Source of the DNA: Octopus sinensis
Taxonomy: Eukaryota
DNA: 64,000 nucleotides
Assembly: GCF_006345805.1 (NCBI RefSeq)
Contig: NC_043004.1
Coordinates: 62,434,001-62,498,000 of the forward strand
Direction of reading: 5' to 3'
Part shown: piece by piece, positions 1-64,000 of the stretch
How the letters are laid out: each line of letters starts with the position of its first letter
How positions within the stretch are numbered: the first letter of the stretch is position 1
Translations under genes and position numbers: made by a program
Notes under the pieces: generated by a model
Databases searched by the model: none
Told to the model about the DNA's origin: nothing
The model's input: only the letters and a program-made list of their open reading frames with translations

Positions 1-57
1 ATATATTTGTGTGTATGTGTGTGTGTACGTATGTATGTATGTGTGTGTATATATATG

Positions 58-89
<32 letters not shown>

Positions 90-610
90 AAGATAGATAG
101 ATACTTATATATATAGGAATTTATTCTATAACAATTATTTACAGTGAAATACTTTTTATTCATTTAACAATTATTTGATTTATAAATCACTTCTTTGATA
201 TTGTGAACACACTGTTTACGTTAATCAATTATATGTAATAGTATAAAGGTATGTATGCAAATAACTATATTCAGTTCAAAGAGAAAATATAGCTTGATAG
301 AAAATGAGAAAAGAAAACATTGTGTCTCTTGGCACATGTTTTTAAACGGAGATAGAACTACGATCGTTAATGCAATCTTTCCGTTATCTTTTAGAGAAAG
401 CAAAAATGCCAACACTTCAGTTTCGATTGCATGTGTTCATTATTTTCTCGCTACCTTTGTGTTTCTCTCACACAGTCTTCTTCCTTCAAAATATAGAAAA
501 TTCTTTGAATACGACACATGGATATAATATAATAACTATTAATCATTTGTTTTTCTCTCCTCTTCTTCCCAATCCTGATGATATACATAGGACATTTCCG
601 AAAATATCGA

Positions 611-820
611 TTTCAAATTTTGGCGCAAAGCCAGTAATTTCGGGAGAAGGTGTAAGTCAAAGATATCGACTCCAGTGTTCAAGTGGTATTTATTTTATCG
701 TCACCGAAAGGATGAAAACTAAAGACGACCTCTATGGATCTTGAAATCAGAACGCAAAGACAGACATGTCGCTAAGCATTTTGCCCGGCGTGCTAATAAT
801 TCTGCAAGCTCGCCGCCTTA
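611..820 (-). mobile_element. tRNA-derived SINE, family C (Meta/MESC-like central domain), degraded
   Basis: Minus strand starts taaggcggcgagcttgcagaatt and contains tttcatcctttcggtgacgataaaataaataccac. Homologous to the copies at 2055, 8575, 27790, 27971, 44811 and 45957. Confidence 0.75.
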
Positions 821-2054
821 CAATTATGAAATATTATACAAATGTTCAATACATTTAATGATATAGACATAAAGATAAACACGATCTGAGGAAACTAGTA
901 TATAATTTTTACATGTTTCTTTACTTAAGGGGATAAAATATCATGCGACACAATACAAATTGCTTACACAAAGGAATAATGTTTTGTGAAACACTATTTT
1001 GATATAAGCATCGAATGTGATCTGGAAAATACGAGATTAGCTCCTCTTATAGAGGTTGTGCTTGAAAGTTTCTGTATGTATATATCACAGGAATTATGAA
1101 TGAATAAAAATATGCAGATTAAATACATTTTCCAACGCAATTGTGTTTGAATCCCGCTTCATATATGGTCCGAAATTCCATTTACAAACTGAAAATTAAG
1201 GTTTTGTAGAATAGTCGATATGTATGGAATATACTGCAATAAATGCACGTCAGTTATGAGGTGCAGGCAGAGATTTTACATCGAATTATAACATATATAT
1301 TGGAACAGGCAAAAAGAAATTGATAGTTTTTTCGGTATAAATTTATCCCAATATTTTCATTAATAGTTTCATGTCTTTGAAGTTTCTAAAGTTTTTCATC
1401 ATGACATGACCTGTACTATAAAGGTAGATAAGATCCCTGTTTTTTAGATAGAAATGCATCTGTTCACGTGAATATTAACCAACAAACATCATTTGAGTAA
1501 TCGCCAAAAGACTACCTGCAATTTTATAATGGACACAATGAATTCAGTTCACATAAATGCTATAGTCCAAAACCGGATCACTGCGCTTTCCTACGCCCGT
1601 TTAAACGCCATTCTGATCAACAATTTTCATTCTCTAAGCCAAATTAAACTCAGCAAGTGTCTTGAACCATCTGAAAACGTGTTCTATCTGGCTGTGCTCT
1701 TTTCATACAGCCATGGATAGACCTCACTGCAGTAATAGATGTCCATCGAATCACTGGTAGTTTGATTTGATCATGAATACATAGATAAATAAATACCCCC
1801 CACCACACACACATATATATATATGTATATGTACGTATATAAATAATCACATATATACATATGTGCATGTATATATGGATGAATGGATCATTAGATTGAT
1901 GTGTATGTGAGTGTGTGTGACTGTGTGTGTTTCTAATTATATAAATATATGCACATTATAGTACTCCTCAGTAGATCATTTCACTATTAGACAATATTGC
2001 GAACACTGTTTAACAACTTAACTGATGGATCATATTCGTTATCAATATTTATTC

Positions 2055-2253
2055 CAGAGTTTTAGCCCAAGGACAGCAATTTCATGGTAGTAGATACGTC
2101 GAATATGTCGATCTCCAGTGTTCAACTGGTCCTCATTGTACCAATTCTGAAACCAGAAAAAGCAAAGTCGACCCCGGTATCATTTGAATTCAGAACGTAA
2201 TTCCATTAAGCATTTTCCCAATGCGTTAACCACTCAGCCTACTCACAGACTTA
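2055..2253 (-). mobile_element. SINE family C, degraded
   Basis: Shares ccagtgttcaactggt, gcaaagtcgacc, tttgaattcagaacgtaa and taagcatttt blocks with the 611 copy. Confidence 0.65.
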
Positions 2254-2981
2254 GCAAATTTTATCTATACTATTAACGATAGTTCCTACATTCAACTTAA
2301 TATGATCAGTATAATTTCTTGTAAATTCTTTTTGCTTATGTGCATGATTAAATATGACTATAGTTATACGTTGCATTACTTCATATTATGCTATCTAAAA
2401 TTTCCCCATAAAGTGACAAGAAGATATCACTGAAACATTTATAAGTGTATTGCAGCGTTCCTAATGTATGCTAATGAATATTTGTTAACATAAACTTAGA
2501 GCTAAAGTAATGTGTGCACCCAGTCACGTTTTATGCTATTAAGATATGTGACTACCAAAAAATACATCATTAAAAACGTCAAACCTTCTTCAAATAAAAA
2601 TCCATTCATCTAAAGTTGCTATCAGTATGAGAAGAAACAGAAACTTTAGATCAAAGAACAACAAAATATTTCGCAAATATTAATTCTAAATGTGACGTAC
2701 TAGATATACAAAGATTCTGCATGGTTATGCATAAGATATCGTCTACGTAGAGCTTGAATCTGCCAGAAATAGTTGCCAAATTTCCTCAAATATATTCTAT
2801 TGCCTTTCAGAAACAGAAACTGGGATTGGGTTATGAGTAGAGACACTGTGTATATCGCACAAGATATTTGATTTGAAAACACATTAACAAAAATATAAAT
2901 ACATTTTGCACTTAGAAATATTATGCGATATTTACTTCTGAGATCTTAAAATTCACTGTACAAACATACGTTGAGGTATTT

Positions 2982-3180
<199 letters not shown>

Positions 3181-3292
3181 TTTGAATATTTCTGACTCTC
3201 ACCCCATACATGGATGCATACGCACACACATACACACAACGACAAACACACAAACTCACACGCACACAAACTCACACGCATACATTTTGAAC

Positions 3293-3586
3293 GAGCGTGG
3301 CTCAGTGGATAATGTATTCGGCTTACGATTATAAGATTCGTGTTGGATAGCCGATGGCGCGTTCAGGTCTTCCGCAACACAAATACTTTCGTGTTGGCAG
3401 GTCATCTGGCAGAAACGTTTCGTACCTGTGTTTCACTGTGACTCATTTTGACTTGCAAACACAGATCTTAATAACTACGCGAACGGAGCCCGGCGTATAG
3501 AATGCTCACTTATGTGCTCAAGCATATTCTTCCATCGATCAGATCTAACAAAAACCCACGTAGTTACAACTAACAGAATGCCAGAT
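3293..3586 (+). mobile_element. Degraded tRNA-derived SINE with a different head and a family-B-like tail
   Basis: A-box-like gtggctcagtggataa. The tail tacctgtgtttca...aactacg...gaatgctcactt...tcgatcagatc...gaatgcca aligns loosely with the family B tail. Confidence 0.5.
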
Positions 3587-3784
3587 ATATCTGCACATAC
3601 ACACACACACACATACACATACATATGTATATATATTATACGCATATAATGTATATAAACATGTGTAAACAAATATTATAAAATAATAATAATAATAAAA
3701 ATAATACACACACACATTTGCATATAGAATAAGAGGGTTCATGTATATAACTATATATATATATAATATATATATATATTGCTG

Positions 3785-3816
<32 letters not shown>

Positions 3817-3954
3817 TATATATGTATATTTATGTATTGCTATATATATATACATATATATATATATGTATATGTGTATAAGTATATATATATATAATAT
3901 ATATATATATATATTTATATATGTATAAGTATATTTATATATATATATATATAT

Positions 3955-4657
3955 AAATGAAAGAATGGAGTCGAACGAAGATGTTAACAAAATTCCTTTA
4001 CTCTCGACACATGTTTCGACAGCATATTTTCATTCCGAAGGAATAAAGGGTGCATTATGTAATCTTCTCATCAGGAAAGAAAAGGAGCCTCTCTCAACAA
4101 CAAAACAAACAAAAATTTCGATGATTGCCTACATGGTAGCCAAAGCGATAATGAGTGTTTTTTTTTTAAAATCCGTTATAAGCATTGACGTCAAAATGGA
4201 TAGTAGGAGGAAGTAAAAATAGGTAGGGGACAGTATGTTTGTTGTATGTATGGAAATGTGTGGGTGTGTGCTTGTGTTAATGAGTGCGTGTGTTTGTGTG
4301 TGTGTATACAAGTGCATTTGTGTCTGTGTGTGTGAGAGAGACATACGTCAAAGATAGGTAGTAGTAAGGTAATATATAAAGGAGTGATAGGTAGGGAAGG
4401 GGAAGTGTACGTTGATTGAAAGAATGTTCGGAGGAAACATGTGTCGAGAGTAAAGGAATTTTGTTACCATCTTCTTTCGAATCCATTCTTTCATTTATTC
4501 ATATACAACACAGACATTTCTACACATGAACCCGGAGTTTCTACCCTTGACAGGTCGCTTCAACCGTATTTTCTGACAGGAATTTGCTACCCAGGTTTCG
4601 GTTGAACGAATTTTCCATGCTGACGATAAACATAGGATAAGTCATCCACCTACTTAA
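3955..4657 (-). mobile_element. (TA)n-embedded Penelope-like (pLTR-type) non-coding remnant with an inverted terminal duplication
   Basis: 3955-4017 and 4434-4496 form a ~63-bp inverted repeat with 3 mismatches. Contains an HHR. Flanked on both sides by (TA)n. Confidence 0.65.
3994..4086 (-). ncRNA. Type I hammerhead ribozyme motif (GUC site)
   Basis: Minus strand: tccttttctttc-CTGATGA-ga..tc-GAAAC-atgt-GTC-gagagtaaagga. Helix I pairs at 11 of 12 positions, the core is intact, helix II is weak. Confidence 0.75.
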
Positions 4658-4674
4658 ATATATATATATATATG

Positions 4675-4736
<62 letters not shown>

Positions 4737-4743
4737 AAATATA

Positions 4744-4799
<56 letters not shown>

Positions 4800-4969
4800 A
4801 TTTATATATATATGACCCCTATTATTCTATATACGTGTGTGTGACCCTGTGTTTGTGTCTGTCCGTATACGGACGCGTGCACATATGTACATGTAAATCT
4901 CTGTCTATTTATCTCTCTAAACATGTTTATGAATACTAAAATGTAAATATGTATATATGCATGTGTAAA

Positions 4970-5849
4970 TATCGAAATGCTCCCAAACTAGTTCTGACAC
5001 TACCTTGTTGTCCGAGCATTGAGAGTTAACAGTAACGTTCACTAGGGAGTTTCCCAAGTGATATCTCTCTATTTACTCCGCAAGTTGTAATTTTGTGTGT
5101 TTTTTTTTCACTTCTTTAAATTAGTCCACGATTTCGTGAAGAACAAGAAGAAAGATCCCACATGGAATTTTGGGATTCTGCTACAGAAACATTGAGAATT
5201 CTTGGGAAAATATACAGCGACCAGACAATGAGTCGTACGCAATTGTTCGAGTGTCGCATGCGCCTCAAAATTGGGAAAAAGTCCCTGGAAATGATGAGCT
5301 CTCTTGAAAACATGCCACGAGCCTCGGCACCCGTAAATGTAGTGCATCACGAATTCTTTCCCAATGTCCAAACAGTCAATCGAGAATTTAACTGCGATGA
5401 TTTGAAGCGTTTTAGCAAGGACATCCGGTTAAAGCGCCCGGTTATGTAGAGATTGAAGAATTGGAGATTTTACGACCACAATGCCCTCTGTCGCCCATCT
5501 CTCCTCAATCGAGAGTTTCTCCTCAAAAACAATGTGATATCTCCTCCGCAGCCATCAAATTCACCACAATCTGCTCTTCCTGACTTCCACCACTAACCCA
5601 ATATGAAAATGCAGCTCAAGGGTTGCTGATTTAAAATCGTTGTCTAGATCCCGAGCGAATCACAGAAGGTCCTCGACTCCCTTACGGAAAACAACATCCA
5701 CGCCGGATTCCCAAAATAGCAGGAACGCTACGACCGGTGCATTGCTGTGCAAGGTGTCTATTTCGAAGCAGATGGTGTTAAAACTAAGGTCAATAAGTTA
5801 TTTTTTATGGAACGTAATCAGTCTAAGAACCTTTTGTTACCACCTTGTA
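4970..5849 (+). mobile_element. Mariner transposon remnant, internally deleted and pseudogenised
   Basis: SATETLRILGKIYSDQTMSRTQLFE (HTH region), VVHHEF..QTVN, and decayed PSNSPQSALPDF (YSPDLAPxDF-like). Ends ttttgttaccaccttgTA. The left boundary is approximate. Confidence 0.8.
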
Positions 5850-6060
5850 TATATTTAAATATATGTGTGTGCGTCTTTGTTTGAGAGAGAGAGAGGGAGT
5901 GAGATAAAGAAAGAGAGACAGAGAGGGACGTGTACGAACATATTTAGGCATAGACACAATTACATGCACACACATATATTCACACAGACTGTGTTTTACT
6001 GACATGATTGTGTTCTATCAATAATATTGTTTTTGTAAAGAAAAAAAAAATATTTATACA

Positions 6061-6460
6061 GGCGCAGGAGTGGCTGTGTGGTAAGTAGCTTGCTAACCAA
6101 CCACATGGTTCCGGGTTCAGTCCCACTGTGTGGCACCTTGGGCAAGTGTCTTCTGCTATAGCCCCGGGCCGACCAATGCCTTGTGAGTGGATTTGGTTGA
6201 CGGAAACTGAAAGAAGCCTGTCGTATATATGTATATGTATATATGTATGTGTGTGTGTTTATGTGTCTGTGTTTGCCCCCCTAGCATTGCTTGACAACCG
6301 TGTGTTTACGTCCCTGTCACTTAGCGGTTCGGCAAAAGAGACCGATGCAATAAGTACTGGGCTTACAAAGAATAAGTCCCGGGGTCGATTTGCTCGACTA
6401 AAGGCCGTTCTCCAGCATCGCCGCAGTCAAATTACTGAAACAAGTAAAAAAGTAAAAGAG
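6061..6460 (+). mobile_element. SINE family A (tRNA head, CORE-like accttgggcaagt block, internal (TA)/(TG) microsatellite)
   Basis: A box tggctgtgtggt, B box ggttcagtcc, tail gcagtcaaattactgaaacaagtaaaa. Five well-conserved copies in the window. Confidence 0.9.
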
Positions 6461-8362
6461 GGATGTTTAAGTTTAAATCCGGAAACTTTGAGCAATGTTG
6501 TTCACACACATGCACTCACACAAAAGCTGCCCTGCTGCACTCATACACACATATGTGTTATATCTAATTATATATACTTATTTTTCTATAGATGTATCAT
6601 ATATGAATAAATACACATATATTCATACAAAGACACATACATGCATGATTTGATTTCCTAATTTTGTATTCTATCTTTCTACTGAACACTTATAATAAAG
6701 CAGAAATGCAAAAACAACGTCTGGAATATCGTAATTAACTTTTTTCCACTTATCTTAACGTCACGGAAATAATTTTTCTCCGAAAATTATGTTCCTTTTT
6801 TCCATGTTTTTTATTTCTTCCAATTCTTTGAAATCTTTGTACCCTCCTATTGCCACTCATTCTCTGTTTCTTGCTCTCCCTGTCACTGCCTCTCTCTCTC
6901 TCTCTCACTATATATATATATCCCGCTCTCAAAATATATATAAGTCTGTGTGTATGTGTATTATACATATGATTGTGTGTATGTCTGTCTGTGTATAAAC
7001 ACACCTATCTACATACACATCTAAATAATATAGAGGCTTACACGCACATGCATTAAGCATTTGCAAACAGTCTTCTCATTTTCTTTGAAAATAACTTTTG
7101 TTTTGGATGAAATAAAAATGAAATTATTGGATAATTTCCTCTAAGATATATGCTAGAATTTGAACTGTAATTTCATGGGTGATAACTCAAATATGAAACA
7201 ATATATAACGTGTTCCAAGACAACCAATTGCTAACAATAAATCAATTTCTTCAGTTTGATTTGTTCCATGTCTTTGAAGGATGAAAAATAAATCTTGCAA
7301 TCAGGCTAGAAAAAAAAACAAGAAAGTAAAAACGAAGGAAAAGGTAATAATATGTCCACTGTGTTTTATAGTAATGTTTGCTTTGTCCATTGGAAGAAGA
7401 CCAGACAGATTATCCATATTGGCATTAAATTTAATGGACCAGAACGAATAAATGGATATTTTCTTGTACTTGCGTTTACTCAGAAATTCGCATAATTCAT
7501 AACTGATATTGCTGTCAGCAAACAAGGAAAATATATTTCATGCCCTGCTTGTTCAAACACACGAGCAAGCATAGCCACGAAAATGAAAGTTGAATATCGA
7601 TCACTTCACATGCTGGTTCTCCAAATAGTCGCTAATTATGACAGCATAATATTATCGAAAGTTTATCTAAAGCCATTAACTAGCTGGATATGTCACTTGA
7701 TTCAATCGACTGGATTCAATATAGGTTAATAAATCTTTTATATTTATTTTCTCTCCTCTTCGCCGCTCCCAAACATTTATATGCTAAAGAACACATTCAT
7801 ATTTTACAATGCACAGTCAGACTGTATCAACGATTGTTAAAATAGTCTGTTGTCAGTTCGACCAGATACAAGGAATATTTCAAACATATTCAAATATTAG
7901 TTACGTGACTCGGCAAAATTTGTTAAATTCATATATGATTCATATAAAAACACTAAACTAATTTCCCACCCTCAAAGGATAGTATTGCAACATGATTTTA
8001 TAACGACGTAAGGCGATTTTGAGGACGAATAGATAAGAGTAAATTGCTTTACAATTATCCAGCTGCCTAAAAATGCTAATATTAGTGGCTGAAGTTCTAT
8101 TAAAATACAGTATTATCATATACGTTTTATATAATTTGGTACTTAGCTCTTCACAACCGACAAATAAACTATATTGGCACGTAACAATTACTTAAAAAAC
8201 GCGAATAGGCCGAACAACCAAGAAATTCAAGCTATCGTGTACGGGATGTTATTCTCCTGACATGAAATAAAATGTTACATGCATACAACTGCTATGAATA
8301 AGTGTTTAATAAATCAGTCTACACTTACACACACACACACGCACATGTTAACTTATAGAAGC

Positions 8363-8401
<39 letters not shown>

Positions 8402-8441
8402 ATGTATGTATATATATATAGATAGATAGATAGATATATCT

Positions 8442-8503
<62 letters not shown>

Positions 8504-8574
8504 TGATGCATACATATATGCATATATACATACATGCACACATACTTACGGAGAATTTCACATGTGCTCATACA

Positions 8575-8746
8575 CAATTGCTGAGGAGGTCGCAAGTCGA
8601 TTACATCGACCCAAGTGCTCAGTTGGTGCCTGTTCCATCGACGCCGAATGATGAAATGCGATTTGGACTAAGTACATCAAGACGGACGAAAGGCCGCTAG
8701 AGCATTTTGCACAGCCTGATAAAAATTCTGCCAACTTGCTACCTTA
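8575..8746 (-). mobile_element. SINE family C, degraded
   Basis: aagtcgattacatcgacccaagtgctcagttgg ... agcattttgc ... attctgccaacttgctacctta. Confidence 0.7.
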
Positions 8747-10053
8747 CATATGTACATATATGATATATTAATCAAATATACCTTAAAAATATGCAAATAA
8801 AATACAATAGATATAAATTGAAACAAAAGAAATACCTATAAAACAAATAGAAAATGACGCAAGAAATATGATAAAGAACTAGGAGCAAAGACCATAAATA
8901 TAAGACAGATAAGAGGGAAGCGCATAGGACAAGGCGGAAGAGAAAATGCAAAACAGAAAGTGGGTTAAAACAAGCATAGTGAAATATTTAGTAGAGAAAA
9001 TAGCGTATCAAAATACCATTAAAGCTTCTTGGCATGATTCTAATCTCGACGTTCACGATCGTGATAAATTAATCAGAGCCCACAGAGTTACATGAAATTC
9101 TTAGCAGTGGATCTCAAATTTGAATGTCTATATAATATACATTAAAGATTACCTGTGGTGAACACTATCATGACTGAACTCTTTGAACCTGATACGAAAT
9201 ATTCCAAAAGATATGGAAATAATCGAAAATGAGTGTGAAAAGTATGATGAAATGAAAATGTTATTACTTATATAGAAAAATTATATTGTCCTTAGTAAAA
9301 GAAATATATGATATATTGATGTACTAAAATAATTATCATATAACTTATGATATATAGCACTAAGGCCAGGAGGCTTGTAAAATGATAAATTATTAAGCAC
9401 TGAACTTTTAAACAAAAACATAATAATTAAAATTATAATATTATCAATAGTTTTTAAAATATTGCCAGTTTTGTAATTTAAAAGTATATTGATTACGAAA
9501 ATAAATAAATCATTCGTCATCTCTGACCAACATATACACAACGGCACAATGATATGAAACTTGTGGCAGTGTTATGTGGTGAAAACAATTCGTATGTAGT
9601 AGTGTTGCTAAACTGATAGACATACATGCTTCATTACATACATATGCAAGTTTCTGTAGCGAGAATGAAAATTGAAATTTGGATGTAAATGAGGCATGAA
9701 ATATAGATTATCGGGAACCTATTTAAATATGAACAAGGGACAGATGAATAACATATAACTCTACATACAAAATTTATTTAAGCTAACCGGTGACTATAAC
9801 ATATTCGTAATGTATTTAGGGAATAATCACATAAATGAACACAACACTAACGAGACGCCATTGATTTCCACTTGTGCGATAAAATGGATAAGTATTAAAT
9901 TGAACAGAAGAGGTAAACGTAGCTGCAAAGAAGGGGATTAACAGTGCCTATCCGAAGATTTTACGAAAAGGATTCGTGAGTTGAGTTAGCGATGGAGAAT
10001 ATGGACGGTTGTAGATTTGAATAAAGGGTGTGTATGCTTTGCCAACATATGCA

Positions 10054-10116
10054 ATTTTAACGTCCTATATTTTAACGTCCTATTTTTTAATGTCCTATAT
10101 TTTAATGTCCTATATT
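10054..10116. repeat. 16-bp minisatellite, about 4 copies of ttttaaYgtcctata(t)
   Basis: Direct reading. Confidence 0.85.
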
Positions 10117-10194
10117 TACTAACAAACATTTAAGCTTTGTGTGTGCACGGTCTCAGTCTGTTAACTTCAATATAAAAGAAATATAAATATGCTT

Positions 10195-10356
10195 GTCGCA
10201 GAAGTGGCTGTGTGGTAAGTAGATTGCTAACCAACCACATGGTTCCGGGTTCAGTCCCACTGCGTGGAACCTTGGGCAAGTGTCTTCTACTATAGCCTCG
10301 GGCCGACCAAAGCCTTGTGAGTGGAATTGGTAGACGGAAACTGAAAGAAGCCCGTC

Positions 10357-10395
<39 letters not shown>

Positions 10396-10605
10396 TGTGT
10401 GTTTGTGTGTCTGTATTTGTCCCCCTAGTATTGCTTGACAACCGATGCTGATGTATTTATGTCCCCGTTACTTAGCGGTTCGGCAAAAGAGACCGATAAA
10501 ATAAGTACTGGGCTTACAAAAGAATAAGTCCCGGGGTCGAGTTGCTCGATTAAAGGCGGTGCTCCAGCATGGCCGCAGTCAAATGACTGAAACAAGTAAA
10601 AGAGT
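10195..10605 (+). mobile_element. SINE family A
   Basis: Highly similar to 6061-6460 along its length. Confidence 0.9.
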
Positions 10606-11593
10606 ATTGGTCAATTTACTTATTTATATGTGTGTGTGTGGATGTGCATGGAGTGTTCCTTCAATACACTAAAAGCTAATTGGCTACCTGGTCTTAATTC
10701 CGGGCTGGGCTGTTCACTGAAATATTGTATGCAATGATTTTAATATAATTGTTCAATACATATATGTGTGTGTGTGTGTGTGTGTGTGTTGGTATTCGTC
10801 AAACAAATGTGGTATAATGCAACAAGACAACTTCTGCATTCATTGTGTTATGTCACATCACACAAAATACCGTTTTTATGTGCAGTGTAACTTGAGATTA
10901 ATAGGAAAATATTTTCTGAAAGAAAAAGGCAATCTCTTTGAGATATTTGGATGTAAGTGTAAACAAGTATAAAATAAAAAGTAGAGAGAGTAACGGATGT
11001 AGAAAATAGTGACATGGTAAGAAAAAGACAGTGAAAAGTGTGAGATAGGTCTGAGTTTAGTAGCAATATGAAAAAATTAGTGCAAAATTATATAGAATGA
11101 AAGGCATATCAGGTGAAGTGATGTACTAGCCATTATGCTGCTTATACAACAAAACATAAATCACACGAATTAGTTGAAGGTGGAAATTTTACGATATATA
11201 TAAATAATACTGACATTCATGACGCCATCATTTTTGTCTAGATGGTGGCAGTGAGAAAGATCAGAATATCTTTAATTTTTCATCGTTCTGACGTAGATAT
11301 CAAAGGAAATTTATTATACAACTGCACAGACATGCAAACGGATTCACAAACATAGATATGCACTTTTTTATGCACTTACGTATACACGTACATATTCATT
11401 TATGAATATGTGAATATATACACATATATTTGTGTGTATGATGTGCGCAAGGTGACGGCAGTAAATTTGCATTTAAAAGTAAAATTCGTTTGCCTTTAGT
11501 GTAACAAAACTGAAGTTCGTTTACATATACATCCATAGATACATACATACACACATACACTCACACACACACACACACACATACACACATACC

Positions 11594-11659
<66 letters not shown>

Positions 11660-13656
11660 AACGTGTCTGTATGTATTTGTATGTGTCTATATACATAATC
11701 TCAAAAAGCACGGTCGAAAGTACACACACACGCACATGTATAAATATAGGTGGTAGTGGAATCGTAGTTATTGTCGGAAATTTACCAGCAGCGTACAACT
11801 TGCAGAAGGCAGAGAAGTATATGTAGTCATCTCTGCATAATTACCTATCTATGAGCTATATACTAAAATATTCTGGTGATTGCCTTCTTGGATCTTACTT
11901 AGATGAATACCTCTCATGATAAAAATGCTTCCAGGGCTAAAGCATCAGTACAATTTTAAACACCTTATTCTATTAAGGTTCCTTGTGGAGACAGGGCACA
12001 TTTGAAACTTATATAAATGTATGCTTTTTATCTACACGGTTTTTAACTTCGTAGCTTGCTCCACATACTAAACTTTTTCGAGTGAAAAACTGTGACATTA
12101 AACAAGTTCTATAACTGGGTTGACATAGATATATTTTTGAAATGAAGTAACTACTGCTCTTAAATTCGATCTTTCCTACTAATGCGACCACATTATGTCT
12201 GCAGTATCCCTGTCTTTAAACGTGTAGCAATAGTTTGTATACAATCCCGCAAACTATTGCTACTCGCCTCAGATTTGATCAGCCATGGTTGAGCTGTGAC
12301 TAAGTAACTGTAAAATTCATTAATGCAGCTCGCCGCATCGCCTATTTATCGGTCATATTTTACCTAAATGATTTATGATTAACATTTAAGCTTCTATTTG
12401 AAAAGAAGGCTTCGAATGTTCATATTCCGTGCCCTGTCATGAATTGGAAATTCATGTGACAATCTCATCGATTAATTGTACTGGATCCTAATAATTTCCC
12501 GTTGGAACATCTATAAGTGCATCTGGCAATTTCTTTCCTCAGTTGCACTGCATTGGTTTTTCATGATGCCATTAACATGCAAATTTGTTAAAAGATCGAT
12601 ATAAACATTCTACGATGAATATCGCACCCACATATCGGTTTGAAACGAAATGAGATTTAAACTGTTGTCCGGTGTTCCAAAACGTTTCGGGAACTCCAAC
12701 AGAGATTTCCCTTTTAACGTCATCAAAATGTTTGGTAGATTGCCAATGGTCGTTAAAGACATGAGTTCCTTTACGAAAGTTATCAGCAAACCGAATAAAT
12801 ATCACATAATATCAATGTCACAGACATTGATTGGCAATAACGCGGCGAATCAGATTAAATATTATTGAAATTGAAATCATTCAGTACTCACTCAAGCAAC
12901 TATTTCCTAACAATCTAAGGCGTTAATATGTGAGATGTCACAGACCACTTTCCTGGATGTATTCTTCAAAGGCAGATTCTATTAAAACATATTACTAGAC
13001 ACGAAAAACCATCAAGCCATCCAGAAAATTTCTGTGACGTAAAACGATGGATTTCAGAATTTTCTCAATATCCGCTCACATAATTATAATCTCACCGACC
13101 TACTTTTCATTTTTCTGGTTGTTTTACAAATTTTATTAACAATAATAAATAGAATGTAAGTAAGTTTTAGCTTTTATACTGTTCGAGCTACTTCGGCTCT
13201 TATAATCTACTTGAAGTTCTAGAAGCCGCTTTCGTCGTCACTTTCCTTCAGCTTGCTTGTCCAGCTCTGATACTTTTCTACCTATTTTATCTCATTTTCT
13301 ATAGACGCATGCAACTTTCAGGAATCTCTTTAAATTTTATTGCTGCACTTGAGAAATTTGTTACCGAGACAAGCACATGGTGCGTTTTACATTTTTTGCA
13401 ATACATAATTAAGTGTTAAAAATCCGTACTCTATTTTCCCTCCAATTTTTTACTGACTGACGATTTTAGTGTCTTTCCTACGATTGTATCTACATTCGAG
13501 ACGCCTCCTCAGTTTTCTTTCCTCTATATACAGGCGTAACAAAATTGAAAAATACACATTAAATACACACACTTCCACACATAAACATGCATTTCTATGT
13601 GTGTCCTCTATCGGTATATCTTAAGTATATACATTCATATATTTATATATGTATAT

Positions 13657-13687
<31 letters not shown>

Positions 13688-13713
13688 TATATACATATAT
13701 ATACATATATTAT

Positions 13714-13783
<70 letters not shown>

Positions 13784-14419
13784 ACACACACACACGTACA
13801 CACACAATTAGCATGACGATGTAATACATTTATACTAACATTTTCCGACTATTCCTCCACAATCTCGCAAATTCTTAAAAGATTAAACAAATAAATGCAT
13901 CATTATTGAATCTTTCAAACTACGTTACTTCAGTGTTTAATGCTTTAATATATAAAAAAAAGAACATTTTCAATAAAATATCGATAAATCTGTCAATAAA
14001 GTCACATTAATTTCGCAAAACGATTACATACAACAATCAAAATATGAGATAATTAGGATACGATGGCTAATTCATTTACGGATTTGTTGTAAATATTCGG
14101 ATGAGGTTAGCAATATTTAAAAGACTTTAAAATGTCTGTCATTTCAGAGGAAACAATTTCCCAATATTTTAAAGAAATATGTATTGTCATTCCTTAAATA
14201 ACGCGTTTTTTTTTTAAATACTTCTATTATTTTTCAAAACTAACATATACAATGTTCTTTATTAATCTAAACTTTACTCTCCTTCATTTTCTATAATGCC
14301 TTTCCGTCTATCTGGTAGACTTGCAAGGCTCCTCTTCCAAAATTCAGTTGTCGGTGACGAACAATATTCCTGCAGTACTGTTCTACCTAGTTTATAGTAG
14401 CCATGAAGACAACATGGCT

Positions 14420-14815
14420 ACTGTCATCGAAATGACTGTCCCAATCGACATAAATGTATCTGTCTAGTCCTAACAAAAACTTAGTAATTATAATGAACTT
14501 GAAATAAAATTTGGCAAAATGTTGAACCTCAAGACTAAAACAATACCTGTTCTTAAAGGTGCATTAGAAATGGTCGCAAAATGGGCTGATTGCTACCTAG
14601 CTCAGCCACCAGGAAATCCACAATTTGCAGAAATACAGAAATTAATGCGTATGGAAAATGCCCATATCCTACATAAATTACTGCCTATCTAACTGCAAAT
14701 TTTGTAGCAAACATAACTTTCTTATGTTTCCTCGAACTTTCTCTAGAATACTTTTTGCAAAACCAAATATATAGCACCCTAATCATAACGCCATCTCGAA
14801 ACTTATTGTCTTTGT
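14420..14815 (+). mobile_element. Decayed 3' end of an R4/Dong-like LINE (restriction-like endonuclease C-terminus plus 3' UTR)
   Basis: Translates with stops as IEMTVPIDINVSV..KLSNYNELEIKFGKMLNLKTKTIPVLKGALEM..EIQK..AHILHKLL, homologous to the 20109 and 34198 ORFs. Confidence 0.8.
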
Positions 14816-14852
14816 ACACACACACACATACACACAAACACACATTTATATA

Positions 14853-16600
<1,748 letters not shown>

Positions 16601-17069
16601 ATTTCTTTACATACTTACATATATATGTGCGTGTTTGTGTATGTGTCTGTGTTTATATGCGTGTGTGCTTGTGTGCGTGCATTGATGTTTGCGCATTTTT
16701 GTGTTCTATCTAACTAAAATGAATTTCATTTATATTATGCTAATTACATATTACCAGAAAGACATTTGCAAAGTTTTCTCGTAGGAAATATTTAACAGTT
16801 GCAAATTTCTCATGAAAACAATAGAACTGCATTCGACCGGAAAAATATTCTGTAATGCAAACAATAGTGAAATTGTAAGTATAACCATGCGGTAACACAT
16901 TTATATATGTGAGTGCGTGTATCAATGCGTGGATATGTGTGTATATGTGTTACTGAAATGCTTGTGTGTGTATGTTTCCTTTTGTGTGTATACATGTATG
17001 AATTTTTGTCTGTGTATGCGTGTTTGAGCATGGATATGCATGCGTATTATATTAAATATTATACACATA

Positions 17070-17233
17070 GGCGCAGGAGTGGTTGTGTGGTAAGTAGCCT
17101 ACTTACCAACCACATGGTTCTGGGTTCAGTACCACTGCGTGACACCTTGGGCAAGTGTCATCTACTATAGCCTCGGGCCGACCAAGCCTTGTGAGTGGAT
17201 TTGGTAGACGGAAACTGAAAGTAGCCCGTCGTA

Positions 17234-17273
<40 letters not shown>

Positions 17274-17546
17274 GTGTGTGTGTGTGTGTGTGTGTGGTGT
17301 GTGTGTGTGTGTGTGTGTGTGCGTGTATGTTTGTGTGTCTGTGTTTATCTCCCTAGCATTGCTTGACAACCGATGCTGGTGTGTTTATGTCCCCGTCACT
17401 TAGCGGTTCGGCAAAACAGACCGATAGAATAAGTACTGGGCTTACAAAGAATAAGTCTCGGTGTCGAGTTGCTCGATTAAAGGCGGTACTCCAGCATGGC
17501 CGCAGTCAAATGACTGAAACAAGTAAAAGAGTAAAAGAGTAAAAGA
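17070..17546 (+). mobile_element. SINE family A
   Basis: Full-length copy ending in (gtaaaaga)x3. Confidence 0.9.
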
Positions 17547-19179
17547 CACGATGTCCAGTGAACTGTCATAATGACAATTTTATTAGGTGTTCAATATTAT
17601 ATAGTGGGAATATTGTTCAACTAAAAGTGACCGCGTAAGTTCTGTCATTCAAATAATCACCCATGCGTTCGTGTGTATACTTCCAAACACCCTCACACAC
17701 ACACTTATACACACACTGACACACATACATATATATATATACATACACACACACAAAGACACACGCACACATATACGCATATAAATATATATATACTTAC
17801 ACACACATATATACATATACATATATACATTCATATATGAGTATTATTATTACATAAACTATCTTCGCGCATGTTCGAAGCCAGACAACTGAAAGTTTTT
17901 AAAATCAAATAGTAATAGTCACATTCTGAAAGTAAATGTTCTCTAGTTTTTAACTGATTTGACCATCACTTCTTAAATATTAAGAACATTTTTAACTTTG
18001 TCGATGACATTTGATAATTTGCAGCTGAATAAAATCTTCAATGAGATTATTTCGTATTATCTTTCTGAATGTGAAATGCGACCGAGGTATGCGAAGTATT
18101 AGAAACATTTTGTTATGAGATAATCATTGGATCGCGGAAAAAATTATTGCTAAATCTCAGAGACTTCTGTCTAGCTTAGACAACGCCTCATCATTTAACA
18201 CAGAGAAATTTTTGGATACGACTTTTAAAACTATTCAACTTTGAAATTTTTCATTTGGCATTTATTCTACGAGAGTGATAAGACATATCATAAATGTCTT
18301 CGAAAATTTAGGAATGAATTGTTAAAAATAAAATAATGTTATAATTGTATACAAACATACATATATTTACATACGTACATATATTTAGATACACCCCACA
18401 TACTCATCCATATATAGACATGACAGCACCAACACGCTTATATATCCGCATTGCTTTCTGTGAGTGGACAAAGCTTGTATTACTATTTATATTTTCCCTA
18501 TATATTACGTGAAAGCTTTTGAATGGTGGGAAATTAATCTAATTGATTAGGATTTACTTAAGAAATAAGATAAATAACTAAAATTGGGAGACTAGAGGGC
18601 ATAGGGAACTAAAGTTGGGAAATAACCAATAAGCTAACAAACTGAGGAACATTTCAGTCCTTGTGGTTTTCTTGTTTTGCTCGAAACAATTATTGGGTAA
18701 AAGTTAATTTTGATTACTTGTTTCATGCCAACTAAACATGCATGTTCCTTTTTCATTTGTAGAATTAGTATCGGTTTGTTTATTTCAGTGCTCGGTACAT
18801 TTAACAGCTATTTAATTTCTTTATCGGAAATTGAAGAAAGATCTATGTCGCCAGTAAAATTCAAATGACCTAAAAACATTTATATTGAATTGTAAATCAT
18901 TCCAGCAATCTATTAAGTTTTTGCTTCATTGATTATGAGTAAATATTGAAATCGTACCTATTCTTCAAATTTGTATCTAAGAGGGATTTCGAGAAACATA
19001 TATAGACAATATTCATTATATAAGTGTCTACTATGAAATTCACATTGAAAAATAAAATTAACAATAAAATGAAGAATGAGAGAATGATATAAAATATCCA
19101 AGCAAATATATTCTCAATATGATTTACAAACTTTGAAAAAGATGTATGTGGATATTGAAGCCGTGCAATAACTTTTATC

Positions 19180-19463
19180 ATTACTGCTGCTGCTACTAGT
19201 ACCACTACTATTGCTGCTGCCGCTACTACGGCTACTACTACGGCTGCTACTTTGCCCATGTTGCTACTCACCCTACTACTACTACTACTAATTATGATAA
19301 TAATAGTGGTAGTAGCAGTAGCAATAATAACAATAATGATAATAATGATAACAAAAATAATGATTATGGTAATATTAAAAATAACAATAATAAAAATAAC
19401 AATAATAAAATAATAATAATAATAATAATAATAACAACAATAATAATAATAATAATAATAATA

Positions 19464-19515
<52 letters not shown>

Positions 19516-19543
19516 AATAATCATAATAATAATAATAATAATA
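19180..19543. repeat. Compound (CTG/CTA)n-(TAG)n-(AAT)n microsatellite
   Basis: Direct reading. The (AAT)n part abuts the LINE at 19544. Confidence 0.9.
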
Positions 19544-20442
19544 AACTAAAAATAGAACAGCAACCAGCCATGATAAGACGATGGCAAGAAAAGCCCCTTC
19601 ATGGTAAATACTGCACTAAACTAAACGCAAAAGAAATAGACAAAGAAAAATCCCAGCAATGGTTGAGAAGCGCAGGACTCAAAGCAGAGACAGAGGGATT
19701 TTTAATTGCAGCACAAGACCAAAGCCTCCCCACCAGAAATTACCAAATACATGTAATGAAAAGAAATATTACAAGTAACTGCAGAATATGTGGAGATGGA
19801 CAAGAAACAATAAATCATATTATCTCTAGCTGCCCAGTCCTGGCTAAGAAGGAATATATTCACAGACATGACAGAGTTGGAACCTACATACATTGGAAGC
19901 TATGCCAACATTATGGAATAACAACAGAAAAAAGATGGTATAGGCACACACCAGAAAAGGTCACAGAAAACGAGAAAGCAACCATACTCTGGGATATGCC
20001 GATACACACAGATAGAGAAATTAAGGCCAACAGACCAGATATAGTTGTCAGAGATCATGAAGAAAAAAATGCTTTCTAATTGATGTATCAATACCGGCAG
20101 ATGACAACGTGTCTCTAAAAGAAATGGAGAAACTCTCAAAATACAAAGACCTGGAAATAGAGGTAACTAGAATGTGGAACCTGAAAACAGAAACAATTCC
20201 TATCATAGTAGGTGCATTAGGCATGATAAAAAAATATTCAGACAAATACATAACAAAAACACCAGGACTTACAAACACATATAACATACAGAAAATTGCA
20301 CTACTAGGCACTGCACACATCCTACGCAGAACACTTTCCATACAATAACCATCAGAGCATCACAACAAATCACAGCACATACCCAAGGCACACAGAGCTG
20401 CGCTCGGTAGTGAAATGGAAGCACGCTATAAAAATAAAACTA

Positions 20443-20445
<3 letters not shown>
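19544..20445 (+). mobile_element. 5'-truncated R4/Dong-like LINE (CCHC knuckle plus PD-(D/E)xK endonuclease) inserted in (AAT)n
   Basis: ORFs 19570-20079 (KPLHG, AAQDQ, CRIC..ETINHIISSC, RHD, NRPDIV) and 20109-20348 (KLSKYKDL, PIIVGALG) are separated by a frameshift in an A-run. (AAT)n lies on both sides. Confidence 0.92.
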
Positions 20446-20477
<32 letters not shown>

Positions 20478-20614
20478 ATGAAACCATTGATCATGTTGCC
20501 TCCATGTGCATTCTTCTTGCGCCTGAGTATCTTAACAGGCATAATAGAGCAGCCCAATATATTCACTGGGTAATTTCCAAAAAAACCAGGACCTTCGCCA
20601 TGATTCCTCTTGAA

Positions 20615-20770
20615 CACCACCGTTCAATCTGACAAAAAGATGGTTACGAATAGGCCAAACAAAATCATGCCCCATCATTGATATAACTGTCCCAATCGAT
20701 ATAAATATGTGTCAAGGCCTACCAAAAAGTGAGCAAATGTAAATATCTTGAAATAGAAATTTACTAAATG
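20615..20770 (+). mobile_element. Small decayed endonuclease fragment of an R4/Dong-like LINE
   Basis: NRP...IDITVPIDIN...KYLEIEITKC, similar to the 14420 fragment. Confidence 0.55.
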
Positions 20771-20987
20771 TTTTGAGAACTTGCTAGCCGATTGAAATCA
20801 TGTGGCTGCCTTAAGTTACGTGCAGTAGGCAGCGACCAACATACAGTGAATCTCGAATAAGAATTCTACTGGAAATAAAACAAATCCTAAGTCAAGATGA
20901 TGATGATGATGACGATGAGATGTCTCCATATATATATTACTTATAGTATACGAAGGGGTACCAAAATAAAACTGGTATGTAGCAATA

Positions 20988-21370
20988 GGAGCACTCCGTC
21001 GGTTGCGACGATGAGGGTCCCAGCTGATACGATCAACGGAACAGCTTGCCCGTGAAATTAACGTGCAAGTGGCTGAGCACTCCACAGACACGTGTACCCT
21101 TAACGTAGTTCTCGAGGAGATTCAGCGTGACACAGATTGTGACAAGGCTGGCCCTTTGAAATACAGGTACAAGAGAAACAGGAAGAAAGAGTGACAGAAA
21201 GTTGTGGTGAAAGAGTACAGCAGGGTTCACCATCATCCCCTGCCGGAGCCTCGTAGAGCTTTAGGTGTTTTCGCTCAATAAACACTCACAATGCCCGGTC
21301 TTGGAATCGAAACCGCGATCCTCCGACCGTGAGTCCGCTGCCCTAACCACTGGGCCATTGCACCTCCACA
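20988..21370 (-). mobile_element. SINE family B with a 14-bp TSD
   Basis: Head gtggaggtgcaatggcccagtggttagggcagcggac...ggtttcgattcc. TSD ggtatgtagcaata at 20974-20987 and 21371-21384. Confidence 0.92.
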
Positions 21371-21787
21371 GGTATGTAGCAATATTATTTTATTAACTTA
21401 GTTTTACATGATCGCACTTTATCCCCCACAATATTCTCCATGCATCGGTCCAGGCTCGTTTGCCACTATTCGAAGGAGTGCTGAAAGTCTTGCAACGTAA
21501 TGCGCATCAATACCCGTCTTTCTTTTCTTCATCAATGAAACTTTTCCTGGTTCAATGACAATTTCCTTGCACCAGCTTTCGTCACTAGTAATGACCTCCA
21601 AAGAAAAGTTCCGGATCAACTTCCATCTGTACTTTCAGTTCACGACACTCACTTTGTCGTGAGTGCTGTTGATCGTTCATTGGCAAAATTCGTTGGCATG
21701 AACTCCAGAATACACCATTAATATCAAAAACCTTGTCAACTATTCGATGGCCATCTTCCAAGATCAGTTTATGGATATTCATGATGT

Positions 21788-21887
21788 TTATGAGTAAATT
21801 TTGAAATCGTACCTATTCTTCAAATTTGTATCTAAGAGGGATTTCGAGAAACATATATAGACAATATTCATTATATAAGTGTTTACT
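21788..21887 (+). repeat. 100-bp duplication of 18933-19032
   Basis: Direct comparison shows 2 mismatches. Confidence 0.92.
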
Positions 21888-22334
21888 TATATAATGGGAG
21901 GTAGACGGTTGTCATTAAAAAGATTGGTTTTCAAGTGACCAGTGACCATTTCTAAGCTGTAGATACCACTAATAAATTTGTGTTTTGCTCATAGCAGCGC
22001 CTTTGTAAACTATCTCAAGCTTGAGAACTGTTTCGGCCATTATGTTTCCCAGAAAAATACAGAAATTCACGCAAGCAGACTGTTCCTTCGGTTCAGCCAT
22101 CATAGAAATCGACAAAAAGGGGATAAACACTGGACAACAAAGTGGCATCACGTTATGGCATGATTCCACAAAACAAAATCGCACCATGTGACTGTACGAT
22201 CCCGGAAAAAAACGCCGCTTGGCAGACTGATGTTCTGCGTCGTATTAAGTGGCTTCTGGCTTGTCCCACACAAAATGTTTCCGGTTACTTTTGGGTAACC
22301 CCTCGCATACAGTGAAAGTCAGAGAGGGAGAAAC

Positions 22335-22373
<39 letters not shown>

Positions 22374-23359
22374 ATTATAGGCTATAGAAAATCAAAGGAA
22401 ATATATAGACGCTACACAAAATAATTGAACGCAAATTGGAACGACGTTCAACAATTACATTTTTGTTTCATACCCAGTCTAACATATTGGCATAGAATGT
22501 TAGTTATATCTTAATAAGTATCAAGTACTCGTGAAAATCGATGGATGTAATTTGTCTCATTTGATTAATTCTTAATATTTTTGCTGTAATTTCTGTTTAG
22601 TTTTCTTTTCGTGTTTCTTCTTGTCTCATACATTTTATTTTATTATTTAGTAATTTAATCGCAAAACTTGTTTCTGTCTCCTCATAATCATGTTTTACAG
22701 CTATTCTACACTTTCGTAATTTATATCAAGGAGCTTTCTTTGATAATTTTCTCCTTCATTCTTTAAGGTTACATCCAAGAGTTTCTTTGTAGCTGAGAAT
22801 TAGTTCATGGTTGACTGCAATTTCCGTGTTTTCTCGTCTGGTCGTAACATCTCTCTTACAGTATTCAAACTATATACTTAAACTTGTAGGGGATTAAACA
22901 GTAAGACATACTCATTACTTGTGTTCCCCAACATAGCATGTAAACAGAAATACCAAAACCAACTAGATTGATATTTATTTATGTCCCCATTTCCTCACAA
23001 TTATTATTATTTTTACACAGTGACTCCCCCGCGTATTTCATTCTTCCCTCTTTCTTTTTCTCTCTTTCTTTCTAAACAAATATCTTTAATTCTGTAAGTC
23101 CATTAGTACTTGTAACCTCGACGTGAACGATTAGTTAGCTTTCTTTCTTTGCAGTAATTCATGAATATTCAGTCGTTTTGTATAAGCACTTAAGATATGT
23201 ACTGAAGAAATCATAGAAGTATAATTTAGCATGGTTAAATTGATACTGCATGGTGAAAATTTTGAAACATAGGGAAAAATGAATCAATCTTTTCCTATTA
23301 CACCTGAATGTATGATTTATTTAGTCATCTCTAAATATATATATATGTATATAAGTATA

Positions 23360-23655
23360 TCACCGTGACCAACCAGGTTATAAGATGTTGCTAAATATCG
23401 CTGGTCACAATGCGCTTTGCATTGTTTTAGCCTTCAAGTGACGCCACCCCGCTGGCTAAGCGAGCAGGTCAACATAACAAAGTGTGAGAGAAAAGTGTGG
23501 CGAAAGAGTACAGCAGGGATCGCCACCACCGGAGCATCATGGAGCTTTAGGTGTTTTCGCTCAATAAACGCCCACAACACCCGGTCTGGGAAGCGAAACC
23601 ACGATCCTACAACCGTGAGTCCGCTTCCCTAACCACTGGGCCATTGCGCCTCCAC
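23360..23655 (-). mobile_element. SINE with the family B head and an alternative 3' tail
   Basis: Shares the head through ctgctgtactcttt..ctctcac, then diverges to gcgcattgtgaccagcga...cctggttggtcacggtga. Confidence 0.85.
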
Positions 23656-23670
23656 TATATGTATATATAT

Positions 23671-23713
<43 letters not shown>

Positions 23714-23735
23714 ATATATATAATATATATATATT

Positions 23736-23768
<33 letters not shown>

Positions 23769-23849
23769 AGATATAATATATTTTTATATATATATATATA
23801 ATATATTTATATATATAATATATATATTATATATATATTATATATATAT

Positions 23850-23899
<50 letters not shown>

Positions 23900-24022
23900 A
23901 ATCAGGAACGGCCATAATAGGCCATTCACCCACTAGAAATAACAGCCAAAAAGCTTCAACCGCAAACAAAATAACATTAATTCTGTAAACCAGGAGAAAA
24001 TTAAAAAAACATTTACCCTGAA

Positions 24023-24129
24023 ATTCCTTATACGATGCACCGTTTCGTCTACTGTTTATGGGTAAACTAACCAGATTAAATTAAATCAAGCCAATCTACC
24101 ATAGGCCCTTAGATTCATCAGTAAGGAAT
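24023..24129 (-). ncRNA. Type I hammerhead ribozyme motif (GUA site)
   Basis: attcctta-CTGATGA-atcta..tagac-GAAAC-ggtgcatc-GTA-taaggaat. Perfect 8-bp helix I, near-palindromic helix III, A10.1-C11.1 mismatch. Confidence 0.85.
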
Positions 24130-24511
24130 AGCCAAATCGGAACAGATATTTTTCACGAGGCATTCACGTCCATGCCTCGCCAATATCTGACCTAAAATTT
24201 TCAAATCGTCGCACTCGCGCCAAATTTATCGGCAGCAAATAATATAAGCCGCCGATTCCATTACGGAACTAACCAGAAAATTCATAATTAATCAATATAG
24301 GGAGGCAAAAAAATTTTGTAGAATTCTTTTGCCCCCAGCGGCCTAGTGGGAAAAAATAAATATCATAAACCATTTTTAAGTTCAATATCACAATCAAGGA
24401 ACGGCCATAATAGGCCATTCACCCACTAGAAATAACAGCCAAAAAGCTTCAACCGCAAAATAACATTAATTCTGTAAACCAGGAGAAAATTAAAAAAACA
24501 TTTACCCTGAA

Positions 24512-24616
24512 ATTCCTTATATGATGCACCGTTTCGTCTACTGTTTAATGGTAAACTAACCAGATTAAATTAAATCAAGCCAATTACCATAGGCCTTAGA
24601 TTCATCAGTAAGGAAT
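24512..24616 (-). ncRNA. Second copy of the type I HHR (AUA site variant)
   Basis: Same as 24023-24129 except GTA>ATA and small indels in the helix II extension. Confidence 0.75.
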
Positions 24617-24672
24617 AGCCAAATCGGAACAGATATTTTTCACGAGGCATTCACGTCCATATATATATATAT

Positions 24673-24880
24673 GCCATGTTGAATCGCTAGCTTCTGCACG
24701 CATTTTTTTGTCTTTGTTTCTCTCCGTGTTTCTTTTCTGTGTATCTCTCTGTTGAAGAGCGTAGGCTCGAAACGTAAAAGACTTGTTTTATTTATATTCC
24801 TGAGCACCATACTAATATAATTGTTTGTTTGTACTCCATCTGCCTTCGTCTTTTGTTTATGTTCATAAAGCTTCCCGTTA
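24673..24880 (+). mobile_element. Short (TA)n-embedded element with a degenerate minimal HHR
   Basis: 24744-24781 reads tctct-CTGTTGA-a-gagc-gtag-gctc-GAAAC-GTA-aaaga (A6U). The downstream cctgagc..aatataattgtttg block resembles 54450-54660. Confidence 0.6.
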
Positions 24881-25069
24881 TATATATATCTATATATGAA
24901 TATAATCAAAAAGGGTAATAATATAGATTACTACCAATGTCCCAGCACAAAGGACGAATTAGTCATTAGACAAAATATTATTCATATACAAAAATATTAT
25001 TCATGTAGAAATATAATTAAGGGCTCCTAAATAAGGATGCCAAGTGCTAAGGACACAAAAAAGGGATAC

Positions 25070-25110
<41 letters not shown>

Positions 25111-25827
25111 GTGATGGTGCTCCAGCATAACCGCAACCGCATGGATTTAACGAGTAAAGGCGTGAAAGATTCAGCTTATAGCCACTCGAAACAACGTTGT
25201 CCTTGCCTTGGACGAAGAAGCGTGAATATATTCACATATGTATTTAATCCAGCATCTGTTACTAATACTTATTCTTCTCACAGCCTCCTGTCTTCACGCG
25301 AACACCTATTTCTTATTACTAAAGCTTGATAAACTTATGGAGCCGGTCACGGAGAAAGGGCCTTGTGTCTTGGCGTTTTGATGTTTTAAATAATGTTATG
25401 TGTATAGTTGGGGAATACTTATTTTCTATTACTCGCGTATAAAAATATTTACATATGGTATTAGAACAGAAGTGCAAAAGCAAATATATTTATATAAATA
25501 CATCGCTTTTGTGCGTATTAAGTGTAAATATGTTTAACTATGCAACTTGTAATGGATTCATTAGACGTGTTTTCATAAACTCTGTTTCATACATAAACTA
25601 CATTTATTCGATGAATCCGCCATTCTACTGATTAATTCTTTGAATTGTATTTGTACGATCTACTGGATTTTTATAATTTAATATAAATAAATTTTATTGG
25701 AGCCACCAATTTCATTTTACTATTCGGAATCATACATTTGCTCACCAAACGTTCCAGCGCGTTTCAAAATGAATATAATTAGGTTAGGATAGGGCAATTG
25801 TAAGTGAAATATATTGAATAAAAGCCT

Positions 25828-25867
<40 letters not shown>

Positions 25868-26586
25868 TTATATATATACATATATTCACACACATAAAGG
25901 TAGTGCTACCACAACGCTTGCTGTGAAAACAAAAACAAATTAAGAAATAACGAATACATAATTTGCCATATAAAATTTATAAATAGATGAATACTTCATT
26001 CGTATGTATGTGTGTACGAGTGTGCCTGAGAGGGGGAGCAGAAGAGAGTGTGAGAGAGAGGAAGAGGAAGAGGTAAAAAGAGGAAAAATGAAAGAAGGCA
26101 AGCGGTTGTCAATCAATGTGTGTAAACGCGTTGCCTGTCTGTGTTATTGTCCTGTGCTTATGTGTTTTCCGTTATAGTTTCTATATTCTTTCATATATCT
26201 GACATCGCCAGATAGGAGGCGCGGTATTTTCCAAAAAATTAATAAATAGTATTCCCGTTAAATAGAGAGCAAAGAAAACATATAAAGGATACCTACAACA
26301 AAAAATAAACTCACTGCGTCACTGTGGCATGACCGCAATCCAGGAACTTACGACTGAGCAAAGAATGACAGAAAACTTGGCCTGCTTTTACTACTTTACA
26401 CAGCCATAATAAAATAAGAAAAGTTATGATGCTCCATTTAAGAATCAATGAAATAACTTTTAATGATTTGAAGAATTTAAATGAAGATTTTAACTTCTTT
26501 GAAATATTTGTCGTTTTATTTCAAATCGCTCCACTGATACAATTAATAGTAAGCATATTGATTCTTCAATTTCTTACTACTCGTCA

Positions 26587-26972
26587 AGTGGAGGCGCAAT
26601 GGTCGAGTGGTTAGGGCAGCGGACTCGCGGTCATAGGATCGCGGTTTCGATTCCCAGACCGGGCGTTGTGAGTGTTTATTGAGCGAAAACACCTAAAAGC
26701 TCCACGAGGCTCCGGCAGGGGATGGTGGTGATCCCTGCTGTACTCTTTCACCACAACTTTCACTCACTCTTACTTCCTGTTTCTGTTGTACCTGTATTTC
26801 AAGGGGCCGGCCTTGTCACTCTCTGTGTCACGCTGAATATCCCCGAGAACTACGTTAAGGGTGCACGTGTCGGTGGAGTGCTCAGCCACTTACACGTTAA
26901 TTTCACGAGCAGGCTGTTCCGTTGATTCGGATCAACCGGAACCCTCATCGTCGTAACCGACGGAGTGCTTCC
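26587..26972 (+). mobile_element. SINE family B with TSD
   Basis: Full-length copy. TSD actactc(g/a)tca at 26576-26586 and 26973-26983. Confidence 0.92.
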
Positions 26973-27172
26973 ACTACTCATCAGTGAATGAGAGTCGTTT
27001 TCTTGAGAAGCCAATGAAACATTTATTTCCTATATAAACTTATTGTCTTACTACACTATTTCAACTGTCGTGATTTGTATTTTTGCCATAACTCCACTTA
27101 TGTTTATAAATGTGTTTGCAAGAACTCAAGAAATCATTAAATATTACTCCATATTTCCGTGGATGTATTTAA

Positions 27173-27579
27173 CTCTCTTTTTACTCTCTTTTACTTGTTT
27201 CAGTCATTTTGACTGCGGCCATGCTGGAGCACCGCCTTTAGTCGAGCAAATCGACCCCGGGACTTATTCTTTGTAAGCCCAGTACTTATTCTATCGGTCT
27301 CTTTTGCCGAACCGCTAAGTGACGCGGACGTAAACACACCAGCATCGGTTGTCAAGCAATGCTAGGGGGACAAACACAGACACACAGACACACACATACA
27401 TATAAATATATATATATACATATATACGACAGGCTTCTTTCAGTTTCCGTCTACCAAATCCACTCACATGGTCGGCCCGGGGCTATAGCAGAAGACACTT
27501 GCCTAAGATGCTACGCAGTGGGACTGAACCCGGAACCATGTGGTTGGTTAGCAAGCTACTTACCACACAGCCACACCTG
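27173..27579 (-). mobile_element. SINE family A
   Basis: Reverse complement of the 6061-type element. Confidence 0.9.
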
Positions 27580-27789
27580 TATAATTTGCACAATTTAAGA
27601 CAAAACAAAAACAAAATTCCGAGTCAGTCACCTTATAACATGATTTTCTTTTTGCACTTCTTTCTCTCTCTCTCTCCTTCACCCTCTCTCTGTCCTTCAC
27701 CCCCTCTCTCTCTCTCCCTTTCTCCCTGTTTTATCATCTAATACGCCTACGGTTATTAGTGATTAAGAATATCTGTGGAAATCGCAGCA

Positions 27790-27946
27790 GTTGTATCGAC
27801 CCCCAGTGCTCGACCTGTAATTATTTTATTGGCCCTGAAAGGTGAATTTGACCTCGCTGGCATTTGAAATGACAGCGTAAATAGAGCAGACATGCCGCGA
27901 AGCATTTTTCTCTGTTTGTTAACAATTCGAACTGCACGCTGCGCTA
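27790..27946 (-). mobile_element. SINE family C, partial
   Basis: atcgacccccagtgctcgac..ttattttatt..gacctcgctggcatttgaa..agcatttt. Confidence 0.65.
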
Positions 27947-27970
27947 AACAAAGCTATACATACGTACTTA

Positions 27971-28177
27971 TTTCAAATTTTGTTACAATGCAAGCGATTT
28001 TAAATGAGTGGTAAATCGTTTACATCGACTCCAATTTTCAACTGGTATAAATTTCCATCGAAGGGATGGACGACAAGGCAGAACCCGGTGGAATTTGAAA
28101 TCAGAATGTAAAGGCGGATGAAATGCCGCTAAGCATTTTCCTCGGTGCGCTAACGATTCTGACAACTTTCCACTCTA
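27971..28177 (-). mobile_element. SINE family C
   Basis: tttcaaattttg..tacatcgactcc..ggaatttgaaatcagaatgtaaag..gaaatgccgctaagcattttc..gctaacgattctg. Confidence 0.75.
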
Positions 28178-28694
28178 AATAAAAATGAAAAAAAATAGAG
28201 GAATAAGTACTAATACTGATACGCAAATTCTCGTATAATTATTCAGTGAGTATTTGAACGCTGATGACACGTTAATAAATACACATTGATGCATAAAACA
28301 TCAAGGAATAATTCATTTATGCTGTCATTCGTCGCTATCTATATGCACGGTTTCTGCCTTGTAAGATACTTTGAAAGTGGCTTTTACGCACGAATAATTT
28401 ACGACTTCGATCCCAGCTGTTTCAATGAATTTCACTTAATTTATTGTTCACTCAAGTTTTAAATAGCAAAATAGATATGTCTGGTGAAAGTCTCACTCGC
28501 TTTAATTTATTATGAAATATATTTCCTCTTGATGCATGTGAAATTGTGAGATTTACCGATTTCAGTCTGAATAGCTATTTGGGAATTTAAAATAATCTAT
28601 GAAAAGTAATATCAATAATGTAACACTAGATACACTTTAGCAAGTTTTACTAAATAATTCCCCTCTTTTTTAAGATCATTTTAAATGAGCACAG

Positions 28695-28840
28695 ACGTGA
28701 TTAAGTAGCATGCTTCGCTAGCATAAGCTTTTGGCTACACTCCTACTTCCTGACACAAGTGATCAGCGATTTTTACAGTAATCTCAGGAACCAAAGTCTT
28801 GTGAGGTGTATCGATAGATGGCTGAAACAACTAAAATAAA
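28695..28840 (+). mobile_element. SINE family A relic, internally deleted
   Basis: taagtagcatgctt..ccaaagtcttgtgag..gatagatgg..ctgaaacaactaaaa. Confidence 0.45.
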
Positions 28841-29342
28841 AATGTCAAAGATATATATTACTTACATAATCTTAAAGTTCTTTCTCCTTTTTTTACCCAT
28901 TCGCCTGCGGTATGTTATTGTAGTAGTACTAGATTATGACGACAACAAAAAAGACGAATGACTTAATCACGCTCGCATATACATATAGAAATACACACAT
29001 GCACATACACACACGCACACACACGTGCACGCACGCACGCACACACGCACGCACACACACACACAAGTTACGAAATACTTCGTATTCTAGACCACATTAA
29101 TGAAAGGAAATTAAACCTGTTACTGATGGTAGGAGAAACTATGGAATTCAGTAATATCCTTCAATTGAACGCGATTTTCGTTTTATTCTCTACCAGTGTG
29201 TTCAACGACTGGTTAAATAAGCAATTAAGGATGCCCCCCTCTATCTAGTATTGGTAGTATGCAGATAAAAGTGCGAAACTAAATGAACTCAATCACATAT
29301 CAATTTTTATGTTGCACATATACATATTTGTTTGTATGCAAC

Positions 29343-29378
<36 letters not shown>

Positions 29379-29459
29379 CATAATATATATCTATATGCAT
29401 ATATACATACATATATGTACATACTTACATATATATATGTATATACATATGCCTATATA

Positions 29460-29757
29460 GGCACAGAAGGTCACACAACGTAAAAAACATAAAATATGAA
29501 ATGCGAAAACACGGAATACGAACTTCTTTGCGAAGACCGAAAGAAACAGATGGAAAACAAGACAAGCAACATAACGAACGAGTCTTCATCAGTTGTCGGC
29601 TGTTTTTTTCAACTACGTATTTCGAGCAATTCATGATATTCGTAAATTGCTTGTTTTGTTTTCCATTTGTTTCATTCGTCGTTTGCAAATATAGTTCGTA
29701 ATCCATGTTTTCGCATTTCGTATTTCAACTTGTTTACGTCCTATGACATGCTGTGCC
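29460..29757. mobile_element. Foldback element with ~120-bp imperfect inverted arms in (TA)n
   Basis: 29460-29578 is the reverse complement of 29639-29757 (e.g. gaaatgcgaaaacacggaatacgaac). The spacer contains minus-strand GAAA and CTGATGA. Related to 59000-59340. Confidence 0.8.
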
Positions 29758-29935
29758 CACATATGCATATGTATATAATATATATGCAAGTATGTACATA
29801 TATGTACGTATATATGCATATATATATATACATACTCACACACATATATATACACACACACATTTATATTATTACATGATTGAACGCCACGCATACATTT
29901 CAAAGTTTTATATATATCTAACTATCTATATATGC

Positions 29936-29972
<37 letters not shown>

Positions 29973-31290
29973 ATTATATATATATATGTATGTATATATA
30001 TGTGTTGAGTGTGCATAGGTGTGGGCTTGTTGGTGTGCTTTTGTGTATTTATACATCCATATATATATGTACCTATTGGTATGTATATAGGTTTATTATA
30101 TAGTTGTGTATGTGTCTGTCTGCGCCCGTACTACTGACTCACCCTTTAATGCGTGCCTTAATTCTTAATCTGATATTGATCAGTGAAACTTTGGAGATCT
30201 TTCTATCTTACAAATTAGTAATTCTTATAAAATTTCTCAAGGGATGAACAAAAATAATTTACATTTCAAATTAGATTTATATAAATGTTCTTATTGAGCA
30301 TGTTGTACGTCTTCATCTTCCTTGTATATTCTCACCTGTCTGATCGATAAATTTAAATAAATTCCACTGAACAGAAGTCGTGCTAATTTTTAATAACATT
30401 AAGTCTTGAATTACAAAGTAGCGTTATTTAAAAATGAAAATTTGTTGTTTTTTTGCCCGAAGGAAATCTTATTTTCTTAAATCGTAATAGATTGTTATCG
30501 AGTAAGAGAAAATTTAAATAAATTATGGATATTTTAAGATGTAAAAGGTTCAATGTTATATCTCAGAGTAAATGACATTCTTATATGTAAAATACACTTT
30601 CTGTAAACTGCAATACATCCTTTGATGACAGAAAATATATGGTGGCCCATCCATCATCTCTGAGATATATTTTTATCAATTTTGCGAGCGTCGTATTTTA
30701 AGACTAAATAAAATTATGCCACCCTGAGGGCATTTCCGTTGAATGAATTTCAATGCTATCCTCGGGAAACACATAATATTCAGTGGGCAAGAGACAACCT
30801 GAAAACTAGTATAGAATATAGGACCTCAAAACTGATTTCAGTTTCCCAAATTTGAGTGTTTGCTTCTTAAGTATATCGGAAATCAGCATACTTAATAATA
30901 TGAGCATAATGCTAGAAGTAAATTATTGACCGCCAAGTACACCTGCATAGACAGGCAAACTCTCTGGTTGCGCTTATCTTCTATTTACTGCAATTCGTTG
31001 GTAGTTGGTTAATATGAATCTGGTAATATTCCAGAAACCAATCACCAAACCTACGTCTAAGATACATTAACGGCGGAAGCAGCATCCTGAATAGCGGGAT
31101 TTTCAGAAAAGTAAGAGTAGTGATGAGCGGTGAAAGTGCAGTTAAATATCTAGATATAGATACAGGAATAATTTAATTTGGATAGTCTGATCATTGCTTT
31201 TCTCATCAGGGACAGATTGAACATTAATAACAGTAAAAACAATTGTTAGTACTACGGTAAATTTGGGGGCGAAAGAAGTAAATGCTAATG

Positions 31291-31674
31291 TGGAAGCACT
31301 CCGTCGGCTACGACGACGTCGGTTCCGGTTGATCCGATCAATGGAACAGCCTGCTCGTGAAATTAACGTGTAAGTGGCTGAACACTCAACAGACACGTGT
31401 ACCCTTAACGTAGTTCTCGGGGATATTCAGCGTGACACAGAGAGTGACAAGGCCGGCCCTTTGAAATACAGGTACAACAGAAACAGGGAGTAAGAGTGAG
31501 AGAAAGTTGTGGTGAAAGAGTACAACAGGGATCACCATCATCTCTGCCGGAGCCTCGTGGAGCTTTTAGGTGTTTTCGCCCAATAAACAGTCACAATGCC
31601 AGGTCTGGGAATCGAAACCGCGATCCTACGACCACGAGTCCGCTGCCCTAACCACTGGGCCATTGCGCCTCCAC
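31291..31674 (-). mobile_element. SINE family B with TSD
   Basis: Full-length copy. TSD aaatgctaat at 31280-31289 and 31675-31684. Confidence 0.92.
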
Positions 31675-33524
31675 AAATGCTAATATAGAGTCGCAGAGTA
31701 AACTGAATGGTATTCAGTTAAATGAATATATTCCTTTCTATTAGATCCCTGTTTGCATTATTCGTAGATGTCACATCACATCTACGAATGAAGCCAACCT
31801 TTGACTACCTACATCTAACTTTTAAAATAATTTTCTTTCAACAAGCCTCTAATAGATACTATGGCGTCCTTATTCCATTCCCGAATTTAAGGAGATGCAT
31901 AGATTTTTAAATGAATTCTCAATCAACAAACAAATTCTAACCACTGGAGAAGTCCATACAGCAAAAGAATTTCTATAAAAGCAATTAAATTCCAGTAAAT
32001 CAAACACAAAAATTTTGCGACAATGGTAGAAACCACATACCAAACCTATCAAGGTATTGAAAAGGCGGATTTGAGAAAAAGTTTAAATTCCATAGATTGG
32101 AAGTCATCTGTCGGATAATAATAAATATTACTGGTATAAGTCAGGTTTTACTTTCGTATTTATTGTTTCTTATGAAGCCAGAAAGTCCTCTATTGCGGTG
32201 GGGATTTTCCTCTGCTTCAATGTTACGAATAACGTACCAACTCATTACATTTCAATGATTAAAAGCAGCCAAATTAGAGTTACGGATCTGATGCTTTCGT
32301 TTTCAGAATACACCTCAGTAGATTCAACATCTGGATTATCTTAGCTACCAAACTGTACGTAAATCGTAATGGAGCAATTGAGAAATAATTTATTTCCCCC
32401 CAGTGAAATTTAGTACGGGTTTTTCTAACCGGCACATACAATCTGTTGAATAATGTAGAATGAATATACCGATGTGCATATTAAAGCCCCCTTTATTTCA
32501 GTTTAGTCTTCCAAAATCAAAACACTGTACGAAGTGAAAAATTCAATCCACTGGCTTGTATTAGATACCACTCACACCAAATAACGTGCCGCAGGCAAAT
32601 CACCAGAAAGCGATTCTGAAATATGAACTTCTTCCACACATTTCAGTTACTCATGTATATAAACAATCATCTTACGTGAAAAATGTTAATAATGAAGTTA
32701 AACTCAAAATTTATCCTTCCATTTAATCTCTTATCTATTTCCTGTTATTTCGTATTTTTCCGATCTGATTGAAATGTAAATTCCTTTGATACATATATAA
32801 GAACACGTCAATTGTCATTTTCACTATAGACATTATATATAACCAATATACGAATACTGTGATGTTAAGCGACGCATGTAGATTCGAGTAATCGATTTCC
32901 TGTCTCGATTTCCAATGATCGCTACGAATAGAGACCTCGGATTTGTGCAAATTACATACAGTAATGATTGTTAGTATTTGTTGGGCTTCAGATTTCACTA
33001 ATGTTTGTTCTTATAGAGGACACTGGAACGGCTTTTATTTGTCCAAAGGGAAACCGAATCTTCAAGTTTCGGGCTAATATACGACACTAGTATTTGAAAT
33101 TGCTGAGACATTATAAACGAGTTTATGTACAAGCATGCTAACATGAATCAAAAGCTGTGTCTACGGTGTGAAAATGAAGTAAAATGGAAGATTCAGTTCT
33201 GTCAGATTTGTCATTACCCTTAAATCAAAAAATATCTGTAATTCTTTAATAAAAGAGAGGCCCCGAATTATACTTCAATCACATGATTCGTAGAGATGCT
33301 TCAAAACACAGTACCAAAATGCACAAATATATCGACTACCACAGCAGCAAGAACAGGAACAAAACTAACACCGTAACAACAGCAACAACATCAATAGTAA
33401 TAATAATAATAATAATAAAAATGATAATAATAATAATAATAATAATATTTTCATGTAATACAAAAGAGACATTTGAATGGACAGGGTTTTTCTAAGTATG
33501 TGAGCAATGCTTGTCAGCACAATA

Positions 33525-33830
33525 ATTGTTTCTGTTAGTGTAGGTACCCTAGGTATGAGATAAAAGGCATATTAAAAACATCTAGATAAGATTCCAGGAG
33601 AATAATGTCTCAGAGAAATCCAAAATATCATGCTAACAAGTACTGCCCACATACTTAGAAAAAAACCATATTCATTTAAATGTTTCTTTTGCATTGCATG
33701 AAGTTATTTCATTACTGCCGCTGACACATCCCCTCTTCAAGCTTTCAGTCAAACCGTAGCATCTCTTATCCTTCACTCGTCCAAGAACGCTGTAGGTGTC
33801 TCTGCAAGACGTATGGCCAATAAACAAGTT
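33525..33830 (+). mobile_element. Decayed 3' end of an R4/Dong-like LINE
   Basis: VGTLGM..KHLDKIPGE..LREIQNIMLTSTAHILRK, plus a 3' UTR similar to 34078-34118. Lies near (AAT)n. Confidence 0.75.
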
Positions 33831-33942
33831 TCACCTTAACCTGCTAGCTTTGGATAGCTGACACTTTCCAACATACCCAGCAAAATAAGCTGTGTGTTTT
33901 CATATAATATTATTATTATTATCATTATTGTTATTATTATTA

Positions 33943-34006
<64 letters not shown>

Positions 34007-34048
34007 CATTATTATTATTATTAATATTATTATTATTATTATTGTCAT

Positions 34049-36218
34049 TTACTTTTAATCTGCATGGTTGATGCAATCACCTGCCGGGGCACACCCAGCG
34101 CCCTAGGGCAAGTGAAGGTTAAGAGTTGTTGAAATATAGCTGAAAGCTTGGGGAGGGGAAGTAGAGATATATCTCCATGTAATGCAAACACAAACATTTA
34201 CATTGATAGGGTTTTTCTAAGGATGTGGGCAGTACTTGTTAGCACAATCTTTTGGATTTCCTTGAGACATGGTTCTCCAGGGATATTGTCTAGGTGTTTC
34301 TGACATCCCTTTTTTATCATACCTAGGGCACCTACAATAACAGGAACAGTTTTTGTTTTAAGATTCCACATCCTCTGTATTTCGATTTCCAGGTCCTTAT
34401 ATTTACTAAGTTTGTCAAATTCCTTGACAGATACATTTTTATCAGTGGGGACGCTTACTTCTATTAGTCTGCAGGTATTTTCTTCCCTGTCTTTAACAAT
34501 TATGTCTGGTCGATTAGCCTTGATCGTTCTGTCAGTGTTGACTGGAAAATCCCTGAGGATGGTGACATCTTTACCTTCAACAACTGGCTGAGGATGGTGT
34601 TCATACCAGTTAGCAGGAGTGTCGGATTTGTAGTGTTTACATATCTTCCAATGTATATACTGTCCTACCCTATCATGGCGATTTTTGTATTCGTTTGGTG
34701 TCAGCACAGGACATCCCGAAACGAGATGGTCTATTGTTTCGTCAAATGTGTCACAGAATCTGCATTTAGGGTCAGTACCGTTTCGGAGAACGTTAGCCTG
34801 GTAATTTCTGGTAAACAAGCTTTGATCTTGTGCTGCCATTATGAAGCCTTCAGTCTCTGCTTTCAATCCAGAACTCTTCAGCCACTGATGGGTTGTTGCT
34901 TGGTCTACATCAGCATTTTGGCTTCGGAGAATGTATTGTCCATGCAGGGGCTTCTGGCTCTACCGCCTCTCAATTTGATTCTGCCCATTCTTTTTTGCAG
35001 TCTGCCTGATTCGCTTTGCTTGCTTGGTAGCAGTGGTTTCTGGCTCTTCACCTGATTCAAGGTTAATGCCTAGTTCCCTTTCGAACTTATAGGCTTCCTT
35101 GACAATAGAATGCAGCTTTTTGCTGCTTTCGTGTTCACACACAAGTCGCAGCATCCAGTCTTTTGTACTAGATAGGTACCTGTTCATTCCTACAGTAGAG
35201 GTCTTATAGCACAGCTCCAATTGCATCATTCCTCTCCCCCCGCTGCTTCTAGGTAGGTACAAGCGGTCTACATCTGCCTTAGGGTGGTGCATGCTCCTGG
35301 ATGTCAGTAACTTTCTTGTCTTCCTGTCCAAGCGTTGGAGTTCCGTAAGGTTCCAGTTAATGATGTTAAAACTGTACTGGACTACTGGAAGTGCCAGGGT
35401 GTTAATGACCTCAATGCAATTTTTGGAGTTGAGTTCAGTCTTCAGTACAAGCCTTATTCTCCTATAGTACTCCTTTCTTATTTTTTCCTTCCTAGTAGCA
35501 TGATGTATACCATCTCCTTCGTTGATTCCTAGGTATTTGTAACTTTCTTGTGGGTCAAGTTCCTTGATGGTAGTGTCAATATCTAATTTAACAGAAGCTG
35601 TTTGCCTGAGCTTGCCTCTTACAAAATTTGCTTTAGCACACTTATCAAGGCCAAAATCCATTCCGATATCATTGCTAAACTCTTTAACAGTTGTTAGCAG
35701 CCCTTCTAGCTCTTGGTCATTCTTGGCAAACAGCTTTAGATCGTCCATATAAAAAAGGTGGTTTATTAACTTGCTAAAAACTTTGTACCCATATCTGGCA
35801 CTATCCAATTCGTTTGAGAGTGGGATCAGTGCCATGCAAAAAAGTAGTGGAGAGAGGGAGTCACCTTGAAAGATGCCTCGTTTGATGTTGATGCTGTTGG
35901 ACTGGCTCATCCCATTACTATGGCTTAGAAAGAGACGTGTGTTCCACATGGTCATGCTATTCTCTAAGAATTTTGAGACGACAGGGGAGATCTTGAATAT
36001 CTCAAGGGCCTTGAGTATCCATTTATGTGGGACACTGTCATACGCTTTCCTGTAGTCTATCCATGCCATACTCAGGTTTTTGTTTTTGCTCCGGCAATTC
36101 TCTACAATCATTCTGTTTATGAGCAATTTGTCTTTGCACCCATAAGAGTTTCTTTTACAACCTTTTTGAGCTTGTGGAAGGATAGAATTTTGTTCAAGGA
36201 AAGCGTACATTATCTCCG
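34049..36218 (-). mobile_element. 5'-truncated R4/Dong-like non-LTR retrotransposon inserted in (AAT)n
   Basis: RT plus endonuclease reading frame and 3' UTR, with (ATT)n arrays at 33905-34048 and 36219-36274. Confidence 0.93.
34198..36218 (-). pseudogene. Reverse transcriptase / CCHC / restriction-like endonuclease ORF with one in-frame stop
   Basis: QKG, WIDYRKAYDSVPH, RGIFQGDSLSPLLF, HLFYMDDLKL, YKYLG, GGRG, CRFC..HLVSGC, RHD, NRPDII, KLSKYKDL. ORFs 34960-36273 and 34198-34866 are in the same frame, split by TAG at 34960-34962. Confidence 0.92.
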
Positions 36219-36274
36219 TTATTATTATTATTATTATTATCATTATTATTATGATTATTATTATTATTATCATT

Positions 36275-37702
36275 CAGTAGTTTTATTTTTATAGCGTGCT
36301 TTCACTTCACTACCGAGCGCAGCTCTGTGTGCCTTAGGTATGTGCTGTGATTTTTTGTGATGCTCTGATGGTTATTGTATGGAAGGTGTTCTGCGTAGGA
36401 TGTGTGCAGTGCCTAGTAGTGCAATTTTCTGTATGTTATATGTGTTTGTAAGTCCTAGTGTTTTTGTTATGTATTTGTCTGAATATTTTTTTATCATGCC
36501 TAATGCACCTACTATGATAGAAATTGTTTCTGTTTTCAGATTCCACATTCTGGTTACCTCTATTTCCAGGTCTTTGTATTTTGAAAGTTTCTCCATTTCT
36601 TTTAGAGACACGTTGTCATCTGCCGGTATTGATACATCAATTAGAAAGCATTTTCTTCTTCATGTTGGCCTTAATTTCTCTATCTGTGTGTATCGGCATA
36701 TCCCAGAGTATGGTTGCCTTCTCGTTTTCTGTGACCTTTTCTGGTGTGTGCCTATACCATCTTTTTTCTGTTGTTATTCTATAATTTTGGCATAGCTTCC
36801 AGTGTATGTAGGTTTCAACTTTGTCATGTCTGTGAATATATTCCTTCTTAACTAGGACTGGGCAGCCTGAGATAATATGATTTATTGTTTCTTGTCCATC
36901 TCAACATATTATGCAGTTACTTGTTATATTTCTTTTCATTACATGTTTTTGGTAATTTCTGGTGGGGAGGCTTTGGTCTTGTGCTGCAATTAAAAATCCC
37001 TCTGTCTCTGCTTTGAGTCCTGAGCTTCTCAACCATTGCTGGGATTTTTCTTTGTCTATTTCTTTTGCGTTTAGTTTAGTCCAGTATTTACCATGAAGTG
37101 GCTATCCTTGCCATCGTTTTATCATGGTTCGTTGCTGTTCTGTTTTTAGTTTGGGTTTCATTTGTTTTATAGCTTTTGTTGTTTCTTCATTTTCTTCTCC
37201 TTCCTCTTCATTAGGTGGTATGATTTCTTGTTTGTATTTGTCAGCTCCCTTAAATACTGAGAACAGTTTTTTTGTTTTGCTCGTGTTTTGCTGCTATTTG
37301 TATGAGTTTTCCTTCCTTCTGAAGTAGATATTTTTGCAGTCCTATGGTGGTTATTTTATAGTAGTTTTCCAGCTGTATAAGGCCTCTACCACCTTCTATA
37401 CGTTGTATATATAGTATTTCTTTGTCAGATTTTGGGTGATGCATCCTAGACCCTGTCATTATTTTTCTTGTTTTCCTATCTATTCTGGTCAGGTCACTTA
37501 GTGTCCAGTTAAGGATATTGTAGCTGTAACTTATAACTGGGACAGCTAAAGTGTTAATACCTATTATCTTGTTTTTAGCATTGAGCTCTGGTTTTAGTAT
37601 TGATCTAACTCGTCTATAATATTCTTCTTTTATTTTCTCTTTCATTTGTGTGTGTTGTGTCTTATCTACTTCATGGATTCCTAAGTATTTGTAAGTTTGG
37701 CT
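36275..37702 (-). mobile_element. 5'-truncated R4/Dong-like LINE, same subfamily as 19544-20445
   Basis: Near-identical 3' region and terminus aaaataaaactactg. YKYLG..GGRG in ORF 37250-37924. A ~25-bp deletion near 36663 removes the RPD motif. Confidence 0.92.
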
Positions 37703-37727
37703 ATTATTATTATTATTATTATTAATA

Positions 37728-37820
<93 letters not shown>

Positions 37821-37835
37821 TTAATAATAATAATA
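37703..37835. repeat. (ATT)n switching to (AAT)n, a palindromic microsatellite
   Basis: The orientation flips at 37777/37778. Confidence 0.92.
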
Positions 37836-39110
37836 GGGGTGTTGAAATGATGACGGCAATTCAATCTCAATCCAGTAATAAATACTTGGGAATACTGGAG
37901 GCAGATGGAATTAAACAGCGACATTAACGAAGATGGTATCTTCGGCGAATGAGATAGGTACTGGTGAATGTCAGAACCATAATTTCGGCAATGAGTTCGT
38001 GCGCTACGGCAATAGTTCCCTATGACACTGGGATCCTGAAGTGGAGAGAGGAGGAGCTAAATGAGGGTGACAGGAATTCAAGAAGGCTGCTAAGGATGCA
38101 TGGAGCCCAGTATACACGTGCAGGCAATGATGGGTAATTCATGAAGTGGACAGTAACATGTGTGGAAGACTGCATACGTATTGAAATCGAGAGCTTAATG
38201 GGATACCTATCCCTATGTAAGGAAACCTTTCTAACGTTAGTTAGGAACGATGGAGTATTGAAGCAGAGAAAAATGGAAAAAGGAAAGAAGTGCAAAATGT
38301 ACACGAAGAAGAATTACGCAACAAAGAACTATACAATGAATTCCATGTAGCACAACAGAATTTGCTGGGAAAATATGTGGGATTGGTTGAAGAAAGAAAC
38401 ACCGAGAGGACTAGACTGGAGTGTCGACCTTTGGAATGAGCAAGTTATTCTGCTGTACCGCATCTGTACCAAAGTGAGCGAAACCATTGCCCATATCACA
38501 ACCGAATGCCCAAAACTAGCTCAAAACCATTACAAGTTGTGGTGACATGATCAGGTAACGAAGGTGTTACACTGGGGAGTGTGCAAAAGGTGAGGCATAA
38601 AAAGAGGCAAGATGTGTATGAGCACAAATCGCAGAGTGTCAGAGTCGGAAGCTATCAAACATCTCTGGTAAAATCTAGCAAAATCCATATAGATCAGGTT
38701 CTCGAGCATAACAGACCGGACCTAGTGGTGGTGGACAGAGTGCATTATATGTTCTATATAGTACATGTCGCACGCCCCTCTGATCCTCGAATAATCAAGA
38801 AGGAAAGCGAAATAGTAGATAACTGCAACCCCTTTCAGTACAAAATAGCCTGGCCATGGAAAGACATTGAGGAAGGAGCAAATTATCGTTGGGTCTTTGG
38901 GAACAGTATAAGACGGTATCAAATGGAATATAAAGGAAATTCGAATGTAGACCTGTTACTAAAATTTTGCCTCCTTGGTACGGCCAGAATAATCTGGCAA
39001 GTATTAGATAGCCGAAAAGAAAGAATAGCATGGTATCGTAGGTTGTAGATAGTAATCCCTCTACGCATACAAGTTTCCAGGATTTCCAAAGCAAAATTTG
39101 TGCGATAAAA
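37836..39110 (+). mobile_element. Old, decayed R4/Dong-like LINE, third subfamily
   Basis: KYLGILEADGIK, ETIAHITTECPKLA, EHNRPDLVVVD, CLLGTARII, with many stops and frameshifts. Confidence 0.82.
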
Positions 39111-39826
39111 GAAAAAAAAAGAAAAACTGATAGTAATAATAATATTGACAACAAATGTATATATTAAATTATACAATATTTATTTGGTAATCGATGGTGA
39201 AAATTATGGTGAAGATTATGATAATAAGAACAATGATAGAGACGACGAAAGCGATGATGAAGCAATTTTAATAAGCACAGTGCGGCACATTTCAATACTT
39301 TATTGACAACATTAAAGTACAAGTTCATGCGACTTATCTCTCAGACATTAGGATCGATCGTAGAAATACTGTTTCTAGAAATGTTTAATTAAACAGAAAG
39401 TTAATTAAATATCTCCCATGTGTGCACAGAATATTACGCGACTGATGATAAAGTTAAGATCCGATAAGAAATGGTAGCTCTTCCACAAGGGTCAATCAAG
39501 TGAGAGTTCATACAGCGTAGACAAACAATCATTGACCGGCACAGTAATCCAACGAAAGGTGTCATTGAACTGCAATCCACGAGAAAACGGGAGAGATATT
39601 CAACAATGACGCACAATGATAGAAGTTGGATACAAAAAGAAGTATCTACATCCACGCATTGAAACACATGCTATATATACATATATCCGTACACGCATAC
39701 GCACACATACACACATATATAACTGTATGTGTGTGTGTGTGTTTGTGTACAGAATATGGACATCTATAAACGCATACACACGCGCAGCTACACACACACA
39801 GAAACATATATATATATATATATATA

Positions 39827-40223
39827 CTAGCAGTATCGCCCAGCGTTGCTCGGATTTGTAAGGGAAATAACTATATAAGCATTTTTAGAGAGTTATAGCC
39901 AAAAAAATAGCAAAAAAATGCATTAAAAATGGAAGACAAATGATGGTAATTTTTTTTTTAAATCGTTGACACATCGTAGACATTTTTAGAGAGTTACTTC
40001 CCTTATATAATAGCGAAAAAATGCACTAAAATGGAAAAAAATGATGGTAATTTTTTTTAAATCGTAGACTCATCGTAGACGCGCCCTAATACACAGAAGG
40101 GCTCGATATGAATCACGACTATAAGATACCCGCTTTGGGTTAAACTGCACCGCAAAATGTGGGAGTAGTTAGGAATCTAAATCGTAGGAGACAGACACAC
40201 AACTTCACTTTTATATATAAAGA
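39827..40223 (-). mobile_element. Non-autonomous Helitron
   Basis: Minus strand A|TCtttatatataaaagtgaagttgtgtgtctgtc ... ccgagcaacgctgggcgatactgCTAG|T: 5' TC, subterminal hairpin, 3' CTAG, A/T target. Internal ~100-bp duplication. Confidence 0.85.
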
Positions 40224-40721
40224 TATATATATAGAGAGAGAGACAGACAGACAGACGGACAAACAGATAGACGAGGGGAAAAACAAGCACATTGAATGTA
40301 AGAAGAAGCAATCAATGTTAGTTGTAGATGTTTTTTGCTTATAAAACCTGAAGCTGAGATTTATTCTCAGCACTCGTTTTTCAAGCCTCGATCGCAGTAA
40401 CAGGAAATATGAATCGCGAGTTACTCTAAGAGTGAATCCATTGCATGTAAATCAATGGTTCGCGGACTCACCTATATAAACAGAGAGCTGGAGCTGAATT
40501 AGTTAACATCACAGAAGAAATCTATACATGACTGTATATGCGCTAATATAGAAAGTATCAACAGCATTGAAAGGACTATCGTTATCCACTGGCCCTATAC
40601 TACACAGATTATATCTCTCCTAGGCAGGTTCAGTAATGTCATCACGGAACAGTACCTCGTTTCGTCAATAGGCCTACGAATTGTGATAGAAAATATCAAT
40701 CTCACGTCACCCAAACGATAT

Positions 40722-40769
<48 letters not shown>

Positions 40770-40802
40770 ATATATATATATTATATATATATATATATAT
40801 AG

Positions 40803-40862
<60 letters not shown>

Positions 40863-40919
40863 ATATACATACATACACACACACACAAACTCACATATAT
40901 ATATATATGTGTGTGTGTA

Positions 40920-40979
<60 letters not shown>

Positions 40980-40985
40980 TCTATA

Positions 40986-42255
40986 TAAGGAAAGCTGGAA
41001 AATTCATAGGGAGGCCAATATACTTTTATAGCAGGTTTACTTTTCAACATCAGTTCCCTTGTGATCTACACACCTCTTCCATCGGCGTTGCAGTGGATAA
41101 CATTGTTGAGGAAGCTTCCACCCATTTGGTCAAAAATGTCATCAACAGCGCATATGGTGTCATCATCACTCCGATGCTGGCCCACAGCCTAGTGCGTGTG
41201 TTTTTTATGTTGGGGAAACGATAATAATCGAATGAAGACAAATCAGAAGGATAGAGAGGATGTTCAACCAATTAAAAGGACAGTCAAGCACACCAACCAT
41301 TGAAACCAAGAACTCCGGTGCTGGAGTATTGTCCTGATTAAACATATCACCTTTCTTTAGGTTCCTGGGCGTTTAGTTTAGATTATGTTTCGCAACTGAT
41401 TCAGCGTTGGAACAGTACTTCCCCTTAGTGATGCGGCCATTTTGAAATTGTCAATAAACAATATATATTACATCAAAAGAGTGTCCATCACCTTACATAC
41501 AGATGAACCCACTTTGGCCTTCTACGGAGTAGATGAGGAGGGTTGTTTCCACATCATGGATTGTCTCTTTGTGTCTGGTCGAAGTGACGAAGTCAACAAT
41601 CATCCTGGGTTATAAAATGTTCAAGGAAACCCGCTGGATAAGCCTCAAAAGATGTTAGATACTTTCCCTTGATGTGAGCAGCCTCGTGGGCTTTTGAACA
41701 GGCGTTACAAAACGTGGAACGAACCTGCGTCATGCTAAGTTCTTTGCACAGAAATTTCTCAACTTTCTAACTGAATATGCTAATCACATTTGCCATTTTA
41801 TTTATAGACAATTGCCTGTCATCCATCACCATACGTGGTACACGTTCGATGTTTTAATCGCTGGGTGTAGTTGCAGGACGTCCAGACCTTGAGTCACATT
41901 CAAGAATCTCCTTCCCCCTCATAAATTTAGCTGCTCACTTTTGCACTGTTGATAAATCTGGAGCGTCATCCCTTACTGTTGCAACAATGTCACCATGAAT
42001 GTCTTTATAGTCTAAGCCCTTTTCCCTCATTAATTGATAATAACACGCTGCCAAATACTGCTCGTTTTCAACAGAATTCGCTACTAGTTAGACAAGAAAT
42101 GTTACTAGTTAGATTTGAATAATCGGATATCAGCTGGAAAAGAACATTGAAGTAGGAATGAAAATAAGTAGGGTTCAGTAATAATGCAGCCAAATTTCAC
42201 AGTTCTAGCAGCATTCCTTCATAAGCAGTCGACGAAATTTCCAGCCGATCCTCGT
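40986..42255 (-). mobile_element. Mariner transposon remnant
   Basis: Degenerate TIRs (gctggaaaattc / gaaatttccagc). Minus strand [17 protein letters not shown] (HPPYSPDLAPSDY-like). Confidence 0.8.
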
Positions 42256-42797
42256 CCCAGCCATAACTTCAGCAACTGACCAAATATTTCTGCAAGATAC
42301 TATATACACATATGACTTGTCAGGCCAAACCAAAAGGACTCAAGAATATAAACATATTCAAACCTTCAAGAATATAGGATCCTGGTGGAAAATTTCTGTC
42401 TAAGCAACATGATTATTTAGATAAGGCTCAATGTGACAGGAAGCAACTGTTTTCTAGTTACGGTGTTGCAGTGATCATTTCTTCGACAGATGCGATTGCC
42501 TCCTCAACAAAATGGTGTAATTGCAACACATCTTTGGTGAATTAACGTGCAGCCTACACCACTTATATCCAGCATATATGTATCTATGTTTACCTATTAC
42601 TGTAGAATCGCTTGACTACGAAACAATGCATTTGCTTAAAAATATAGGTGTCCTGAGATCTTCAGCAAGAATCACCGCCAACTGATTGGCGTTACTGAAT
42701 TGCACTCGAGTAGACGTACAGGGAAAACATGTAAGTTATGCTAGTGATTTCTAATTGATGATACTGAGGTGAATCCTCAATCGCAAAGGCCTAAGTA

Positions 42798-43001
42798 CAG
42801 TAATCCATCGACTATCATGGGTGTTACTTTCCTAAACCTCCTACGGGAATTATTAAAATTAAAAGAGAATATAAATATCTATTGGCCGTAGATACGTGCG
42901 ATATACTGAGTCAGCGGTATAAAGTTACATATATTAGCCAGGAAGATCCGCGATGTACTGAGTGCGCGAAAGGTGAACCGCGATTTGGCGAGGGATTACT
43001 G
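42798..43001. mobile_element. pogo/Tigger-type MITE
   Basis: TA|CAGTAATCCatcg ... cgaGGGATTACTG|TA, 204 bp. Confidence 0.8.
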
Positions 43002-43289
43002 TATATCAAAAGAACATTCATAAATATTCATGAAACAGACATACTTGATTATTAAAACTTACACCCGTACTCATTACACGACTGCGAGTTTATCTACACG
43101 CAGACACACATGGATATATAGAAAGGATATATGTTTCCATATACATATTTATATAAGTATGTATGCGTATGCGTATATATATATATATATATATATATGC
43201 CAGTGTGTAAGTATATGTGTCTATGTGTGTCCGTGTGTGCTTGTGTGTTTATTAAGTATGTGAAACTGCGTGGTTAGTACGTTCTACAT

Positions 43290-43890
43290 ACAAATGCAAG
43301 ATGTTGGCGTCGATTTCCAGAAGATAGCACTCACATCAAAAGCAGTTTTCCGAAAATTTCATCATGGTATTATCCACCGATAAGACATGACGTTTTAGCT
43401 AGGACACTCTATAATGAAATCCGTCCGAGGGATAATCCCGAGGACAAAGAAATAGAAGCCCACAATATGGTAGAAGCCATATCCACTCATAATCAAAAGG
43501 AATACGGGTGGAATACACCAGCGAAGACCTCAATAAAATGTAAGCTCAACTGACCTGATATGATGATTTGGGATAGAGAAGAGAAACTGTGCACACTTGT
43601 AGAAATTAGTTGGTCAGTGGATATTAATATAAAGCTGAAGATCAGTGAAAAAGGGAACACCTCTGCTGAACTATTGAGAAATCTATAGTGACTCTACTCA
43701 GATTATAAGTTCAGGTTTATACCTGTAATTATAGGGGACCTGGAATATACGATACATTGCCTAAAAACCATTATTGAGAAATTAAGCTTCTCAAAACCGG
43801 AAAGGAGAAAGCTAATTCAGAGGTTACATATCCAATACATCACTGGTACTGTAAAAATGTGTAAAACTTTACAGAGGTTTATCATTTAAA
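43290..43890 (+). mobile_element. Decayed 3' region of a restriction-endonuclease-type LINE from a distinct family
   Basis: EDSTHIKSSFPK..IRHDVLA..KCKLN*PDMMIWDREEKLCTLVEIS..SEK..FIPVIIGDL. Confidence 0.8.
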
Positions 43891-44810
43891 ATACGTATGA
43901 GCATGTCTAGAAATGTAACTATACGCAAGGGAATACATACATAAAACATACAAATCTGCACGTACACACCTACATACATACATACATAATACATACATGC
44001 ACACATACATGCATATGCATGTATATGTATGTATTGTATATGTATATATATATATATATACATTTTGTGTGCGTGTGTTCATCTACTTGAAATTCGTGTT
44101 TATAGGAAGCCGTTCCTGCCACTTCATATAATGTAATAAAACAAGATCCATGAATATTTATTTAAGTATATGGAGAAGAATTAATAATATTAGAGTTAAT
44201 AACAGCAGTTCTAAAGAAGTTAAAAGCATTAGAATTAATGCCCAATATTTATTCTAAATCTTAAATATCTTCCTTTATTCCCTGAAGTGCTGCGGCAAAG
44301 AAAATTTATAAACCACATTCAGAATAGTTCGCGTTTACCAGTGTGTAATTCGTTTATGCCAATACGTGCGTGAGTGTGTATAAAATGAGTTGATAACTTA
44401 TACTGACAAAGGGAATGTATCGTGGATTAAAAAACGTAAAGAACAGCGAATTGATTAAAAGAGCGGCAAAGAAGATTATCTAAAAGAAAAAAAAAGGAAT
44501 TGCTTGCTGACAGTGGGGATAGAATATAAATATAAAGAACGCAACATTTGATAGGCCATAGACATAAAATATAGAGGAGAATCTATGTGGAAGAGATATT
44601 TATGTATGTGTAAACCAGCAAAGGGCAATATATGACGGAATATTTAAAAGAGAATGATAATTGCATAAGGAAGGCATCATTATGTAGAAGGCATCGCAAA
44701 GGATGTTCAGCGAGTGTGTCAATGAGTGAAGTGAGCGGCAAAATATTAGCGGAAGAGAACAGTCATCAAGTGTGACATCCACAATGGACATTAATAATAA
44801 GTGTTCCTAC

Positions 44811-45013
44811 CATAGACACATGGTCTAAAATTTTGAAGAGGGGCAAGTCGATTACATCTCTCGTAGAGCTCAACTGGTACTTAGTATATCGATATCGAAA
44901 GCGTGAACAACTTTCGATCTCAGTGGAATTGCAACTCAGAACGTACAGGCAGTAAAAAATGCCGGTATACAACTCGATCGACGTGTTATCAATTGTACCA
45001 ACTTGCTGCCTTA
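44811..45013 (-). mobile_element. SINE family C
   Basis: ggggcaagtcgattacatc..ctcaactggtactta..ggaattgcaactcagaacgta..ccaacttgctgcctta. Confidence 0.7.
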
Positions 45014-45956
45014 AATGAATATCAATAATTGTGGCGTTCCATTTCATAATGTTAATTTTACTTGTGGAAGCAGTGATGTTTCACTGATATTAATGATATG
45101 ATAATTTATTTATTTTGAAGACATTCATTGAAGTGAGATTACGAAATTTCGAGGCGGAGTCCGTGATGCAGAAGCTACCAGCGCGGGTTTGTTTGCTTCG
45201 CATTGTTAAAATATATCATACAGTGATGAGTATAGTGTATGTTGATTCAATCGTCACCATTCCGGCGTGAAATGTATTAAGACTAAAGAAATAGTTATTA
45301 ATGGTGGGAAACCGCTTAAAATATAGGAGGCCAAAAAATGTCATGCGTTTAGTTATCAATTTTTCAGCGCTGAGAGTATATTTTTACAGAGCATGTGGTC
45401 AATTGGCTTAGCCGTAAAATTTTGGACAAAAAGTCAATTCTTGCTTCATGAGTTCAAATCCAACCGATGTTACCTGCCCATTCAGGGTGGTGACGGATTT
45501 GTGTGTGTCCTGTGTTTTGCCTTGTAGTCTTTTTCCTGGTTGTTTTCTCACTTGTTTTCTCAAGTTGAAATTTTTCCGAGGCCTACATGTTTTGTTCTTT
45601 TTTTGTATTTTCATTGGATCATCTTTGCTGCTTGGATTTAGGGCGGTCTTATGTTTGAATAGAATAGCCCCACTTATCACAATTGATTTCCATCGATTAA
45701 AAATAAAATAAGAACACCAGCAATCAAACACTGAGACGATATCATTGATGATGCACTTTCTAAAATTAATAGCACTAGATTTGCATCGCTATCCTGTTTA
45801 TTATTTCTTCCATTCGAGATCTACTGCAGCTGTGTTGAATTTTCTTCTGGATACATTTGAGCTAATTGAAAATACTTAACTATTACCGTTCCAATTAACA
45901 ATGTTTGGTCACCAGACTAGCAGATTTTCGTGCGATCGGCTATATACTGATTGTTA

Positions 45957-46160
45957 GTATAGGCACAAAACCACACTGTTTGTGTTGAAGTAGGTATTAT
46001 ATTCGATAATATCAGTCTCACCACTTGATTTGTTTTGTTTGATCACAACTAGACGAATAGAAATGAAAGTAGGCCTTGGCGAGAAATGGAAGCACGTAAT
46101 AAAGGCTCCAAAATAAATATGAATTGTACGTTACTCGCGTGAGTCTGCCAACTCGTCTCA
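45957..46160 (-). mobile_element. SINE family C, strongly degraded
   Basis: taggcacaaaacc..gaaagtaggccttggcg..tctgccaactcgtc. Confidence 0.45.
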
Positions 46161-46214
46161 ACAAAAGACTGAAATATAATATATTAATGTTGACTTTTTA
46201 CCATGTTTTTTACA

Positions 46215-46870
46215 AATCTTACTATAATTGACGTTATGTGCGTCTATCGGTCCGTCTGCCTGTCTGTTCACTCTTCACGATCAGACGGCTGGACCAAAGG
46301 TCTTGATGATATCGGGGATTACAAAGGACGTAATCAGGAAGGTTTTTAGAGAATAAAAATAAGAAAGAGTATGATTACTTAGTGGATATTGAGTTTTGTA
46401 TTAATAAACTAACCTTGATTTTTTTTTGCGTGTGTGTTAAAATTCCGGCGACGAGGATTAATTCTGGATTCCCCATCCCCGCCCCACATAGAGTTTGGGG
46501 ATTTAGAGGATTTAGATTTGCGATACTGTCCCTATATTTCCCATCGTAGATGGGTACATTTGCAATCTTACTACAATAGACGTTATGTCTGTTTGTCTAT
46601 CGGTCTGCCTGTCTCGTTGTCTGTTCCCTCTTCACGGCCAGACGGCTGGACCAATGGCTGCAGTATTTTATGGCTTTAGAAAGATCGTCATGAAGGGTTT
46701 TAACATTAAAAAGTCAGAGACTATGTTTATTTCGTGGATATCGATTTTTTGAATTGAGAAATCACCTTCGCATTCTTGCTAAAATTTCCCTGTTCACGAG
46801 TAACTCAGGATTTTCGTCGTATAGTTCGCGCCCCCATCCTATATACGAAGGGGGCCGCGCGGACGATTAA
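46215..46870 (+). mobile_element. Two tandem diverged Helitron-type non-autonomous elements (starts near 46215 and 46564)
   Basis: Repeated atcttacta(t/c)aat(t/a)gacgttatgt..ctgtctgtt..cttcacg..cagacggctggacca. The acggctggacc motif after (CTGT)-like repeats is typical of Helitron-derived elements. Confidence 0.65.
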
Positions 46871-46899
46871 TATCGAAAATAAATGTGAAAAGTGTGTGG

Positions 46900-47286
46900 C
46901 AGTATACAGAGTGTGATTATAAAGTGGTTATTGAAGTGTGTTAGTCTCGAGCAGGATCCCAAACGACTAATCGAAGCAGCTGTTGTTTACATCTCAGTTT
47001 TGCCAATCAAAATAACCCATGCTCCCAGAACGTCCAGACATTATTCACATAAAACTATGTGAGGTATGTCTTAGTTTGAATTTTTGCAACACAAACGATC
47101 CTGCTCGCGCATTCACAGCAAACACGTCACGGGGCCAGACTTTAGATCGTGTACTTGTCTTTTTACGCACTCCGATGTTTACACACGACCACTTAAACGT
47201 CACTATGAGTTGAGTAATGGACTTCAATAATTTGAAAATTAGTGTCGACTAAACATAAAATACCGTCTGCAAAGAGGTTTTGTAAC
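46900..47286 (+). pseudogene. Helitron RepHel Pif1-like helicase C-terminal remnant
   Basis: AFTANTSRGQTLDRVLVFLRTPMFTHDHLNVTMS*V..NLKIS..NTVCKEVL* matches the TINKSQGQTL..VFSHGQLYVALSRV..NVVYKEVL pattern. Confidence 0.82.
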
Positions 47287-49917
47287 CATATTGATTACAA
47301 AGGAATGTGGTTCATAATTCAAATAAGGAAATTTGTGAACTTTGAATGTATAAGAGCGTAATCAAGCGTAAAAGAGTGTAAACAACTAAAATAAAGTTAT
47401 ATCTAGATAACATTTTTTCTTAATACTTTGTTTATGTAATGATCGAAGGAAGCTCTGTCTTTCGTTAGGAGTGGCCCATATAAACATTCATGATACAGTT
47501 TAAAACAACCTCCTATTGAAACAATATAAATAATTTATTCAGGAAATATAAATACAGTAGACTGGAGGACAACAAATAAACAATCGCGGGACTTAAATAA
47601 AATTGGGAAGATTGAAAAATAGACAAATGGGTGGAGGTACAAAATAAGCGAAACGATAGACATAAACCAAGAAAGTAAGCGACAGCATTAATAAATGAAA
47701 AAAAAATTATATGAATGAAAAATAGAAATAATGTGTAGAATGAAATGAGGAACGACTTTTATTGTTATAAAATAAATATATTTGGAAACACACAAAAATA
47801 AGTAGAGCACACTACCAAAAAAGCACTGATGAAAGTGTAAGAGAGAAACAACAATATACTTTGGTGCTTTTGTGTTGATGAAATAAAGAGACAAGGAAAA
47901 ATAACAAGAGTCCTTTCTATAAGAAAATGTGATAAGTGAACAGAAGTGTACTGAAATGAATATTGATAAAAAGACATGTATTATGGAAAGAAAAAGGAAG
48001 GGGAAAATGAAGAGATTATCATTATTTCAATGCAAGTCTTTTAAAGATGTGCAAAACATGTGGATTATAAGAGCTAGTGTAATGGGAGATAAGGATGGAA
48101 AACAAAACAACTGAAGCAAACGAATAGAAACTGAATACATGTCGAAGTATGAAGACAAAGATTGCTAGGCGTGAGTTGTCAAACGACACTATCTCGATTT
48201 CCTCTTCTTTTTTTTTAATTGTCAGAGAAGACAAACCAAATTTCTTAGATAAAATTAATTTATTCATTTCTTTATATTACTATATTTATTTTTGAAGAAT
48301 AACAACAGTTACAATCATATTTCTGTGATTATAGCTGCCGGGCTACTCTCATGAAACTGTTCCACCTTTAAGGAAATATCATTATTAAATGTTTACTGTA
48401 GTATTAATATATATATAATTTATCTCAGTAAGTCTATGTGTTAACGAAACCAATGTGCTTTCATAGCTATGAAATGTAACGCACACAACATTTCAGGGCA
48501 AACGACGGCCATAAGTTACATTCATTTCTATTCTTTGCGTCTTACGTGAACTCCGTTATATTTAGCTTTATGGTTAAGTAAATAATCAACGGTGAATTTA
48601 TGAATTCTAAAAGATGCCAATATTAATATTTCCAGAAAACAGCGATTATAGATTTCCTTTCATTCGATTCAATGAATAATTTGATGAGCAACATTTAAAA
48701 TTGGTTTCAAAGAATTAACTCAAAACAAAAGATTGACGTCTGCCTGAGATTATATTAATCTTGTCAGTATAACTCCGGCATGACATGTCGGTTGATTAGA
48801 AGAATATAACAGCGGTTATTTTTTAGTAATTCTGATTTAGTTTTATAAAAACTGTTTCTATCTTATCTCCTCCTCCAAATTAGTGTCTGTCACAATTGAA
48901 AATACATCCTTAGTATGTCGGAATATATGTTTAGCGACATTTAATCAAGATCTTTACGATATGAGTCCATACACCAGCGCGGTTAACTTTGCTTTTTAAC
49001 TTCTCTGAGTTGATAATATAAAGTTTCAGTCACGTACTGGATACAATGGTATTGAATAAACAGCTATGGTGGGAAACTCAGGATCTGTCTAAGCTAAAAA
49101 TCACAAGACTAGTTGTAGGCAGAATGGTTGTACAGAAAATAAAGACTTGCATTAGCTGTATATGTTTCTTTGTATTCTCACTTGAAAAAATTGCAGAGTT
49201 CAACTTTGATTTCGTGAACTTTTGTCGAAACATTGAAGGACGGAAACGATTGTGCATGGGCTGAATCACATCTTAAATTTTTTAACCTGCTTCTTATGCA
49301 GGAAAGTGGCTTCATTCATAAGTTATGAGTGCAGTTGTACGAGCTACAGGAAGGCATTTTGCTCTAAGTACCTGCGAATTGGAGAAGAAAAGAAACAAAT
49401 GAGGGGAGAAGCAGTGTAATCGACAAGGAGTCACAGACATCGGAGCAATAATATATCAAAGTTCTAGGTTGTTATGGCAAATCCCATCACCTACACTCCA
49501 CAATCAGAAAACAATGGAAAATCACAGAGAACATATCTGGAAATGAGAAGCACAGCCTCTCGTATTGAAATGTAGTGAAAGTATTCGAAAGAAAATGATT
49601 GAGGGCACCGCAGCGGGGAATGACATATTAAAAGGAGGAACTTATTTTGGGAGAAGTGCAATAGAGCTAACTGGTGTAGGAATAGCCTCAGAATATAGAT
49701 GTATACATTGAACACTGAACTGTTCGTGTAAATGATGAAATATTGTAGAAGGTAGGCTTTGCAGAAGAGAAAGTGGTAAAATACCTGGATTAATAATTGA
49801 ATTAAAACGCCATTTTTTAGTCGATGATGTGCCCGTGTTTAGACATTTGGTGTTTCCAGATGGTCTTTTGATGCGAAGGGAGACGAAATATGGAGTTGGT
49901 GATGACTCCTCCGATGG

Positions 49918-49985
49918 TCGTCCCTTACCGTGGTGGACGAGCTTGTGTGTTCTAATGATTCCGAGAGCGATTCTTAGAGCCATTT
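49918..49985 (+). mobile_element. RTE-clade LINE 5' conserved motif fragment
   Basis: cccttaccgtggtggacgagcttgtgtgttctaatgattccgagagc resembles the recalled RTE/BovB 5' motif gccttgtcgtgg..gggcttgcgt..caatga..gagc. Confidence 0.5.
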
Positions 49986-51773
49986 GTCATCTATATGTAG
50001 CATGAGGCGATCTTCATTAGTGTCCTTCTCATTATATTTATATAATTGTATATTCGTGTTTATATTCAGGGTGACCAAAAAGTAACTGCTGAGTTTCAGG
50101 TTTTAATAACTTCCCTAACGCAACAAATAAATGCATGATATTTTGATACCGTATAAAGGACATAATGGAAATTAATATGATGCAATAACGTCGCATAAAT
50201 GGCAGCCATTTTCGGTTTCGTATTCCCGCGCTCTTTCCAGAACCTGCACCATAAGACCTTCAGGCCCCACTTGCGAAAGGTATGGCAGATTCCGATAGAA
50301 AATATATTTACGTATTTGTGAAGGGCGTTTACTTTCAAGAAAGCTACATCTCATCTCTTAAATGTATAAGAACACATGCATTCAGTTGCCAAATAATCAA
50401 ATAGCATCTGCATATCTCATATATTCGTAAACTTTGAAAATTTCATCGAAGTTGAGCTGAAGGTTTTTTTTTATTCGAAAGTTAATAATGGAATCGAGAT
50501 ATAGATGCAAGATGAGTGAGATGAATTAGCATAGACAAAATTCGACCTAATTAGCATGGGAGGGGTTAAAATATCTGTAAAAGAAGTAATGGATCAAATA
50601 ACTATAATTGGAACGTAATGTAACTGAACGTGAATCTACATATATTTCGTGAAAGTTGCTACAAATATTGCTTTTGAATATATAGAAGTGAAGACTGTAA
50701 TGTCAAAAACACTATATTTTGGGGATATTTAACAGTTTTTTTCCCTATGAAGTGCTTTCAATGAAAATAATAAAAAAATACTCGGCATGTAAAAAATATA
50801 ATCCGTGGAATATGAGTTAGAATAAATATTCCTGGTGAAGATTGTAGTTAAAATGTATTCAGCAATAGAGGATTTGAAATATTATAGAGTATTAATCTTA
50901 TTTTAGAAAGCCATAAAATGTTATAAACCTGCAGTTATTCGCCCGTATCATTGAAGTTTTAATATTGTGGATAATTTCAATGAACATTTAAAATTAATGA
51001 TATGAATTAAAAGTTAAATGTGCATTAATAAGTATGTATTAGATATATAAATATATTATCAGCTAATTTCATGTGAGAGTCAATGATATGTATGAAATTA
51101 ACAACAAGTTGTTTTGGAAAGCGAAGAACATTTGGAACATTTTATGAGCTATAATTTCCTAAAAGTTTACATGGATTGTTATAAAGCCACAAGAATTGAC
51201 TTACTAACTAGATATGCTTCCTCAAACTCGAATAAATTCAATGAAGTAAAAATTTAATTTGGACTTTTAATTTAAAATATGTGAAAGGAATTTATATTTA
51301 ATTGATTAAATTAATGACACAAATAATGGTAAATGTCGCAATTTTCAGAGAAAATTTTGCTTAGAGTAATGACATCTTGCTGCTTACTGTAGTATTTGAT
51401 TAGTCGTGAAATATACATGAAACGCCGTATTTAAATGGGAATAACAGGATTCTAAACTAGGTTAAATAAGCTGATTACGCATTTAGTTAATACAAATGCC
51501 TATTTTATGATAAATGGTTTAAATGCCGAGAACACGGAAAAAATTGTATCTAGGCGTGTTTATTTTCTGTTGATGATCAATTATTGATTAAATTATTGTG
51601 TGTCTCGAATCCACTGATGTTTTTAAATTTATCAAAAAGAGGAGCAGTATACTATAATTTTTCCTGCAGACCTCATTCTACAACTCTTGAACTCTTGGTG
51701 ATCAACACGGCGGCAGTTTTGGTTTTTCCAAAAGCCACCACGTTGTGGTGCACCTGAGCACTATACAATGATT

Positions 51774-51774
<1 letters not shown>

Positions 51775-51806
<32 letters not shown>

Positions 51807-51820
51807 TATTATTATTATTA

Positions 51821-51890
<70 letters not shown>

Positions 51891-51893
51891 TAT
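51775..51893. repeat. (ATT)n microsatellite, probably the tail of a short upstream retroelement 3' end
   Basis: Direct reading. Preceded by gtggtgcacctgagcactatacaatgatttc. Confidence 0.85.
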
Positions 51894-52739
51894 TAACAGC
51901 TAATATTTTTTTTATAATTTGAATGTGTAAAAAAAATTTATAGTCCACACTGTAATAAACAATGTCTATATTTGTGGTAATGTCACCGCCGTTGTATCTG
52001 AATTATTTAATGTGTATATTTCGAAAGGTTAAACTCTACATTCTTCTTGGAATAATATAATGTGACCATTGTTTGCAACTCTTTAACAATTCCATCCATT
52101 CAAAAGACATTGAAGTTTTTTTATAATAATCGCCAACAATTTTCAAGGACATGATTATCACTATTGTATTTGATATTAATTTAAAACTGTTAAATTTCAT
52201 TGTTACCTCATCAGGATGAGAATGTATCAGAATATATTTCCTATGCATAATCTAACTTAAAACCTTCTCTACCGTGCTACAATCTAGCAAACTCACTGCG
52301 ACAAATCATACACAATTCAATTCAAAACATTTCAAATACTCTGCTTTATCTTTTATCGAACAGAGGTTCCATTTCTCAATGTTCAAAATGAAGGGCGTTC
52401 TTGAAGACGTAAAATATTACATGAATAGGAGTATATCATTTACTAAATATAAGAGACTTGAGAGCGGTGAGTAACTAAGGACATATGGTACGTCGTTCTT
52501 TCTTTTCAAAAGGCCCTAGTTTAAATCTGGTTCCAGTTCCTGAAAACAGCTGATACGTCATATATAGACAGAGTACGTAGTGGAAGGCCGTACGTATTTC
52601 AGTTGGACAGCAGCATCAATTAAGATTGAAGCAATTCAAGGATAGATGTCTGACAATTTTAATGAACACATAACATAATTGGACTACAAGGCATATAGCT
52701 TTTTTCAGAGTCAGTGAGTAGTCAGTCAACATCCCTACG

Positions 52740-52870
52740 ATACAAAGAATTTTTTGAAAACCGCCATAACTGGAACAATGTCCGACCTGAACCAAACACA
52801 TTTAATTCGGGCATGTAGAATATTTAGATCTCGCATGGAAGCAATTATTCATGCCGAAGGTGGTTACAAA
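52740..52870 (+). mobile_element. Tc1/mariner-superfamily transposase C-terminal fragment
   Basis: LKTAITGTMSDLNQTHLIRACRIFRSRMEAIIHAEGGY matches the typical RACxxFRxRxEAVIxAxGGY terminus. Confidence 0.7.
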
Positions 52871-53520
52871 CAACTTTCTTCACAAATGCCTTACCCTATA
52901 TACATGCACAAACACACATATATAGAGAGAGGGGGAGAGGCACCAAAGTCCGACAAACATATAGGTAGGCATGTATGCGTTGAATTATTTTTGCATATAA
53001 ACTCTGGAAATAGCAGTGAAAAAACTTCTTTAGCATGGCAGTTTAGCTTTGATTTTACCAAAAAGTGTTTGATTTTGTAATATATAATGCAACTCATGCA
53101 TTTAATATAGTTTGATCAAATAAAGATGCCTTCTGATATTCGTATATAAGCTGACAAGAAAAATCAATAAAGCGCTGTCCAGCAACAATTTTAAATATAG
53201 AAATATCGTAGGATGAATGAACCTTTATTGATATATACAATCCTACAGCAGAGAAAAAAAAAGCAATTGTCCGATCACAATAGCAGAAATGTATATTTTC
53301 TATATCAGAGCAGATGACTTATTAGCATCAGGATGATTGATGATGCTTCACTTAAGAATAACGACACAAATTGTCACCAAAGGCGTCCTGACTATTTCAC
53401 ATCACTGGTATATTAATATCATCAGCATTTATTGCTTGAAATTTAAGGTTATATGTATTTGTATGCGTAGAGTGTGTCAGTGCATGTATTTGCCTTTGTA
53501 GGTATATATACATATATATC

Positions 53521-53817
53521 AGTTTTTCGAAATCAGTGGCAGTCGTCACTAGAAAAAACTCTTATATATTTGCAAAGCAGCCCTTGTCTTTCATCGTGAC
53601 CGGGTGGTTACCGCCCGTTGATAAGAGACAATAATCTCGAAACCGGTCCGGTGCGTATCACTCAGGCTTACGAGGAAGGGATGGCCTCCCTTTGCAAATA
53701 CCTGAAGGGCACAGAAAGTGTGTCTACAGCCAGCTGGAGACGTTGATCTCCTGGGGCTAAAAAGCTACAGTAACACCCTACTTTGTGGTTAGCCATATTG
53801 AGATGGCTTTTATACTT

Positions 53818-53820
<3 letters not shown>
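53521..53820 (+). mobile_element. Structured ~300-bp (TA)n-embedded element carrying an HHR
   Basis: 5' hairpin 53521-53560, an 11-bp stem (53567-53577 / 53690-53700) enclosing the HHR, and a 3' hairpin agccat/atggct. TA repeats flank it. Confidence 0.65.
53612..53655 (+). ncRNA. Minimal type I hammerhead ribozyme with a U3-A8 core variant (GUC site)
   Basis: cgcccg-TTGATAA-gaga-caataa-tctc-GAAAC-cg-GTC-cggtgcg. All three helices pair, and helix III is the palindrome ACCGGT. Confidence 0.75.
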
Positions 53821-53862
<42 letters not shown>

Positions 53863-54358
53863 GTATATATATGTATATTTGTGTGTGTGTGTGTGTTTGT
53901 CTGTGTATGTATAAGTGTATGCATGTATCTATGCATGTATGTTTGTAACGGTAAGATCCAAGTATCAAAAAGTAGGAAAATAGTAAGAATGAGCAGTCCG
54001 TAGATAGTATGGAAAGTAATTTCAGTAACAGTGGTTTATTCATGTAAAATGTTTGAAAAGTTGGGTCATATGGAAGATTCATAAGCTGAAAATAACTGTT
54101 TCAAAACTTATGATTAGCTGCAGGCATTCCTGAGCATGTGAATAGAAGTAAAATATTTGGGAATGGAGTAGATAACCTCCAGGTGTCATACGTTTCATTT
54201 CTAGTAGAATCTCAAAAGTAGTAATTATCTAAACGAGGGTTTAATCCGTTGGCTACTAGTCTGACAAAATATACCCTAATCAAAATGCGTTTACATTGTC
54301 GTGCACGTATTCGATATATACATATATACATGTGTATATATATGTATGTATATATATA

Positions 54359-54403
<45 letters not shown>

Positions 54404-54449
54404 CGTGTGTGTATCTATCTATCTATCTGTCTATATATCTATTTATCAA

Positions 54450-54660
54450 AATGTGACCTCGTGTGTACCGTTGGCGATTTTTTTTTCCTCTGTCTTCCCT
54501 TCTCTGGATCTTTCCTTCTCCTATGTTTCCGACGAAGAGCTCAGCTCGAAATGTTAAACCCTCCTTCTTTCCTTCTTGCCTGAGCGTCCAATAATACTAT
54601 ATTTGTTTCACGTCCTCGCGGCGTAGTGCTTTTTTGTGCTTTCTTGTTTGGATTAACTTT
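54450..54660 (+). mobile_element. Short (TA)n-associated element with a degenerate minimal HHR
   Basis: 54525-54559 reads gttt-CCGACGA-a-gagc-tca-gctc-GAAAT-GTT-aaac. Related to 24673-24880. Confidence 0.6.
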
Positions 54661-54894
54661 ATATGAATATATATATATATATATATATACATGTATATAC
54701 ATACACACACACACACGCATATATATATATATATATATATACATACATACATATAACGATTCTTCATATTGAATTGGTAGCTTCCTATTGTAAGTAATTT
54801 TGTTTTTACTTATGAAAATGTTACAAGTTTGTGTGTTATGAACACGTATCCTATATAAACTCAACAAACAATTAAAGATGGAGAAGAGTAGATG

Positions 54895-55316
54895 TTAAAA
54901 GTTTTATAAAATTTTAATCCATCTGTACGATCGTTTCGAATGGGAACTCAAACATGGAATATAAGAAGCATGGAATATATTAAATCAACCTAATTTGTTA
55001 TAATTATAATTAAATTAATTACATATTACCATTCTCCTCAGGGCAAAAGAAGAATGTATTTAAAAGATAGTATCAAAAGAATATTATATTGTTACGGAAG
55101 ACTAGTTGGAGTCAGTATCACATAATTCATTTGGATATTCGTATGAATATCAAAGATGAAATATAAGAACATGCTTAGGTAGTGTTGCGTCTAGTTGTGT
55201 AAGAACTATAAATATAATTATAATTATCGTTAATTAATTTTTTTCCATGTTTCTTACATGTTAATGTTGCCATTCGAAACGATCGTGTGCATGGATTAAA
55301 ATTTAATAAAATTTTA
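54895..55316 (-). mobile_element. Penelope pLTR-like remnant with an inverted terminal duplication
   Basis: aaaattttaatccat..acgatcgtttcgaatgg (about 54897-54975) is inverted at about 55245-55316. Confidence 0.7.
54920..55048 (-). ncRNA. Type I HHR motif with a decayed helix I
   Basis: CTGAGGA-gaatgg..(long AT loop)..ccattc-GAAAC-gatc-GTA. Perfect 6-bp helix II and palindromic ACGATCGT, but helix I does not pair. Confidence 0.6.
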
Positions 55317-55356
55317 GAAATATAGAAATATATAGAAATATAGCAAAATTAGAAGT

Positions 55357-56795
55357 TGAAAATGCACTGAGAATAGATAGAATATTGTTTGTTAATATAT
55401 TTCAGGTTTTTACCGGTTTCACATTTTACACTGATTTCCCAAAAAATTCAATTAGAAAGATACGGCTTAAGTCGCAGCTGTTTTGCTTCTGATTCGTGTT
55501 CGAAACTGGCACTATTTTTATAGGGAGTTTATGGCTCAAATTAGTATAGGTTTTGAATATGATCTGATTGGTTGAGATAGTCACATGACTAGTCTTAGAA
55601 CTTTTTGTAGGACCCCACTACGCCCTTGCATTGGTATCAAGTGAAATGTTTGACATGATAAGTTATGGCTGACACGTTTGACTGAATATATCCAAACAAT
55701 GAGTTCTCTGAATGTTTTCTGTCAAGTGTTTGTAGAGAATTAACACATTAATAACTTTATAACCTTTTGTACGTTTCCCGCTACGTTCATGCGTTACTGC
55801 CACGCAACAGTATATTTTGAGCCCAAAAAGAAGGCTGACATGCTGAGTTATAATCAAAGCAGTCAAAATTTAATCTGTCTGAAGAGAAAGTGGACAAGAG
55901 TCGTTTGTAAGTAGTCCAGTGGCCAAAGTTTAGGATGTTGGCTGTGTAACTTCTTCATGATATTTATTTTTGTATGTATTCTGTCAAAGTTTGTTTGAAA
56001 GTATTTCTTTTGTTTATCAGTGCTTCATCTGTGATATTTGCTGAACATAGGTAGAGTAGGATAGCATGGAATTTGTGGGACTTATTTTGTGCACATATGT
56101 CCAGGTGTCCACTCAGTGGAATCTGTCTAGTACTGTTTTCGGTGAATGGTCAATCTATATCTTAGATTAATTTCCCTTTGACCTATGTAATATTCATTAC
56201 ATCCTTGATATTTGATAGTGCATATTAATTTCCTTGCAGAACCTGTGAACTGGTTTTTCACGTTAAATGTATGTACTGATTTAAATTTGCATGTTGTGTT
56301 CCAATGAAGTTAGAGCAGGTCCCACAATTGGGGACCTGCTCAATGTTTGACTGTTGGTGTAGGATTTGTGGAAGGTAAATTAGCAATTGTCAGGAATTTT
56401 TCATGTCTTTTACCTTTGATTTTTTGTGTATTTAGAATGGTTGGGTCTTGTTTACTAATATGAATGATTGGTTTTGTTTTAGTAGTGGGATGTTCTGATG
56501 GATAATTTTGAAACAATTGTGCAGATTCTTGTTGCTAGGGTAAAGGGGATATTATTAGTGTTTTCGGATATCAGCCTTAACTTCGGATATCAGCCTTAAC
56601 CATGCCAAAGCTTGTCACTTTCGGCTATCCTTTGCCTATAAAAATAGTGCCAGTTTCAAACACTAGACTAAAGCAAGACAACTACGATATAAACCAGTTG
56701 AATATTTTAGAAAATAAGCGTGTAAGGTGAAACCTGTTATAGCTTTAAATATATTAATACAAACTAATTTAACAATGTTCAGTGCATTTTAACTT
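55357..56795 (-). mobile_element. Penelope-like element remnant (GIY-YIG endonuclease) flanked by ~170-bp inverted repeats
   Basis: Minus strand PNCGTCSN..KNQFTGSARKLICTIKYQGCNEYYIGQREINLRYRLTIHRKQ..RQIPLSGHLDICA (about 56000-56340). gtgttcgaaactggcactatttttatag (55497-55523) is inverted at 56636-56663. Confidence 0.82.
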
Positions 56796-56802
56796 GCATG
56801 TA

Positions 56803-56841
<39 letters not shown>

Positions 56842-57327
56842 GAAATCATGCACACAGGGGCATACACCCACATATAATAACACACATATGCTAAGCACAC
56901 ATACACATAAATATCTATATGTATATAAATTTTGCTTGTGTGTATGCGAGGTACATTAAAGTAAAGGAATTATCTATTGAAAGTGACATTCAAATTTTAT
57001 TTTTATCGGGTGAGATATATTTATTAGAAGATGAGTAGGTACATGATGAACGAAACTATGCTAATATTAAAACGACACAGGGTAAGGGAATATTTATCAT
57101 TGCTTGGTTTGCACTTAGTCATTACTGTCAGGAATGTTGCCCAACTGCCTTTGAAGAATATTTAGTAAATATGTTAAACTGTCTGACTGTTAAACTTCGC
57201 TCACACAGGAATTAACACTCCGTCGTACATAGGAAAATGTTTTTCTTTGAAATAGCATAATTTTTCATGTCTGACATGTGCATTTATATAGCTATGTATA
57301 TACGTATGTTCATCTATCTATCTATTC

Positions 57328-57409
<82 letters not shown>

Positions 57410-57458
57410 TTATCTATCTGTCTGTCTGGTCTACTTATCAATTTACCTATATATATAT

Positions 57459-57579
<121 letters not shown>

Positions 57580-58587
57580 ATATATTTATATATATTTGTA
57601 CATGCATGCATATATGGGTAAAAGACGTCACCAACGGTGCAAATATATTCAAATGCGTGAACAAACGAGGACAGAACGAGTGAAATACGTAAACAACAGG
57701 GAGAAAATAGAGAACACAAGTAAACAGAGAAAAAGTCTATTTCAAATGATATTCAGATATATTTCTGTCATCACAGGTGGAGTGTCGATATATATGCATA
57801 CATATCAACATAGTGATTTGTTTCAAGGATGTATTGTGTGTTTGGTACACAAATATGTATATATATATATATATATACGTACGTTTTCTTTACATCTATA
57901 TGGTTATACGTGTTAATCACTCCATAAAAACCTGTTACATGTCTCTCAACAAAATTATTACGGAGCTATTGAGTGAGAAATAAAATATACTCGAAACCAC
58001 ATTCTTAGTGAACCGAAAGTCTTTAACGTTAAACAAAAATAAATAATATATAACTGTTTGGTTCACACGAGCCTTGCACGACAATATGAATCGTCAAAGA
58101 CAGCTGCTCCCATAGATTCTAAAATAAAATTTTGGATTTATAAAACGTCAATGCTAGGAAGGAAAAAATTACGATAGAGACATGCAAGGAAACAGAACGA
58201 AAACATATATCGAGAGTGGTTAGATAAGATCGAGAAAAAATAGTGAGCTCCTGGGAGAAACATGTTTTTGAAAAGAGAAGTGATAGAAAAGAGAGCGAAA
58301 AAAACGTCTGTTCATTTTAAACGGCTATGCAAGAAAATAAAGACAGTCATGTGAGGAAAAGAAAGATGGACAACGTTTACGTATGAGCAACGAGAGAGCG
58401 AGAGAGAGACAGGGAGAAAAGAGGGGACGAGGAGACGAGGAGAGGCAAGAAGTGACAGAAAACGGTGAATAAGGGATAAGGAGTAAAATGGAATTAGAAA
58501 AAGATGACGGAAGAAAACAGTATAGAGTAGAGTGGCACCAAAAAAGGTGAAGATAAACTGACGTGGAAATGTATGCGCTGCGTTCAG

Positions 58588-58619
<32 letters not shown>

Positions 58620-58682
58620 TATATATATGTATATATATATATACATACATATATACATACATATATACATACATACATATAC

Positions 58683-58726
<44 letters not shown>

Positions 58727-58999
58727 ATATTATTTATATATTTGATTGAAAGCCACGCATCCATTTGCAAATAAATTTATCTTAATCCCTTGATTCGATT
58801 CTACCCTATATTATTTTCTCTCTGAATCTCTCTCCTTCTCTAATTACTTTTTCTCCCCTTCAACGTTGTCTATCTCTCTCTTCCTCTTTCTCCTTTACAT
58901 TCTCTCGTTGCTCACTCGTGACCATCTTTTTTTCCTCACGTGGTCATCTTTCTTTTCTTTCAGGACTGTTCTAAAGACTGAACGTATCTTGTCTCTCTC

Positions 59000-59340
59000 T
59001 TCTATCTTTTTTCTTGTCAAGGAAAATATTTCTCCTGCGTTCTGGTCTCATCGTCGTTCTGGTCACACGTCCCTCCGTGTTTGGTTTGGTCTGTTTCCTT
59101 TTATGTCTCCACTATCCTATTTTTGTTTGCAAATTTGACCCTCCAAAAATTCCAAATTTTATTTTGGTATTTATGGAAGCAACTGTCTTCGAAGTCTCAT
59201 ATTGTTGTCCAGTGCTCGAAATGAGGAGTAGAGAGACAGCCGACAACTGACAAAGGGATTTTCTTTATATTAACTATCCTGTTTTCCACTTGTTTCTTTC
59301 TTTGTTTGCCTATTGACTGTTGGTAATATCTTGTACCCAT
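59000..59340 (+). mobile_element. (TA)n-tailed element of the same family as the 29460 foldback
   Basis: Shares gctcgaaat..cagccgacaactga(c/t)(a/g)aag and tgttttcca..tgtttctttc. Ends tgtaccca(TA)n. The left boundary is uncertain. Confidence 0.6.
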
Positions 59341-59529
59341 ATATATATATATATCTTGTACCCATATATATACATATATCTTGTACCCATATATATATAT
59401 ATATATATATATATAGGTACAGGATCATTAATAATATCAGAGGGTAATCAGAAATGTTTGAAATTTCCATTACCAGTGGCCTAGGGTCTGAAAATTTAGT
59501 CAATAGACTATATATTATTCATATAAATG

Positions 59530-59701
59530 CAGTGTACATTTAAACACATAAGAGGTTCCCATGATAGGATTCCTTGCACGCTAGAGAGGACAGTTAAATT
59601 CCAAACCACTGTCCCTAAATAGTGGTTTGGAATTTGAATTTCCTCTCTAGCCTGCAAGTAATCCTATGACGGAAACCTCTTATGTGTTTAAATGTACACT
59701 G
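59530..59701. mobile_element. Near-perfect 172-bp foldback MITE
   Basis: cagtgtacatttaaacacataagaggtt...aattccaaaccact [short loop] agtggtttggaatt...aacctcttatgtgtttaaatgtacactg. Confidence 0.85.
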
Positions 59702-59726
59702 TGTATACACACACACACACACACTT

Positions 59727-59759
<33 letters not shown>

Positions 59760-60924
59760 ATATCATATATATATATAAGGTCAGGTGAGGTGTGAAATTT
59801 GCGTATTTCCAGAGAAGCAGTCGAGTTCCAGGCCAAAGCCAGAATCATTCCCGGGAACAGAATTCAAGTTTTGCGACGATTATACCGTAAAATGGAGTTG
59901 GCGAAGTGTAAACAAGCCATTGAAAGGAAGAAGACCACGAAAATTATTTAACACATTTTTATTGATAAGCTACAGTTGTTTCTCTACCTTCTCCGTTTGC
60001 ATCGCCAGTTTACGCAAGTCTTCTAAATGAAAAACCATGTAATCTGTGCGGTTTTAGACAATAGGTGTGCTGGTACAGTATACCATCAAACCTTTGATGC
60101 AAGTTTAATGAAGAGCTTCTCTAATTGCTAAATCCGCAAACATGACATCAATTTTGTTTTACAATGTTTGCGCTTCTCGCATCCAATATTTATTGCAAGC
60201 GGGAGATAGAACCTGCTACCCTGGCTTCAACACAACCGGACTACTTGGTTTCGGTTTGCACAGACTCTACTCGATAATGGGTACTTGTGGCCAGGCATGG
60301 CAGTACTGTACCTCACTTGTAATATATAGAAAATACAGTGTGGTACAATCACTGATTTTGTAACTACGAAACTGGTCCTGAGGCTACTATGGAGATATTT
60401 TCTAATACGATTGAATTCCTGACAGGTCTACAGAGGCCAAACTTCATATCAATTTCAGCCCCTGTTGCAACTTTTAGTCACTGAACGATTGACAGGATAT
60501 CGCAGGTTGGTTATTAGATAGCTTCAGACTACACCCAAATTATATAGGAATCCTTTAAAATAAGGGAAAGAGTGCTTGTGTGGGTGTGTGTGTGTGCGTG
60601 TGTGCGTGTGGTCGTGGGGGCATGTAGTACGTTTGTGAGAAAAAGCTTACAAATTTTCCAGTAATTTGTAAATCGGTAATAAGACTATTATTAATGTCCC
60701 TTGCTAGTTTCTTCGGCTCTTCTGCAATCGTACGTCCTTTTACATTTGTAAACTATGTATTTATAGATATACTCTTTAATCGTGTTATTTTGATGATTTG
60801 TTTTTATCTAGTACATTTGGAATCGTCTTGCGATCATTGTTAGAGAGGAAAGATCACGAAACTATAGGTCAGAATAATCTGATGCAATTCTATTTCTTTA
60901 ATACGGTGTGTTGTGTTGATATAA

Positions 60925-60969
<45 letters not shown>

Positions 60970-61352
60970 AGTCTTAAATACGTGTACTTAGAAACAGGTA
61001 TATGCATGTGTGCATATATATATATGTGTGTGTATGTGTGCGTGTGTGTGTTTGCGTAGTCGAGTGTGTGCGTAAGATAGAATGAAGCACCAATGATGCT
61101 CAATATCTCAGGTGAAAACATTACATACATGATGCTGAGGCTGTCATCTTTACATCTTACTTAATTTTAGTTTCCTTGCATCTATCTTACTTAATTTTAG
61201 TTTCCTTGCAGTAACTCATCTACCAGTGATGTATGTATATTAAGCATGTTATAAACGGGGTTATTTTAATTAAATACTTCTTGCATTGCCCTGCGCGCAA
61301 CAATTCCACGTACAGTGGATATTTTAACCACTGTTTCATATGTATATATTTA

Positions 61353-61909
<557 letters not shown>

Positions 61910-61919
61910 ATATATATAT

Positions 61920-61955
<36 letters not shown>

Positions 61956-61984
61956 TTATATGATGTAAATTAAATTTCCGGTCA

Positions 61985-62870
61985 TAGAGTGACCAGTGAC
62001 TTTGGATACATAACTCGTTAAACTTTATGAACAATTTGTGAGACTCCAATGCCCGTGGGCACATAAACGCCCATCAAACTGAAGCTAATTAACCGTTACG
62101 GTCCCTTAATTTATAAGCAAAGGAATAATATACACTGCTTTAGCTTTAAACGGGACAAGTTATTTCCCTCCACCGATCTGGTTAGAAAATCTTACGGACA
62201 TAAAATGCGAACAGGAAACCGCCCTTAGACTGGTCTGCAAGAAATTATTACAAGACCAATCGAAAAATGGGGAATTCCACTCATGCACCAGGTAGCGATT
62301 CACACTGTGCTGTGGGGCGTATATCTCATGTCTTGCATTTAATAGAGATATTGGTCCAGTGTGTTTAAATATCATTCCCCGCTCTGCTCTGCAAAGTTTC
62401 TCCCATCCGCTCCCATTTGTGAAGGACACCGGCTACTCTATGATCTTAAGGCGCCACACGTAGCTGGCCAGGGCCGTGACGTAACATCTTTCCAGAACCT
62501 CAACAGAGGATCTGTGGTTAGACAGGCACTGCTTAAACACAGTTACGAGAGACAGATATATATATCCGAAATTGCGTTCTGGTTGTGTTTACGCCTATGG
62601 TGTATCTTCCGTTGGTTCTGGGTTTGGTGCTGTACTTGTAACCATAGAGCGTGTTACTAGAGAGCGTGGGTATACGGAGCTGTATATGAGGCTCTTGTGC
62701 TATCCAGCCCTTGCAACCAGAAGAATAGCAGCGGCAGAATATACAACAAAATCCTATAACAATGGCAACGGCGGAAGTACCAATACCGACAACTTTGACT
62801 CAATGCAGTGGCTCAACTGAAAACATTGTCGACCACATTGGCAACCGCGGAGGTGAGAGCGGCATCGTAA
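61985..62870 (-). mobile_element. Decayed AP-endonuclease region of an RTE-like LINE
   Basis: Minus-strand remnants GPISLLNA..IYAP, RNG*L and PKSHW..D resemble APE motifs. Heavily degraded. Confidence 0.45.
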
Positions 62871-62949
62871 AATATTGGATATTCTTTATTCTGTGCTTCC
62901 ATTAAACTAATTAATTACTATTATTATTGATATTATTATTATTATTATT

Positions 62950-62991
<42 letters not shown>

Positions 62992-63019
62992 TTCATCATC
63001 ATTATTTTTATTATTATTA

Positions 63020-64000
63020 TAGACGTCAAACTATACAATATCCTGAGGTTGTTGATTGAAGATAGTGTGTCTACCTGGGGTTTGTACAGTTTGTCAAGTC
63101 ACAACAAGGACCTGAGACACACAGCACTTTAGGCAATATGTATGCAATTCCAAGTAATACTGACTTTTGCATACATCTACAATGTAGGATATGTCTAAGT
63201 TTTTCAGATATATTTTTTTAACTTTTGGGTGGTATTGAACCCTATGCTCCGATGACAATAGGGATAACCTTTACGTTTGACTCATAGATGCCACATTTTA
63301 CATCTTTAGAGACCTCAATTCTCAGTTCTCCATATTCATCAACATTTTCTCTTTCTTTCATGATGATATCTTCATCTCCTGTCACCACTACGTTGATTAT
63401 TAGGCTCTCTTGGTTGTCTCTCCTAAAGGTTAGTATATTTTGCCTTCGGTGCTCTAACACATTGTCTGTCTGGAAGACAAAGTGTCAGAGGATTTTTGCC
63501 TTTCCTTTTTCGTCCATTAGCTTTTTCGGTATATGATTGTACCAAACACCCATAACCTCATATCCATACTTACGTCATATTAGCCAGTGGAGGTTTTGGG
63601 CTACTTTTTCCTGTCTACGCTTGTACTAATTCTGCGCAAGACTCTAAGAACACTAACAATGTGAGTCACGCTTTCGACCCGCTTCCCACACGTTCGGCAG
63701 ATATCCATTGCTATTGTGCTATATATTCTTTTTCACTGAGTTTGTATTCAATGCATAGTCCTAGGCTGCGATGATTAGGCTTTCAGTATTCTATTTTTAG
63801 GTCATCCCTGTCGAGCCACCTCCATGATGCTTCTTGGTTTTCAATATGTTGATTTCACAGTGGAACGGACCACGTAATTCCATGCGGAGTAGGATTTCTT
63901 CTCTCTCGTTGGCTGTTCTTGATCTCATTTCATGAGCACTCTCAAGTCGATTTGTGTTAACTACTTCTGTACTAGCAGCATACTGTAGCAGGTCTTGTTT
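63020..64000 (-). mobile_element. Decayed R4/Dong-like LINE 3' region next to (ATT/CAT)n, running off the window
   Basis: IIAA*D, CRTCGKRVESVTHIVS, LEHRR..IINVVVTGD..EYGELRIEV..VIPIVIGA. Microsatellite at 62915-63019. Confidence 0.82.

Follow-up and report, generated by a model that had tools for sequence, protein, structure and literature searches.

The 764-nt insert at positions 24660–23897 on the minus strand of the analysed window, a 64,000-nt stretch of the Octopus sinensis genome (NC_043004.1), is best explained as a non-LTR retrozyme. As such, it would be a non-autonomous derivative of Penelope that a Penelope-type enzyme has mobilised, probably via an RNA circle. We assign a probability of about 70% to this reading. 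The element is of a kind already described, the animal non-LTR retrozymes, with an atypical hammerhead. Its 489-nt unit is an abundant, multi-copy dispersed family. The single locus is ordinary, with slight decay of this copy and nothing that points to a function for the host. The original prediction had offered two alternatives, a retrozyme derived from a circular RNA and a partial tandem of the pLTR type, which probably are one and the same thing. The retrozyme or pLTR reading is upheld by the abundance of the family and by DNA contigs that cross its head-to-tail junction.

The insert comprises 1.56 units of a repeat of about 489 nt, forms a partial tandem and has (TA)n at both ends. Its two terminal direct repeats of 276 nt are 96.4% identical and differ at seven places (three substitutions and four indels), with private changes in each. 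The upstream, 5′ repeat (24389–24660, minus strand), delimited from the sequence and the family states, is the privately decayed pLTR-like copy 1. The downstream, 3′ repeat (23897–24173, minus strand) is pLTR-like copy 2, the hammerhead of which shows the family state at the cut site and at two helix II indels. Between them lies a single-copy, hairpin-rich, non-coding segment (24174–24388, minus strand). Both repeats carry identical minority alleles at 24473, 24510 and 24515, as is expected if one template unit was copied twice and the copies decayed afterwards. The monomer between the predicted cut sites (24031–24519, minus strand) is 489 nt long with a G + C content of 36.8%.

On the 3′ side, the insert ends 134 nt past the last predicted cut site (tail 23897–24030, minus strand) in a (TA)n target array of about 125 units (23656–23896). 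A 4-nt overlap with the target (ATAT) perhaps extends this end to 23893. On the 5′ side, a short (AT)n stretch (24660–24673) shares the first 2 nt of the element; this 2-nt AT overlap coincides with the final 2 nt in the 5′ arm of a perfect 8-bp hairpin. The element had been described as a monomer between the two cut sites; both sites stand, but the insert was corrected to 1.56 units in a (TA)n target. Since its ends and the predicted cut sites do not coincide, a cleaved linear monomer is excluded as the template, which was either a circle or an uncleaved tandem transcript. Self-BLAST found no second copy of the element elsewhere in the window, and TRF reported only TA arrays and a 19-mer for the window, leaving out the 489-nt repeat. 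LTR ends, a PBS, a PPT or a 4-bp target site duplication (TSD) were not seen by inspection, a TSD being unreadable in (TA)n.

Both repeats contain a hammerhead ribozyme (HHR) motif of type I topology (CUGANGA...GAAA...UH, three helices, helix I open), and the strand is fixed by the hammerhead itself. Each comprises a complete core, an 8-bp helix I, a helix II arm of 66–68 nt and a palindromic helix III. The upstream hammerhead (24512–24616, minus strand) consists of helix I (24616–24609/24519–24512), the core CUGAUGA (24608–24602), A10.1 (24601), C11.1 (24536) and GAAA (24535–24532), and has an AUA site with the predicted cut at 24520/24519. In the downstream hammerhead (24023–24129, minus strand), helix I (24129–24122/24030–24023) and the core CUGAUGA (24121–24115) are followed by the helix II arm (24114–24047, 68 nt), GAAA (24046–24043) and a GUA site with the predicted cut at 24031/24030. 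The 12-nt, self-complementary helix III (24032–24043, minus strand) is also complementary to the core with its 3′ half, a predicted lock. The predicted cut sites are spaced by 489 nt, and the coordinates and motifs of the two minus-strand hammerheads were thus correct in the original prediction.

A descriptor requiring the 8-bp helix I and a 4-bp helix II recovered these two sites only in the window and none in 150 first-order Markov resamples of it. When helix III was added as a requirement, the downstream copy was retained and the upstream copy was lost. Rfam yielded no match at the gathering score for the window, and the 15 weak matches up to an E-value of 10 included no hammerhead family, which is probably due to the 66–68-nt helix II arm. 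The canonical G10.1–C11.1 pair and the short helix II of about 4 bp are absent. Two reservations made at the outset were borne out, namely the A10.1–C11.1 mismatch in both copies and the AUA site in the upstream copy. The upstream hammerhead shows a C15.2–A16.2 mismatch next to the cut site and two 1-nt deletions, all private; the 15.2–16.2 pair is intact in the downstream hammerhead and in the family (99.6–100% G). From these changes, the upstream ribozyme of this copy is predicted to be damaged. Efficient cutting at the locus is therefore likely at 24031/24030 alone, the downstream site, and, given the mismatch and the deletions, the locus is unlikely to be the source of a circle.

The linear monomer was found to fold at − 147.5 kcal/mol on the minus strand (z = − 4.93), with none of 100 shuffles as good, and the circular minimum is − 143.5 kcal/mol (z = − 5.5, 40 shuffles). 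Its paired fraction of 0.62 does not differ from that of the shuffles (0.63). The plus strand yields an equal z-score (− 4.91), hence the folding energy does not pick the strand. The hairpins named beforehand are present in the predicted fold: a 15-bp hairpin with two G-U pairs (24301–24336), a 9-bp hairpin with one G-U pair (24228–24256) and a nested hairpin (24143–24189) with a perfect 8-bp inner stem (24179–24172/24163–24156), all on the minus strand. In the four strongest strand-neutral hairpins, read on the minus strand, 36 pairs are Watson–Crick and the other four are all G-U, compared to 97/375 non-Watson–Crick pairs in 200 shuffles (p about 0.005, post hoc), which supports an RNA-type structure. 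The same asymmetry had been put forward as independent evidence of the strand and was rejected in this role: with an expected share of 0.71, a G-U to A-C ratio of 4:0 rests on too few pairs (p about 0.26), and both strands give equal z-scores.

The original prediction saw no ORF in the unit; the longest ATG ORF on either strand is 49 aa when read round the circle. This ORF (24418–24269, minus strand) was rejected as coding, since a 1-nt insertion at 24362 is present in 77–100% of the family depth. A 34-nt mini-intron after the cut site (GT at 24505, AG at 24473–24472) was likewise rejected, the A at 24473 being changed in 84–100% of the family depth.

Ribozyme folding was predicted without tertiary contacts. 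Helix III as a hairpin reaches only − 0.2 kcal/mol, compared to − 17.5 kcal/mol as a duplex of two downstream copies and − 14.9 kcal/mol for the mixed pair. For the 764-nt transcript, the dimeric double hammerhead was calculated at − 219.0 kcal/mol and two monomeric hammerheads at − 209.5 kcal/mol, with an unconstrained minimum of − 223.9 kcal/mol. The dimeric conformer is thus favoured by 9.5 kcal/mol in silico, in keeping with the expectation that the palindromic helix III permits a dimeric hammerhead. Helix I is predicted to pair across the copies with a probability of 0.5–0.7, and the C15.2–A16.2 mismatch of the upstream copy remains in the dimer. For the monomer circle, a fold in which the 3′ half of helix III occupies the core UGAUG is predicted to be more stable than the active fold by 3.9 kcal/mol; such a lock could protect a circle against re-cutting. 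The predicted cost of the active monomeric fold is 9.4 kcal/mol for the upstream copy versus 3.9 kcal/mol for the downstream copy. Active folds lie 3.9–4.9 kcal/mol above the predicted minimum.

The search of public sequencing runs listed 21 runs from 11 studies, assigned to organism labels A–F and a feces metagenome. Part of the element is contained in 20 of the 21 runs, and three contain at least half of its words; the runs X14–X20 (shares of 0.13–0.23; organisms A, C, D, E and F and the feces metagenome) provide no evidence of host range. Four of the 21 runs, each consisting of contigs, were aligned to the non-redundant stretch 24174–25050 at 80% likeness, flanking repeats included, which placed 22,836 (X1), 28,644 (X2), 198 (X9) and 2,456 (X18) contigs. 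All 30 bins of this region are covered in the four runs. The summed depth over the element is about 2 × 10^5 to 1.3 × 10^6 in X1 and 6 × 10^5 to 4.7 × 10^6 in X2, the shallowest listed contigs having depths of tens; these values are not copy numbers. X9 and X18 are presumed to be RNA runs, and contig depth is a measure of neither expression nor copy number. Relative to the neighbouring repeat, the depth of the element is lower in these two runs than in the DNA runs, a value unusable for expression. Exact-motif scans for the element found no locus in metagenome contigs, prokaryote genomes and viral contigs, and that for the neighbouring repeat found none in metagenome contigs.

The head-to-tail junction (24660 to 24174) was observed in nine contigs of X2 and one contig of X9, i.e. 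in independent public runs under two organism labels. In X1, the junction is seen as a loose end (three contigs), and X18 has a variant form of it. Further contigs span 24388/24389, the 3′ end point of the insert (records 25 and 26 of X9). With contigs across both joints, the unit closes on itself in DNA at 487–489 nt.

Family variants were taken from 40 of 89 substitution rows. The cut triplet of the family is GUA (99.6–100% of the depth at 24522), with GUC variants at 2–33%; hence the upstream AUA of this locus is private decay. Mutated cores in the other copies, named beforehand as an outcome that would speak against the retrozyme reading, were not found, the family keeping GUA or GUC. Position 11.1 is U in 61, 38, 13 and 98% of the depth in X1, X2, X9 and X18, respectively, giving A10.1–U11.1. 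Two adjacent changes in loop III occur at equal depth (17.4 each in X9, 991.8 each in X18) and keep the palindrome; their share is 13% in X9, 37% in X18 and below 0.3% in X1 and X2. Both 1-nt insertions that the downstream copy has in helix II are among the family variants listed. Two further variants speak against a fully conserved ribozyme, as they would introduce mismatches unless the partner has also changed, as read from the 40 of 89 rows listed: that at 24515 (52–98%) gives C-A in helix I pair 5 unless 24613 compensates, and that at 24540 (13–38%) affects helix II pair 4. In two records (record 3 of X1 and record 28 of X9), only the hammerhead region matches (86–90%), followed by other sequence. 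These are sister families, or possibly a coding helper element.

The insertion shows the signature of Penelope-like elements, namely a partial tandem (pLTR), a hammerhead near the 3′ end and a (TA)n target. Penelope-like insertions are described as 5′-truncated partial tandems, and (TA)n is preferred by Naiad and hypothesised as a target for Neptune (PMC8557442). In the anole Penelope, reverse transcription begins internally downstream of the hammerhead, 111–118 nt into the ORF compared to a hammerhead cut at + 26, and AT-rich DNA is cut (PMC11167929). A circular template was proposed for copying beyond unit length (PMC4209133), and animal retrozymes were related to pLTRs and argued to be non-autonomous Penelope derivatives in a preprint (Li, Clavereau and Pollet 2026; 10.64898/2026.07.22.740005). 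Penelope-like elements account for 6.83% of the genome in O. vulgaris and include families with recent activity (PMC13282606), and are abundant in octopus also according to PMC8967140; ribozymes are not mentioned in the available parts of these two papers. An ORF with RT and GIY-YIG domains was not detected by Pfam in the 20 ORFs of at least 120 aa and 150 of the 161 ORFs of 66–119 aa, the other 11 being located more than 12 kb from the element. Linked Penelope ORFs, which the original prediction had suggested as a target of a genome search, are therefore lacking among the 170 ORFs of the window searched; the only RT among them is of the LINE type (34963–36273).

For the retrozyme reading, the following course is suggested. 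Read-through transcripts of tandem copies would self-cleave, probably as a dimeric hammerhead via the 12-nt palindromic helix III predicted here. By analogy with published retrozymes, a ligase of the host such as RtcB would circularise the monomer of about 489 nt, for which the lock of the core by helix III (3′ half) is predicted at 3.9 kcal/mol below the active fold. A Penelope RT-endonuclease, the presumed enzyme, would nick (TA)n and begin copying 134 nt past the cut site, where the ATAT overlap lies. It would then have copied 1.56 units and joined them at the 2-nt AT overlap, the ends being those observed. The two repeats would decay independently, and the locus would then probably cut well only at its downstream site.

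In another account, which we regard as unlikely, a non-autonomous Penelope derivative moves from a linear read-through tandem RNA without the need for a circle, and its hammerhead, weak or assisted by protein, is a passenger. The insert ends bear no relation to the cut sites, which is compatible with an uncleaved linear tandem and with a circle alike. Work on the anole Penelope in vitro points in the same direction: uncleaved RNA is used and the start site is not homologous to the target (PMC11167929). There, the hammerhead is dispensable, mutants insert normally and no reads end at the cut site. Only one of nine Xenopus retrozyme dimers was cleaved, eight remaining without cleavage (10.64898/2026.07.22.740005). 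The predicted ground state locks the core, A10.1 is non-canonical and no exceptional depth was found in the two presumed RNA runs, in which contig depth cannot measure abundance. Against a linear template stands the family itself, which keeps a cleavable GUA or GUC and a palindromic helix III, including a double change that preserves the palindrome; this implies selection on the ribozyme. In addition, the whole unit is structured, with G-U pairs, and retrozymes of like architecture form circles in coral, mussel and axolotl (PMC7229834).

The insert could also come from a Penelope-like element that is autonomous and coding and has a long pLTR or UTR, as its 5′-truncated end, the repeat being no more than the partial tandem of that element; we consider this improbable. 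A hammerhead near the 3′ end, a partial tandem, (TA)n and a head-to-head neighbour are typical of Penelope insertions, and the contigs that match only in the hammerhead region (86–90%) indicate that relatives with other bodies exist. However, the listed continuation at 24660 in X1, X2 and X9 is the start of the 489-nt unit, without an ORF, and this unit closes on itself at 487–489 nt with no ORF over 49 aa. Records running into unlike sequence have a share of 0 in X1, X2 and X18 and of 0.14 in X9. Single-copy and hammerhead segments are of the same order of depth, a weak argument as depth is unsuited to ranking parts. Finally, a local tandem duplication, an assembly artefact or a DNA-level satellite with chance hairpins, as the 96% identity of the repeats and the repeat-rich, hard-to-assemble region might suggest, is very improbable in view of the seven differences with private changes in each repeat, the junction in independent runs under two labels and the non-Watson–Crick pairs that are all G-U, and an assembly artefact, which the original prediction had raised, is refuted by the junction contigs in public DNA runs, silent as these are on RNA circles.

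The non-LTR retrozyme reading can be compared with known systems. Animal non-LTR retrozymes form circles in coral, mussel and axolotl, and cleavage of dimers as well as RtcB ligation in vitro were reported (PMC7229834, Cervera and de la Peña 2020). The element shares with them the type I hammerhead, head-to-tail non-coding units, a G + C content below 50%, a structured monomer and a palindromic helix III that allows dimeric cleavage. A non-canonical base in helix II is tolerated in axolotl HHR_Amex2, which has U-U and still cleaves. Differences from the animal retrozymes of the same paper are the unit length (489 nt compared to 150–450 nt), the helix II arm of 66–68 nt with A10.1–C/U11.1 and the occurrence as a dispersed 1.56-mer in (TA)n. 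A self-locked core is predicted for its circle; for animal retrozyme circles the prediction is mostly a free one, with the exception of some from mussel (PMC7229834).

The unit falls within the range of 51–972 bp given by Li et al. (2026), and a pLTR-like architecture and dispersed low-multimer copies are further points in common with their elements. None of the 35 species of that survey is a mollusc, and its pipeline relies on a TRF tandem and complete hammerheads in two units, while TRF is silent here. Their definition of an 'active' retrozyme does not apply to the locus, as distinct from the family, with TRF silent and copy 1 failing at helix III. A helix II of this length is probably beyond the reach of the descriptors used there (10.64898/2026.07.22.740005). 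A report of the 489-nt family was not found in the accessible literature on cephalopod or octopus ribozymes or on non-autonomous Penelope elements; a prior mention in supplements, Repbase or Dfam is possible.

With Penelope pLTRs that carry hammerheads (PMC4209133, PMC8557442, PMC11167929), the element has in common the partial tandem, the 5′ truncation, a hammerhead about 100–130 nt from the 3′ end and an AT-rich or (TA)n target without a clear TSD. In contrast to these elements, it lacks an RT/GIY-YIG ORF, and its hammerhead is non-minimal, with 8 bp in helix I, 12 nt in helix III and an extended helix II, and without G10.1–C11.1. The pDo500 satellite of Dolichopoda cave crickets also has a unit of about 500 bp with an embedded hammerhead; single and double hammerhead cleavage were proposed for it, with compensatory changes at 10.1–11.1 (PMC2837043). 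Compared by description, pDo500 is a satellite array with a compact 49-nt hammerhead, whereas the present element is a dispersed insertion with a hammerhead of about 107 nt. Plant LTR retrozymes likewise have a non-coding middle between two hammerhead-bearing direct repeats of about 300 nt and a ribozyme predicted to be blocked in the circle (PMC7761336, 10.64898/2026.07.22.740005), a likeness that follows from the partial tandem. They differ in having a type III hammerhead instead of type I, a 4-bp TSD and a repeat end of CA. A PBS- or PPT-like tract is a further difference, none being seen here by inspection.

A more far-reaching proposal is tentative and, in our estimate, rather doubtful: an abundant, expressed retrozyme family in several related, probably cephalopod species, built on the atypical hammerhead with A10.1 and the 66–68-nt helix II, whose palindromic helix III acts as a switch (circle locked, tandem active), and inserting into (TA)n with a Penelope-type 3′ end. 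If true, a microsatellite-targeting Penelope clade would be the enzyme mobilising retrozyme circles, and hammerhead censuses would miss a long-arm class in animal genomes. As neither Rfam nor TRF picks up the long-arm hammerhead, families of this kind may be undercounted. A family with very many young copies in a simple (TA)n target would allow both the enzyme behind the mobility of animal retrozymes and the role of the circle as a template to be tested from the genome alone, via the position of the 3′ end, the length distribution above one unit and the identity of the repeats within a copy.

The neighbouring head-to-head repeat (24674–24880, plus strand) is a 207-nt piece of a different, very abundant family with a minimal-hammerhead fold, even more abundant than the 489-nt unit. 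Its core is located at 24749–24755, with U at position 6, GAAA at 24769–24772 and a predicted cut after 24776 on the plus strand. The repeat ends about 104 nt after its own predicted cut site in (TA)n, the same geometry as in the main insert. The microsatellite was apparently struck repeatedly by Penelope-type elements. The neighbouring hammerhead shows an unpaired A before a helix II with G10.1–C11.1, a CG loop III and U instead of A at core position 6. In its family, helix I is complete again through 24747 C>T (about 99% of the depth), and as T>A at 24752 is absent among the 40 of 89 rows listed, U6 may be the family state. The loose ends at 24748 and 24784, among those listed, point to a 37-nt core as the only part that many families have in common. 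A third multi-copy fragment with a 19-nt minisatellite (24895–25070) lies between two (TA)n runs and is covered in all four runs.

ARAGORN found no genes in the window, and a bacterial promoter scan was also uninformative. A SINE-like family with a tRNA-like head, which we take to resemble octopus SINEs, has a copy at 23361–23656 (minus strand) adjoining the long (TA)n and relatives at 20990–21369, 26588–26974 and 31290–31674, the copies being 84–94% identical to each other. A second interspersed family of about 400 nt has five copies (6050–6457, 10174–10606, 17054–17539, 27163–27579 and 61479–61917). Self-BLAST further detected self-inverted repeats of MITE-like or foldback type at 58068–59218, 29384–29830 and 59530–59701. 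A broken LINE-type retroelement occupies 34198–38056 (minus strand) and 19465–20481, with RVT_1 at 34963–36273 and zf-RVT at 34201–34959 and 19465–20076. The best relatives of its RT are about 70% identical and include a shrimp protein, the best named match in the protein search; for hosts so far apart, such an identity is high, and horizontal transfer may be behind it.
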